64,000 nt of DNA from Ramazzottius varieornatus (lineage: Eukaryota > Animalia > Tardigrada). The translations under genes were made by a program, and so were the position numbers. The stretch covers positions 1,023,481 to 1,087,480 of the forward strand of contig BDGG01000002.1 of NCBI GenBank assembly GCA_001949185.1. Direction: 5' to 3'. Below, in pieces: positions 1 through 64,000 of this stretch; the stretch's first letter is position 1; each line of letters starts with the position of its first letter. A model generated the notes under the pieces. That model was given only the letters and a program-made list of their open reading frames with translations, did no database searches and was not told the DNA's origin.

Positions 1-155
1 CTGCCCAGCGTGATCGGATGTTATCAGTTGGCGTAGCTGACTCTCACCCGGGCATCATTTACTGCTCACGTGGTTGAGTGCGTGATGATTTGGTATCACT
101 GTAGTAAGTTACACAGTCTGCATCAAACATCCATAGCATTAATGATTAATTGCTA

Positions 156-427
156 TAGAGGGCTCGGCCAAGCTGAAATAAGCCGTTTTAGCCGTTCTTA
201 GCCGTGACTAAAAATATTTTAGCCACGGCTATAACGTATTGTGCGTTCGAGTGATTTATTGATGGTGAGTCGGCTAAGATAGTTTTAGCATAAATAAATC
301 ATTCGAACGCACAATACATTCTAGTCGTGGCTAAAAGTATTCCAGCTGCTTTAGCCACGGCTAAAATATTTTTAGCCACGGCTAAGAACGGCTAAAACGG
401 CTTATTTCAGCTTGGCCGAGCCTTCTA
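156..427. mobile_element. MITE with long terminal inverted repeats, TA-flanked
   Basis: TAGAGGGCTCGGCCAAGCTGAAATAAGCCGTTTTAGCCGTTCTTAGCC... at 156 is the near-perfect reverse complement of ...GGCTAAGAACGGCTAAAACGGCTTATTTCAGCTTGGCCGAGCCTTCTA ending at 427. TA lies on both sides, with internal TTAGCC/GGCTAA sub-repeats. Confidence 0.85.
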
Positions 428-514
428 TATTACTTGCTATGTGTTCAGAATAGCAAGCATATCTTGCTTCTGCCGTGCCCAAAACTGGATTCCAAGCTGT
501 GTCGGAAACATTGT

Positions 515-1650
515 CGTGTGTGCGTAATTGGAGCAGTGAAACTCTGGCCTGTGCGTACCATGTAATTTCGTTGCAGATCCTCCTTATGACGGTACCTGTT
601 TCGAGATTAGAGACGGCATCGGTGGTGTATGAAACTATCCGGAAAAGGATGTGAGGCCCATCCTCAATGCTAGAAAGACATTTCCTCCTCGTACTTTACT
701 CTTGTCTATCGACATCTCCGTAAGGAGCTCCGAACTACTACTTCCCTCTGTGGGCTTAAAATTCACCGAAAACGTTCGTCAGTCTGCAAAACGTTTGTCA
801 GTCATATAGGCTGGACTACTCCCTGTGCGCCAGTTGAGACGAACTCACTAACCCGTCTTGTCCTTCGCAAGACCAACACTTTTCGCAATGTTACACAAGT
901 CAGAAATTTCCACCATCCTAGTAACACAGACGGCTTTCTGACGCACAAAGAATTACTGCAATATCTTTAGCGCTATATCGATGAACAAAAGCTTGTCAAG
1001 CACGTAAAGGTAAGACTCATCAGCGAAAGCATCTAGCGCGAAGAGTCCTGCTTAGTTTTGTTGCCAGATCGGGGCCGAGTTTCGAGGCCGAAGTGTTAAG
1101 TTACTGCCTGGTTTCTCCTTGCTGCCTGCTTTTTTCTTTTCTCTCTGGCCACGGGATTTTCAAAGTTGCCTCTTTTTCAACCCGTCTGGACTTCCTATGA
1201 CGGGTTGTGGGGTGACCAGTGATCAGCCAAAGCGGAAGACCCTTCAGCTGGAGATCTCAAGACATTAGCCTTCGATGTTATAATCGTCTGTAATGGACGT
1301 CACGACAAACTCTACATTCCCCGACATAACAACCATGGGCAGTTTCAAAGGCAACGGCGTCCCTTCTTCCGAACACCGGGAATCTACCCAGACAAATTTG
1401 TCCTAATCGTCTCAGCCAGTTTGTCGGCCAATGATCTCACGTGCGAGCTGATGGACCACGCCGGGAAATCTTCCTCAGACGAAACGATCTGAAGGATGTC
1501 TTTGCCGACCGCTGCAAGTTTCCGAACGTTTTCCCAGCCCCGGACGAACTCTGTTCCACGCAGAATGGATTTCTTGATGATGAAAGGATCCTAACACCGG
1601 AATGCAGAGTGGACGAGAAATGAGAACAGATGGAAGCATTGTGTCGCTTC
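515..1650 (+). pseudogene. Flavin-containing monooxygenase (FMO) pseudogene
   Basis: FMO motifs occur in the correct order but are broken: RVCVIGA..(frameshift)SGL; CFEIRDGIGGV*NY (TGA 630-632 replaces W); FLTHKELLQYL*RY (TAG 968-970); AFDVIIVCNGRH; and FKG..FRTPGIYPDKFVLIVSASLSANDLTCEL (degenerate second Rossmann motif). Confidence 0.75.
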
Positions 1651-1798
1651 CTCATTCACCATGAACACTAACCATGGCGTTCATCGGTTTGCTATAGTGG
1701 CAGCATCGGTCGCAGTTGAACCGCCAGTTTCGAAAATCAGGCTTGGTGTTGCAAAGAGTACTTGGTTGGGAGGTTCTATAGGGAGGACATGAAGGATA

Positions 1799-2223
1799 CG
1801 GGCACTGATTTGGTCTGGAGAAGTGGAAACATGACGTCACACAAACGAACTGATACGTCATGGACAAATTGCTTTGATTGAGTAGCTGTTAACCACAGTA
1901 CTATCAGGCACAGCTTGGCCAAGCCAGAAAGGCGTTTCACCAGGCCGCCAACTTAGGATCTCGGCTTACGTACCGGAAGCTACGTATAGCTAGGTACGGT
2001 CATGCTTTTAGCTTCTTTGAAGCTAGAAGACAGTTCCATCTCAGATCCCACTCATCACAGCGAGATATCTATTCGAAGTCCGGTGACGGGGCCGTGCCGC
2101 AGCCAAGTTCGACGATCAGATGATTATGCGGATCGTACGCTTGTAAATGTACAGCAGAGCTACATCACCGCTATGCGTTTCGGTGATGTCATTTTTATGA
2201 CGTCAAGACCAAATCAGTGCCCG
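1799..2223. mobile_element. TA-flanked MITE (Tc1/mariner-type target)
   Basis: Perfect 18-bp TIR CGGGCACTGATTTGGTCT / AGACCAAATCAGTGCCCG, with TA at 1797-1798 and 2224-2225. Confidence 0.8.
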
Positions 2224-2676
2224 TAATGAATGAGGACGCCGATGAGACGTTGAGAAAACAGTTGGAAATGGACTTCAGAAATATCTGTTGTTGCCGGTGG
2301 TAGATTGAGACCGCCTATTACGTTAGTCAGCTGGCAGAAGAGGGTGATTCGAACCAGTATTAAATGCCTTAGACGACTTGCTACAGTTTGTAGTGACTTG
2401 GGACTGTATAAACCTTGTGATTCAAGCAGTTGTGCTTGTGGAAGTGTAACTAAAGACTGCAAACATTTTTTTTGTCCACGACTTGGAGCAGAAAACATAG
2501 CATAATGTTGTTTACCAGCAGCTGCAATCTGACATAATCTCAGGAGATCCGAGTTTGCTTGGATATTACATAGGTTAAAAGCATCGATGGGGAAGAAAAT
2601 TCTCCGGGGAGAAAGTTGACGTTTTTCGGCATCGCAAGATTTGTGGAACATTCAGTTAGTAGAGTGAGTCTAGAAG

Positions 2677-3462
2677 TTATCCTCCGAGAATTTTGCTGAG
2701 AATTCCGCCGCTGCTGCTACCAGTACCAGTGCTTGTCCCACTGTCAGTGACGCTGGATGCCGCATTCTTCTTTGAGCTCTTCACTCCGCCAACCACGGCT
2801 CCGGTGGCACCCCCGGCCAGAGCGCCTTGCTTACACGACACACCTGCAACCAGACGAAACAGAATTAACTAAAATGATCCGAAGAACTCTGGAAAAATGG
2901 CGCTGTATCGGACTTTTCTAGACGAGACAGATCTCGGCCTGTCAGAACATTTTACAGATATCAGCTACAGCAGTCCTTGAATGTTTTTGTTCTGAGGGAC
3001 TGAAAGTTTTGAGAAGGCAAACCCGATCCGGTATGATTATGTATCAGGCTTTTCACGGAAGCAGGAGTCGTCCTCTTGTGACATACTAGACGTTCGATAC
3101 TGGTTTCATACACGTATGCTGTTGTACGTGGGATGTTATAGTTATGGTTGAAACTTGAAACGGAAAAGGCATTCAAACCTATCATTTCGGCCAAATGATG
3201 CATTTTACGATGGACCGAGATTGAGTCGGAACCACTTACCGGGTAGAACGGCTCCTGCAAGGCATCCTAAAGCTGCCCCTTTCGCTCCTCCACTGAATAT
3301 TCCTCTCTTTTCTCGTTGTTCACTGGCGGGTACACAACCTGGAAAAATAGTGCGGGAAATAGTATTCCTAATAACAAAAATCGAGAATCAAAATCCTTGT
3401 AACTTACTGGCGCTCAGAACGAACAGAGCCAAGAAGGCAAAAAGGCAGCGTTGGAGAACCAT
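2677..3462 (-). CDS. Secreted glycine-zipper prepropeptide (106 aa, 3 exons), family unnamed
   Basis: Exons 3462-3408, 3338-3240 and 2843-2677 are joined by GT-AG introns with matching phase 1/1. Protein: MVLQRCLFAFLALFVLSA SCVPASEQREKR GIFSGGAKGAALGCLAGAVLPGVSCKQGALAGGATGAVVGGVKSSKKNAASSVTDSGTSTGTGSSSGGILSKILGG*. It has a hydrophobic signal peptide, a REKR furin-type site, GxxxG repeats and two Cys in the mature region. Confidence 0.8.
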
Positions 3463-3536
3463 TTCGACCACGAACCCTGAACACCAGATTTCAAATACAG
3501 AGAGTGTGTTCTTGACACAGCCCTCAGCGGAACGAG

Positions 3537-3543
3537 TTATATA
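3537..3543 (-). promoter_or_regulatory. TATA box of the glycine-zipper gene
   Basis: TATATAA on the minus strand, ~75 bp upstream of the ATG at 3462. Confidence 0.5.
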
Positions 3544-4229
3544 GAGTGAGATGGAAGAAAAATTTGCAGCTAAAGCAACGCGCTAGCGGTTATGAGTTTC
3601 TGTCGTGTCTGAATACTGACATCAATGAAGTATACTTTGCACCGCCGAAAGCTGTTTTTTTCAAGCTAACTGCTAAACTTTCTTTGAATATGGATGCATC
3701 ATCAACAAACCAGGAAAACATGCATGAGCAGTTAAGACAACGGAACAACGCCAGAGACGCAATAATAAAGGCAACCCAGCAAGGCCAAACTGAGTTCATG
3801 TGACTGTATTTCTAAGATAAACAGTGACTCAATACAGAAGGCTTCTTCGTCAGATTTTTCACTACAATAAACATTCTGGATAATGAACAGCGGGGGCAGC
3901 CTCGGTCGGTCCGTAAAAAGACCCTGTATAGCCCAGCGGTGTACTCCGTGTGTTAATGCTGCTTTGTCATTCTTCAGCGGACTGCTTGTGGAAGTTCAAT
4001 CACTTCCAGTTCCAGCATTCAACTGCGTTCTGCCTTCAGAGCGCACTAAAGCTTACGTACTGCACACGATCGCGAGCGGAAATTCTGAATAAAGGTATAA
4101 CACACTAGACCTCAGATACCTCAGACAGGTATGGGTTTTCTGGTCACTACAGACAGGCTTCCCCACCAATCCACAAGGCGCTAACGTTAAATTTTTTGGC
4201 TGTCAGTGCAACGAAAAGATCAGAAATAT

Positions 4230-4417
4230 TCAGTTCCCAAGAATTCTGCTAAATTGGTAAGGGACACCAGCCGCTTTCCGCATAGCCAAATCGCTTCTTT
4301 GTCCAATGACATTAGGTTTTTTTGGTAGCATCTTTCACTACACCACACATCCTTTCACCGCGCCGCTGACGATCCCCCGCTTTTCCAGGGCCTGCTGCAT
4401 GTCGACTGGTGCACAAC
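4230..4417 (-). pseudogene. Relic paralog of the glycine-zipper prepropeptide
   Basis: After acceptor ...TTTACACAG the frame reads CAPVDMQQALEKRGIVSGAVKGCVV* (cf. CVPASEQREKRGIFSGGAKG). Further on is FSRILGN* (cf. LSKILGG*). It has a premature stop and an internal loss. Confidence 0.65.
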
Positions 4418-4847
4418 CTGTGTAAAGTCAGACAGGAAAAAAATTCAAGAAAAAAGGAAGAATGGTAATGGAAGAATATCGCCAAAAGCCAGCCAAAATT
4501 ACGTCAATTCGTCAGGAAGGCTGATTCGTTCGAGATGCATTCGATCAGACTACGCGGCTATCGTACGGTGCCACGAACTTTTGATCGAGGTCTGATCTCA
4601 TCTGTCATATTTTACGTGAACGCTACAGAATGACAATTACGATTATTCTTTATGAAAATAACATTAGGAAACATGCGAAAGCAACGGCTGCAGCGTCAAT
4701 TAGCCTTATTTCGCAAACGAACGGGAAAAAAAAGTTGCACATGACGTGCAATTACAACGCACCCTGGGGTTTTCCATCGTGCCCAACATCAAAGCAAAAG
4801 CTGTGCAATGCGGCACTGAAATGCCGATCGCGAAGGGTAGTGCAAAG

Positions 4848-7356
4848 CAGAGCTGCGGAGTTTTTTTGGCCAGCGGGACACCCGCTCAGTTTTCCCGCTC
4901 CGCTCAGTTATTTTAACTGAGCGGAGCACTAACTGGGAAGGCTCCAGCGGAACTGTAACTGAGCGGGCATCAGTCTTAGCGTAGCGAGAAACCGTCTGTA
5001 GCGGAACTGGAAAGCGCCGTGACGCCGTAAAAATACGTTTAATATTAGGTTCACCCTGTGCGCGTTTTGTCCCTAGGTAGTGAGTAGATAGAAAATCGAT
5101 GGACTTCTAGAACCGAAGAAGCCATCCTACCCAAGGAATCATTCGAAGCAACGTTTACTCAACCTGAACGTAGCTCGGATTCAAGTGGAGACTCTAATTT
5201 GCCCTGACATTCTCGGACACAGTTCATTTGACCGAGCGATAAAAGGAGCGGATTCCGCTCTAAAGGTATTTTTCAACAGGATAAAATTAGAAATGATTAC
5301 TTCATTATCACATACGTTCCACTTGCGCTGATAATCAAATAAACTACTTTCATTCAGTGGCCTAAAAGGGACACCATCACCAGGCGCCTTTTACCAAGCA
5401 TCTACAAGAAGTTAGAAACGAAAGCACTGGACCTTCTAAAGAGTGCCACTGCCATTGCAATCAATTGCGATATCTGGAGCAGCAAGCGTCAGAGAGGATA
5501 CCTCGGAGTTAGTGCGCATTATATCGACGAAAATTTCAAGCTTCAACATGTCTTTTTAGCCTGCCCGAGATTCAGTGGAATTCACAGCGCCGATCAAATA
5601 TTGGATTTGACTGTGGAGGTGTTAACGAAGTTTGAAATTGAAAACAAGGTTTGGTACATTGGAACAGACAACGGACCAAACATTGTCAATGCTTTCAAAG
5701 ATTGGTTTCCTGAATTTATCGACCTCCATGATCCAAACAAATTTGGTAAGTCGTCAAACTCTAATCAAGAAACTGTTTAACTGCAGTCTTAGTAAATAAT
5801 AAGAGCTGTTGATTTTACAGAATAAATTCACTTTAGTTTGATGTTATATCTAGTGATTTTTTTTGTCGTGTTTGCAGATACCGATATGGAAGATGTCTTT
5901 CATCGGGTCATTTACGGTGACGAGGAGCTTGAACTGGAGCCGATAGATGCCGAAGACCTCGACACGAGCAGTCCTCTGGCAGAAGAAGTGGCCGAGAAGT
6001 TGATACAGCGATACGAACTGATGCAAGACCGAAAAATCTTGGTAGTTCGGGCTGATCTTTCTAAAATTAATTCAATTCGTTGCATTTTAATCCGTATCTC
6101 TACATTCACGGCAAATATATTTTTGTGATATGGAGTCCATGTTTTAGGTAAGGTGTGTTGCTCACACACTGCAGCTCTGCCCGAAGACACCTGTTGAAAA
6201 CTGCAAGATGCTAAACAACTCAGTCGAAAAGCTCGCGACGGTTGTGGCAAAGCTGAAGAAGTCAACTCAAGGCTCTGAATATGTGGAAAAGGAGCTGGGA
6301 ATGGCACTGAAAGCACTTTGCGCCACTCAATGGAACAGCAATTTTATGATGGCTGAGCGAGCCATAAAGTTAGACTGGACGGCAGCTGGCCTCGATCCCA
6401 AACACAGGCTGAGTCGCGAGCACCAAAATATTCTGGAGGACTTTGTTGAAATGACAAGACCTTTTCAAGAAGCCTTTGAAACACTGCAGCAAAACGGAGT
6501 GCCTGCTATTTGCCAAGTTCTACCATCGAGGATTCCTTCAGGGAATCCTCGATGGTGATCAGTTCTCAACTCTTCACGGCTACGCGGAGGAACTTTTGAA
6601 ACAGCTAAATGTTAGATTTTCATCGCTTGAGAACGACGACTTGTTTTTGGCAGCAGCGTTTCTGGACCCGGCTGTTAAATTTAGTTTTACTCATGGAACA
6701 GAAAATCCGGAAGCCGTGAAGAGCAGAACACACGCCATCGTGCTGGAAATGATGCGACGTGTCGAGCTCACAAGACCACCACCAGAATCCCGAAGCGAAG
6801 AATTCAAAGTGAAGCGTCGAAGCTCTTTAGCTTCATGGACAAAGAACCTCGTTCATCAGTTTCCTCGCGAAGAGACACTATTTCGGCAGTCAGTGTCGAA
6901 ACTGAGTTTCAGCTGTATCTGGATTCCAGATGGGATGAGATTAGTCCTCTTGAATTCTACGCCAAGAAAGAAAATCAAGATATTTTCAAGCGACTTAGTT
7001 ATCGCTAAACAAGTTTTGTGCGCTACTGCGACAACTGCCGGTATTGAAAGAACTTTTAGCATTTCCGGTCAGATTTTACGTGATCGTAGACTCTTAACCA
7101 GTGATATGAATTTTGCAATGCTATTGTTTTGTAATGTTAATTCTGATCTCCTTACCGCACTTCTCGCTCGACGTATCCAATCCCTTGATGAATAAATCGC
7201 GAAAGTTAAATGATTACTGTGCGGCTTTGTCAAACTGAACTTAACTGAGCGGAAAACTGTCAGTTAGAAAGTTAACTGAGCGGCCAACTGAGCGGGCCTG
7301 GAGGCAAAACTCTCAGCGGAACTCTGAGCTTGCTTTCCGAAAACTCCGCACGACTG
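4848..7356 (+). mobile_element. hAT-superfamily DNA transposon, both ends intact, defective transposase
   Basis: 8-bp TSD GTGCAAAG at 4840-4847 and 7357-7364. Imperfect TIR CAGAGCTGCGGAGTTTT / CAGTCGTGCGGAGTTTT. Subterminal (A)CTGAGCGG repeats at both ends. Confidence 0.93.
5357..7195 (+). pseudogene. hAT transposase (intron-containing, frameshifted)
   Basis: Motifs AINCDIWSS, IGTDNGPNI, RCVAHTLQL, ATQWNS, AAFLDP and the dimerisation motif ATTAGIERTFS. Frame changes occur near 6520 and 6870. No BED finger is seen. Confidence 0.88.
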
Positions 7357-9750
7357 GTGCAAAGCGCCCTCTGCTGGAGACCCAAGCAGTCAGCTTTCAA
7401 TTCGGCATAACAATTGTAGTGTAAAGCTTTATGTACTTGTCGCTGCCTAAAGCCGGTTAAACTCACAATAAGAGAACAGAAGAGTTCGGGAGAGAGGTTT
7501 ATTAGACTTAAATAAAGCTACATGATAGGTACACTGAAGCCGAAAGAAGTCCCCTATTCAAACTGGTCGAAAGGTTATATAGTCGAATTGCAACTTTCCA
7601 GAAACTTCTGGAAAAACGCAGGTCTCATGCCTGGATGCTGAGAAAGCACCGTTCTCAGGAGCTTCTACACTTGAGTTCCTTCTTTCTAGAAACTTCTGGG
7701 AAAAACCAAGTATTGTGCTTACTCGCTGACGAGGCACTTCAGAACTATGAGTCAGTGGATCATATGAGGCTTTACAGTAGCTTCAGGGTAGAGCTTCTCC
7801 CCAATGGCAGTCACACGTCGAAGGATTTAGTACTGGCTTCCTTCAGCCCACGTTTCCGGACAGTAACGATGTTTGGCGTTTGTTGTCTCCCTCCCAAGTA
7901 CATCTCCCAGACGAATGACTTTCCCGGTTTCAGGTTTTCTGCATAGAAATCTCAAGTACTTGTGTTTCCCTCATTTTTTCAACTGATTTACTGTGCAATA
8001 AATGTGTCTACTGAGGACGTAATAATACAGAATATTCGGGGGAAATAAGCAGCTACCAAAACCTCGTTATGCGATCGCCAAGTGTCGTCTCAGATCGGCG
8101 GTGGGTCACACGCATATACCGCATATAACAGTTTTGCACCAGACGAGGAACTACTGAGGGAGCATGCGGTACGAAACGTATGCTGACAGCAGAACCGCCG
8201 GATGAGAAAAATGTAACGGGTGTGTAACCCTAATCATCCAGCCTCTCGAGCAGTACGCTTCACGGGAAAATCATCACGGCAATTGAACTTAATATAGGCA
8301 ACAGCCTTTGTGTTTTTACTGTGTATACTTTTATCGTCAGGCCACGTGCAGAAAAACTAAAAAAGCACTGGTTATTTTTGATGCTCAACGAGAAACAGCA
8401 TGCTGCTGTCACAAGCCTTTTCACATTAAAATAGACTAATGTTTCTGTGGTCAAACCTCGGTCAACCGTCGGCTTCCCAGTGAAGCTGAGGGTTTTGCGA
8501 GGTAAACCCGACGTGCTGATGTCGCACCAGCACAAACCATAAGAAAATCCCCACGGTTCTGTGATTTCCCCAGACAGGGAGGCGCAGCCAAATTAAACTT
8601 GGTTTTTGACTGGCGATTGTGCCGTTTCCGGCTGCCTGTTGACTTACGCGAAATTTCTTTTTCGGAGTTGTAGTCTTCTCCGACATTTTGTTTATCTCCA
8701 TGATTTCAACTCCCAAACCGTTGCCTCATCCGATCTTCGATGATATCTAATTCATGAGGAACGGAGTGCTGAAGACAGAAACGAGCGGAGAAGGACGGAA
8801 TCGGAGGAGCTGAATCTGTGAACTTACCGCGCTCGTCTCTCGAGACTGGTGACTGGAGTCAGCTGTGTGATACCGGGGCCAGATTTCCAAGGTACGGTCT
8901 GCTTTAAAAGTTTCTGAAACCACCACGAATAAATAAAAATCTTTCGCGTTGCCTGTAGTATCGCCTCGAAGACTCACTTGCTAAGTTTCAGGTGCTAAAA
9001 GATGCTGCAAACGTGCTACTCTTGATATCGCTAAGTAAGCATCAATCAATTAATCAAATGAGTAGTGCCTGTGGTTAGTGAATTCAGACTCGTCCGAACT
9101 CAGACGATCATAATTGTTGGTTTTCTTACCACCCTCTCGTTCTTTCAAACTTCGTCTGAGCAGCTCCTCTCCTTCTAGCAGCTCCTTTCCTTCTGGCTAC
9201 TGTCGCCGGGATGCCGCAGAGAGGAATACTGCTGGAAGTCTCTGGAATTCACCATGAGTATGTTTTTGGTTGCTTTGAATTGTGTCTCCCAGTGATTTCG
9301 TCTTCTCTGATATCTCTTCTTCGGCCTTTTAGACCCCTGTACTTCCGAGTTGGTGTATTCAGGTTATCTTCTAGTCGAGATGTAGTTTGTTGCGCTCTTT
9401 TTTCTTCTCCTGTTCGGTGTTTGGTAATGTCAAGAGCAGTTGGAATGAAAATTAATAAAGTCACTTTTTGGGTTTTGTGAGGATTTCTGTCCCGGTGAAA
9501 ACCATGAAAAATTCAGAACTTTTGCATGTCCGATAGACATACATTTCCCAGCGGTAAACCAGTAATGTCATTTTCATGTCGTTATTTGGGTTACTTTTGG
9601 GTTGATATCTGGACCATAGCTGAAACCTCGAGGATTCCAGAAGGTTTCAGCGACGGTTTTGATAGCCGTTGCATCAGGGGCAACATCGGTTGACGACAGC
9701 ACTTCGCACTTTCCAGAGGTTTCAATAGCTGCTCATCATACAGCGCTGGC

Positions 9751-10238
9751 TCAAGCAGTCGCGGCATCAGTGGCTTTGTTCTTAGTGGCTTGGTTGATTC
9801 CACCACCTACTCCTCCAAAAGCGCCATACAGCGGCTCCTTTCAAACAGCCTTGACCTGTAACGACAAGAAAGAGTAGTCGTATGGGATCCACTTTTCATC
9901 GAACTGTTCGTGAGGTATAACCTGGCTTTCTGCAGTCGAGTTTCGTGACATTTTCCCAGATCAAAGAATGACGTTGCAATATCTAGGAATTAGAAAGTGC
10001 AGGGTTACCAGCACTTGGACACACCCGCGATTTTGCCACCGATGCAATACCATTACCGACACCGATATCTCTCTTGTCCCTTTCTGGGCTGACTGCAAGA
10101 CAGCCCGAAAGAATCCAGATCACAGTGAACTTGGCATAAAATTACCCAACAGAATGGCCAACGATCAAGACGGGTTTTGGACTTACTGGCGCTGAGAACG
10201 CAAAGAGCCAAGAAAGCGAATTCGCGGAGCGGCACCCT
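9751..10238 (-). pseudogene. Second relic paralog of the glycine-zipper prepropeptide
   Basis: Same 3-exon layout (10238-10187, 10092-10009, 9855-9751): (R)VPLREFAFLALCVLSA|ISPERDKRDIGVGNGIASVAKSRVCPSA|GQGCLKGAA[frameshift]YGAFGGVGGGINQATKNK. The start codon position reads AGG. Exon-1 DNA is clearly homologous to 3400-3445. Confidence 0.7.
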
Positions 10239-11870
10239 AACGGGTACTGTTGCCGCCGAGGGAGGCTAAAGGGGAAGAAAACGTGAACGAGGATTATGGC
10301 AGCGCGTATCCCAAGTCTTCAACCACTGAATTACTCCCTGTGACTCAGAATGCAATGGTGTTGCCTTATCTCCTTCTTTTGTGACCTACTTTCGCTTCTC
10401 CTCAGTCACATTCCATTCACAAGCTTATCTCCACTAATGTTGTACTTTGCCCTTCACTGGGCAAAGTTCAGCAGAGGGATCCAAACACAAACTTACGAAC
10501 AAAACCAGCTCCGCAACGACAGCCGTGCCCAAATATCCCATGTTAGACCACCTGAAGTGGTTTGACATGTGATAACGTGGGGTATCAAGTCGCATGCAAG
10601 GTTTATTAGTAAGCTCTGCGAGCATTACTTAATAGCCTCACACTGTATCGGCGGCAACAACATGAGGCGCTGGAGACCCATCTTGACGATGTGAAAGGGA
10701 GGCAAAGGCGAGCGACAAGTCCGGAAAGTCTGAACTTCGACTCGCGAAAAACAATACAAACTAATGTTGCTTATACCGTCAATCCTCAACGTATGCAACT
10801 TTTATTTATCAAGCCAATGGTCGAAATATCGGTGCTTGCAAGGGTACATTGCCTCAAGGTATCCACTGTTCGAAATCAGCAATGCTGGCATGGTGGAAAA
10901 TTAATGAGACAATGCTGTGGAAACAACGGTGCGTTACGTGTGCTGTTGATGGTGTGACTACTCCCCAACCAGGAACCTGCCGTGCGGATTCCGCTTTAGA
11001 AATTCGTCATAGTAGCCATAGGCGGAATTCTTGTTCCCTGATCTGTTTAACTATTTAACCACCGATTAGCTAACGGGCTAAGAACGAAACGTTAAACAAG
11101 TTTCTTTTGTTGATAGGATGAATTGGTCGGCAATCTTGCGGTTTTTAGTTCTGATTTCCGGTTACTATACGGCATGAATGATGGTTTTTCATATGTCTGT
11201 GTTTTAGATCATTTACAGTATGTTTCTGTATATTTCTGTTAGCCAGATACCAGGTCTACGCTGGTACTTTCACATCGGTACAGGAGCCGATAAAGACGTT
11301 AACGTAAAATAATAATATCATAATGCTGAAACAAAGCGGTATGTCGATTACAAAACGTAAAATGAAATCACATAGAAAAATGAACACCAGAAACATAAGC
11401 GTCCGACGTCCGCCAGATAATGAAAATGCCAAGCAGCTTTTTGTCTTATTAGCTGTTACGGGCAGATCCTTGTTTAAAACACCGCTGTGTGGACCACTGT
11501 GGTTCGTCGCTGTTTGCATGCGGTATTTCGATAACTCCTTTTGTGGAATAGCTCGCGAAAATAAAAGTGGCGATTCGATCTTATTCGTGATGATCTGCCT
11601 GGACACTCTGCAAAACCAGAATGGTATTCACTCAACATTACCAAGAACAAAAGAAGCTCCCTATCAGCCTGAGCTCCCCACATGTCCATACTTATCCACA
11701 CTTTTTTGCGCACACTGGCCAAATTTCTCACCTTACTGGTTTGTGTAAATTACACGTCGAACCGACACCAGCTCGAGATCGGCAACCAACGCCGGTGGGT
11801 CAGGAGAAGCTACCGGAACTTCTCCATCGTTATCACTCTTCTACAAAGCGACTTACCGTCAACTTCCTCC

Positions 11871-13875
11871 TCACTTTGGCTAAAGGGCGTTCCGCAGGGA
11901 GGGGCGGGCGGGGAGCTCAGTCAGGTTACAGCTCACGATCGACTTACCGAGCGAGCTTTAGGCTTGGGCGTCTTGGCTTTCTTCTCTTCCTTACGAGCTT
12001 TCCTTTCGAACTTCTCCTTCATCTTTGTGGCTTTGCTGGCGGCTACTTCGATGTCTTCTTTGTGTCTTTCCTCCTTGTCGGGGTTGATGACTAGTTGCTC
12101 AGGGTTTTCCCATTTGGCCTTGTTTGCCGAAGCTGCACTGCGTTCTTTCAATTGCAGTAACTCATCCTGTTTACAAATGAAACCGGTCGTTGGATTTGTT
12201 CTCAAAAAGAGTATCTTCTGGCACCGTCATGTATTACCTTCTCCTGCTGGGTCTTATGGTCGTTTTCGTTGTAATGCTCGAACCGATCTTTGAGACTTGA
12301 GGCATTGGCTTTCTTGAGCGCATCCAGACCCAAATCGCTGAGTACGGCACCTGAAACATTGAGCCGAGAATGAACTTCACTTGCCGAACTCGGAATGATG
12401 TTGAAGGAGAAAACGGCAAAGGAGATGAGCTATAGATCGTTTTTTCTACGTGGCTCAAGGTTTCAAAAGGAGTCAAAAGCATTGAGAAAGTGGGCCTCTT
12501 GGAAGACAGAAAAATTCGACCAGATCGCTTTTTGAAGTGCCGCAGGCTCTTGTACAATCACGTGGAGAAGTGCGCCACTCAGGAGAATGATTTTGTCGAC
12601 TTTGTCGTCGGGCTTTCGTTTATTGGGAGAATCGCGTGCTGCGTAAAACTTACTCCTGATTACATCCGGGTTTTGAGCTTCAGGTTCATTCTCGACTGCC
12701 GCTTCTGCCGCAGTGGAGCTTGCATCCTTGACTTGCTTCTTGAACTCCTCGGCATCGTAGCCTTTCTTAACTTGTTGCCTTTGTTGATTATCTTGTTGGA
12801 AGGCAGCTTTCTGTACACAAGGCAACAGACGTTATGGCAAAGTTAACGCTAAAGTTAGCTCGTTTGTTTATTGCCGCAAGATGACTAATTACAACACAGC
12901 AAAGTGTTACGCGTAGACTTGTAGAGTCAGTACTTACGATGGAGGAAAGGCTGACTCCAATGTCAATCTTCTTCTTCTTCTTATGGTCCGATGCATCGGA
13001 ATCAACATTGGACTCACCGTCTTCGTCGCTCTCATCGGAAGACTCTTCCGGGGATGACTCATCCGAGACTGGTGCGGCTTTGCTGGGCTTTGGCGTCGTG
13101 CTTGTTGTTACTTTCTTTTCCTCCTTTAAAACATAAACCTAATGTCAAAAAATTCAGTCAGGTTTTACAGGTACTCCAGATAATCAGCCGCAGCTCATGC
13201 AATCCTCCTGCTTTTAGCTAAGATGTGGTTAACAACAGACACACCTTCCAACTCGCCGGTAACTACAGTTACAGTATTTGGGACGTCGGCGAACGTGTTA
13301 TCGTAGAGGTCTCATCAAGTGGCGTACTCTTCCGGCCATTAAGAATGACAGGGTGCACCCCTTGGGAAAACAACCACACTCCATCAGAACGTTTTTTCAA
13401 CTAGCCCACGTTTCCCTTGCTAATAGCTGCGGGTGTGCGCCACTTGATAACGATCTGAGGGAGTTCAGTCACTGACGTCCCATTTCACGGCGACATGAAC
13501 ATTGACGGCGCTTGACTGATGAACTAATTTGTTTTTCGCGACCACATGAACGAGTGAGGTCACCTCTTTGTCTGCAGGAGCCTGTGTGGCAGGAGCGCCA
13601 CCTTTCGCTGCAGTAGCCGGTGCTGCCCCCTTTCCTGTTGTTGCTGCGGTTGCCGCGGCAGCTGTGGATTTGGCATCATCAGTATCGTTGTCCTTTTTGG
13701 TGTCAGGAGTCTTCGCAGCCTCGGCTGCTGCTCTGGATCTGGCAGCTGGGGACCCTGTAGTTCCGTTTGATGGTGAAGAGGCTCCAGCTGGCCCGAAGGC
13801 GGCCTTGGCCGCAGCGATGTTCTTGGCTCCTCCTGGCGTTATCAGCGGCTTCTTCGCTCCCACCTTGTCAGCCAT
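11871..13875 (-). CDS. Intrinsically disordered A/K/E/S-rich protein with repeated K-x-x-F/W-E motifs (putative F-actin binder)
   Basis: Phase-compatible exons: MADKVGAKKPL...APADKE | VYVLKEEKK...GVSLSSI | KAAFQQDNQQ...NPDVIR | SAVLSDLGLDALKKANASSLKDRFEHY...QEK | DELLQLKERSAASANKAKWE...ATKMKEKFERK...KARS | PK*. An alternative last exon 11607-11581 would give SVQADHHE*. Function is inferred only. Confidence 0.65.
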
Positions 13876-15015
13876 CCGGACTTGACTCTCTTGGACTTCC
13901 AGCAGAGGACGAAAAATAAGTGGGGTCAACCGAGTTTCGATAAAAAAGGATATTCCGGTCAAGCGTTATTCAAAGCTTGTGTAATTGTCCGAACAAATGG
14001 CAACAACGCAAGAAACCTGTCAGTTACGTGAAGGGGCACGAACTGTGGGAAAAAATCAACGAACCAGACTGTGCATAGGGAAGACTGGCCTATCGGAAAG
14101 TTATGAAAGGAGAAAAAGAACACGAAGCAGAAGTTACATGTGCAAGCACAGCAGTTCCAACTCTGTTGCGCTGATGTGTGTTCGTTGAGGAAGAAGTCAA
14201 CATGGCCGCTTATCGTACAGCCAGTTCTTCTCTCCTCCGATCCTCAACCAACCGTCAGTCGAGCTTCGTAATAGTGTTCTTCCACAATAACACCAGAAGC
14301 TAGCCATACGCAGTCTGCAGACGTAAGGAAGACGTACATAACCAAATTCTAGCTGGTAACTTAAGAGGGATATTTTTGAACTGGGCTAATTATAGCTTCC
14401 ACATCCGAAGAGTGCGCAGCTATGTGGTCTGAACCGTACGGTATGCGCAGCTTTGAACCACCATCAGCTCCGGAAACACACAGCTATGACGAAGACGGCG
14501 CAGCTTGTCGAGAGCGTTGGTTTTATGTGGAGATTGAAAAGGCGAGGGAAGCTTCGGAAAACTCAACCCTTGGTTCCTCTGTGAGCTGTGCCGCAGAAGC
14601 TGATGGGGTGTCATGTGTCTCTCAAGTTAAAGAGAAGAATGTGGCGAGAATGTTGTTTACTTGTTGCTTTGGACCCATAAATCTGTTAGTGACGCGTAGG
14701 TGGGTAAATATCCCAGAGGCTCTACTGTCAGTCGGTACATCCCAAAGAGAGGTGGATCATCGTGGGAAAGTATCCGAGTTCGCTATTCGACAGACCGAAG
14801 TTCTTGTGGATTTAACAAACACGATGATCAATTTTTCCAGAGTTTCGCAGAAGATATAGCAACAGCTAGAATTCAGAAGAGAAATCTGTATCGTTGGCTG
14901 AATCAAAATTATGCTATGGGATTTTGAGAAACGTCCGTATCACAGTTCAATGAGGAAAAAGGCGCTTCCAGCAGGAGAGCCAGCGAGAATTGTACATAGG
15001 GTTCCACGAGGATGG

Positions 15016-16848
15016 TCAGCTGTTCATGGTGTCTTCCCAGTTGCAATCTCTAGGCTTCAAGAAATGGTACAAGGCCAGGAACCTCGAGAAAATCACATCA
15101 GTAAGACGCGAGGGACTTGGATTATCGGATTCATGATGAACAGACAGAATCTTAAATACCTTGAAGGGTCTCCAGCCTTGGAGAACGGAGACTTCAGATC
15201 GGCTATTCGCACAGTGTTTTCATAGCTGCGGTATCTGGTGTAGCTCAAGCTTACCTACAAACCCACGGGGCAAGATTTTGCGCAGGGCTTCATGATCTCC
15301 AGAGAGCCACGGGGAAATTTTTGTGGCACAAAATAATTTGAAGTTATTCACGTACGGCGCGTCGAATTTCGTCCTCCGTCAAGGTCGTCATCTTTTCCAA
15401 ATGCGAATGCATCTGAGGTATCTCCGTCAACGATATGTCATTGTAGGCTATAACAGGTAATTCTGAATTGAGGTATGCTTCTACAACATATTCTGGAGAG
15501 AGGGAAATATTCATACCGCTGACGTAACCGACCGCAACATCGTCAGACAAGCCCGTCAGACGGCGACACACGCCTTCCAGTCCGTTTCCTCCCGACATCC
15601 GGCTGACGTGCCGCTTCACTTTCTTCATTGCGGCTTTGGACAAACAAAAACCCGCTCCGCCTGTTCCGAATGAGAAAGCTACGAATGGTTTCTCGGTGGA
15701 CTTGCCGTCGCCCGTTATGACGTTCGTCAGTCTCGTTCGAGCCCGTGAACTCTTGCCCAGGTAGGAAGCTTCTTCTGCGTTGTAGCGTTCCAGAAGGCTA
15801 ACCAGGTTTGGTATGTTCACGTAGTTATCGTCATCGAAATGACAAAACCACCTAACGACGACAAGACAGAGCTACTTTGTAGTGCGAGTATCACGGAAGA
15901 CAAAATACTGTATTCCCCCGATATCACCGCGAAACGTGATACCCATGGCGCCACCTCCGAAACGTACATGGAGACGGCGGATAGGCGCGTATGTATGGAT
16001 GACGTACACCCTGTAGGTGGCGCCACGAGTAACAGGGTTCGCGAAGATACCGGGTAATACAGTAATACATTATCTGATTACGTACTGGGCGGCATCTCTT
16101 TCGGCATAGTACAAGTCGAACTCGCTCGTTTGCTTGCAGCACAGATCAGTCCTTGAAAATGTAAGGAAATTGAACGAGGAACTTGGTATTATCATGCTTG
16201 GAAATGACAAAGAAGCAAAACGTTCTGGTCTGCGTTACTTACTTGTTGTGGGAGCTTGGGCATTTGCTCTTGATCATTCTTCCACCAAGAATCTTGTTGG
16301 CAAAGTCGTCCACTGCGTCCGAAACAACAGCCACCTGAAAAGATGAGCAGCGCCCTTTATATGCCTCGTTTGCCAATGCGAGACATAATCATTATTTTAC
16401 AATTATTTACCTTGACGAGTGACCGGTTGTTGTTGGCCCTGATCTTCAGGGCCCCATGGATCCATGTCGTGATCAGCAGCTTCAGCCGCAGCTCGTGGTA
16501 CTTTTCCGTAGTCTTGATAGTGATAAATATAAAATTCCCCTCCATATGCCGGAAGTCTTGCGGACATTTCCGGACTTTCGCTGGTCCCTTCCTCCACAAA
16601 GGGCGTTTTGTAACCAGGCTGGTTCCGCCCAAATTCCGCTGAGTTTGCGTCGCCACGGGAAGATCCTTCTCATTCGTTACAAGTGCTTTCAGCTTATTTC
16701 TCACCGGTTCATAATGTAACAGCCCAAATAATCCAAGAACAAGCACAGCAATTAACAAAAGAAATCGTAGGTTGAAGAGGCCTTGACGCCGCATACCGCT
16801 CGTCATCTCACTCCGTGCTCTACCAGGAAACAACGGTGCGCGGATCAT
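15016..16848 (-). CDS. fng: Fringe-family beta-1,3-N-acetylglucosaminyltransferase (GT31)
   Basis: Type II TM segment FLLLIAVLVLGLFGLL, then IFITIKTTEKYHELRLKLLITTW, WFCHFDDDNYVN (DxD), FSFGTGGAGFCLS, LSDDVAVGY, MHSHLE, VSLSY and C-terminal DPSRFLALYHFLKP. Multi-exon. The start may be 16806 instead. Confidence 0.88.
15906..16064. mobile_element. Small TA-flanked MITE in a fringe intron
   Basis: Imperfect TIR TACTGTATTCCCCCGATATC..CGCGAA / TTCGCGAAGATACCGGGTAATACAGTA, with an inner inverted pair TGGCGCCACCT / AGGTGGCGCCA. Confidence 0.6.
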
Positions 16849-17269
16849 TCACTTCCTCCTGTCTCAGGAGATATGTCGCAGCTGCTTGTGAAACTATTAT
16901 ATGCAAAGCAGACTGGAAGGAATTAAAAGCCGTTGATCAAGTCTTCACGTCAGTCTGCATAAACTGCACGGAAAGTGTCTGCCCCAGATTCCATCAACAA
17001 GACGATACCAGCCGACTTCCCGGCACTTCCTTATCGACGCTCAACATCGCCGCACGATCAATCTTATCAGAATTTAACCACAACCGAATTTCAATTTACA
17101 CTTTACTTTGCATTTTATGTTCCAGAAATAGACACACTCCATTCTGCTCAATAAAGATTCCAATAAATTATCAAAACAAAATAATATCACAAGAGAAAAA
17201 AACGACACCGACAACACACTCAAAATATCCCAAATAAAAATTCGAAAATGGACATAAAGAAAGAATAGA

Positions 17270-20200
17270 CTATTCTGCGGGTTGTAGTAGTGACTTACCA
17301 GTCATCTCTTCAGGTTTACCCAGTTCGAGCAAGTCTAGCACAGTGGGCGCTACATCGCCCAGAGTTGAATTGTAGTCGGCTGGCTGTGCCGCAAACCTCC
17401 TTTGTGTATTGGCCATTATGAATGGAACTACAATTCACACCAGGGGGAATTCGGCCTAGCATTGTTTCTTCCTTCAGAAATGAGAAAAGCCGTGGTTCAA
17501 ACTTACCTCTGTTCGTGGTGTGGGCTGTATGAGGATTTCCCTCGGGACTGAGCATCTGTTCAGCGTTACCGTGGTCCGCCGTCACCAATAAGATGAAGCT
17601 GGTCTGCTTGCAGGCTTCGTACACTCTTCCAATTGCGAAATCTGGAAGATTTCAGTCAGTTGGTTAGCGATCTTTAGCGGCTGGTGAGAAAAATGAGGGA
17701 AGAGACGGCAGCTCGGCCAACAAACCCGGCACAACTGTTTTCTCAAAGCTGCGCGCATCTTCGGTGTTATTAGCTGAGAGCGTGCGCCACTTCGGGAGCG
17801 GTCCTGTCGAGTCTGTTTGTCTTCTAAGTAACGCACGACTTCCGTGTTTGCCGCCGGGACCATGCGCCACTTGGAAAAAAACGATGCTGTCGAGATCGTC
17901 TGTTTTCTGAGATGCCGCATTTTTCGTTGTTATTGGCTGGTGCGCCACTTGGAAATCACAATCTTGTCTAGCTTTTCTATTCTCCGAAACTGGCGCATGT
18001 TCTCGGTTTCATTGGCTGGAAGCGTGCGCCACTGGAAAAGCGATCTTGAAAAGTTCAGGTCTCAGATGCTTACCTGTAGCTTCCACGGCTTTGACAGCGG
18101 CATCATAAACTCCAGTATGGCCCACCATGTCAGGTGGGGCAAAGTTACACATGGCGAAGCGATAATGACCGGATACCATTGCTTCGATCATCTGCTACGA
18201 GACTATCGATCAAATATGCTCAGTACGAAACGGGAGGAAAACGAGATCTTATGAGAGATGATTACCTTGTCTGCTACTCCAGCACAGCTCATTTCCGGTT
18301 TCAGATCGTAGGTGGCGACTTTGGGTGACGGTACCATGCATCGGTCTTCCAACTCGACTGTCTTTTCTTTGCCGCCGTTGAAGAAGAAAGTTACATGAGC
18401 ATACTTTTCCGTTTCTAGCACAGAAGAAAATTTCAGCCAGTTGCAAAAGAATTCCAAAAGCGACGGTCGCAATATGGCATGATTTGATTATTTATTCGTT
18501 CAATTTTGTCGTCCTTTCGGGAATTAGGGGATTGAGCTATGGAAATAAGTCGAACCTGCGCAATGGAACTGTGGTATCTTTTTGGAGGAGAGCCATTCGG
18601 AAAGCGTGTTCTCGGTGTTGGCCGGCGGGTACATCAGCGGAAGAGGCCATGCAGCATTGTACTGCGTCATGCACAGAACATACTGCAAAGAAAAACCAGA
18701 ATTTTATGGGAGAAAACCGTGGAAGAACTACGTAATTCAGTGCATGAGAAGGTGAAGTAGCCAGCTTACGAGATTTTTCGGAAAGTTGTCCGTTTCGAAA
18801 TTTCTTTTTACGCCGAAAGTCTCCACAATTTCTCTCATACGATCCGACCGGTAGTTGAAAAAAACTAACGTGTCGTTATCTGCAAACAAAAGTCCTTCGT
18901 GAACATGGCGTCAATCAGTTTAGAGAGAAAATATTTGCGAACGGGAACGCTTGCCTTGAATGCGAGATGCGTTGTCAGCGACAATGGGAGTCAAGAACTC
19001 GTCCGTTTGTCTTCCTCCCTTCTCTGGCATATTATACCTTCTGTCGATTGCCTAATGCAATCAACCTTCACACATAGAAAGCTACAAGTGAGAGAATCTT
19101 CTTACCTGGAGTATTTCTTCGCCATTAGCGACTTTCTCGCCGGTTCCTGCCACCAGGCCGTCATACGCTGTCTTTATTCTCTCCCAACGCTTGTCCCGGT
19201 CCATAGCGTAGTATCGCCCAACAGCTGTGGCTACTTCACCGTACTGGATGGAAGCCATATGGTCCAAAAGCTGCCTCAGGTATTGTGCTAACACGAAGAA
19301 AACCATTGTCGAATATCTGACGAAAATCCAACCGTGATTGCGCTGGCAAACGAACTCCATAAGACTGATTTTCCAAGTGGCGCACATTCTCGATGTCAAT
19401 GGATCGTGCGCCGCTGGAAAAGATCGATCTTCGAGTTCGTTCGTCGAGCTTCCATTTCGTGTTTATCGCTACTGATCACTTACTTGCGCTTGTCGGAGCA
19501 GTGTCTCTTCCATCGCCGAAGAAATGTACGATCGCTCGCGGAACTTGTGCAGCTTTGGCGCCTTCGAGAAGAGCCATGAGATGCAAGATGTGCGAATGGA
19601 CACCGCCGTCGCTGACCAAGCCCAAGAGGTGCAGGCGTCCTCCCTTGCTCTTTGCGTTCTCGCAGGCCTTCCTGAATTCAACATTATGTCCCAGTTTCTT
19701 GCTGTCCATGTCCAAGTTAATACGGACGATATCCTTCAAACAGAAAATCATATCTAACTAACCGTTTCCTGACTCGATGCTCGAGGGGACTGATGTTACC
19801 GCAGCAGGCTGAGGTAAATTCAGGCTTAGTCAACAGCCTGACTCGAGAAGTGGGACTCGTTGGGTTATTCGGGAATGTTTTTGCCTGTGGGTTAGTACTA
19901 TTTTTTTCGCGTGGTTTGGGTTTCCGGTCACGTGATCGCTGGATCTCGTTCCCTATGGGGAATTTGGGGGAGATGTGAACAACAACGTTGTTCAGAGGAT
20001 GTTTTTGAGTAGGTCCGACGGATTTTGTTTCCGTAGGCGAAGGAAACATTATAAACTTTCCTTCCTCATGCATTCTTAAGCCTTAAATTTCGGTGAGAAA
20101 GAACCTAATTCTGAAAATCAACCTGGACCATGATATGATGGCCCATGAGGTGCAAACCATGTGTTTTCGGTTACCCTGTTAAAGCGGACTGGGTTGCCAG

Positions 20201-20529
20201 CGAACGGCCAACCAAACCATTCTTTACCTGGAAGACTGCCCGTCCAGCTCCGATGTTCAAATGTCCGACTTCGCTGTTGCCCATCAGTCCTGCCGGTAAT
20301 CCTACTGCCAAACCGGAAGCATCCAGTGTTGTGTACTGCTCCCCATTCGTCGATAGACCGCTCATGACGGGTGTATTGGCATTGAGAATGGCATTTCCTG
20401 CAGGGGACAAAACGATAAATTTGGGGAGTATAAAGTTTCGGAAAACCGGCACGTACCGGTTTTCTCCTCCGACAGGCCCCATCCATCGATAACAATCAGG
20501 CAGACCTTTGTTTCACCGCTAGAAGCCAT
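17270..20529 (-). CDS. gpmI: 2,3-bisphosphoglycerate-independent phosphoglycerate mutase (iPGM)
   Basis: [27 protein letters not shown] (catalytic Ser), [86 protein letters not shown] and EMTGKSLL. Many spliceosomal introns. Confidence 0.95.
17740..18050. repeat. Tandem array (4 units, ~80-bp period) of the palindromic GTGGCGCAC-N24/25-GTGCGCCAC element
   Basis: Right arms at ~17782, 17862, 17940 and 18024, inside an iPGM intron. Confidence 0.85.
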
Positions 20530-20642
20530 TATTAACGGGATCACTGCAGACGGGAAGGAAACGGTAGTAGCGCAGATTCTGTTCCCTTGAAAATAGAAAT
20601 CGCCCAGTTGAAGAAAACTTCATCAATCAAGGCAGCTGATTC

Positions 20643-20650
20643 TGACGTCA
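20643..20650. promoter_or_regulatory. Perfect CRE palindrome in the ~300-bp divergent iPGM/SOD intergenic region
   Basis: TGACGTCA lies between the divergent ATGs at 20529 (-) and 20831 (+). Confidence 0.45.
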
Positions 20651-20830
20651 GGACGTATTCCATAAGCGTGATGTCACCATACAGGTTCAATCAACAATCA
20701 ATCATCCGATCTCATTCCATGTCTTTTGAGTGCAAACTGCATAGTTGCAAACAGCATTTCAGACTTCTTCAGTTCCTGGCTTCGGCCTCTCCCGATCTGC
20801 TTTTCTCCTGCAATCTGCTGCAGAGGTAGA

Positions 20831-21777
20831 ATGCCAATCAAAGCCGTGACTATTTTAGCCGGGGACTCTCCTGTGAAGGGTCAGATATTCTTTGAACAAG
20901 CGGGACCTGGACAACCGGTGAAGATCACAGGAGAGCTGCACAACCTCACTCCGGGTGAGCAGCTTCCACTGTCTTTGTTCATGAAAACAAGCCTTCTGGC
21001 GAGGTCCAAGTGGTCGGAAAAACACGCTGCGTTTGAGTGATTATTTCTGTTTGTTTTCAGGTGAGCATGGCTTTCATATCCAGTAAGAAAGACGTTTTAC
21101 TGTCCGGCTGGTATTTATACGTGGCATGAGCCGAGACGTCATGCGTGGTTCTCGTATTGCCTGCCCCTGTATGATGAAATGTCCAGTCCGCGATGACGTC
21201 ATGCGTGGCTCTTCGCTGAACACGGTTATGTTATTTCGAATGCACCGTTTAGGGTTTGATGCCGATTGTGTATTCACTTTCTCATTTCAGCGAGTTCGGT
21301 GACCTGACAAATGGATGCACTAGTGCTGGTGCTCATTTGAACCCCTACAAGAAGACCCACGGAGCACCTCAAGATACGGAACGCCATGTTGGCGATCTCG
21401 GAAATATAACTGCTGACGGTAATCTGAATAAGTGCTTATTTTTTTCGAACTGCTCTGAAAATTACGGCGTGCAATACCTTACTAGATCACAAGGTCGATC
21501 TTTTTTTTAGCTGGTGGAAACGTAAAGCTGCAGTCGGAGGACAAGATAATTTCTCTGGAAGGGCAGAACTCCATCATTGGGCGAGCCTTGTAAGGAGCAG
21601 GGGAATTCGTAACAGTTCAGTCCAAGTAATTATATATTGTACCAAATTTGTGCTTTTAGAGTTGTACATGAAAAGAATGACGATCTGGGTAAAGGTGGAA
21701 ATGAAGAAAGCAAAAGGACGGGCAACGCTGGAGGGAGGCTAGCTTGTGGGGTGGTTGGAATAAAGAAGACTGAATGA
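20831..21777 (+). CDS. Sod1: Cu/Zn superoxide dismutase, cytosolic type (5 exons)
   Basis: Exons 20831-20954, 21061-21082, 21291-21418, 21511-21589 and 21660-21777. Motifs [25 protein letters not shown]...[19 protein letters not shown] and [14 protein letters not shown]. All metal ligands, both Cys and the catalytic Arg are present. Confidence 0.96.
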
Positions 21778-22175
21778 CTTCTGGTTTCTTCAGGTGACTT
21801 TTCTCTACTCTGAATTATTGGCGGATGAATTTGTTGATGAAAAGTGAATCTCATGCCTTGGATCCTTGCGGTGAATTTACAGTTTGTAATAGACGATTTG
21901 AAAGCACGGCAAACAAATTCGACAAGATCGTTTTCCCGAGTGGCGCACGTTGCCAGTGTGAACTGCCATTGGCGTGCCCCATTTAAGAAACGATCCCGTT
22001 ACGTGTGGTTGGTGTGCTTTCAGTTTAATACTCATTCCGACAGTAGGGACCGCTACGAGGTTTGTTTCTTTGTTGCCGATCTCCTGTTCCGACTTTATTT
22101 CTCCGTTGGCTTCTACACAAACGTTTCTGTCCAAAACTCCAGTAAAACATTCAAATCTGAAACTTGTGTGCGGTG

Positions 22176-22330
22176 TACACGCACCTGGCCTAACAATGGG
22201 CCGGGACACAATTACGAGCCACCCGGGTTTTTTTCCAGCTAGCTAGGGGAGTCACACGAGTTACTGATCGCCGAAATAAACGGGTGGCCCATAGGTGTGT
22301 CCCGGTTCATAGTTAGGCTCGGTGTGTGGA
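22176..22330. mobile_element. Short degenerate MITE
   Basis: TACACGCACCTGGCCTAACAATGGGCCGGGACACA versus the reverse complement of the right end, TCCACACACCGAGCCTAACTATGAACCGGGACACA. Confidence 0.6.
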
Positions 22331-22414
22331 TTAAAAATGATACTAATTTCAGTTTCAGAAAACGAAGTTCATTCCTCCAGACGAACAGCAAGTCAGACGA
22401 CCCATGTCAAACTA

Positions 22415-23100
22415 GAGTACCTCTGCTGTTCTTGAATCTTGATCGTTCTCGATATCCTTGGTTTATTTGACTCTGATGGAGTTGGGCTTTGGGTCCAGTG
22501 CGTCGGCCATGGTGAAGAGCTTGGCACGAACGTTCTTGTCCGAAATGGTAACTTTCCTGTATTCCCTATAAAGTTCTGCGCAACCATGTGACGTGCCCGT
22601 AAATATCTTCTGATAGGGATAGTAACGCAATTGTGTCTTCAGTCAAAGACACTCGCCACTCAAGCAATAAGTAGGGGGTGCTTGACAATGCTATGCGCTA
22701 CAATCATTCAATCAGCTCGTTGTAGAGTAAAAAGTACCGCGGGTGTGAGTCGTTTGCATGCCGCGTGACTGCGCAGGAACTTTCGAGGGAATACAGTACT
22801 TGTCGGAAGAAAGAAATTTAGTTTCAAGAGTTCGCAGTCCGAAAAAATCTCAACAGTGTCAGAGGAAAAGTTTGCTTACCGTTTCTGGTTTCGTCGGGGA
22901 ACTTTCCCTCGTCTCCAGCGAGCTTCTTTGCGGTCTTTCTGATCAACGAATACAAACTGTGTTCTTCGGTTTTTTCCTCAGCTGCTTCGTCAGCTGCTTG
23001 GGCGTCCGACAATCATACTGTGACATCTTCATCCAGGATCTTCTTTGCTAGCTTCCAGCCTTTCTTCAGCACAGCCAGAATTTCTCGTGCCTTTATTCTC
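22415..23100 (-). pseudogene. Decayed two-exon gene fragment of unknown family
   Basis: Coding-like reads RIKAREILAVLKKGWKLAKKILDEDVTV*LSDAQAADEAAEEK...ETRN|GTAAGC and EYRKVTISDKNVRAKLFTMADALDPKPNSIRVK*TKDIEND, each with an in-frame stop. Confidence 0.35.
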
Positions 23101-23325
23101 GTGCGGGACGTCGGCAAATGAATGGCTACTATCGTTATCACCGCACAAGTGGCGTACTTCTTCGTTATTTCTGACCGAGAGTGCACACCACATCAGAAAG
23201 TGAGTATGTTTGAGTCATATACCGACGTCCGCGTAACGTCCTTGTCCCTCTATAGTCATAGATACAACACCGATCCGTGACAGCGTCTCTTTAGGCAAGT
23301 CACTCTGGAGGACAATTAGTGGTCG

Positions 23326-23565
23326 GCACTTCACTTCCGGGTCATGGAAAATGTGTCTTCTTCTAAGCTACGCATGTTTCCACTCCGTAAACAATGCCTG
23401 CTCTTGGGCGCCGAAAACTGTCGAAATCGCTGTCTTTTGAAGGTTGTATTCGGGCCGTTCACCCAGCCAAAAAGCAGTGCAAAAAGCAGGACACCTAGTA
23501 AAATGGAGTGTCGCGGGCAGTGCACGGAGAAAAGGCAGTGGCAAGCCGTGCACCCAGTCACTACG
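23326..23565 (+). repeat. ~240-bp interspersed repeat (copy 1), probable DNA-transposon terminus
   Basis: Shares GGAGTGTCGCGGGCAGTGCACGGAGAAAAGGCAGTGGC and upstream sequence with 30471-30708 and, inverted, with 30149-30385. Confidence 0.8.
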
Positions 23566-23981
23566 AAAATTAATTGTTCAAACGCGAAAAGGTCAACCTG
23601 GGTCCTGGAAGTGTTTTTGAAACGAGATTTGCTCCTGGTGCCCGCTTCGTAGCTTGAACAGACGCACTCTTATCTTTTGCTATCAAGTAAAACCGACCGA
23701 AGAGTTTCGGAGAAGCTGTCAACATCGGCCTATGCTTCTTCAATGTTCGAATATTGTCCTCCCTGTGTTATCATGGTAGTAACACTGGCAGTATCTTGAA
23801 CGCGATAAGATAATGCAAATCCGTTGGTTGTCAGCTGTTAATGACGACAGATTTATAAAGCGTGCGCGAATCTGTTGCTTCAATACTTCCGTAAAACAAT
23901 ACTCAGTATTAAGTCTTCTGTACTATAGCTGAAATCTTGCCATTTTTGAATCATCTTCGGTTGTGCTGAATTCTTCACGAT

Positions 23982-24996
23982 ATGACACGACTAGCTTCGC
24001 AGCTGGTTCTTCTGGCTTATGTTTCAATCAGAACGACCAACGCCGCCATCCATGCCAAGGCTGTACTTTCCGGCGCATCGCCTGTTAAAGGCACCGTCTA
24101 CTTCACTCAGGAAAGTGAAGGGCAACCAGTGATCCTGACCGGCCATTTACGCAGCCTTTCGCCAGGTACTTGAGTGCCGTCCACGGTAACGTGGTCAGCA
24201 ACCGGTCAGAAAATCAGAGGCTTCACTTTGGACCTGGACACACACTCTCGACAAGATTGTTGTCCAAAGTGGCGTACGCGTTTGGTGAGATTGGCCGGGA
24301 GCGTGCGCCACTTGGGAAAGCGATCTGGTTCGAACCAAAGGCTTACATCTAAGTTGTCCTTTTGCACCAAGTTTCTCTTGCAGGTTATCATGGATTCCAT
24401 ATCCAGTAAGGGAAAGCGTGAGAGAGCCATTATCTTACTGATGCATTGTTTTTGTTGGGTGTGGACAGTGAGTACGGCAACTTGACGAGCGGATGCGCCA
24501 GTGCAGGAGCTCATCACAATCCCGGCAGCAAAGCACATGGCGCCCCGTCGGACAGAGATCGCCACGTCGGCGACCTCGGCAACGTTTGGGCAGACAGTTT
24601 AGTCACTCGCATGGAAGCTGATTGTTTGAATCAAAAACTTGTGGAAGATCTCTGGAGGTTATTCTGATGTCTGCAGATAATGGGAACGTCCGAATCAACA
24701 TCACAGATTCAACGATATCGCTACAAGGCACCAACAGTATTATTGGGCGAACTGTGTATGCCGAAACATGAGCGGAGTTTTGACATAGTTGGTACATATA
24801 TGTCATGTATTGTTATTTTGTTTCTAGGATGGTCCATGACAAGAAGGACGACCTCGGGAAAGGCGGCGATACCGAAAGTAAAATGACGGGAAATGCTGGT
24901 GGTAGAGTGGCATGCGGTGTGGTTGGTCTACTGCCTACAGGAAGAGACTCTTTCAAGCTTTCTCTAACAGTGTTTCCCGACCATCGCAACAGATGA
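23982..24996 (+). CDS. Cu/Zn superoxide dismutase with predicted signal peptide (secreted type, 5 exons)
   Basis: Exons 23982-24165, 24384-24405, 24469-24596, 24677-24755 and 24828-24996. N-terminus [21 protein letters not shown], then [40 protein letters not shown] and [15 protein letters not shown]-glycosylation sequons NLT and NIT. Confidence 0.93.
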
Positions 24997-25225
24997 AAAA
25001 GCTCGTGCATCGAGAAATTCGAAGACGAACCACCGCTATTGTCCGATTTACTCCGCCGTCTTTGGAAAACTATGCTATGTAGACGTGCCTCATTTTCTTA
25101 ATGCATGTTCCGCATATTGCAATTTCCTTAATTGCAAGAGGTTACATTGAGGGTTTGAATGATAATGGACGAGTGAAACGATTGTTCGAGTCCTAAGTCT
25201 TATAAAAGGAAATCCGAACTGAAGA

Positions 25226-26130
25226 TTAGTTATTCGAAGGGCACGGTCCGGCAAGTTGTCCGGCAATGGTATCCCCAAAGCCAAGGTCATGGATTTGTAT
25301 GCTGAAATCCTTCAGTATTCTTACTAGAGGCGAACCTGTAACACAAATATGTACAAGCAGAGTCTTTGCTATTCCATGTATATCGAACGACAACAAAAAC
25401 TTACCTCGTTTGACAGCCATTGCTTGCCACGAGCGGGCCAGATTGTCGCTTGTAAATGTGACCTTATCCTGAACCTTTTGTTGCTCGACATCCACAAACG
25501 GATTGTCCGCCACGTATACGACGTTCCCGCCATTGGCCACCCTTTTTATTCCCTCTTCGTAGCTTGCCACAATGCTGTCAGGAAGACGGGACTGAATGCT
25601 AGACCAGATTTTCTGGACCAATGGACTGAAGGTAGCGTTCTGAAAGAAGAGAACATCAATGGAGAAAAGCTGTTTGCCTTGTAGCCCGATGTTGTTGGCA
25701 GATCTTACCCTTAGAAACGTTTGCATTTCCGGTTTATTGATCGTGATGTATTTGGCGCTTGCAGGATTGTAGTCAGCATTCTTAGCGATACGGTATACGC
25801 TTATCAGAGGATCCAAGTGAAGTCCACCGCCAATGACCGATTGTATGCTTTCGTCAATGCCCAGGCTTGGATGTCAGCTGCCTGAAAGAATTAAGAACCC
25901 CATTGGATGATATGCGAATCAGACTTGTAAATACTCTTTGGATACTCATTGAACAGTCCATACATACAGACTTGGCCCGAGCAGGTCTCGCTCATTACCG
26001 ATGACTATGGCAATTTTCTGACAGGCGAGGAACCACACCTGTTGTTGGGCTGGTCAATGACTTGAAGGTGTCCGGACAGCGACTGTCCAAGAGCGATCGG
26101 ATCTTTTCGCCACCATTTGGGCTTACAAGA
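25226..26130 (-). pseudogene. TM-less iGluR/IR-type ligand-binding-domain gene, disrupted copy
   Basis: S1-like AADIQAWALTKAYNRSLAVDFT is followed by a 1-nt deletion, then S2-like QKIWSSIQSRLPDSIVASYEEGIKRVANGGNVVYVAD...QAMAVKRGSPL...GPCPSNN*. The upstream exon (QPNNRCGS) contains a stop. Confidence 0.7.
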
Positions 26131-26228
26131 GTATTGGTGTTGATGTCTGCTGCGTTCCGATGGTTATAGTCAAAAAAATTTACTATCTTTCCTTATTCGT
26201 TAAGCTCGTTGATGTTTTGGAGGTTACA

Positions 26229-27413
26229 ATGGAAGTGCCATTTTTACTGATGACGCTAACATGTCTTGCTGGGATCCACGGGTCCCAGGCTGCAAATGCG
26301 ACGAGGAAGTACAAAATACGAAGTATACTAGTAAGTCAGTAGTCCGAGGTCTGACCACTGGTGTTGAAACTGTAACCGATCCAAACACGTGCACAGCCCG
26401 TTGTTGATTTATAATACCTATTTTCTTAGTCACCACCGCTTGTCATCGGACCGGACGCACAAGGTCAGTATAGCGGCTATATCATCGATGTTTTAAACGG
26501 CCTGAAGAACGATGGTGCCAACGACTTTGACTGGGAACTGTCAGCCAGACCCGATAACGTCTGCGGAGACCACTTTGCCAACGGGACCATAAACGTGCTC
26601 ATGTACGATGTTTACAGTGGGATGAGCACAAGCCCTTCTTGGCACATTGTGAAGGATGATTTAATACCAACCTTGTACGTATGCCTGTATCATTCCTGTG
26701 TACGTAACAGCAATACGACATCGCCGTGAGTGAACTAGCGGTGACTCGGAACCGCTCCGAAGTCGTGGACTTCGCCCAGCAAGTGTTTGCAACCGGTGCG
26801 CGAGTAGCGGTCAACAGGAACTACAACAACGAGACAGCACAGTATTTCGTGATCCCTGCAGAAGGTTTGATCGACTACTTCAATGTACGTAGAGTCACAG
26901 AGTACTTTCTGAACCCTCGTGCAACAGTTTGATGTCTCCCCGTTTGACAGAAAACAAAGTTTCCTCCGGCTGCGCCAATCAGCAAAAGCATCCAAGCCAA
27001 CCTGCCGGCAAGCATTCTAGACAATGAGTCCAAAATCTCCGCGGTGGTACGGCGTTTGGTCAACGGAGACAATATTGCTCTGGTTGGAAACCGTGCTCCT
27101 TTGGCAGAGGCAATTGATGCCCATACGGACACTATCTTCATCGAACCTGGATTCTTCCGCGGTCAATTCTACGCATTCGCAGTTAAACTTGGTACGTGAC
27201 GTTCAGCCAAGTTGAACGGATGCGATAAATTCATCCACTGTATGACAGCTAGATTGAGCTTCGTCTCAGCTAAAAGTTTCATTGAGCCTTGGTTTGAACT
27301 GGACACTACACTGTATCTACACGTGACAGTTTTTTTCAGGCTCGGATCTGGGGCGATTCTTGTCGCTGAAAATTCACAAACTTTACGAAAACGGATTCAT
27401 GGCAACTATATAA
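26229..27413 (+). CDS. Secreted, TM-less iGluR/IR-type ligand-binding-domain protein (possibly a recent pseudogene)
   Basis: Exons 26229-26330, 26430-26621, 26711-26884, 26951-27191 and 27340-27413. Signal MEVPFLLMTLTCLAGIHGSQA, then SPPLV..GQYSGYIIDVLNGL, YDIAVSELAVTRNRSEVVDF, YAFAVKLGSDL and KIHKLYENGFM. The exon-2 donor reads ATGAGC instead of GTGAGC. Confidence 0.7.
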
Positions 27414-27531
27414 TAATAACCTTTATTGTCCGAATGCTCTGCCAGGCTAAGCGCTTAGGGGACAAAATTTGACAGAAAAATGGCAAGAGAGCCGTGGAGA
27501 AAAAGAGAGCTGCTGTACAAAAATAAAACAA

Positions 27532-29100
27532 CTATACAACCAACAGAGGATCGATAAAATCCTTGCACCACTTCAGGTTTGAAAATTTAAAGTTCAACAA
27601 GTAGTTCTTAAAAGCGCCAAGAGTGAGCAACTGACCAGGACTAGGGCTAAAAAGTGGATCTTTGAGAATCTCTGCAGCAACGTAGGCGAAGGAGGCGATA
27701 GTGGAGTCAAACAGCTTGCACGATGCTGGAGCAAAGCTGACAGGTGACAGGAGGAAATCTTTGGACTGGCTCCTGGTGGTCCTTCCGGGCATTTCTCTTT
27801 TCATGATGAGGTCGCCACCTGCCAACATGCCTTTCCAGATCTTGTAAGTATTTAACAGAATACCTTCTAGTCTTCTTTGCCATGAAGGATGCCCCCCAGT
27901 CTCGCCGAGATGTTGCCGGTATTGCGCGAAGTCTGCATCGTGTCTTTCGTTAACTTCCAAGCAACCCAGGCGAATACTCTGCAGGAATTTATTTTGGATG
28001 TTCTCAAGCTTCTTTTGTAGCCCTTTCCCGGTGGTGTCATGATGATGAAGCATAGTCCATTACTGATCGAACTAAGCTCTTGAATAGAAGCTGCTTGACC
28101 ATACCGAAACGACGAGGGAAAAAGGCTTTGATGGAGTAAAGTCTTTTTCTGCATTTGGCTACAACCTTGTCCACTTGACCTGCCCAGTCCATTCGGCTCG
28201 CGATCGTCACACCTAGGCACTCGGCTTCGGCTTCGGTCGGGATGAGCACTGCATTGAAGCTGTAGTTACCAGCTGGAATGGCAGTCTTTTTTATCTTATT
28301 AGAGATGCGGAGATGCTGCGATTTTTGGGGCTTGATCTCGAGTCCAACCTCGGAACACCACTTTGCCAAGTTGTTCAGGTCTTCCTGCAAAGCATGGCAG
28401 TCTTCTTCACCACTCACCTTCCTGTACAGGACGATGTCATCTGCGTACTGTAGTACTCTTGACTCGAAAGCTCCCGAGAGGCCATTTACCTCAACAGTGA
28501 AGAAGGTAGGCCCCAGGATGGAACCCTGAGGTACTCCAGACTTCACTGCTATCTCTTCTGAAAAGAAACCATCTACCATCACTCTCTGATTTCTATCCTT
28601 CAAGTAGTCAGAAAAAAGCGCCAGGAGGTGTTCATCCACGCCATGCTTCTGGAGACTAGTGACTACGACGTCATGCGGTAGTCTGTCGAAGGCCTTGGTA
28701 CAATCGAGAAAGATGACGTCCGCTTCTTTCCTCTCCAGAAGGACCTGCGAGAACTGATGACACATCTGCAAGAGCTGCATCTCCGTGGAGCGCTGACGCC
28801 TAAAACCAAACTGAGAATCAGAGTACAGCTTGTTGCTATCGAGGAAGTGGGTGACATGGTCGGCAAGAATTTTTTCGAAGAGCTCTGAGAGGGGAGGCAG
28901 GAGCGATATTGGGCGGAAGGCGGAGCCACCTTTCTTCGGAACGGCAACGACGTCTGTCATCTTCCAGGCTGTGGGAAACTTTCCAGACAGAAGGATCAGG
29001 TTGAAGAGTCTCGAGAGAGGGTAGATGATGGTCGTACCTGCAATCTTAAAAAGATGGTTTGTAATGAGAGAGGATCCAGCTGCTTTCGGGCGTCCAGCTT
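27532..29100 (-). mobile_element. 5'-truncated non-LTR retrotransposon (CR1/L2-like LINE), RT domain
   Basis: FRPISLLP, QFGFR, FLDCTKAFD, SGVPQGSILGP, YADD, CLGV and LFKSLVRSVMDY. A frameshift lies near 28050. No endonuclease domain is present. Confidence 0.9.
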
Positions 29101-30148
29101 GCGGATGATGCTGAGGACAGACTCTTCCCGCTTGATTGTACTGGAGCTCCAATACCAAGACCGAGCTACTAGTTATAGCACGGTTCCATATTGAATTCCG
29201 TGCTTTGAGGTCTACAATTCTGAATTGTAATCCATCCTTTCGATTCTGTTCATCAATTACTGTTTGGTGCTGTAGTTGTGTGACTCGGACAAACCCACGC
29301 CATACTTTTCTGTTTGTCTTTGTCAGAGCTAGTTTTTAGAACGTTTTGAAACTTTAAGAACAAAGTTAAACCAACAAGACAGTCACGTAAGACAAGTATT
29401 CAGGAACCTGATTCTGAAATTTATTTACTCTTTTTGAGCACTGGGCAGACATCTTTGCGTCCGGAAAGTCTAGACAGGTGCGAGGAGACGGAAGCCTTCA
29501 ACCAGGACTTCCGGTTACGAGGAGAGTTTTGGAGGAACCGCCGCACACGCGGACCGCGCCGGTAACCGGTTGCACATAGCGTGAGAAAAAAGGAAGCCTG
29601 ATAATTACACAACATACTATGTACATATCGATCAATTCAGACTTGGACAACTGAATTATCATAAGAGGAAGGTCCGGCAGCATGCGTAACCGGAGAATAA
29701 TATAGACGGAGAACACAGCGAGGCTGCACGCAAGTCAAAGAGGGCCGTGGCGGGGCTCGCACGTCTCACTTTGCGAGAAAGGAAGTTTGCCCTTCCGGTC
29801 CTTGATGGAGGCTCCCAGTCAAGTGCGCCAGTTCGTCCAAAATGTATTCACCCTTTTTCCTCTCGGTACTTCGTGCGAAGCCAAAAAGGTGAAGCCGAAA
29901 AAGGAATCTGCCTAGAACGGATTCCAAAGTGGCGCACGCTATCGACCGACACAGCCGATAATGTGCGCCACTTGGAAAAACATTCGAACTCGAGGCTCGA
30001 GCTTGTAAGCGTTTAGGGGGAAACTGTTGTCACCCAGTAGAACCTAAAATTTTTATTAGCACCCACTGAAATTATCGTCGAAGCCCACTTTAGTTATTGC
30101 TACAGTATGGCTATTAGTTTTTGCTTTATTAGGAATGGTTATTTCTAA

Positions 30149-30708
30149 CGTAGTGACTGGGTGCACGGCTTGCCACTGCCTTTTCTCCGTGCACTGCCCG
30201 CGACACTCCCTTTTACTCGGTTCACTGCTTTTACACTGCTTTGGCTAGGTGCAAGGCCTTGATACGACCTTAACAACATAGTGATCTCGAAGGTTGTCGG
30301 CGCGAGAAAGCAGACATTTTTTACGGACTAGATGCGCCATGTTGAGAGTGATAGCTAAACAGCGAGAGTTTACCGAGGAAGTGTTGGAGCAGAGAATGCT
30401 TTGCTTGATGGTCTTCTTCGTATAAAATATGGCGAACCCGAACTAAGTCCAAAGGACAATTAAGTTAATGCGGCACTTCACTTCCGAGCCCTGGATGCTG
30501 TGTCGTCATTTACACTACGCATATTTCTACTCCGTAAACATGCCTGCTTCCGTGGGCAGACAACGTTTGAAATCAATATGTTTTGGAAGTCGTATGCAGG
30601 CCGTACACCTAGCCAAAAAGCAGTGTAAGAAGCAGTGCACCCACAGTAGTAGAAGGGAGTGTCGCGGGCAGTGCACGGAGAAAAGGCAGTGGCCGCCGAA
30701 ACCCTGTA
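30149..30708. mobile_element. Fold-back element made of two inverted copies of the 240-bp repeat
   Basis: 30149-~30385 is the reverse complement of the unit and 30471-30708 is the forward unit, with an ~85-bp spacer. No TSD was found. Confidence 0.7.
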
Positions 30709-32545
30709 ACCCGGAAGAAGGAAACCTGTCGGCGAATCCGAAGTTTCTTTGAGTGAAGTTACCAAGATGCTTGGGATGGGCTGGTTCGAGTCGGTGTTGT
30801 CTAGTTTACTCCCGAGGTTTCCCGAGGCGATCTCTGGTCTTCGCAGAATCATTCAATTCCTGGAACTTTCTTTTTAGCGTCGAAGTGGAGGCTTCAGTTC
30901 TAACCAGATTAGCTTTCGTCCTGGAAAACTGGCGGAAACTGGTCAAGATGCCGACTGAGAAACGCAGTATAAAAATATCCTTTATTAAGTTCAAGTTGGA
31001 ATGCCGAGTCAGCCTACAGCGCTTCTACTGTATAACCGATCTGATAAAGGGTGGAAGAGCGCGAAAAGAAAGCGGATTAATTTCACTCTAGACAGCTAGT
31101 AGATAGGCAATCAAGCGAAGCGCTTGGTGCTTGATCGAGACAGGCAGGTGAAGAACAGCTGGGTGTGGGTAAAGTCTATCTTTCACGTCACATAGCTGAG
31201 CCGTTCACTGGCAAGCGTTTATTGACTTGATTACAAAATTAGTTGATCGAAACACGAGAATGAAAAATAATTCAGAATACCGCATTGCTGTAAACAAAGA
31301 ATCACGGTCGTCTCGTGATATCCCAACAGAAAATCCACTGTGAAATCGTCGGGACGATTAGAGAGCCACGAAAGAAAACAAGGCTTTGTATGCCTAACTA
31401 GGAGGAGGAGAAGTTTCCTGAGCGTTTAAACGTCACCAGCTCGCTAACCGAGCCAGTTTGGCGGTTCGGCTGTGACGTCAGGGTCACACTTACAATCCTT
31501 CCAAAACGCTACACCCAAAAGATAGGCTGAAATTGGCACTGGATCGAGACTTAGCAAACCCAAGAGCAAGACCACTGACAATAGTGACATCCGTTAAACA
31601 GACGACTGGAGGACTTGACCACATACATGGCAAAGCCCAGCTGAAGGTCATTAGTCTACAGTATGAGCATGCTTACTGTTTTTAAATCGGTGTCCGCACG
31701 GGTGGTGGAGGTCTCCAAAGTACAACAGCCCGTGGAACCTGAGGTTTTTCTGTAGTCAAGTCACGTGCACTGAGCACGGTGCTTGTGCTTGATGGATGGA
31801 CTCGAAGTGCGGAAACCTCGTAGCAATTAATTTCGGTGGGTGATATTAACCTTACTGGGTTTTAATGGGTGACGATGGGCATTTCCTATTTTTGAGTGGC
31901 GCACTTTCTCAGCCAATAACAATAGAAACGTACGCCACTTGAGACGACCGATCTGCGAGAGAAGCGCATACTGTAGTATTACTGTATCATAGAACTCACA
32001 CACTACTGGTTTTCCAGCTTCCGTAAAAAGGAACTGTGGAGGAATTTTCGCGCGGTCTTTCCACTGGCTTTCTTCTGTAATGAAAGTCTTCCACGACCAT
32101 AAATTCTGACAGTATCGATCGATATATTGAAAAACGTGATGGCTTTTTGATTAGGAGCGGAAGCCTTTAGTGATCACATTGTTAAATTAGGGCATGTAGT
32201 ACTTGAACGGGAACATTAATAAGTGAAGAGCGGTAATTTTCACACGGCGGAAAAATTGCCGGGCAGACAAGGTGCACTAACAGCTCATAAAAATATCAAA
32301 CGTGAGACAAATTTCTCGTCGATGAAAGGGCAAATCGTATGTGAAGGAAAAAAAGAATGGACAAGCATTCAAAAAACAGCAGTTGATGATCACTGTATCG
32401 ATGGAACATCAGACAGGATAAGAACGGGTTTAGCATAGTAATTACCGGGTAGCGTCTCAAAGTACTGCGTGAAACATGTGAATCGTATTTATTTCAACAC
32501 GATGGGAGCGTTACGATTACCATTGCCGTGCTGAAGGGCCTTGGC

Positions 32546-32887
32546 TTAGCCGAACCGAAGATGGCCGTAATCGGTGAAGGATGGAACTCGGCGCCCGAAG
32601 CGGAGATGGGCGTAGTCGGAACCGAAGGCAGCTGCTCGTTTGTCCTGCTGATACATCAGTGGCACATAGGGTACCGGCGACTCCATGTATGGGTCCCGAC
32701 GTCCGAAACGAAGGTGGTTGTAGTCGTTGAAACCTTTTGAGTTCCACTTCAGGTCGCGCTTCTGCAGTTCTAGGATGGGGTCTTGGCTGTCAAAGGTCAC
32801 TTTGTCCACTGGATCTGCGTGGCTTGTTGAAGCGAGGGCCATGAGACAGAAGAGCACCGCACATGACAGAGCTACTAGCGAACGCAT
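32546..32887 (-). CDS. SK: Sulfakinin (CCK/gastrin-type) neuropeptide precursor, 113 aa
   Basis: Signal MRSLVALSCAVLFCLMALASTSHA. Three dibasic-flanked, Gly-amidated peptides: ..GFNDYNHLRF-GRR, AAAFGSDYAHLRF-GRR and VPSFTDYGHLRF-G*, matching the sulfakinin core DYGH(M/L)RFamide. A 5'UTR intron spans 32908-33263. Confidence 0.92.
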   Translation of the reverse strand: MRSLVALSCAVLFCLMALASTSHADPVDKVTFDSQDPILELQKRDLKWNSKGFNDYNHLRFGRRDPYMESPVPYVPLMYQQDKRAAAFGSDYAHLRFGRRVPSFTDYGHLRFG

Positions 32888-33508
32888 CTTCCTATCTAAT
32901 ATGGGAGCTGGAAAACAAATGAACATCCCCGATATGACTTAAAAGATTTATTAAAATTTTGTACGTTGCCAAAATAGCTCGCATTTAAGACTGTATGGAA
33001 ACTCGAGTTTGTAATTTCCGGCCAATAAAATCATTGCCTGGCATAAGAAGAATCGTAACGAGAAGGTATTTTATTGAAGTTTTCGATCCTCCATCTGTAG
33101 TGATGGTATCAAGTTATCAATGAAAACATTCTGTACGATTGAAGAATGGAATCGAAAACGAGCCGCAATGTTATTTTATGGTACTCACATGAAACAACAA
33201 AGAGAAATATGTTGTTTCAGAGCGGTCACAGATGGGGAAGCTTGAGAAGGCCTAATAACTCACCTGGCTGTTGTGGAAGATGGATGAGCGGAAAATGGCT
33301 GGATAAAGGGATAGCCAATTGTAGACAAAGTGTGCAGTGTCGAAAACAGGGAGTGCTGTCAGGAAGCCCTCTAAAGCGAGTATAAGTGTGCGGATATGTC
33401 GCTTAGCAGGGCAAGCGAGTGGTAGATGCCTTTAGGGCAAGAAATTAAGTGGAAGCGGAACAGGAAGCGGACTTTGACGTTGTGAGTTCGACGATGGGTG
33501 TTCCTGCT

Positions 33509-33567
33509 CTTTATATACAAACGTCCTCGCAGAAGCTAGCCAGAAGGTTGTCATTGGGCGTGACGTT
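33509..33567 (-). promoter_or_regulatory. Sulfakinin core promoter: TATA, CCAAT and CRE half-site
   Basis: On the minus strand, TATATAAAG at ~33509-33517 and CCAAT at ~33553-33557. TGACG lies at 33561-33565. All sit upstream of a non-coding exon ending at the donor at 33263. Confidence 0.5.
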
Positions 33568-34879
33568 GATGGCACAGTACGGTTACGCTCTCAATTACAA
33601 AGCAGGCAACATATGGCGCCAAGGAATACATCTACCATCTCCCCGACCAGGCACAACAAAGCCCGCCAGGCCATTCAATTATTGAAGGATTCTTCGATCA
33701 ACACTTGATTCTTCACCAATCAGTCACGGCTCAACGCCAAGATCATTTATGCTCTTTTCCATCCACCGAAAGAACGCGACGGCGAGGAAAAGCGTAATGT
33801 AATTAAAAGTTTACGTAGGGCCGTTTTCTTACAGCAACGCTCGACAATGCGAAACAGGGCGTGGCATGCTCAGGGTAATAAGTCGTATTCTTTCACCCAC
33901 TGTTTTCGCTTCTAGATTTGATTTCCGGGGTGAGTCAGAGTTAGCTTTGTTCAATCATTACTGGCCATTCACTCTGAAAAATCTAAGCCGGGAACACAAT
34001 TACGACAGTACACTTTCGTCTTACAAGAAACAATACTTCGGACCGGAAAAGGTTGGGCGTAAAGAAGCTGATCTGTCTCATCCTCCCGTCGCCAAAGATT
34101 CTTCTTTCTAGTGATTTTCCTCTTGAAATGGGTAGATCAAGGAACGAAGCTTATGAGACCGGTACCCAAGTTGGCGCACGCTTCCATCCGAAAACACTAA
34201 CAATGTTCGCCACTGGGGAAAATAATCAGACTGGATAAGAACAATTTCAAAAGTGGCACACATGTTCAGTGTCATCGGCTGGGAGACTGCGCCACTTGGA
34301 GTGACGATACTGCACGATTTGTTTTGCCGGTCTCCGGCTGGTGAACTTGCTAAAGGTGCGGGAAACGTCAGCAGATGGGACTAGGTTACCAGCCTTCCCT
34401 GGCGTCCTCGTTTCCAAATTTGACGAATTGTAAGTCTGAGAGTTTCCAGCCGGGAGACACAGCAGAGGGCGTAGCGCGAACGTTATGCAACATCGACCTC
34501 TTGCTTGTACACGTCGTAACGCAACTGATCTGATGAAACCAACTTGCACGCCTTCTGCAATTCTCCAGAAGATTTCTGGTGGTGTTCTTGACTGGCGGAA
34601 CGGGTATACAACAACCTCGAACAAAGTCAAAAATTTCAGTCTGCCGCGTACCGAAACGTAGAACGGCTTGACATCAAAGTCGTACTTGGAAAAAAACCAT
34701 GAAACAAAAAACGACGAAAACGTTTCAAGGCGAGTGAGACTCAGCAGAACTCGCGGATCGACATTAAGAGCATTTCAGCTTAGAACAAAGGAATGGCGAC
34801 AGAAGCAGCGAAGTAGCCTTTTTTTACGTTAAGTAGAGTTCTGAGGAGGATTTTCTTTGAATGCTTCAGCCTTCTCTGG

Positions 34880-36280
34880 ATGAACTGCAGGCGAGTTCGA
34901 GAGGATGGTCCGTCGTGGACGTTCTCGGCCTCCTTCGGGCTTGAATTCTTGTGGAGCTTCTTCGGAGCTAACTGCGACTCGTAAGGCGGGTCCTCCGGCA
35001 AACACCTCTTCTTCAATCCCTTCCAGGAGGGCGGCTTATTCGTTACGATCGCGAGACGAATATGGCAGTGGCCGACAGTGGGCGCAGAGGAGCTGTCGTT
35101 CTTCGAGTTGTCAATCCCAGCCCAGTCGGGTTCTTGGTCCCTGCTCTAAAGTCCTCCACTCACGGGTCCTGCGCACGAAATCTGATTTAACTGAGCTTGG
35201 AATCAGCGTCTAATCAGGTTTTTGACCAACAAAGGCCATAAAATCGGCATAAAATCCAGGTGCAACCTGCTATCGTGAAATCAGCTTTTTTTCTGACGAA
35301 CTAGCGATCCGGCTAGGCTGGTCACCACCTCGTGGCTCATAGATGGCACGAATCCAGCAGCTGGGGTCGTGGCCTACAACCAACGAATAAAAGAGCGGTG
35401 CAATGGACCGAAGGTGGCAGATGCGAGGTCGGATATTCGTCAAGATCGCTATTTCAAATGGCGGACGCAACTAGCCGATACCGCGGTAAAACGTGCGCCA
35501 CTTGGAAATGCCGAGCTTGCCGAGCTCGCATAGGTCAGTGCTCATGGATGTCATGGAATAAGAAAGTTCCTTCGACTTGTCGTTTCAGCTGCCTTATTGG
35601 ATTTTGGTTGTTGGGTACCATCCAGGGGAGGAACTTCCAAAGAGTCAGAAGCTTCCTACAATACAGCAGCAAATTAGTATCTCACGAGTAGGTTCATCGA
35701 TATCATGGTACATGTTACGTGTGAGATTAAGAGGACAAAACTCACAGCCAAATCAGGTGGATCATTCGTCGCCGATGTTGGACCGCCAACAGCGACGTTC
35801 GCTTTCTCATCGCCATCGTGAAGAACCACTGGAAAAAACCAACCACACTGGCAGCTATGTCGACAAGGAAAGCCATGCGTACAAAAGTGATGGCGAGATA
35901 TAGCTTTTGCACTGACCTGGGAGCACCGCGATGACCTGGGTGCCCAAAGCAATAGGCTCGACAGCAACTTCCGGATCCGCGACAGCTACTTCTTGGTCAG
36001 CCATATTTCCTTCGGCTGGAGTCTGCAACAAACAGGCCCATAGTTCATGTTGCTACATCCTGTGCTCACATGTGAGTTTTGATGTCATACCCCGGTTAAG
36101 GCTTGTGATGGCTTGTTTACCGGGAGGAAGATGACTTCGGGCGACTCGTCTTTGATCTGCACAAAGAGCGGTTTCGCCTCGAAAGACAGGATCGGATCTT
36201 CGACGAACTCTTCCAGCAATTACGATGCGTTGCGGAGGTCTTTTCCACTGTTAATGTCGTAGTATTCGCCCATCTTGTCT
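34880..36280 (-). pseudogene. Decayed multi-exon gene of unknown family
   Basis: Splice-bounded coding-like segments with stops: MGEYYDINSGKDLRNAS*LLEEFVEDPILSFEAKPLFVQIKDESPEVIFLP| then |TPAEGNMADQEVAVADPEVAVEPIALG... Confidence 0.3.
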
Positions 36281-37355
36281 GTGGATCAGAAAGCTCGCGT
36301 CACAACAGAAAACGAGCACACTTTGAGAAAACGGACGCGACCGCCGACTATCGAATGGCGGTCGGTCAGTGTTGGCGGATTGGAGCAATAGTGGACGTGA
36401 ATGGAGCAATAAAGTACTCACCTGCCACCTTCAGGAGGAATGTGGTGGGGAAGGGCTGCATTGTGTCGCCATACAGTCGGCGACACTCGCCATCGACCAC
36501 GTTCAGCACGGCCGACACCGACAGGTGAGTTCGCATGGCGATATGCGTCCGTTCCGTTGGCAATCCGGGATAATGCTCCGCTCGAGACGATATCTTCAGT
36601 CTCCATTTATAGGTAGCGGCCATTTTCCAAGAACGCACAAAAAGCAGGTAAGACCGCAAAAACGAAGAAGCTAGATCTTCGAACTGCCTGGAGAATAGAT
36701 GTTGACTTCGGCAAGGGATCCCCGACTAACAGAAAGTGTGACCGGTGGGGAAATGACGCAAAAGTGAGCGTGAAAGAAGATGGTACGCTGGCTTTTCGAC
36801 GATGTGTATCCTGGATATTAAGTAGACACCGCCTACTGCGACGGCGCGTCTACCAGACGATGAAAAAAACTCCACCACGAAGTATGGGCCGGAAGGAAGA
36901 ACGCTTGCCTGCGCTGCATGTGCTGTTACGATGACAGTGAAGTGGGTGGACTTTGGACCGGCGCTGTCGTTGTTACTGTACGTACAGAAAGATCTCGGTA
37001 TCTCGGACGCATTTGGCAGCTTAGAGGAATTGCCTGCATGGCGTTTTGACGAGACGACGACTGCTTTGTCAGTTCATCAGACCGAATCAAAACAGGCAAC
37101 GACTGCGTTTATGTACATCGAATGGAGGACAGGCAAGATCGGGCAATTGTACAAAAGCAGAAATGAGTTGACTGTGCATACAACAAGTCCAAGCGGCGGA
37201 AGACAAACGTAAATAGTACGAAACGTTGAATCAAAATGTCCAGCTTTTCTCATCTCAAAAATTTACTATCACTGTGCAATGACGACTTTCTACGGCACTG
37301 GTCAGATCTTTGGGCGCTTCCATCCTTCATAAATTAATGCCAACCACTTCACCGG

Positions 37356-40300
37356 TTACTTTCCCGCTCCAGGGAACTAAACGAAATGACACGTGAAAGG
37401 TGACCTGGCACGATAGCAGGAATTCACACCGTGATTCGGCAGCTGGATAATGGGTGCACCAGATAGCTTTTGCACGTGGCGCACGCTCTCATTGGGATTG
37501 ACTGAAAGTGTGCGCCACCTGCAAAGCGACCTGACCGAGTTCGATTGTTATCCCAAGTGGCGCATGCTCCCGGCCAATAACAGCGAGACGTACGCCACTT
37601 GACAGATCGAGCCAGTTAGATTCATTTGTCCAGCTCCTACTTTTTGGCGAACTTACCGTGGAAAGAAATACGGAAAGGTCCATCTGAGGAATACTTTCGC
37701 ATGGTACTCTTGGGTTTACTCCATCTCGGGCATCCAAGAAGACTCGTGGTTGGATTTGACGGATGTTAGTGTTTGCGCACATTATTCCGGCTAATGAGGC
37801 TTTCTTGATTTCGTCCAGTTGAGCTATACGAACACTTGAATATAGCCAAAAGTAAAACGCGCAAGAAAGGTAGTTCCCTTACGTAGCGTGAATTGTCCGG
37901 GGTTCTCATACCAGAACCGATCTCCGACTTTCCAGTCACGGAATTGACCCGTCAGGATACAAGCAAAGCTGGGACCTACTACCCCGTCACCGCGGTTTAC
38001 TGGGTTCTCGGAGACACCACCAGCCCAAAAGTCGATATCGTCAACGTGTCTATAAAATATAACGAACCTGAACCTTACTTTTAATTTTTGGATCCGGCAT
38101 GGAGGAACCTACCGGTATACTCTGGCCAGTCTAGTAATTGCATTTCTGGTCATGACATCTTCAAGGTCTTTGAAACTGCGAGCTCTGGGGAGACCGCAGA
38201 ATTCTCGAATGTCGTTATAGGTTGCCAAACCTGTAGAAAGAAAAAATGGCGTTTGAAGACAACTGATAGCCGGAAACCTGGAGGGGAATTTCACCGTGAT
38301 CACGACCACGTTGTAAGTTGAGCGAGACGATATCCAGACCGAACTTCTCGTCGACGGCTTGGAAGAGATGTTCCTGCATTTCGGTGGTGACTTGATTGTC
38401 GAAACTTTGCGAGTTCTCGTGGATCATACCCTCTGCCAAGTTATCCAGCGCACCGGGCTCGTACATGTAGTAGGGGGTGAAGAAGAACTCGTGGAATGGC
38501 TTGAAGCTTTCATTGAAGGTTCGCTTCAACGGTAGCCAGTCCTGGATCAAGGTGTGCAGCCTACAAGAAAACCATGAGAAAATCAGATGACTCAACCTTA
38601 ATATGATTTCGGTCCGTTACCGCTTACCGGTAAGCTGCAGTGGAGGTTTCCACCCATGTACCAGGGTTGACGTTCTCGTTATACAGGTTGGAGAACCCAC
38701 GAGCCATCAGCTTGATCTGATTGCGCTCGTCGCCGGCAATGCGGTCCCCGACGAGTGTAGGTAGGAATTCACCGTAAACAATCGCTTGCCATTGCGCAGC
38801 CATCACTTTCCTCGTTTCCTGTTGGGAAGAAGATTAACGATGGAACCAATGGAAGGGGTATGGATACTTCGTCAGCAACTGGTACGTCGACAAATAAATC
38901 CAAAATTGTTATACAAGTGACGCACGCTTTCGGACTTTGATAACGGAGGCGTGTGCCAATTGGAAATCAACTGAGCTCAACGAGATCGCTTTCCGATGAC
39001 ACGCACGCATTCACCCAATAGCAACGAAACTATGCGCTACTTGAAACAATGATACGCGTAGACAAAGATTATCGACAAAAATTGTTGACTTTGTCGACGC
39101 CCCAATACCGAACCACAAAGTGAGTATGGCTACCTGGTAGAGGATCTCATCAGGTAAATCTCTTCGTCTGTTCCAGAAGAAGTCGGAAATGCGGTTGTGT
39201 TCCCTCAAGAAAATCTAAGAGAAAAGTGAATATTAATTATGGTTAAATGCGAACATCAACGTACTAGAAGGCTTACAGTGTGAAGAGCGGTGAGGGCCGT
39301 TTGAATATTGACACGGTTATCGCCAGACTTGAAGCAAGCCCGAGACTCATCCAGACGCTGACAATCAAGAGTATCTTTGTCCGGTGGGAGCAACATCATG
39401 CGGAATTCCACTGCGAGTGGAGACGTGTTGATGCGGAGACCTCCTCGTTCTCCAGCTCGAAGCACGGCGTTGTCTTCCACAGACGATCCGTAGACTTGCG
39501 ACATATCGATGAAGTGGGTGTTTTGGTTCATGGGATCGCGGGGACCAACTGTACAGTCGGGACGCGGGGCGGGCAGTGAGCGGACGAACTCCATGCACTT
39601 GACGTTGAACTGGGCGTAGAAACGATCGTTGGCGGGAATGTCGATGGGAAAACAGGCGGCATCGCGACATTGGGGTTGGACGTTGCAACACTGCGGCGGA
39701 CTAGCTTCTCCTGAAATTCCGACAACACGTTGAACGAAACTGAAATTACGCTGATTTCGCTATAATATTTCAGCATGAAATTTATGCTTTCATTTGGATG
39801 ATCTACTTTCGATCAGTGGGAAGGTCGGCAAATGAAACCCGGAAAATCTGTATTGCAAGTGGCCCAGGTTTTCGCTGCTGTTGGCAGGGAGCGTGCGCCA
39901 CTTGAAAAAAAAAGATCTGGTCGTGATTGGTTTCGCAGGTGGCGCAGGTTTTCGTCATTACTGACGTGGCGCGTGCGCCACTCGGAGAAATAATCTCTTC
40001 CGGTTTGTTTGTCAGCTTCCAAATAATGTTTATGAATTCGGATTTTATGAAGGCTTTGTTGAACGGTGTAATGTTACGATTTTTGAAAACGTTTTCGGAA
40101 AAGCGCCGCAAAGCATCTGGTCATTGCCACTATGGCGTAGTACCGTATCAGCGCGTGAACGTGTAAAATGTCAGAAAGTGAAGGCAATGCGGTAATCTAT
40201 TGTCGTTTGGCTGTGTCTGCTCACCTTTGGTGGTTTGGACGAGACTGATCGGAGCTACAAAAAGAGAAAAAATTAAGCCGAAAGACGGTGGGTGGAAGCT

Positions 40301-42031
40301 TGGCTACATGTAAATAGTATCAAAATGGGACAACGAACTGTTGACGAAATCATGATCAAGAAACTGGCCAAACTGCATCAACAAGAGCGTCACGGTGGGA
40401 TGCGGACGGTCCAAGCCTTGGCTCAGCGTTGTACTGATCTCCCGCACGTTGGGCAACAATGGCCTTCCTTGAGAAGTTGTCACCACAGAAAGAGTTCTCG
40501 GTGTACTGATACCTGACGAAGGAAAGACCAGTGGTCAAGCGGAGCACTTTTGAGTGATCGGAAGATCCACTATCTGCGTTCGGGCACCTCGGACAGATCA
40601 TTTTGTCAAGTAGCGCATTCTGTCAATGATTACGGCTGGAAGTGCGCGCCACTTGGAAAAGTCGATCTGGTGAATTTTGTTTGCCAAGGTGCCATTCGAT
40701 GATTAAAGTTCCTTCGTGACGGGGATCATGTATTGAAAGCTCGATTCCGATCAGAGCTTCTCGATTATCAGATTCCCGTTTTCTTACGGTATTTCGAGAG
40801 TGAATACCGGTTTGCGGCGGCTCGTTCGGGGAATGGGTTTCGGTTCCTGACTTACCGTCATCATAACGTGGAGGAGTGACGCGGATGTGTGGAGAGAGCG
40901 CGGCTCCCCAAAAAGGCAGTTTCAGGTTGTTACACCAACCATCTTGGCTTCGGTACCTGGCCGAGGGATCGCACGGTGGCTGCGGTCGGTTCAAGCAGAA
41001 GCGACCAGTGGGGGATCCTTGGCGAGCGCTAATTTGACTCATGGCCGCCGTCAAATGGTTACGGTCCACACCGCTGCCAGCTCTGGAAAAGATAACAAAC
41101 ATCACTGTCGTAATCTCTCACGTTCATTGTGAGATAGCGTACATTCCAAAAGGCTACACTTGAATCTCAAAAGCAACAATATTATCAAATCCGTTTGCGC
41201 AATTTTCAAAACATCTATCAGCATTGGAAAACCGGAAAGAATATCTCCAACGTAAACTATCACTTCCTGGTTCAAGAATTATCGCGATTCCCGTACCAGA
41301 TTCATTTTCAAGTATTGATATGGTAATAACTCCTTGGGCGTCATCTCAAGTAACGCATATTTCTATTGCTAGCGACCGAGCGCTTGCGCCACTTGGAAAA
41401 CAATCTGGTCGAGTTTTTCACTATTACCGCCAGAGAGTGTGCACCACTTGGGGGTAACGATCATGGCGAACATTTGCCGACATCCGGTTTTCTTGGGAAC
41501 TGAATGTCTCCTGTCCATTAGAAAAAATAACACCAAGCTAAATTACACGAATATTCACTTACTTGGTCATCATTTTGGACATGGCTAACTCATCAATGCG
41601 TGCCGAGCCCGCCATATCCAAAGAGGCTTGTCGCGGCCAGTTGAAACGGTTCAACCGAATAACTGACATGGGTACTTTCTCCGGCTTACCAATATCGGCC
41701 ATTCGAGCTGCAATAAATTCGCTTAGCATAAGATAACTGTCATCCACCATCCGAGCATCAACTCACCGCATAAGTTTTGTCGGCTCTGAATATTCGATGA
41801 AGCCGATGGTTCGAGTTCTTCCTGGGCTTCCTGGATAGCCGCCGGAAGCCCCTCCTTGATGAACGTGACCATATTAGCTTTCTCCGAAGCCGACATGAGC
41901 ATATCATCCATTGGTTTCACCGTCCTGTTGGTCCTGAACTGAATAAAGTCCACCTGTCGTTGGGTGGTCAACGCCAGGGCCTTTGAGAAAGTGATGAGGA
42001 GGATGCACCACACAGGCCGGAGGACGGCCAT
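37356..42031 (-). CDS. Secreted animal heme peroxidase (peroxinectin/chorion-peroxidase-like)
   Basis: Signal [20 protein letters not shown], then [30 protein letters not shown] (distal His), [21 protein letters not shown] (distal Arg), REHNRI, TAAYR|LHTLI (proximal His) and [10 protein letters not shown]. The protein ends ...MDLSVFLST|FPGAGK*. Confidence 0.92.
37475..37610. repeat. Two units of the palindromic element (peroxidase last intron)
   Basis: GTGGCGCAC...GTGCGCCACC and CAAGTGGCGCAT...GTACGCCACTTG. Confidence 0.8.
39855..39995. repeat. Two units of the palindromic element (peroxidase intron)
   Basis: CAAGTGGCCCAG...GTGCGCCACTTG and GGTGGCGCAG...GTGCGCCACTCG. Confidence 0.8.
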
Positions 42032-42771
42032 CTTGGGCGGGTGGGTTATTCCAGAAAGGCCCACCAGACCTGGCTGGCCAGCGAGGGGACGGCCTCGGGA
42101 CCTGGCACTACAAGGATAAGGATAGCGTACGTGAGAATGGTCCACAGAGTGGGGCTCATGAAAGGCCAGAAGGGGACAGTTTAACAGTGTCAAGAATTAA
42201 GCTGGTTGCGCTAATGCGCGGCTGATGAGGATAATCCAGCGACCAGATCAAGTTGGTGCGTCAAGTCATTTTGTACACGAACTGGTCTCTTCTCACTGTG
42301 ACTGGCTCTCACACAACATCAGCCAGTGTCTAACTAAAGTCTCCAAAGTGCGAGACAGGTGAAAATCAACTAGCTAGAAAGTTCGACGAGCAGTAACAGA
42401 AAAAGAGCGTACCTGTATGAAGGATTTGAAGTTTAGGATCAACACTTCACTGAAATGTACGGTAAGATCCCAGAGCAGGCTGGCGGAGAGTACGGAGAGA
42501 TGGAAGCAACAACAATAACAACAACCAGTCTGTCTTTTCGATCGGCAAGACAGTGGGAGAGATGAAGCAGAAAGTAAGAGATATACAGTAACGGAGTACA
42601 GTATCGCGCTTGATTAAATCGAGGCGATTGGATGTGGGTCAGCAGAATAAGAATTTCAAGAAAGAAGCCAGCTTGAGACAGCTGCTTCAAAGAATACAGA
42701 AAAAGCTATGGTAATGGTTTTTACACTGGCCACAATACCGGCAGGCCTGTTCTCTAGTCCGTTCTTTTGCC

Positions 42772-42848
42772 TTTTATATGGCACTCACTTTCCACCAATG
42801 GAAAACTGAAAAACCTGCAGTGACGTCACTGCGGCAATGCTTGACTCA
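42772..42848 (-). promoter_or_regulatory. Peroxidase promoter: TATA + CRE + AP-1
   Basis: TATAAAA at 42778-42772 (-), 16-bp palindrome GCAGTGACGTCACTGC at 42817-42832, and TGACTCA at 42842-42848. A non-coding first exon has its donor near 42412. Confidence 0.55.
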
Positions 42849-43079
42849 CGGCTCTCAAGTTAGATGGTCCCTTGCGTTATCCCAATGAATCGACCGCGAA
42901 AGGCGAGATACTGAGCTACCTTAGAGCAAAGTTCCTTATTGTTCATCAATTTTTCCCAAAAACGACATCATTTTGGCAAGAATGGAACTTCTAATACCGT
43001 TATAATTCGCATTGAAAAATTGCGTCCAGTGAAACGTGACAGTCTCTCAGAAGGAGGCTGGTCGATGGGCTGGGAGGTA

Positions 43080-43225
43080 GGCAAGTGGCATGCAACGCAT
43101 GTCTTCGTTGTTTCTCGCTGATGGCCTGCGTCACTTGCGAAGACGATCTCGTGAGGCTAGATTTTTCTTCCAAGTGGCGCACTTTCCGTTGTTTTTGGCT
43201 GGAAGCGTGCGTCACTTGGAGCAGC
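43080..43225. repeat. Units of the palindromic element (intergenic)
   Basis: CCAAGTGGCGCAC-N24-GTGCGTCACTTGG at 43170-43219 plus an upstream degenerate unit. Confidence 0.8.
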
Positions 43226-44012
43226 GTTCTTTGATGGTTCGTTTGCCATGCTCCGAATCATACGAGATACGAAGTGTGAGTCTAGTTGATTTTCCTTAGG
43301 ACTGAAGATCCTTCTGAAAGTTTCAGTTACCCAAAGAAACACGTGTCTAAGCGGCAAAGAACAACAGAAGATTCAGTGAGCGTTGAATTCGTTTCTAACA
43401 GATGTTAGCGGGTGAGTTTGCCTTCGCTTGTCGGTTTTTAGTTGAGAGAGAAGTTCAGAGTAGCCAATTGAAGAACCATTGACGAGCCTGGGTTCAACGA
43501 GAAAAATGCACGCTGATGAATGGTCAAACCCCAATAAACGTCAAAATTACCATCTAAGTAACGATATTACACCACGTGCGAACTTCCGGTAAATTAAGCA
43601 TTTATTTTTTCATTGCGTGGTCGAGCTTGACGAGAGTTTTGCTTCACAGTAATGTCTTCACATAATAAATCAAAGCAGCAGCGATCTACAGTAGAAGAGA
43701 GATTCTGTCAATTCTTACTCTGAACATTGTCATCATCGTTTTTGTCGTGTGTTGTCAATCAGCGTCCTTTCGGAACCACTTGCACCCCAGATGTCCTAAT
43801 GAGTAAAGCAAACAGGCTTCGTCGTGCGCCATTGTGGTATTAGTCTTTCCTGACACTAACATGACGAATTTGCGAAAGACAGCGTTACGGTGACGGCGCC
43901 ATGGCGGACTATTTGCCACAGACAACAAAAGTGCCGGTAGCGGCGACGTTAACGACTCCAAGTGGAGGATCACACCACAGCCGGGGTCAACAGGCAACCA
44001 AGGCCACCATGT

Positions 44013-44282
44013 TCTATATATAAAAGCTATCTTAATTTTTATATTCGAACGTTCGACCATAATCGGGATCCAGCATTTGCGCCACCGTAAAATCTAATTA
44101 CAATACTGTTTCTCTGATCAGAAGTGCACCATTTGATCACGATTGTAAGATCCCCACTGTTACTACTAGAATATGAAATCCTGTACGACCGTGATACCAC
44201 GACACTAAAAATATCACCCATATATATCTACTTGAGATATCGTTTAGTCGTAAAAGGGTCGTAACGATGGCCGACGATCTAG
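44013..44282 (+). mobile_element. Possible small non-autonomous Helitron
   Basis: Starts TCTATATATAAAAG and ends with an imperfect hairpin GGTCGT-AACG-ATGGCC, 6 nt, then CTAG followed by T. The 5' flank is T rather than the expected A. Confidence 0.3.
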
Positions 44283-45139
44283 TACTTGTGGTGGCGCCAC
44301 CATCGTTGGGTCAGTCAGCATTTTTGTCAGACTGAACGATCCGGCTCTGGGTCTTCAGCTACGAGGGTCCCCAAAGGACTAGACCTGGTTTTCCGCAGCG
44401 ATAACGGAAGTACGGTTTCTTGCGGCAGAACAAACCACCGTTGGTTTTCGGTGGGAAGTGGTACTTTACCGTCTGATGATTACCTTCGTCGTCATCCACG
44501 TCGACCGAGAAAATCAAGCAGCATTTTCTGGCCAGTTCTTCCCTAACTTCAGTACGGCACCGGCGAATCTCTGGATTCCCGTTTCTTAACGTACACGCAC
44601 GAAGGGAAAGTTTTTGTGGAACTTCACTGCGCCATGGTTCGGAATCCCGTTACGATGCAGATTTTTCTCACTCTGGGTTGCTTCCTCGTTGGGATGCCCG
44701 TGTTGACGGAGTGCCAAGAGCGTTACTTTCCACCATTCGATGGGTAACTGACAAAATGCACTCGTTGGCTATAGTGGTCCACACTCCTCGTCAACAGAGT
44801 AGGAACACGTTTCAATACTGTATAATACCTATACAATGTAGAAAATACTGCCCTGCCCCAATGTACCCAATAACTCCAGGTTTTCGCGGTCTACAGCAAC
44901 CGTTCCCTGCAAGCCCAAGGGCAGCTTCGTCTGGCTGATGTGCGAATGAGCTTTTGTCCGCCAGGCTGTACATTCCGACCTCGGAGATCTTTTCTGACCA
45001 ACGACTGAGCCATGCCGCGAACCCCCTCTTGATGCTTACCGTACTACACCATGCAAGCATGTTTCCAGGTCCTCTCTGGACCCGTTGTCCTCTCTGTAAG
45101 AAGCGCCAAGTATCGATAGTTTGTCACGGCGGGGTCTTG

Positions 45140-46120
45140 CGATCAGACATCGTCGCGTCGTGAAGTGTCCTCCTGGCTGCAGCTGGTTGGTTGATTGAAT
45201 CCCGAGTCGAAGCTGTCCTCTTCAGTCTTGAATACCACATCACTCTCATTGCCGTCTTCCCCGGATGACGACGATGCTCTGGCTGAGTATCCGCCGGAAT
45301 CGGTCGCTGTGGAAGATGCAGAAAAGCCTCGGCGCTTCTCACTTCTCGAGTTAGGCGGATAGTTTTCCTCGTCGCTTTCATGTTTCCTCAGCGCTCAAAC
45401 GTAGTCATGTTGAAGTTAATCCTTACCAGAAATGTTGGAAAAGGCCGGATCTTGGAAGCGCTTGAAAATTTTCAGATTCGAAATAACTCGAAAAATTTCG
45501 GCGCCGGTAACACCTGCCAACAGTTAGACAATCTGTTTCTCTATCGGCTCTCGCAGCTCCTTCTCCATAAACCTCAGCGTCTCGAAGATCATGTCCAGCC
45601 CTTGTTCCTGATGCAGCCAATTTGTCTCATCGAAGTGATAGTCTCGAAAGATGTCCACGTAACAGGACCCTTCGGCTTCAGCTAGAAGCAAAAGAGACCG
45701 GTGAAGCCGGTGGCGGTGAATACCGAAAAGCCAGCTCAGCCATGGAACAAGCGGAAGTGAAATGGAAGCAAAGACACAACCCAATCAACAATCAATGGGA
45801 TTCACACAGAGTTCCCGCCTTCAATCAGGCAGTTGATTGCGTCGGGCAAAGCAATACGCCACCGGAAGTCCCCTCAAAGGACGTCGAGCACAGCTTACCA
45901 TAATCAACTCCGCGGTAGACTTTGAAGGCGATGATGAGTCCGACCCACATCTCGAAAGCCAGCTCGATCTGGTCGTCGAGGAGAGATGCGGGGACGTGGT
46001 AGACGCCAAAGCATTCGTAGCGATCATCGAAGTGCAACTCCTGCTCCAGGTTGTAATTGACCATCTGAAAGAACAAGGTCGGAAGCGCTCGGTCCACTAC
46101 AGCTTTCCCATTATATCTGC
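45140..46120 (-). pseudogene. Spliced gene of unknown family with in-frame stop
   Basis: Exons YNGKAVVDRALPTLFFQMVNYN...FKVYRGVDY| and AEAEGSCYVDIFRDYHF...IEKQIV*LLAGVTG...NIS|, followed by an acidic S/D/E-rich tail. Confidence 0.4.
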
Positions 46121-46678
46121 AGAATGAACCAACGAATGGTCGAAAAGAGCGTGACTTACCGTGCCGGAAGACGAGCTTGACTGATATAGTGAATGCCTTT
46201 TGGTGAAGGTTTCTTCCAGGACGATGAGGCTTCTCAAGGTTTCACCGAAAGGAGGATGAGCTAAGCACTCAGAGGACCCGAGCTACTTCGATCGGTAAGG
46301 TCTCAAGCTGCGAAGCAGAACCGGAACGACAAGACTCTAGTTTCTACCGGATACTAAAACTGGAAAGAGGAGAAAGTCTGAAACTGAAGAAACATCAGGC
46401 AAAGTGCTTCAAGTTCAGGCCCGTATTTCAGTTGATTTTTGATTCAATCAAGACAAACAACTCGGTAACGTCATGATCGAGCCTACCCACTTTCACTTGC
46501 GCACGTCGAATAAAGCTTCGAGGAGGAACTCAGTCACAACTCACAAACACGGAGATACCGAGGTATTCTTTGCGGCTCATCTTGTGAGAAAAGCAAAAGA
46601 AAAGGCATTAATGTGCAGCAGCAATGGATAGATGCGAATAAAGACCAGCAAGTTTGCGGAAACAGAAGATCAAAAATT

Positions 46679-47799
46679 TTAGCTGGAAGACGAGGAAGAC
46701 GTGCAAGACGTGCCGCCTGCGTTCCCTGGCGCTCGCTGACCCAACAAGCTCGTAATAACGGCAAAAGAGCTCGCCACACTCTGCTGTAAGATCGCGGTAT
46801 TGTCTTGAGTCGTCAAGATCCTTTCCTGGTGGATCAAGAGGCGTTCTTGCTGCTGCAGCAGTCTTTCTTGGTTAGTGATCAGTGTCTTCAGCGTCGACAG
46901 AACCTCCACCAAACTTTCGTTCGGGGCAGCTGGTTCGACCGCTGGGGCTGACTGGTAGAGAATTTGCTGACTCTCGGACGAGTACGGTAGGCTCGCATAG
47001 CTCATCATGGAAGACGGAGCAGGGGTGCGTTGCCGTCTGTAGGTGCATCGACGAGCTGACTTATTCGGTAAACTACAGATGTCCACCACTGTAACAGCTT
47101 CCCCACCTTCCGTCTCGATATCTGGGTGAGAATCGTTACCAGTAATCAGAGAGTCTATCAGCTGGTAAATAGCGCCTGTCAGTTTGCCAGTGCGTTTCTT
47201 GGCGCGGTAACACTTGTCGAGATTCCGCCATTTCTCATGGACTTGCGCACGCGACTTGCCGAAGCTCTTTTCGAATCGTCCTCGCAGACGTTCTGTGACA
47301 GTCCTCCAGAATTCTCTAGGAGGCACTGTACCCACCAAGTGTTTCATCTCGACCAGACGTAACCTCACCAAATAACTGGAAAAAAAGAAACAAGACAGTG
47401 CGTAAGTTCCAGCATTCCCGATCACATCGCGGACTTCCGGCGAATCAACCGTAGCCTACACCATACGTCAACGACGTCATTTGCGCCAGTCTCAACAGAT
47501 CGAAGCCCACAATATCCCAGCCAGCCAGGCCGTTAATCTGCACTTGGGTTTCAGTGGCGCGCAGAGCGGCTAGACCGTGATGGAAAATTACTAGCTTACC
47601 TTGCTTGCTCCAGTGTGAACGATCCACTGTTGCGAACGATTGGAGACGACCTCCCGGATCCATTCTGCTCCTCCCCTGGATACTCTTCCTCGTGCAGCCC
47701 TTCGTGCTCTGCCGTATTATCCTCCACTTCGTCTTCGGCATCTTCGGGCTCGGAATCATCGCGGACGCGCTTCATTCCTCTTGGAAAAATTCGTGACAT
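46679..47799 (-). CDS. Myb/SANT-like (trihelix) DNA-binding protein with C-terminal coiled coil, 298 aa
   Basis: Exons 47799-47600 and 47375-46679. FTLEQASYLVRLRL...REFWRTVTERL...SRAQVHEKWRNLDKCYR matches the trihelix pattern. Acidic N-terminus and QERLLQQQERLLIHQERIL heptads. Confidence 0.8.
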
Positions 47800-48536
47800 T
47801 TTTCAACGGTCTGCAACCAGATAACGAACAGACTACCGTACCAGCTACCAGCTAGTAATTACAGGTAACTCAATCTACCAAATACCTTACCTTTCCTGAG
47901 AAACAGTCTTGAAAGACTCAAATGTCAGTGGTCGGACGCAGTGTTATTTTACTATGCAATTAAAATTACTAAAAGTCTGCAAGTAAAATCAACTATCGCT
48001 GACGGATTTGAATTATTTGAATAAATTTGATTTCTATCATGGATCAATCAATCAATCGAGCGAACACAAACCCGCACAATTAAAACGATCTTGATTATTA
48101 AAATCGATTTCCTATTATAATGATTAAAATAACACTGGTCGAACGCCAGTGAGGCGCAGGAGCAGACAGAAATCCACACTGTCTGATGAATGTTGGTCCA
48201 CAGCCATAGGTGACAATTCCACCTCGAGATGGAATCCGTATGATCATATCAACCAGCCTGGTACACCTTCTCTGTGGTGACAAACCAATGCAGCCAAACC
48301 TGGTTGGTGGGCACGTTCTGGTTCAACCAACCAGATAAACGTGAGGCTGGGCAATCACAGCCAACCACAAACCTGGTTAAACCAACGGGCAAACAAACGC
48401 AACAGCCAACAGATAACCATCACTTTTGTTGTCCGTGTAAGCTGCGGTACAGACCGGGATCTGGCCGCGTGCGCTGCACTGCGCCGCAGCTTCGCTACGT
48501 GGCAGCGCAGTTGCAGTATTCACTTTGACCTTTGTG

Positions 48537-48578
48537 TGCAGCGCAGCGCAGCGCAGCGCAGCGCAGCGCAGCGCAGCA
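48537..48578. repeat. (GCAGC)n microsatellite within a GCAGC-rich degenerate repeat region (48440-49120)
   Basis: About 8 tandem GCAGC units, with scattered GCAGCGCAG motifs in the flanks. Confidence 0.9.
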
Positions 48579-49124
48579 CAGTATGCAGCGCCTGACAAGC
48601 TACGGCAGCGCAGCTGCAAATGATACGAAAAGAGAGTTTTCGATTTTCAAACTAAGGATCTCCCGGTTAGCGGCCGTTATACAACCCTTGTTTGCTAGGT
48701 GTATTCTGCTTCTTCATAAAACAACGACCGGTCGCGCAAGCTTTCCTTGAAATAGTGCTTCGCCCAACCGTAAAGGGCTTAGTGGTTAAGCTGTCACTGT
48801 GACCGGAAGTTTCGGACTTTGACACAGTTAGTTCTGTAGGTAGCTTCAACGCACTTTGCTGTGAACTGCTTTTGTTAGCCGAATGATTAGAGCTCTATGA
48901 TGGAGGATCACGTGTTATCTGAAAATTCTCTGGAGGAAAGCGAAGGATATTTGTTATTGAAACCGCAGCGCAGTTGCCTCGCACGTACAGTAAGGTGCAG
49001 CGCAGCTGCACCGTCCCTCCGGTCCAGATTTACGCAGCGCAGCATAGTTGTTGAGTACCAGAAAAGGACGCAGTGCAGATGCAGCGTACTTTTTGACCTG
49101 CGGCCCAGGTCTCTAAGCTGCGGA

Positions 49125-49744
49125 TAGTGCTGGCTAGAATACGATAAAATTCGGTACGATATTTTTCGATACAAAATCGGCGGATATTTTATCGCGGTCT
49201 TCGATGTTCATTCGATATCGATATTTCGATACGATATTTTTCCGTTACCGTATTTTCGATATATCGTGTCGTATCGCAGCGATATATCGATATTTCTGGA
49301 ATTTTAGTTTTTCGGAATTCCACTGGTCCAAGTTCAAAAACTCAAGAAGCCGATTTCCACATAAAGTATTAGTAAGATCGAAAGCGTCGGATGCAGCAAA
49401 GACATGAATATACCAAGACTTCAAACACATGGAACCTGGACAGAATTAGTACCAAAATCGAATGGGCGGAGTGTGCTCGGTACACCATGGCCAAAATTAA
49501 GTCTTTGAAATCAACCATGGTCTTCCGTATGCGAGATATCAATGGAGAGTTTGCCATTCAGCAAAATACCGATATATCGAAAGTATATCGATATGGCGCT
49601 ATACAATATCGCCGAATAATTTATTGCGTTATTCGATACGATTTTTATACCGATCTTTCCGATACGATAGGTGCCGCATATTTTATCGCGAAGATTCGAT
49701 ATATTTCGATACGATATCGGTACACCGTATCGTCGCCAGCACTA
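49125..49744. mobile_element. Non-autonomous hAT-like element with CGATA-rich subterminal arrays
   Basis: TIR TAGTGCTGGC / GCCAGCACTA. Dense CGATA/TATCG motifs at 49140-49290 and 49570-49735. No 8-bp TSD is recognisable. Confidence 0.7.
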
Positions 49745-50034
49745 TCTTCCTTGTGAAGACTTACCAACTGAGTGTTGATGAGCACCCATGTTGCGAGAAG
49801 AAGACATTTTTGGCTGTCCTCATCACCGGTTGTTCGACCGTTCCAACGATAACCGCAGCAAATTTTTACGCTAGTGTTATCACCAAGAACTTGCCGAAAA
49901 CGAAAAACACAGAACGAGTCCGACTATAATCGACTCTTGAAAATCTCTTTTCAGAAGTATTGCACTGAACAGAATAATCAAAAAGAGAACGGTAGTAACG
50001 ACAGAATACACCAGTTGCAACTGAATGAGAAACA

Positions 50035-53000
50035 TTATCGATAGGAACCCGAATGGTATCCTCCTGCTCCGTAGTTGGCCGGCGCAGACCCATAACCTTG
50101 CCCAGCACCGTCAGTTCTGGCCCAGGCATCCGCGTTGGCCGGGTGCTGCGGATTGTAAGTGGTGTAGTTACTGTTATCGAGTAGGCTTCCCTGTCCGTAG
50201 TTCCCGCTATACGAGTCTTGGTTCGTGTAGTAGCTTTGGGAGTTATCTTGGTAGTATCCACCTTGCTCATCGCTCGTACCATAGCTTTTCCGACTGTTAT
50301 CTGAAAACAACAAGAAGGCTGAAGAAGCTCAAACAGACTGATATCATTTGACAAGCATCGTGAGGAAGTTCCATCGTGTACCCGCATACCAGAGAAAGCG
50401 CGTATTAGCATCTGACCCATGCATGCAGGTGCCCGGTGTACGCCACCTGCATACATGGACCGTATGCCAAGTTACAAGTCCTTGCATGCAGGTACATGAG
50501 GCAGGTCAGCTCTGGAGTCTGGAATGGACTCGCGTTTTACCTGTATAGCCTAGAGCAGAAGAATATCCTGCGGATGAGGGCTGATTGCCGGCGTGCCAGC
50601 CGTTGACTTGGGCTTGTTCCGTAAGTGGAGGATCGGCCCAGGGTTGTTTCTCGCCGGATGCGAAGATGCCGTAGAATATGACACCGAGAATGTGGATCAC
50701 TGCCGCAATTATGAAGACCTTCTCCCATTCTTCGGCTGTCTGGAAACAAAACCCGTAGTCACTAACGACTGCGAAAATTATAGCAGTTTCGGTGGAGTGG
50801 GAAAGCCAGCCGAAAGTCTAATCATCATTACGGTTAGAGGGGATGGTTTACCTCGTGGGTGGTTAAGCTTTCCGTGACAATGGGACACATCATACCGGAA
50901 ATGGTCCCAACGCCGTTGGACAAACCCATTAGAATACTGGCGTAACGTGGGGCAATATCCAGGTGGTTCACGTTGAAGCCTACACAGCCAAAATGGACGT
51001 TCTTCAGTTCAACGGAACGTAACAAAAACGATTTGGGACTTTCGGCAAACGATTACGAAGCCTTTCGTCATCCAAAGTGGCGCACTAATCCATTGTTAAT
51101 GGATGGAAGAGTGCACCACTGGACAAGGCGTTCTTGTCGAGTTGTACTGTTTTTACAAAGTGGCGCACCCTTGCGGTGTTGTTAGCCGAGAGCGTGCACC
51201 GTTTCGGAAAACGATCCCGAATAATTCGTTCGCCGAGCTCGTACCTGATATTGCGAAGCCACTGCAGCCAACAGCGACGATCAATGCAACGATGGCCACA
51301 GCCTCCGTTCGCGAGTATGCCACGACCAGAAGAAAGATAGCTTCCCCTCCGAAACCTGCAATCAAGTATAAAAATCCGTAAGAGCGCAGCAAAAGACTGG
51401 AGACGAAGAGAAAGCGACAGCAGTCACCTCCGCAGTTGAAGACTTTTCGGACAGTGGTGGTACTCCAGTAGCGGCTACGCAGCCAGTCTGCCAGCATTCC
51501 TCCTACCGGCACAATCATCGACATGAGGAGATGCGGCAAGGCTCCCAAAGTTCCCGACTGCAATGGGAAGAGAGTTCATTAAATACGGATCGGGGTTTGA
51601 CGTATCTTACTTGGTTAAAGCAAGCGCCTTTTTTCGTTGGAAAAAATCATGCGCCTTCGTGTCGGAACTTCAATTTTCAGAATTAATCTTTCGTTTTGCA
51701 AACTTACGACGTCGACAACGTCATTGCGAAGCGTTGTAGTACGTCAGAGTTCCTGCATTAGTTCACCCCGCAACCCAGTACTGTTTTTCGCTGATTGACA
51801 ATGCCCTGACTTTGGAAGATATCTCTGGTCCTCGGCTGGGCTCAGCATACAGGAAAATATTCCGCCTCGGGCTGAGCTCGGAGCGAAATGCGAAAACAAC
51901 TCATTTCATTACTTTGTTAGTTCTTTGCACCTTCTGTTAGCTACAGAATATCTTATGAATTATGGGCCGTTACGGAGAGGAGAAACTGCAGCCATGGCTA
52001 GGAGTGTGGGAGTCGACTGACCGGTCAGAAAACTTCCGGGACTTCATCAAGAGCTTGGGCGTCTCCGCGGAAAAACACGGCAAGCTATCCAGGACGTTTT
52101 TGACTTATCGAAGGGAGGGCGATGATTATTATGCCGAGACCTTTGTTCCGGGCATCACCTTTACCCAGTCCCTTCCGTTTCACTTCGGACAGGAAGGCAG
52201 TGGCAAACGATTTGGGACTTCCATGAAGGTAAGCCGCCCTTCTGCTCTATATCGGTGGCTGCATTGCTTGACATGCAGTCATCCACCCGCGGCAGTTTTG
52301 ACTTATTCCAAGTTTAGCAGAGAAACAGAAGCTAGCGAACGGTGAAAACACGACAAGAGCGCTTTTTCAAGCGGCGTACGCTCCCAACCAATAACACCGA
52401 AATCGCGCGCCACCTGGGAGGAGAACCAATCTCGGACGACGGTAGTTTCAAGTGGGGGACGATCTCGATCAGTAACGCTGGCATTGTGCGCCGCTTGGGA
52501 ATCACTCGTGGCAATTTTGTTTGCGAGCTCCACAATCACGAAACGCTTTTCGTTGTCGGTTGCATGTAGTACACATTCCGCGAAAAAGGACCGGAAATGC
52601 ACTGCGAGGTCGAACTGCCGGAACTGAATCAAAAGTTCAACGAATGGTGCAAAGTCGAAGACGGGGAACTCGTCAAGGTATGGTTAATCCCTAATTTGAG
52701 ACGCCAGAGTTGCCTCCTGTTTCTACATCCCTAGGTGTTCGAGGGAGACTGCGTCACTGCGAAACGGTGGTACACTCGGACCTCTGGCCTGCCATCTAGC
52801 TAAAAGTCTTTCACCGAGTGCGGATTATTTGCGGAACCTTTCGGGTCCCAAGTGAAGATACAAGATCAATCAAAATCTGAAGCTCATCGCACCAAATCTT
52901 TTAGACCGCCACCCCGTCAGGAATGGGTAATTTGGAGGCAAAAGTTATTGATGCATCAAGGTGTCTGGTTCCGACTCCTGCAGTAGTAAAGGACGTACGA

Positions 53001-56000
53001 GTCATTTGTGATTGTCGTGCGTTTTATCTCCATGTCCCTACCGTCTATTACGCACTGAGAACATCTTTCTACGTTTTACCTCAGTGATTTCATAGCCGAA
53101 GACGTGGCTAAAATATTTGGGCTGGCTAATCAGCAGCAGGTAGAAGGTCCAGCTGCGGCAGAAGTTGGCGACAATGATTGCCCAAACCGGCATGGAAGTC
53201 AGGAACTTTTTCCAGGGAGTCATGGCGAACGTCTGTAAGGAAACCCCACAGCGGTAAATGTTTCCGATAGGACTTAGTCCCTACCTAATTGTAGGAAATG
53301 TCATGAGCGGAATTTAAACAGTACCATGATAATGGCGTTCTGAGCTCCCTGTGCTTCGCCGATGCTTTCTTCAATGTAAATACGTTCGGCTTGTGGAATG
53401 GTCGGATGTGTCGAGGGCTTATCGAAGACGAAAAAGTGCCATAGAACGTACCACGTCGCTCCCATCACACCTAACCGGCAGAAGAAAACCCAAAAGTAGT
53501 CAGCATAACAATTGCCAGCTGCTGGCCAAACAAACTCGACCAGATTAGTTTACCAAGTAGCGCACCTTCCCATTAGTACTGGCTGAAATCGTGCGCCACT
53601 TGGGACACAAATTACCGTAGACGTAGAAGCTAGCTTGCCAGCCGATGTATTCCGTCAGGAAGCCAGACAGCGGGAGTCCAAGCACGGCTCCCGCGTAAGA
53701 TCCGCAAAACGCGATGGTGGCCAAACGACTGCGCTCGAGCGGAGGCGCCCAATTGCGCCAGATACCGTGACATGCAGGGTATGTCACTCCCTACAACGAA
53801 ATCACAGCTTCTTAAGTACAATGCCCTTTCCCTGTTCATCCATGAGGAACCCTCCCTCGACCTCGCTCAAAAGCTATAGTTAACAATAAATCCTCTCCCA
53901 AGTGACGCAGAATTTTAGCTAATAACACCGAAAACGTGCGCCGCTTGGGAAGACAACGAGACCGTTTTTTCTTAACAACTTAACAATACCGTTTTTTCAT
54001 GCAGCGCACGTCTTCAGCAAATGCCAGTCAGAACGTGCGCCACTTCGAATAAGTTGTTCTCTTGTCAAGTTCGAATGCGAGCTTCCATTTTCAATTCTTT
54101 TTGATTGGATATTTCCTTGTTGATTGATCATAAATTTAACGTGTTTACAGCCGCACCTCAACCAAGCCTTGAAGGACTTTGATAACCATGACCACGCCAA
54201 AGTGCATCTTGGCGGCAGCGGGAATGAACAAGTTCATCACTGACGACATCAAGATGGCCACACCAAAGACCCTGTCAAACGTTCAAAAGACAGAATGAAT
54301 AGACTGCAATTTCCACACCTTAGATCCACAGGCAGATGAAGACCTACAGAAGCAGGGTACGCAAAGTTTTAAATAATGGTGTTGTACCTGGTGGCCGGAT
54401 ATTTGGAAGCCAAGTAACCGCCGGGTATCTGAGTTATCAGATAGCCCCAGAAGAAAGAGCTCTCCACTATTCCTGTCGTCCTGGCATCCCAGTCAAACTC
54501 TGGCTCGAACTTAACACCGGTAACCTATAAAGAACGGCTTGTGGGATTATTCGGAATGTGATCTATCTTACTGAGGGAGTGCGCCACTTGGGGGAACAGT
54601 CAGACGCTCCAAGATCGATTTTCCGACCGGCGCGCGCTTGCAGGCAGAAGCAGGCATAAGCGCGCCACATCGGTGAACGATGTTGCCGAGCTTGCTTGCC
54701 GAGTACCCGAAAATTTTACTTCGAAGAAATATCATTCTAGAAATTTGTGGCGAATACAAAAAGTGACCAAGATGAATACGTACCGTTGGTATGGTCTTGT
54801 TGCTGACCATGGCGATAATGGCTACGCCCATGTTGCAGCGGATGCCGAAGAGGATGAGAAACCCCAGGCCGCTGAGAATGGCTACGGTGTAGCGCTTGGT
54901 AAGGTCGCAGGCCGGCTTGCAGAAGTTTGGACATTCTGGCTGGATCAGCAAGCGCTTCTGTTGTGCAATCTGCTCATCTGTCCAGAGGAGCGAAGGTCCC
55001 CGATATTCCAACGGCTCGTCACCTTCATATTCCGCATCTTTGAGGAGTGTCTTTTCATCCTGACCTTTCCCGAATATCCTACCCAAGGAACAGACCGTAA
55101 TCAACAACTCAGCCAGAAACCAATTATCCAGCTTAGTTTGTTCGTAAACAGTAATCAAGCCTCCTTTTTCCAAACAGAAAAATATATTTTTCTTCCTTTT
55201 GAGAACAAGTAACGATTGTTTCGCCCAATTTGTTTTTCCATGATTTCAGAAGCTGATTTGAATTATCTGATAGATAGTCCATCAAATTCGACGAGATCGT
55301 ACTCCCAAGTGGCGCACGCTCACCGACATTAACACTGGGGAACTGCGCCAACTGGAAAATCAATCAAAATCGGCAATATTGTTTTTCTAAGTTGCGCAAA
55401 TATTCGGCCATAGAATCACCAATGTGCTCCACCTGGAAAAACATGTCTGTGGTGGCCAAGCTCGTGACTACTGGAATACCTTGATAGTTTATACAGTTGC
55501 TTCTTGCTGCTCAAAAGCAGCGGCATGACTAGTGAAGACCCAGGCCGATAATGCTTGGGTTTCCGTATAATTCACTTTGGGTTGGGCGGCCAGCTGAATG
55601 AGCCGAAAGAAAAGTCGACAAAAGCAGCGAATAGATCATGTCAATTGCTTAAAGTCAAGCCATCAGGCAATGTGTGATTAATTAGATTCAAAATAGCATT
55701 TGGGTCTGGTGAAGAGAGGCCATGTAGCACTTGACAAAAGGCAGTAGTGGCGAACCCGTTGGCCGACTTGACTTTATCCCTGACTAACGTCGCTAACGCT
55801 CTCCAGCGCATTTCCCCCACTACAGTACGCTGTACGAGAAGAAGGGATAGATAAATGGGATGGAAAGCGAGGCAAAATAATATTGAATTAGCGTAAATGC
55901 ATTTCCGATCGATGCCGCCATGATCGCACTCTCACCCATAAGCCTCTAAAGATAGAAAAGTCCCCTGTCTGCTCTGACGTATGGATGGCACTCTGTAACG

Positions 56001-59000
56001 CAAATGTAGACTAATGTCACCTTGCTCTATTCATTAGGACTAATTAATTTGGGTGATGCTATAGGCATCCCTTGGATCCCCGTTTGGCTATAGGCACCCT
56101 GGCTCAATTCATTAATTCAAACATCCCTTGAATGCGGTATCACTAGGGACACCCTACTAAAGTCATTGTCCGCGAAATGCAGAAGCTGACCGGTAAAGCC
56201 ATCATTCCAAAAGACATCGCCAACGTTAGGACAAAGACTGACATCGAGGTGGACGGGATGAAGAAGGAGTCTGTTCAATTACAACCTTACGGGAGTTACT
56301 TATGTGGCCCATTGGTGTGTAGTATTATGGCAGAGGTCGTGCAGAACAGGAACCCAAGTGGATTACTGTTTGTGAAAGGACCTGAACAACGCGAATGGTT
56401 AGCCAGTGCAATTGAAACCGAACGTACTCGACGTGCGACCAACGCCGTGGCCGAAGACCGAAAAACCAGTGGACGATAGTGAAACCTCAACTGATTATTA
56501 CAGTAGATGAAGCTGTCGCAATTCGAGTCAGGCTTAGTAGCATGCTCGCCAATAGACCCAATGTGGGATGGAGCGCTTGATAAAAACCTGGTTTCTGCCT
56601 TTCAAGGATGGTTTCTGCCTCTCAGTAAAATTGATAAAAACCTGGTTTCTGGTCGTAACATAGTCAATTCAAATTGAAGCTTCCGTCATAGTCTGACGCA
56701 TGTTTTCCTCAAGATTGAGGTCCGTAAAGGTCGAAAATTGGAGACAAATGGCTGCTTTCCCACGGTACATCCATTAAAAAGCGCCAGCTTGCAAGCCAAT
56801 AGGTTTCGCGTCATCAAGACAGAAAAGGTTTGTTTTTTGCCAACCTCTGGCGCTGTCTTTCAGTTCAATGTTTGACTTTGAGAAATCACTTGTGGTGTCA
56901 TGTCGGGTTCGTGACTTGGGGAAGATCTTCTCGTCCTGATCAGGTCGGGTGTCTCTATTTACCAAACCGCCTCACGTTTCACTAATGTGTGACACAGCAC
57001 AAGCTCTTCTAGCATTGCTGTTCAAACAACTGACAAACTCTTCCTGTGACCTTAAGAGAAGAAAAATCTGGTCATCCTTCAGCTCTGATCACAGATACCT
57101 TCATTTCGAAACCTGATAAAGAAGACTATGGTATGTGCTTATGCGATCCTGAGATACGTTTCTTCTCGAACCGGTTTGCATGGGTCGGCTCAAGTCTTGA
57201 AAGCGCTATGACCAGACAAGTGTCAGTCGAATCAACACTTGGAAATTTAATAAGAGGCAATTTAAGTCGCGGGGACCTCCACGGATGCTCTTGGTTCCGC
57301 TTTGCCTCGTCCTGCCGTTTCAGGCTTCAGAAGCTAGCCTTGAGTGGAAGTAGCCTTGTTTGCTGAAGTAAATTTAGGGATGAGCAAAGAGGGCGCGGGT
57401 TGGCCGAGGAATGCATAGCTGATGGAAAAGCAGCGTCAGACCATTGTTTCAACCGGAAACGCCAACACACGGCAATAACATGCGGGACAATACGGGCGAC
57501 CCACACCCTGCCGTCCATTATTGACTTTGTGCCTTTTATCCACAACGCCCCAGTGACGTCACTGCGAGCTGTTTCAGCGAAAAAATTATGGTTATGTTCG
57601 CCCTGTCATGTCGCATTAATGAAAACAACCCTCTATTTCTTTTGATAAAAAATCCCAAAGCCATTCCCGGAAGTCGTGACCAATAATATAGTCTTGTGAT
57701 TGCGTAATGCGTGTCATTTCGAACATATGAAGTGACAAAAAATGGAAGCTCAGCGAACAAACCCGGCAAAATCTTTTACCCAAGTAGCGCACTATGCCAG
57801 CATCACTGGCTGGAAGCCTGCGTCACTCGAAAGACGATCTGGTCGAGTTTGTTTTCCCAAGTGGCGCACGCTCTGTGTGTTATTGCTGAAAGAGTGCCTG
57901 ACTTGGAAAAACCAATCCTGTCGACTTTGAGCAGCGCACCTGCACTGCGATATCAGCTAGAAGCACGAGTCACTTGGAAAAAAGTTTGAGAATTCAACCA
58001 AGAAAGAGCGCAAAGTAATTTTTCTGAAAGGAGATGGACGAGGATTTATATAATGGATGCATGAGCGATGACGGTCCATTTGGCGAACTTTATCTTCCCT
58101 CTATTATCTTGCGATATTGAATAGGGAAGGAGGACAACAGTAAGACCCACGAAGGGGGAATCCTAAGAGGATACAAAGTAGACTATTGTGGCGCAATGTG
58201 CGTGTAAGCTTGCTCTAAAATGAAAACATGGCTGCGCTCGAGTAGCTCCGACGAAATAGCATGCAGTGTTATGATGCGACGGGAGAAGCCGATCGAGGGA
58301 GAGAACAGCGATGTCGACTGGATATAATATTGAATGGGTGCTGCGATGGCACTCATCATCACACTTTTATCTACGTAAATAAGCATATCGTTGCCTCTTG
58401 ACTGCAGAAATCTTCCCTCTCCAACGTCAACATGGCGGATATGACTCGTCCTCGCAGCGAAACTGTCTAAACATTCTCAGCAATATTTTCAACCCATTGG
58501 ATTCCCCGGCGCCCACTGATCTTTGAGGACCTTTGGCATTTGGTCGAGGTTATGCTAAATTCAGTTCGAAGCAAGAATGACTCGGCTCTGTTCAGAATGG
58601 TTACGGTTAGGTTGATGAGATGTTGTCTGGAAGGGTTTAATACGGCTCAAGTCGTCGGAAATGAAAATGGAAGGAAAGGCCTAGCTAGAGGCTCAAAAGG
58701 TTATTCTTTTTGATTTGATGACACGCTCGCAGCCGTGATCTTTACGGCTTACGAACCTGCGAATGACATATCGAAATCCCAGAAAAAATGAATGCAATTT
58801 ATGCGTAAGTTTAGTAATCTTTTCCGTCACAGATATTGGTGAAATTGTTCCAGTGTAGGTTTAGTTCTAGGATCTAGATCCCTTTTCCAAGTGGCGCAGG
58901 TTCCCATCTAATAACAATGAACGAGTGCGCCACTCGACAGTACGATCTTGTGCTTTCCGCAGAAGCGCACGTGTCCATTATTGCTGACTGGTAGCGTGCG

Positions 59001-59742
59001 CCTTCTGGGAAAAACGATCTTGTGCATTCCCTTTTTCCACGTCCCAGCAACTTCCGCCGGTTTTATTGTCAGCGTTCATGACAGCAGCAGTACTTCTATA
59101 TGTTTAGCATTACAAGTTAACTTTGTCAGTTGAGTCAGCATCGATATTATCAACAGGAGCACACCTAAAGACAGACCCTTTCAGCATACAGCAAGGTACC
59201 AGCTTCCGCGCTTCCCGTCCCCGACAATTACCCTCTATAACCCACTAAATGCCGTGTGTAAGCAAGCCTGTACTCCGCGCCTCCGACCAACGCGCCGCAC
59301 TAACTGCGAATAATCGACAAAGCGGAAACAGGTAGTTTGCCTCAACAAGCAGCCAACCTATATTTCCATCACCCGTAGTTCCTCCCCCTTTCTCCTGCTT
59401 CCGCATTACACATTACAAAGTCGGAACTTGCTTATCTAGTCAACACCAAATGTTTGTCGCCGAAAGAAGACCTGAAGCATCGACACAACATTGTAGCCAT
59501 GCGTGACCTTTAGGATTAAGGTTTGGTGCAGCCAGAAAAGACAAAGCACGCCGAAGAAGTACACCAAATACTTCATCGAATATTCCGAAGGTTAATATGA
59601 CACGCAAGCTGATGTACCTTTTGAAGCGATACTTGGCCGTCGCACCGAGATCTTTCGAAGCATCGATGACTCGATCTTTGAAATTCCCTGATCGGCCAGG
59701 CTGTCTGCCGTACGACGAGTCTAGCTCCACAAAATCAGTCAT
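50035..59742 (-). CDS. VGlut: Vesicular glutamate transporter (SLC17A6-8 / eat-4 type)
   Basis: Exon 1 (59742-59618) splices in phase to 55078. Motifs [126 protein letters not shown] and [14 protein letters not shown]. Last exon ends HSGSYR* at 50035. Confidence 0.96.
51962..52803 (+). CDS. SAHS: SAHS-like (tardigrade secretory-abundant heat-soluble / FABP-fold) protein, 147 aa, no signal peptide, nested in a VGLUT intron
   Basis: Exons 51962-52228, 52570-52677 and 52735-52803 (phase 0, GT-AG). [49 protein letters not shown] and VTAKRWYTR resemble, from memory, SAHS motifs (WxGKWESTDRxENFDAFI.ALG ... VTAKRWYKK). Confidence 0.88.
56051..56479 (+). mobile_element. Internally deleted Mutator-like (MULE) fragment with Ulp1-protease-like tail
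   Basis: Putative TIR GGGTGATGCTATAGGCATCC with the repeat [37 protein letters not shown] resembles the MULE/ZSWIM3 N-terminal region and is fused to [12 protein letters not shown]...NRNP...[10 protein letters not shown] (Ulp1-like Q..DCG region). Confidence 0.5.
57775..57985. repeat. Three tandem units of the palindromic element (VGLUT intron 1)
   Basis: CCAAGTAGCGCAC.., CCAAGTGGCGCAC.. and GAGCAGCGCAC.., each followed by a right arm ~24-25 nt later. Confidence 0.8.
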
Positions 59743-61769
59743 GATGGGGGACAGAGCTCGACGAGATATTTCGAAGGTTCAGGTCGGGCAGATCAAGAGC
59801 ATATTCCACGATGGCATCATAACCAATGCATGTACGACTTTTCGAAAAACCCGCCACTACTCGTGTCAGCCCTTCACCGGAGTCAACAAGAAAAAATTCT
59901 TCATTTAGACTTCACATTCCATGCACAAAATCAAGCTTCAAGGAGAAAAAAGATCATAAATATGAAAAGTGAAAAGAAAGCTTAAAGGTGAGGGAGAGAC
60001 TCTGGTGATAGGGAAAAGGAGAAGAGCTCGCAGCCAGACGAAAGGGTTCGTGACACTCTATGATTAACACTGGCGGACAAAATACCCGAAGAAGAAGCAG
60101 GAAGCCACAGTATCAGAAAGCCAGCACTCGTACACTGGGCTCTTCGATTTATGGTTGAAAAGCGGCGCTAAGCGGGGTATGAAAAGAGGAAGGGAGGTCC
60201 AGAGATATTATGACGCGGGATGTGTCAGTGGGAAGCCAGTATGGCAGGCTCGGCTAGCTGTGAGGTCGGGAGTGGGGAGGAGGTTCATATCCATTATAAT
60301 GTAATGTACTAAGCTCTATTCCGATCTATGGACCCAAAAGCTGGAGCTTTGTCCGTACCAAAACATTAATGCGCAGGCATACTAAAAACTCCGGCTCGGC
60401 CATACGACGCACTATCGGGTACAAATTCATTCCGACAGGTTCGTGCCACTCCTTTCTTTCACTTCCTGTCAGCTGGCTCTATGGGCATGCATTCAATGGA
60501 CGGACTAGGCTATATGTAACTCTCTCATATCGCGTATCAAAAAATATGTCATTTGGGACCTTGCGTTGGAAGGGTTGAGTAAAAATCAAGGGACAATCAT
60601 CCATAAATTCAGTGTAAAGGTATCACGGTTTCTTCTCCGGTATTTTCTCTATGAGCTAACGGACAACGAAGCTTCCTAATTGCGGTCACCGGAGAAACGT
60701 TCTTGAAATCTTGAGTCTAGAAAAAGTCTAACGAAACATGTATAATAGGAAAATACTCCTGCTTTTTCACTCCTCTTTCAAGACTACCGATCACGACCAA
60801 CGGAAGAACACAGATAGTAAACTTTATCGTTTCAGGCAATTTTCTACGTTGTGATGCCCATCTCTTCTGCTAACTGTGGACCTGGTCTCTGGCACATCTC
60901 CACGTTTAACGCGCAATGTGCATCCGTTTGCTGTTTGGGAGGATTCTCTGGTTCCTCGCTGGTCGAGCATTTTCCGAAAGCACACTGTGATCCTACAAAA
61001 CTGGGGATTCACTCCGTCAAAGAACGCAACCCTGAAGGGAAAGATTCCTATTGCTCCCAGAGTTTCACAGTGCGTGCAAGACCTGCGGTCCTACAAAGGT
61101 TTAGCTTGTCATTGGGCCATATCATACCCGGCAAAGCCTTTGCATGAATGAGCCGCTGGCTTTGGGCAGCTGGAGTCACATAGCCCACATCCGGTTGGCA
61201 GATAAGAGCACCCAGATAAACACCCAAAAGCCCTAGCTTCCCCGTCGGCGAGAGCCTGTCTATTGCGCCTCCCTTACTATGGACTCTATATCTGAGGCTC
61301 TCATCATTAAAGCCCGCTGATATCGCCTGTCTGCCTTCGCTTCGACCACGGCAACAGTTTTCATGACAGTCAACGGCCATTTATCAATCATTTCCAAAAT
61401 GATATCGCAACATTATAGGGTGCGCGGGGGACTGTGTGTGGTATGGGAAAGTGAGTGCGCCCTTTATGGGCCGAGATGGCCAGTACGGCGTGGGATGCAA
61501 TGGGTAATCGGGGATGGGAAGGAAGAAATGATGAGCTGCTGCACTTTGTCTGATTACGCCACTTGTCTTTTCAATGTCTTTGCACAACAACGATAGTTCG
61601 CCCTTCCACAACCCACATCCGAAACTTCGCCCGCCATTTTTTTGTGTTTCCAGAAGGAAAACTCGAGAAATGCCTCTCTAGAAACAAAGCGTATTCATCA
61701 AGAACAAGGAAGATCAACAAAACCAAATTCGTTCTTGCATGTGGAAGCTCGGGAACGAACTCAACAAGA

Positions 61770-61920
61770 CTGCTTTCCCAAGCGGCGCACGCGTCAGACA
61801 ATTACACCTTGAGCGTGCGCCACTGGTACTGTACTTGTGAAAAGAATCTTGCCAAGTTTTCCAAGTGGCTCACTGGTTCGGTTTTGTTGACCAGAAGTGT
61901 GCGCCACTTGGAGAAGCGAT
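61770..61920. repeat. Two units of the palindromic element
   Basis: CCAAGCGGCGCAC...GTGCGCCACTGG and CCAAGTGGCTCAC...GTGCGCCACTTGG. Confidence 0.8.
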
Positions 61921-63504
61921 GTGCGGACATCCGCACAAGTTCCCGAAATCAGTTTCACAAATTATGAGGTGATATTCTTCAAGCCTTTTCTACCACAGGT
62001 CAACGAGTTCATTGAGTGGAACTTCCGCCTGAAATTTCAATGGAAAGAAGCGAAAACATCCCAGACGAGCGCAAAAAAGAGATTTGGATTCATCGAGGAA
62101 CGATATCTAACACCGCCAAAAAGTATCAGAACCATTCCCTGGAGTCTTTTTGCGAGCATCGGCTTCCACAGTAGATAACATGATGAAGACCTTTGGAACC
62201 TCGCTCATGGGCGAAGTCGTCTTCACGTGTGGACTTAAGGCTAAGCTAACGACTATGACAACCTGCTGTGATGGCCTTCCACCCGCTCCTTCCCGTAATT
62301 GTTTTCGCCCCTTGACATCGCCAGCGGTGGCCGGCACGCTGCGGGACCAGGAAATAATTTCCTCACATACACAACGACTCGGATTTCTCTTAGTTATTTC
62401 AAAATGCGGGAGTTCTTGAAATTTCTTCCGGGAGTCATTCGAAGTTACACTTCACGTGCTTTTCGACGCGAAAGAACTTCTGGCGCACGTTTTCGGTGTT
62501 ATTAACCAAGATCGCACGCCACTTGGAAAACAACGATCTCTTTCAAAACGGTTATCTTCCCCGGACGGAGCACGTTCCCGACGTCGTTGGCTGACAGCGT
62601 GCGCTAGTTGAAAACGATCTGGCCGAATTCATCCGGTCGGCGTCCCAATTTTGATTTTTCCCCCTTTGTATTACGGTATGATGGCTAGCTATCACATCGT
62701 TCACAAAATCAAAAAAGAATGACCGTGGAAGTGGAATGGTGTAAAACCAGGCCAGGTAAGCGACGTTTTACATGGAGCTCACCTTCAGTTCTTGATGAGA
62801 TTTCAGGAAAGCCGATGGCGGAAATGAGAGGTTCTTTTGTTGGCGCCGAGTGGTTGCTGACGGCGTATTAACTTCCTCCTGACTCACCGACTGTTTCTCT
62901 TGTTATACGCGAAAGCAAAGCACTCAGACGGTGATAAAATCATCGGTATTTTGTTTACGCTAGACATTTGGAGGCTTACCCACATACCGACTGTAACGGT
63001 AGACAAAGACGTCTCGCTAAGCCGCTCTAACTTGTTGTCCGATCAAGCGCCGTATGGAAGGCCGAGATGCCACCTCCGAAACGGAAGTGAGATTGTGTGA
63101 CTGGCTTGATTGTTTAACCACAAGGTAGCACTATCTAAAAGACCAAGAGGCCGCGGCAAGCTGGTAGTAGATCAATCAAAACAAACGTTACCGCGTTAAT
63201 TTACCCGCCCACGTGATACATTGATTCAAACCGGTAGTCCACGTTGGTGCGAGTAATGACGTCACCAAAATGGGTCATCTTTTGATCGTGTTGATTTCCT
63301 GGTTTATACAACGGAGATTTTCGTGCGAGATTTTATGGCCTACAAGGCTCCAACGACAAACAAGTTTGAAATGACTGACTAAGAGCTTATCGTACCTTCT
63401 ATTATCCGTATCAAGGAAGAAAGTCTTTTGCGATGGTGACAACAGGTCGCCCTCCAGATCGTCAACAGCTTAATCTTATCCTCCTTCTTGAATGACAACG
63501 CTGA

Positions 63505-64000
63505 TTAGGTGAGCGTAGGGGAAATGGAAGGCAAATCGAGAAGAATGCTCGATGGACTTTCTACGACATCTCTGTGGAATAACTTAAGGAACTCGACCAT
63601 GGGTTTCTCAGCGGTGAACGAAAATACAGGAATGCGCCGAGAAGCACGGCTGAGACCGAAGAAATGTCTGGAGCTGGTGAAGGATCCATCCTATCAAAAC
63701 TACTGCCGTAAGTGAATGAGCAGTTTAATAATGTACCTGACTTTTATGCTGTTGTACCTTTCATCCTCCTCAAGCAGGACTCCGGAAAAGCCTGCGAGAT
63801 GGAAACAAGGGTTGGACGGAGGAATTTCTGCAGTTGGATGGCTTGGCGTTACTGTTAGCTGGACTAGAAGCACTCACCTTGGCAATTCGCAACGTTGATG
63901 AAGCTGTTGTCGCCGTAGAATGTCTTCGATGTATTCGCGAGGTGCTCAACTCGACGACTGGCATCCAGTATATCATCCACTTTCGCAGAGAAGAAACAGC
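63505..64000 (-). CDS. Probable 3' exons of an unidentified gene entering from the right edge
   Basis: Open frame ..KVDDILDASRRVEHLANTSKTFYGDNSFINVANCQ|GTGAGT splices in phase to |GFSGVLLEEDERYNSIKV. The terminal exon is uncertain. Confidence 0.35.

What the first reader, a model, noticed from the sequence alone, without database searches (positions are those of the whole stretch)
51558..53079. Signal-peptide-less SAHS-like desiccation-family gene hidden antisense inside a VGLUT intron
Seen in sequence: a clean 3-exon, 147-aa ORF (51962-52803, +) lies wholly within the 1522-nt VGLUT intron 51558-53079 (-). An in-frame TGA at 51956-51958 sits just upstream of the ATG, so no signal peptide can be read into this exon. 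Established: canonical SAHS proteins are tardigrade-specific, FABP-fold and secreted. Inference: this is an intracellular SAHS, either an intermediate between cytosolic FABPs and secreted SAHS or a re-internalised protectant. Its host locus raises the possibility of expression in, or exclusion from, glutamatergic neurons. It also carries three Cys (MHCEV, EWCKV, GDCVT).
Basis: partly seen in the sequence, partly recalled or inferred. Interest (0 to 1): 0.85.

Follow-up and report, generated by a model that had tools for sequence, protein, structure and literature searches.

The report
Known tardigrade gene SAHS13, no signal peptide
The three-exon gene is real, but it is already annotated as SAHS13 of the tardigrade Ramazzottius varieornatus; it is a fast-evolving member of the secreted SAHS family whose genomic sequence encodes no signal peptide, most likely through secondary loss, and neither its expression nor its cellular location could be tested here.

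Summary
A GT..AG, phase-0, three-exon ORF (51962-52228, 52570-52677, 52735-52803, +) lies inside a 1522-nt intron of a VGLUT-type gene on the minus strand. An in-frame TGA sits at 51956-58.

The gene is not hidden. The three exon peptides tile exactly the public 147-aa protein GAU91532.1 / A0A1D1UUV8, 'SAHS13 [Ramazzottius varieornatus]'. This protein appears in Yoshida 2017, Fleming 2023 and Lim 2024.

It belongs to the SAHS family by descent:
- PDB SAHS1 matches at E 8e-26 in one gapless alignment; FABP/CRABP chains reach only about 7e-5.
- The AlphaFold model (pLDDT 92.5) superposes on SAHS1 at TM 0.86/0.91.

It lacks a signal peptide. Eleven hydrophilic residues precede the W-x-G-x-W motif, where 21 relatives carry a hydrophobic leader. 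I found no compatible upstream leader exon, and the AG sites downstream of the TGA are pyrimidine-poor. The best acceptor-like site lies upstream of the TGA, so it would serve a 5'UTR intron.

The nearest relatives have leaders directly before QPWLG. The loss is therefore derived, not an FABP-to-SAHS intermediate.

SAHS13 has the longest branch in the family tree, no N-glycosylation sequon and three cysteines.

Earlier notes of this scan flag other leaderless SAHS-like models elsewhere in this genome.

The parts
51962..52228 (+). SAHS13 coding exon 1 (89 codons; start ATG, N-terminal strand, helix-turn-helix and about half of the barrel)
   Evidence: Translation equals residues 1-89 of P0001. 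It matches SAHS1 at E 2.5e-13 and FABPs at about 3e-3. Donor AAG|gtaagc.
52229..52569 (+). Intron 1 (341 nt, phase 0); same position as in the SAHS4-type paralogues
   Evidence: gtaagc...tgtag. The paralogue ORFs in L003 and L004 end at the aligned ..K|V(gt) position.
52570..52677 (+). Coding exon 2 (36 codons; holds C101 and C116)
   Evidence: Equals residues 90-125 of P0001.
52678..52734 (+). Intron 2 (57 nt, phase 0)
   Evidence: gtatgg...ccctag; acceptor tract 82% pyrimidine.
52735..52803 (+). Coding exon 3 (22 codons plus TAA; C131 and the family's AKRWY C-terminal strand)
   Evidence: Equals residues 126-147 of P0001. AKRW[YF] is shared across relatives.
51956..51958 (+). In-frame TGA two codons upstream of the ATG
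51938..51940 (+). Second in-frame stop (TAG), which is also the AG of the best acceptor-like site
   Evidence: End of ORF 51812-51940 in the SAHS frame. The tract before 51941 is 82% pyrimidine.
51921..51946 (+). Pyrimidine tract with two AG sites (exon would start at 51941 or 51947): probable end of a 5'UTR intron, inferred
   Evidence: Pyrimidine fractions are 0.82 and 0.65, within the 0.59-0.82 range of seven real acceptors. AG sites after the TGA score 0.18-0.47.
51558..53079 (-). Host intron of the VGLUT-type (SLC17) gene; it contains the whole SAHS13 coding region
   Evidence: Donor gtaaaa and acceptor ttgcag on the minus strand. The flanking exons adjoin in VGLUT2 numbering.
53080..53223 (-). 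VGLUT exon upstream of the host intron
   Evidence: VGLUT2 residues 264-309, E 4.7e-22; sialin 3.4e-8.
51156..51557 (-). VGLUT exon downstream of the host intron
   Evidence: VGLUT2 from residue 312, E 1.5e-20.

Best explanation
This is RvSAHS13, the only SAHS-family gene of Ramazzottius varieornatus outside the Scaffold001 cluster. It is nested antisense in an intron of a VGLUT-type transporter gene. It encodes a complete FABP-fold beta-barrel, co-linear with SAHS1. Its N-terminus is eleven hydrophilic residues instead of the signal peptide plus linker that its relatives carry.

The most likely history is secondary loss. The ancestral gene had a short leader exon, a phase-1 intron, and a second exon that completed the leader, as SAHS1 and SAHS4 still have. 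In SAHS13 the stretch between the old acceptor region and QPWLG has acquired in-frame stops, and translation now starts at a new ATG.

If the gene is expressed, the product should stay in the cytosol/nucleus as a small soluble barrel. Its cavity keeps the R-x-Y clamp position (R136, Y138).

Shown here: identity, homology, predicted fold, absence of an encoded leader, and derived position in the tree. Inferred: cytosolic location, the 5'UTR intron, and any protective or ligand-carrying role.
For: - Identity. The exon peptides tile P0001, which is GAU91532.1 'SAHS13'. The genome is 55.8 Mb in 200 contigs. Lim 2024 places SAHS13 alone on Scaffold002.
- Homology. SAHS1 matches at E 8.1e-26 in one gapless alignment of 133 residues, SAHS4 at 4.5e-17 and CRABP2 at 7e-5. 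The 30 HMMER hits among 1.84 billion representatives are all SAHS-sized or larger proteins. All those with a source name are tardigrade SAHS-type proteins.
- Fold. pLDDT 92.5, ten strands plus a helix-turn-helix. Foldseek ranks SAHS1 first (TM 0.86/0.91, rmsd 1.2 A), then SAHS4, then FABPs.
- No leader. The best 8-residue hydropathy before the W-x-G-x-W motif is -1.71. In 21 leader-bearing relatives it is 2.23-3.74.
- Paralogue gene structure. A 34-nt coding leader exon, a phase-1 intron, then the rest of the leader.
- No hidden leader exon. I scanned every ATG..GT segment in 46000-51961 against every AG after the TGA and found no convincing candidate. Those AGs have pyrimidine fractions of 0.18-0.47, against 0.59-0.82 at real acceptors. 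The good acceptor-like site lies upstream of the TGA.
- Derived state. SAHS13 groups, weakly (89/60), with Hypsibius/Acutuncus proteins whose leaders abut (A/S)QPWLG. This agrees with Yoshida 2017 and Fleming 2023.
- Consistent with life outside the secretory path. It has no N-X-S/T sequon and three Cys. Of 21 leader-bearing relatives, 19 have at least one sequon, and all have 0-1 Cys.
- Maintained. An ENA orthologue is 72% identical over exon 1 with an open frame, and its contiguous upstream frame is also not leader-like (hydropathy 1.91).
Against:
- Precedent for error. The short models of RvSAHS9, 10 and 12 in the same annotation were judged to be missing N-terminal exons, with pyrimidine-poor acceptors (Lim 2024).
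- The ENA orthologue has Asp where SAHS13 has its start Met, so its start codon lies elsewhere.
- The terminal branch is the longest in the tree (1.64, median 0.73). That fits relaxed constraint as well as a new role.
- Secreted RvSAHS4 and RvSAHS6 also lack sequons, so that argument is weak.
The hydropathy measure is a crude proxy.
Confidence: 0.62

Rival explanations
1. Annotation artefact. The real mRNA carries an upstream exon that encodes a start codon and signal peptide and splices into a weak AG just after the TGA (for example ctgcag|CCATGG at 51991|51992). SAHS13 would then be an ordinary secreted SAHS.
For: All close relatives have leaders. RvSAHS9, 10 and 12 were shown to be truncated models with pyrimidine-poor acceptors. 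The orthologue P0002 has no Met at the SAHS13 start position. The CAG|CCA site would be phase 0 and would leave QPWLG-type mature ends like those of P0005, P0007 and P0031.
Against: No leader-like exon compatible with any AG after the TGA exists in the 6 kb upstream. The only mildly hydrophobic candidate, at 48240, lies beyond the 3' end of the VGLUT gene. It fits only with poor donors or with a join that deletes the conserved PWLG. The tract before 51992 is 18% pyrimidine, below every verified acceptor. The gene's sequence shows no trace of a secretory life: no sequon and three Cys.
Confidence: 0.2
2. Decaying relic. After it lost its leader the gene is barely expressed or not expressed, and it drifts under relaxed constraint. 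The intact frame would be residual.
For: It has the longest terminal branch in the family. Several SAHS1 core positions listed by Lim 2024 have changed (W32, Y64, W75 and Y141 equivalents). There is no TATA-like element or notable repeat in the 404 nt upstream. There is no expression evidence.
Against: All three exons are open with canonical splice sites. The fold is predicted with very high confidence. An orthologue 72% identical keeps exon 1 open, and most replacements are conservative. The family's N- and C-terminal motifs, PWLGxWES and AKRWY, are intact.
Confidence: 0.15
3. Evolutionary intermediate. SAHS13 would be a surviving cytosolic stage between FABPs and secreted SAHS proteins.
For: It has no signal peptide, like FABPs. 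It keeps the FABP fold and the R-x-Y position.
Against: It is about 21 orders of magnitude closer to SAHS1 than to any FABP or CRABP. Pfam's FABP/lipocalin model does not match it even at E 10. It nests within SAHS, beside leader-bearing proteins, in my tree and in two published trees.
Confidence: 0.03

Closest known systems
RvSAHS1 (PDB 5XN9/5XNA) and RvSAHS4 (5Z4G), secretory abundant heat-soluble proteins of R. varieornatus
   Same: Homologous over the whole barrel: E 8.1e-26 (gapless, 38% identity in the structural alignment) and E 4.5e-17. Same predicted fold (TM 0.86/0.91). Same C-terminal AKRWY strand. The intron after the ..K codon is shared with the SAHS4-type genes.
   Different: SAHS13 has no leader exon and no signal peptide. 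It lacks the EWTGK linker motif (W32 equivalent). It has no N-glycosylation sequon, three Cys and a very long branch. It lies on another scaffold, nested in a VGLUT intron.
Hypsibius exemplaris SAHS expansion (e.g. BV898_01322, BV898_16256/16257) and Acutuncus SAHS
   Same: These are the nearest clade in my tree and in Yoshida 2017 and Fleming 2023. They share (A/S)QPWLGxW directly at the mature N-terminus and the I/Y-T/R-R-E/D-G motif.
   Different: They carry classical leaders (hydropathy 3.3-3.6) immediately before QPWLG, and mostly have sequons. Identity to SAHS13 is only 33-35%.
Cytosolic FABP/CRABP (iLBP) family
   Same: Ten-stranded barrel with a helix-turn-helix lid, no signal peptide, about 15 kDa, and R-x-Y near the C-terminus.
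   Different: Sequence similarity is marginal (E about 1e-4). There is no Pfam PF00061 match. By descent SAHS13 is a SAHS, so any resemblance in location would be a reversion.
Truncated UniProt models of RvSAHS9, 10 and 12 (Lim et al. 2024, PMC11127935)
   Same: SAHS entries of the same annotation that lack a predicted signal peptide.
   Different: Those models lack about 40 residues of the mature domain, and an in-frame upstream exon restores them. SAHS13 has the complete domain, two in-frame stops upstream and no restoring exon.
Nematode secreted FABPs (nemFABP, As-p18; PMC6646235)
   Same: Another case in which a member of the FABP superfamily changed compartment (abstract seen).
   Different: The direction is opposite (cytosolic to secreted). 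They are unrelated beyond the superfamily. Not analysed here.

Membership tests
SAHS (secretory abundant heat-soluble) family | Sequence homology to SAHS1/SAHS2-type proteins, clearly stronger than to FABPs | tested here: met
   SAHS1 8.1e-26 and SAHS4 4.5e-17, against 7e-5 for the best FABP/CRABP. Only SAHS-type hits came from 1.84 billion representatives.
SAHS (secretory abundant heat-soluble) family | FABP-like beta-barrel with helix-turn-helix | tested here: met
   AlphaFold2 pLDDT 92.5. Foldseek top hits are 5XN9 and 5Z4G. This is a prediction, not an experiment.
SAHS (secretory abundant heat-soluble) family | N-terminal signal peptide / secretion | tested here: not met
   Eleven hydrophilic residues precede the motif (hydropathy -1.71, against 2.23-3.74 in relatives). 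Stops lie upstream, and no compatible leader exon exists. This was tested on the genome only; no transcript was seen.
SAHS (secretory abundant heat-soluble) family | Abundant expression and heat solubility | not testable with these tools
The supplement of Hashimoto 2016 is not held.
SAHS (secretory abundant heat-soluble) family | Family gene structure (four exons in SAHS1/2; leader split by a phase-1 intron) | tested here: inconclusive
   The intron after ..K is shared with SAHS4-type genes. The leader exon and intron are absent from the coding region, but an acceptor-like site persists at 51940.
Cytosolic FABP / iLBP family (Pfam PF00061) | Match to the family profile | tested here: not met
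   No Pfam family matches P0001 at E up to 10.
Cytosolic FABP / iLBP family (Pfam PF00061) | Carboxylate clamp R-x-Y in the last strand | tested here: inconclusive
   R136-W137-Y138 falls at CRABP2 positions 132-134, judging from the end coordinates of the alignment. This was inferred from coordinates and not inspected residue by residue.
VGLUT / SLC17 (host gene) | Flanking exons homologous to adjoining VGLUT segments | tested here: met
   VGLUT2 residues 264-309 (4.7e-22) and from residue 312 (1.5e-20). Sialin is much weaker.

The most novel reading that the evidence does not exclude
SAHS13 would be a genuinely cytosolic descendant of a secreted SAHS. It would be maintained in the Ramazzottius lineage, given the 72%-identical orthologue. 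It may be paralleled by leaderless, sequon-free SAHS models of Hypsibius exemplaris (BV898_00494, WPK49617). The SAHS barrel would then have been redeployed inside cells at least once, shedding glycosylation sites and gaining cysteines.
Probability: 0.35. Interest if true: 0.5.

Novelty: already known. Interest (0 to 1): 0.3.

Why it matters
SAHS proteins are studied as extracellular desiccation protectants. A family member that stays inside cells would bear on whether the barrel itself, rather than its compartment, carries the protective activity. It would also add a reverse example to the known cases of FABP-fold proteins changing compartment.

In practice, SAHS13 is the one leaderless R. 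varieornatus SAHS model that an obvious missing exon does not explain. Lim et al. 2024 left it out of their TargetP analysis, so it is the best candidate for a simple localisation and expression test. The nesting in a VGLUT intron is an ordinary nested-gene arrangement with no demonstrated consequence.

Tried and rejected
That ruled out dN/dS and any check of synteny or nesting in other tardigrades.
- Metagenome scan with the SAHS13/orthologue alignment. It gave 168 pattern matches, none confirmed.
- Pfam on the exon peptides and on P0001: nothing.
- PF00061 in the window's own genome, sought as an FABP outgroup: no match in six-frame exons. My tree is therefore unrooted, drawn at the midpoint.
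- Word-index protein search. It found only SAHS13 itself and one ENA cluster.
- Accession search in papers: blank. The supplements of Hashimoto 2016 are not held. The supplements of Yoshida 2017 and Lim 2024 do not name SAHS13.
- Homology between the orthologue's upstream ORF and the R. varieornatus upstream DNA, in three frames. Nothing beyond G..G....QPWLG.
- The hydrophobic mini-ORF at 48240. It resembles a SAHS leader exon in form, but I rejected it. It lies beyond the VGLUT 3' end. It also fits only joins that delete PWLG or that use poor donors.
- Repeats in the 404 nt upstream: nothing notable.
- Joined model. Whole-length searches used the public protein P0001 returned. Hypothetical exon joins were only frame-checked inside one script.
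Full report
**What is there.**
The + strand of 51962-52803 holds three open exons: 51962-52228, 52570-52677 and 52735-52803. They are joined by GT..AG introns of 341 and 57 nt, all in phase 0. An in-frame TGA lies at 51956-58, and a second in-frame stop (TAG) at 51938-40.

The three exon translations sit at offsets 0, 89 and 125 of a 147-aa public protein, P0001. P0001 came back from a search with exon 1 given by reference. It is GAU91532.1 / UniProt A0A1D1UUV8, named 'SAHS13 [Ramazzottius varieornatus]'. The window's genome has 55.8 Mb in 200 contigs.

I sent no joined model of my own to any search tool. Whole-length searches used the public record P0001. Hypothetical joins were only frame-checked inside one script.

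**Host gene.**
On the minus strand, exon 53080-53223 matches VGLUT2 residues 264-309 (E 4.7e-22; sialin only 3.4e-8). Exon 51156-51557 matches VGLUT2 from residue 312 (E 1.5e-20). The intron between them, 51558-53079, has donor gtaaaa and acceptor ttgcag.

Further VGLUT-like exons run down to about 49900 and up to about 55170. Nested antisense genes are common in animal genomes (established knowledge). Nothing here links the two genes functionally.

**Already known.**
- Yoshida et al. 2017 (PMC5531438) state that most H. dujardini SAHS loci form a species-specific expansion orthologous to the single locus RvSAHS13.
- Fleming et al. 2023 (PMC10799326), using FABP outgroups, recover a clade of RvSAHS13, Hypsibius SAHS10 and Acutuncus SAHS2/3 inside a monophyletic SAHS.
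- Lim et al. 2024 (PMC11127935) place SAHS13 alone on Scaffold002 and note that it has no N-glycosylation site.

The gene is therefore not hidden. What the searchable literature does not discuss is its missing leader. Lim et al. ran TargetP on SAHS1-4 and 6-12 only. Searches for SAHS13 and for its accessions found nothing further.

**Family.**
- Exon 1 alone matches SAHS1 at E 2.5e-13 and SAHS4 at 2e-9. FABPs reach about 3e-3.
- The whole protein matches SAHS1 at 8.1e-26 in one gapless alignment (residues 10-142 against 6-138). It matches SAHS4 at 4.5e-17 and CRABP2 at 7e-5.
- Pfam gives nothing, as reported for SAHS proteins by Yamaguchi 2012.
- HMMER over 1.84 billion representatives gives 30 hits at E up to 1e-3. 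Those with source names are SAHS-type proteins of Paramacrobiotus, Hypsibius and Acutuncus.
- The AlphaFold2 model has pLDDT 92.5, ten strands and a helix-turn-helix. Only the first ten residues are of low confidence.
- Foldseek ranks 5XN9 first (TM 0.86/0.91, rmsd 1.2 A), then 5Z4G, then FABPs.

**The N-terminus.**
Every HMMER hit aligns from SAHS13 residue 8-13, except two fragments. The matching position in the hit is residue 16-58 for most, and earlier only in a model that itself lacks a leader. The relatives therefore carry an N-terminal extension that SAHS13 lacks.

I measured the best 8-residue Kyte-Doolittle mean before the W-x-G-x-W motif:
- SAHS13: -1.71.
- The 21 leader-bearing relatives: 2.23-3.74.
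- The ENA orthologue's contiguous upstream frame: 1.91.

In the paralogues SAHS1, L003 and SAHS4, the leader is split. A 34-nt coding first exon (M-S-x-A-...-G) is followed by a phase-1 intron of about 85-190 nt. The second exon then completes the leader and encodes a linker.

For SAHS13, a coding upstream exon would have to splice into an AG between the TGA and the W12 codon. I combined every ATG..GT segment of 46000-51961 with every such AG. None gave a convincing leader.

The most hydrophobic candidate, at 48240, lies beyond the 3' end of the VGLUT gene. It is compatible only with joins that delete PWLG, or with poor donors.

The AG sites after the TGA have 18-47% pyrimidines at -20..-4. 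Seven real acceptors (SAHS13 introns, VGLUT, paralogues) have 59-82%. The best acceptor-like site, ttctgttag|C with the exon starting at 51941 (82%), lies upstream of the TGA. It would therefore end a 5'UTR intron; this is inference.

An out-of-frame ATG at 51955 opens a 21-codon ORF that overlaps the start.

**Direction of change.**
In a maximum-likelihood tree of 25 SAHS-type proteins, SAHS13 is weakly (89/60) sister to a Hypsibius/Acutuncus/metatranscriptome group. In that group the leader directly abuts (A/S)QPWLG. SAHS13 also has the longest terminal branch, 1.64 against a median of 0.73.

The tree is unrooted because I could obtain no FABP outgroup. The published rooted tree agrees that SAHS13 is nested. 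A missing leader is therefore a derived state, and the 'FABP-to-SAHS intermediate' reading is not supported.

**Indirect signs.**
- SAHS13 has no N-X-S/T sequon and three cysteines (C101, C116, C131). These occupy positions that are V, Y and D in SAHS1.
- Of the 21 leader-bearing relatives, 19 have at least one sequon, and all have 0-1 Cys in the domain.
- Two other leaderless models, both from H. exemplaris (BV898_00494 and WPK49617), also have no sequon.
- This fits a non-secretory life, but it is weak evidence. Secreted RvSAHS4 and RvSAHS6 also lack sequons, and the H. exemplaris models may themselves be truncated.

I mapped the SAHS1 core residues listed by Lim 2024 through the gapless alignment (SAHS13 residue i corresponds to SAHS1 residue i+25):
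- Kept, or changed conservatively: W37, M38, W41, Y81, F98, L100, L124, V143, L148 and A159.
- Changed: W32, Y64, I74, W75 and Y141.

**Orthologue.**
Two ENA proteins, P0002 and P0003, are prokaryote-style ORF calls on short genomic contigs. They are 72% identical to exon 1 and read on into the intron after ..GTSMK, just as the window's ORF does.

They keep G..G....QPWLG but have Asp where SAHS13 has Met1, and their frame stays open for 41 codons upstream. That upstream part is not leader-like. It shows no homology to the R. varieornatus upstream DNA in any frame. It differs between the two ENA proteins at 3 of 43 positions, against 1 of 85 in the rest of the protein. These numbers are too small for a conclusion.

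The lineage is thus maintained beyond one species, but where the orthologue's translation starts remains open.

**Limits.**
- The precedent of RvSAHS9, 10 and 12, short models that upstream exons with weak acceptors repair, keeps a mis-annotated 5' end as a real rival.

**Verdict.**
The SAHS assignment is right. The missing leader is supported at genome level, at about 0.6-0.65. It is best read as secondary loss in a fast-evolving paralogue. Function and expression are unknown.

Noticed in passing
Proteins P0026 (H. exemplaris BV898_00494) and P0033/P0022 (H. exemplaris SAHS WPK49617/WPK49613): Two further SAHS-type models lack a hydrophobic leader. Both have zero N-X-S/T sequons, and they group together weakly (91/48) in the tree. 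They are either truncated models or other leaderless SAHS proteins.
   Followed up: partly
window 51955-52020 (+): An out-of-frame ATG seven bases upstream of the SAHS13 start opens a 21-codon ORF that overlaps the start codon. If it lies in the mRNA it could act as an upstream ORF.
   Followed up: no
window 48240-48276 (+): A mini-ORF (M-I-I-S-T-S-L-V-H-L-L-C-G, then GT, phase 1) has the form of the 34-nt leader exons of SAHS1 and SAHS4. It lies 3.7 kb upstream of SAHS13, beyond the VGLUT 3' end. I judged it to be chance.
   Followed up: partly
window 46679-47425 (-): A 248-aa open frame just downstream of the VGLUT gene's 3' end. It has a basic, helix-rich N-terminal part and a Ser-rich tail. 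Not searched.
   Followed up: no
window about 48535-48600: A short tandem repeat that reads A-A-Q-R-S several times in one frame and its complement in the other strand's ORF.
   Followed up: no
L002 (G000:C1:6739774-6742965), L003, L004: The SAHS cluster paralogues on contig C1 share a conserved 34-nt coding first exon and a phase-1 intron inside the signal peptide. L003 holds a second W-L-G-K-W-E-S exon about 1.2 kb away, so the genes are tightly tandem.
   Followed up: partly
Proteins P0012 and P0031 (JGI contigs of 943 and 912 nt): Complete, intron-free SAHS-type ORFs with leaders sit on short metagenome-collection contigs. They are probably tardigrade transcripts in environmental metatranscriptomes.
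   Followed up: no
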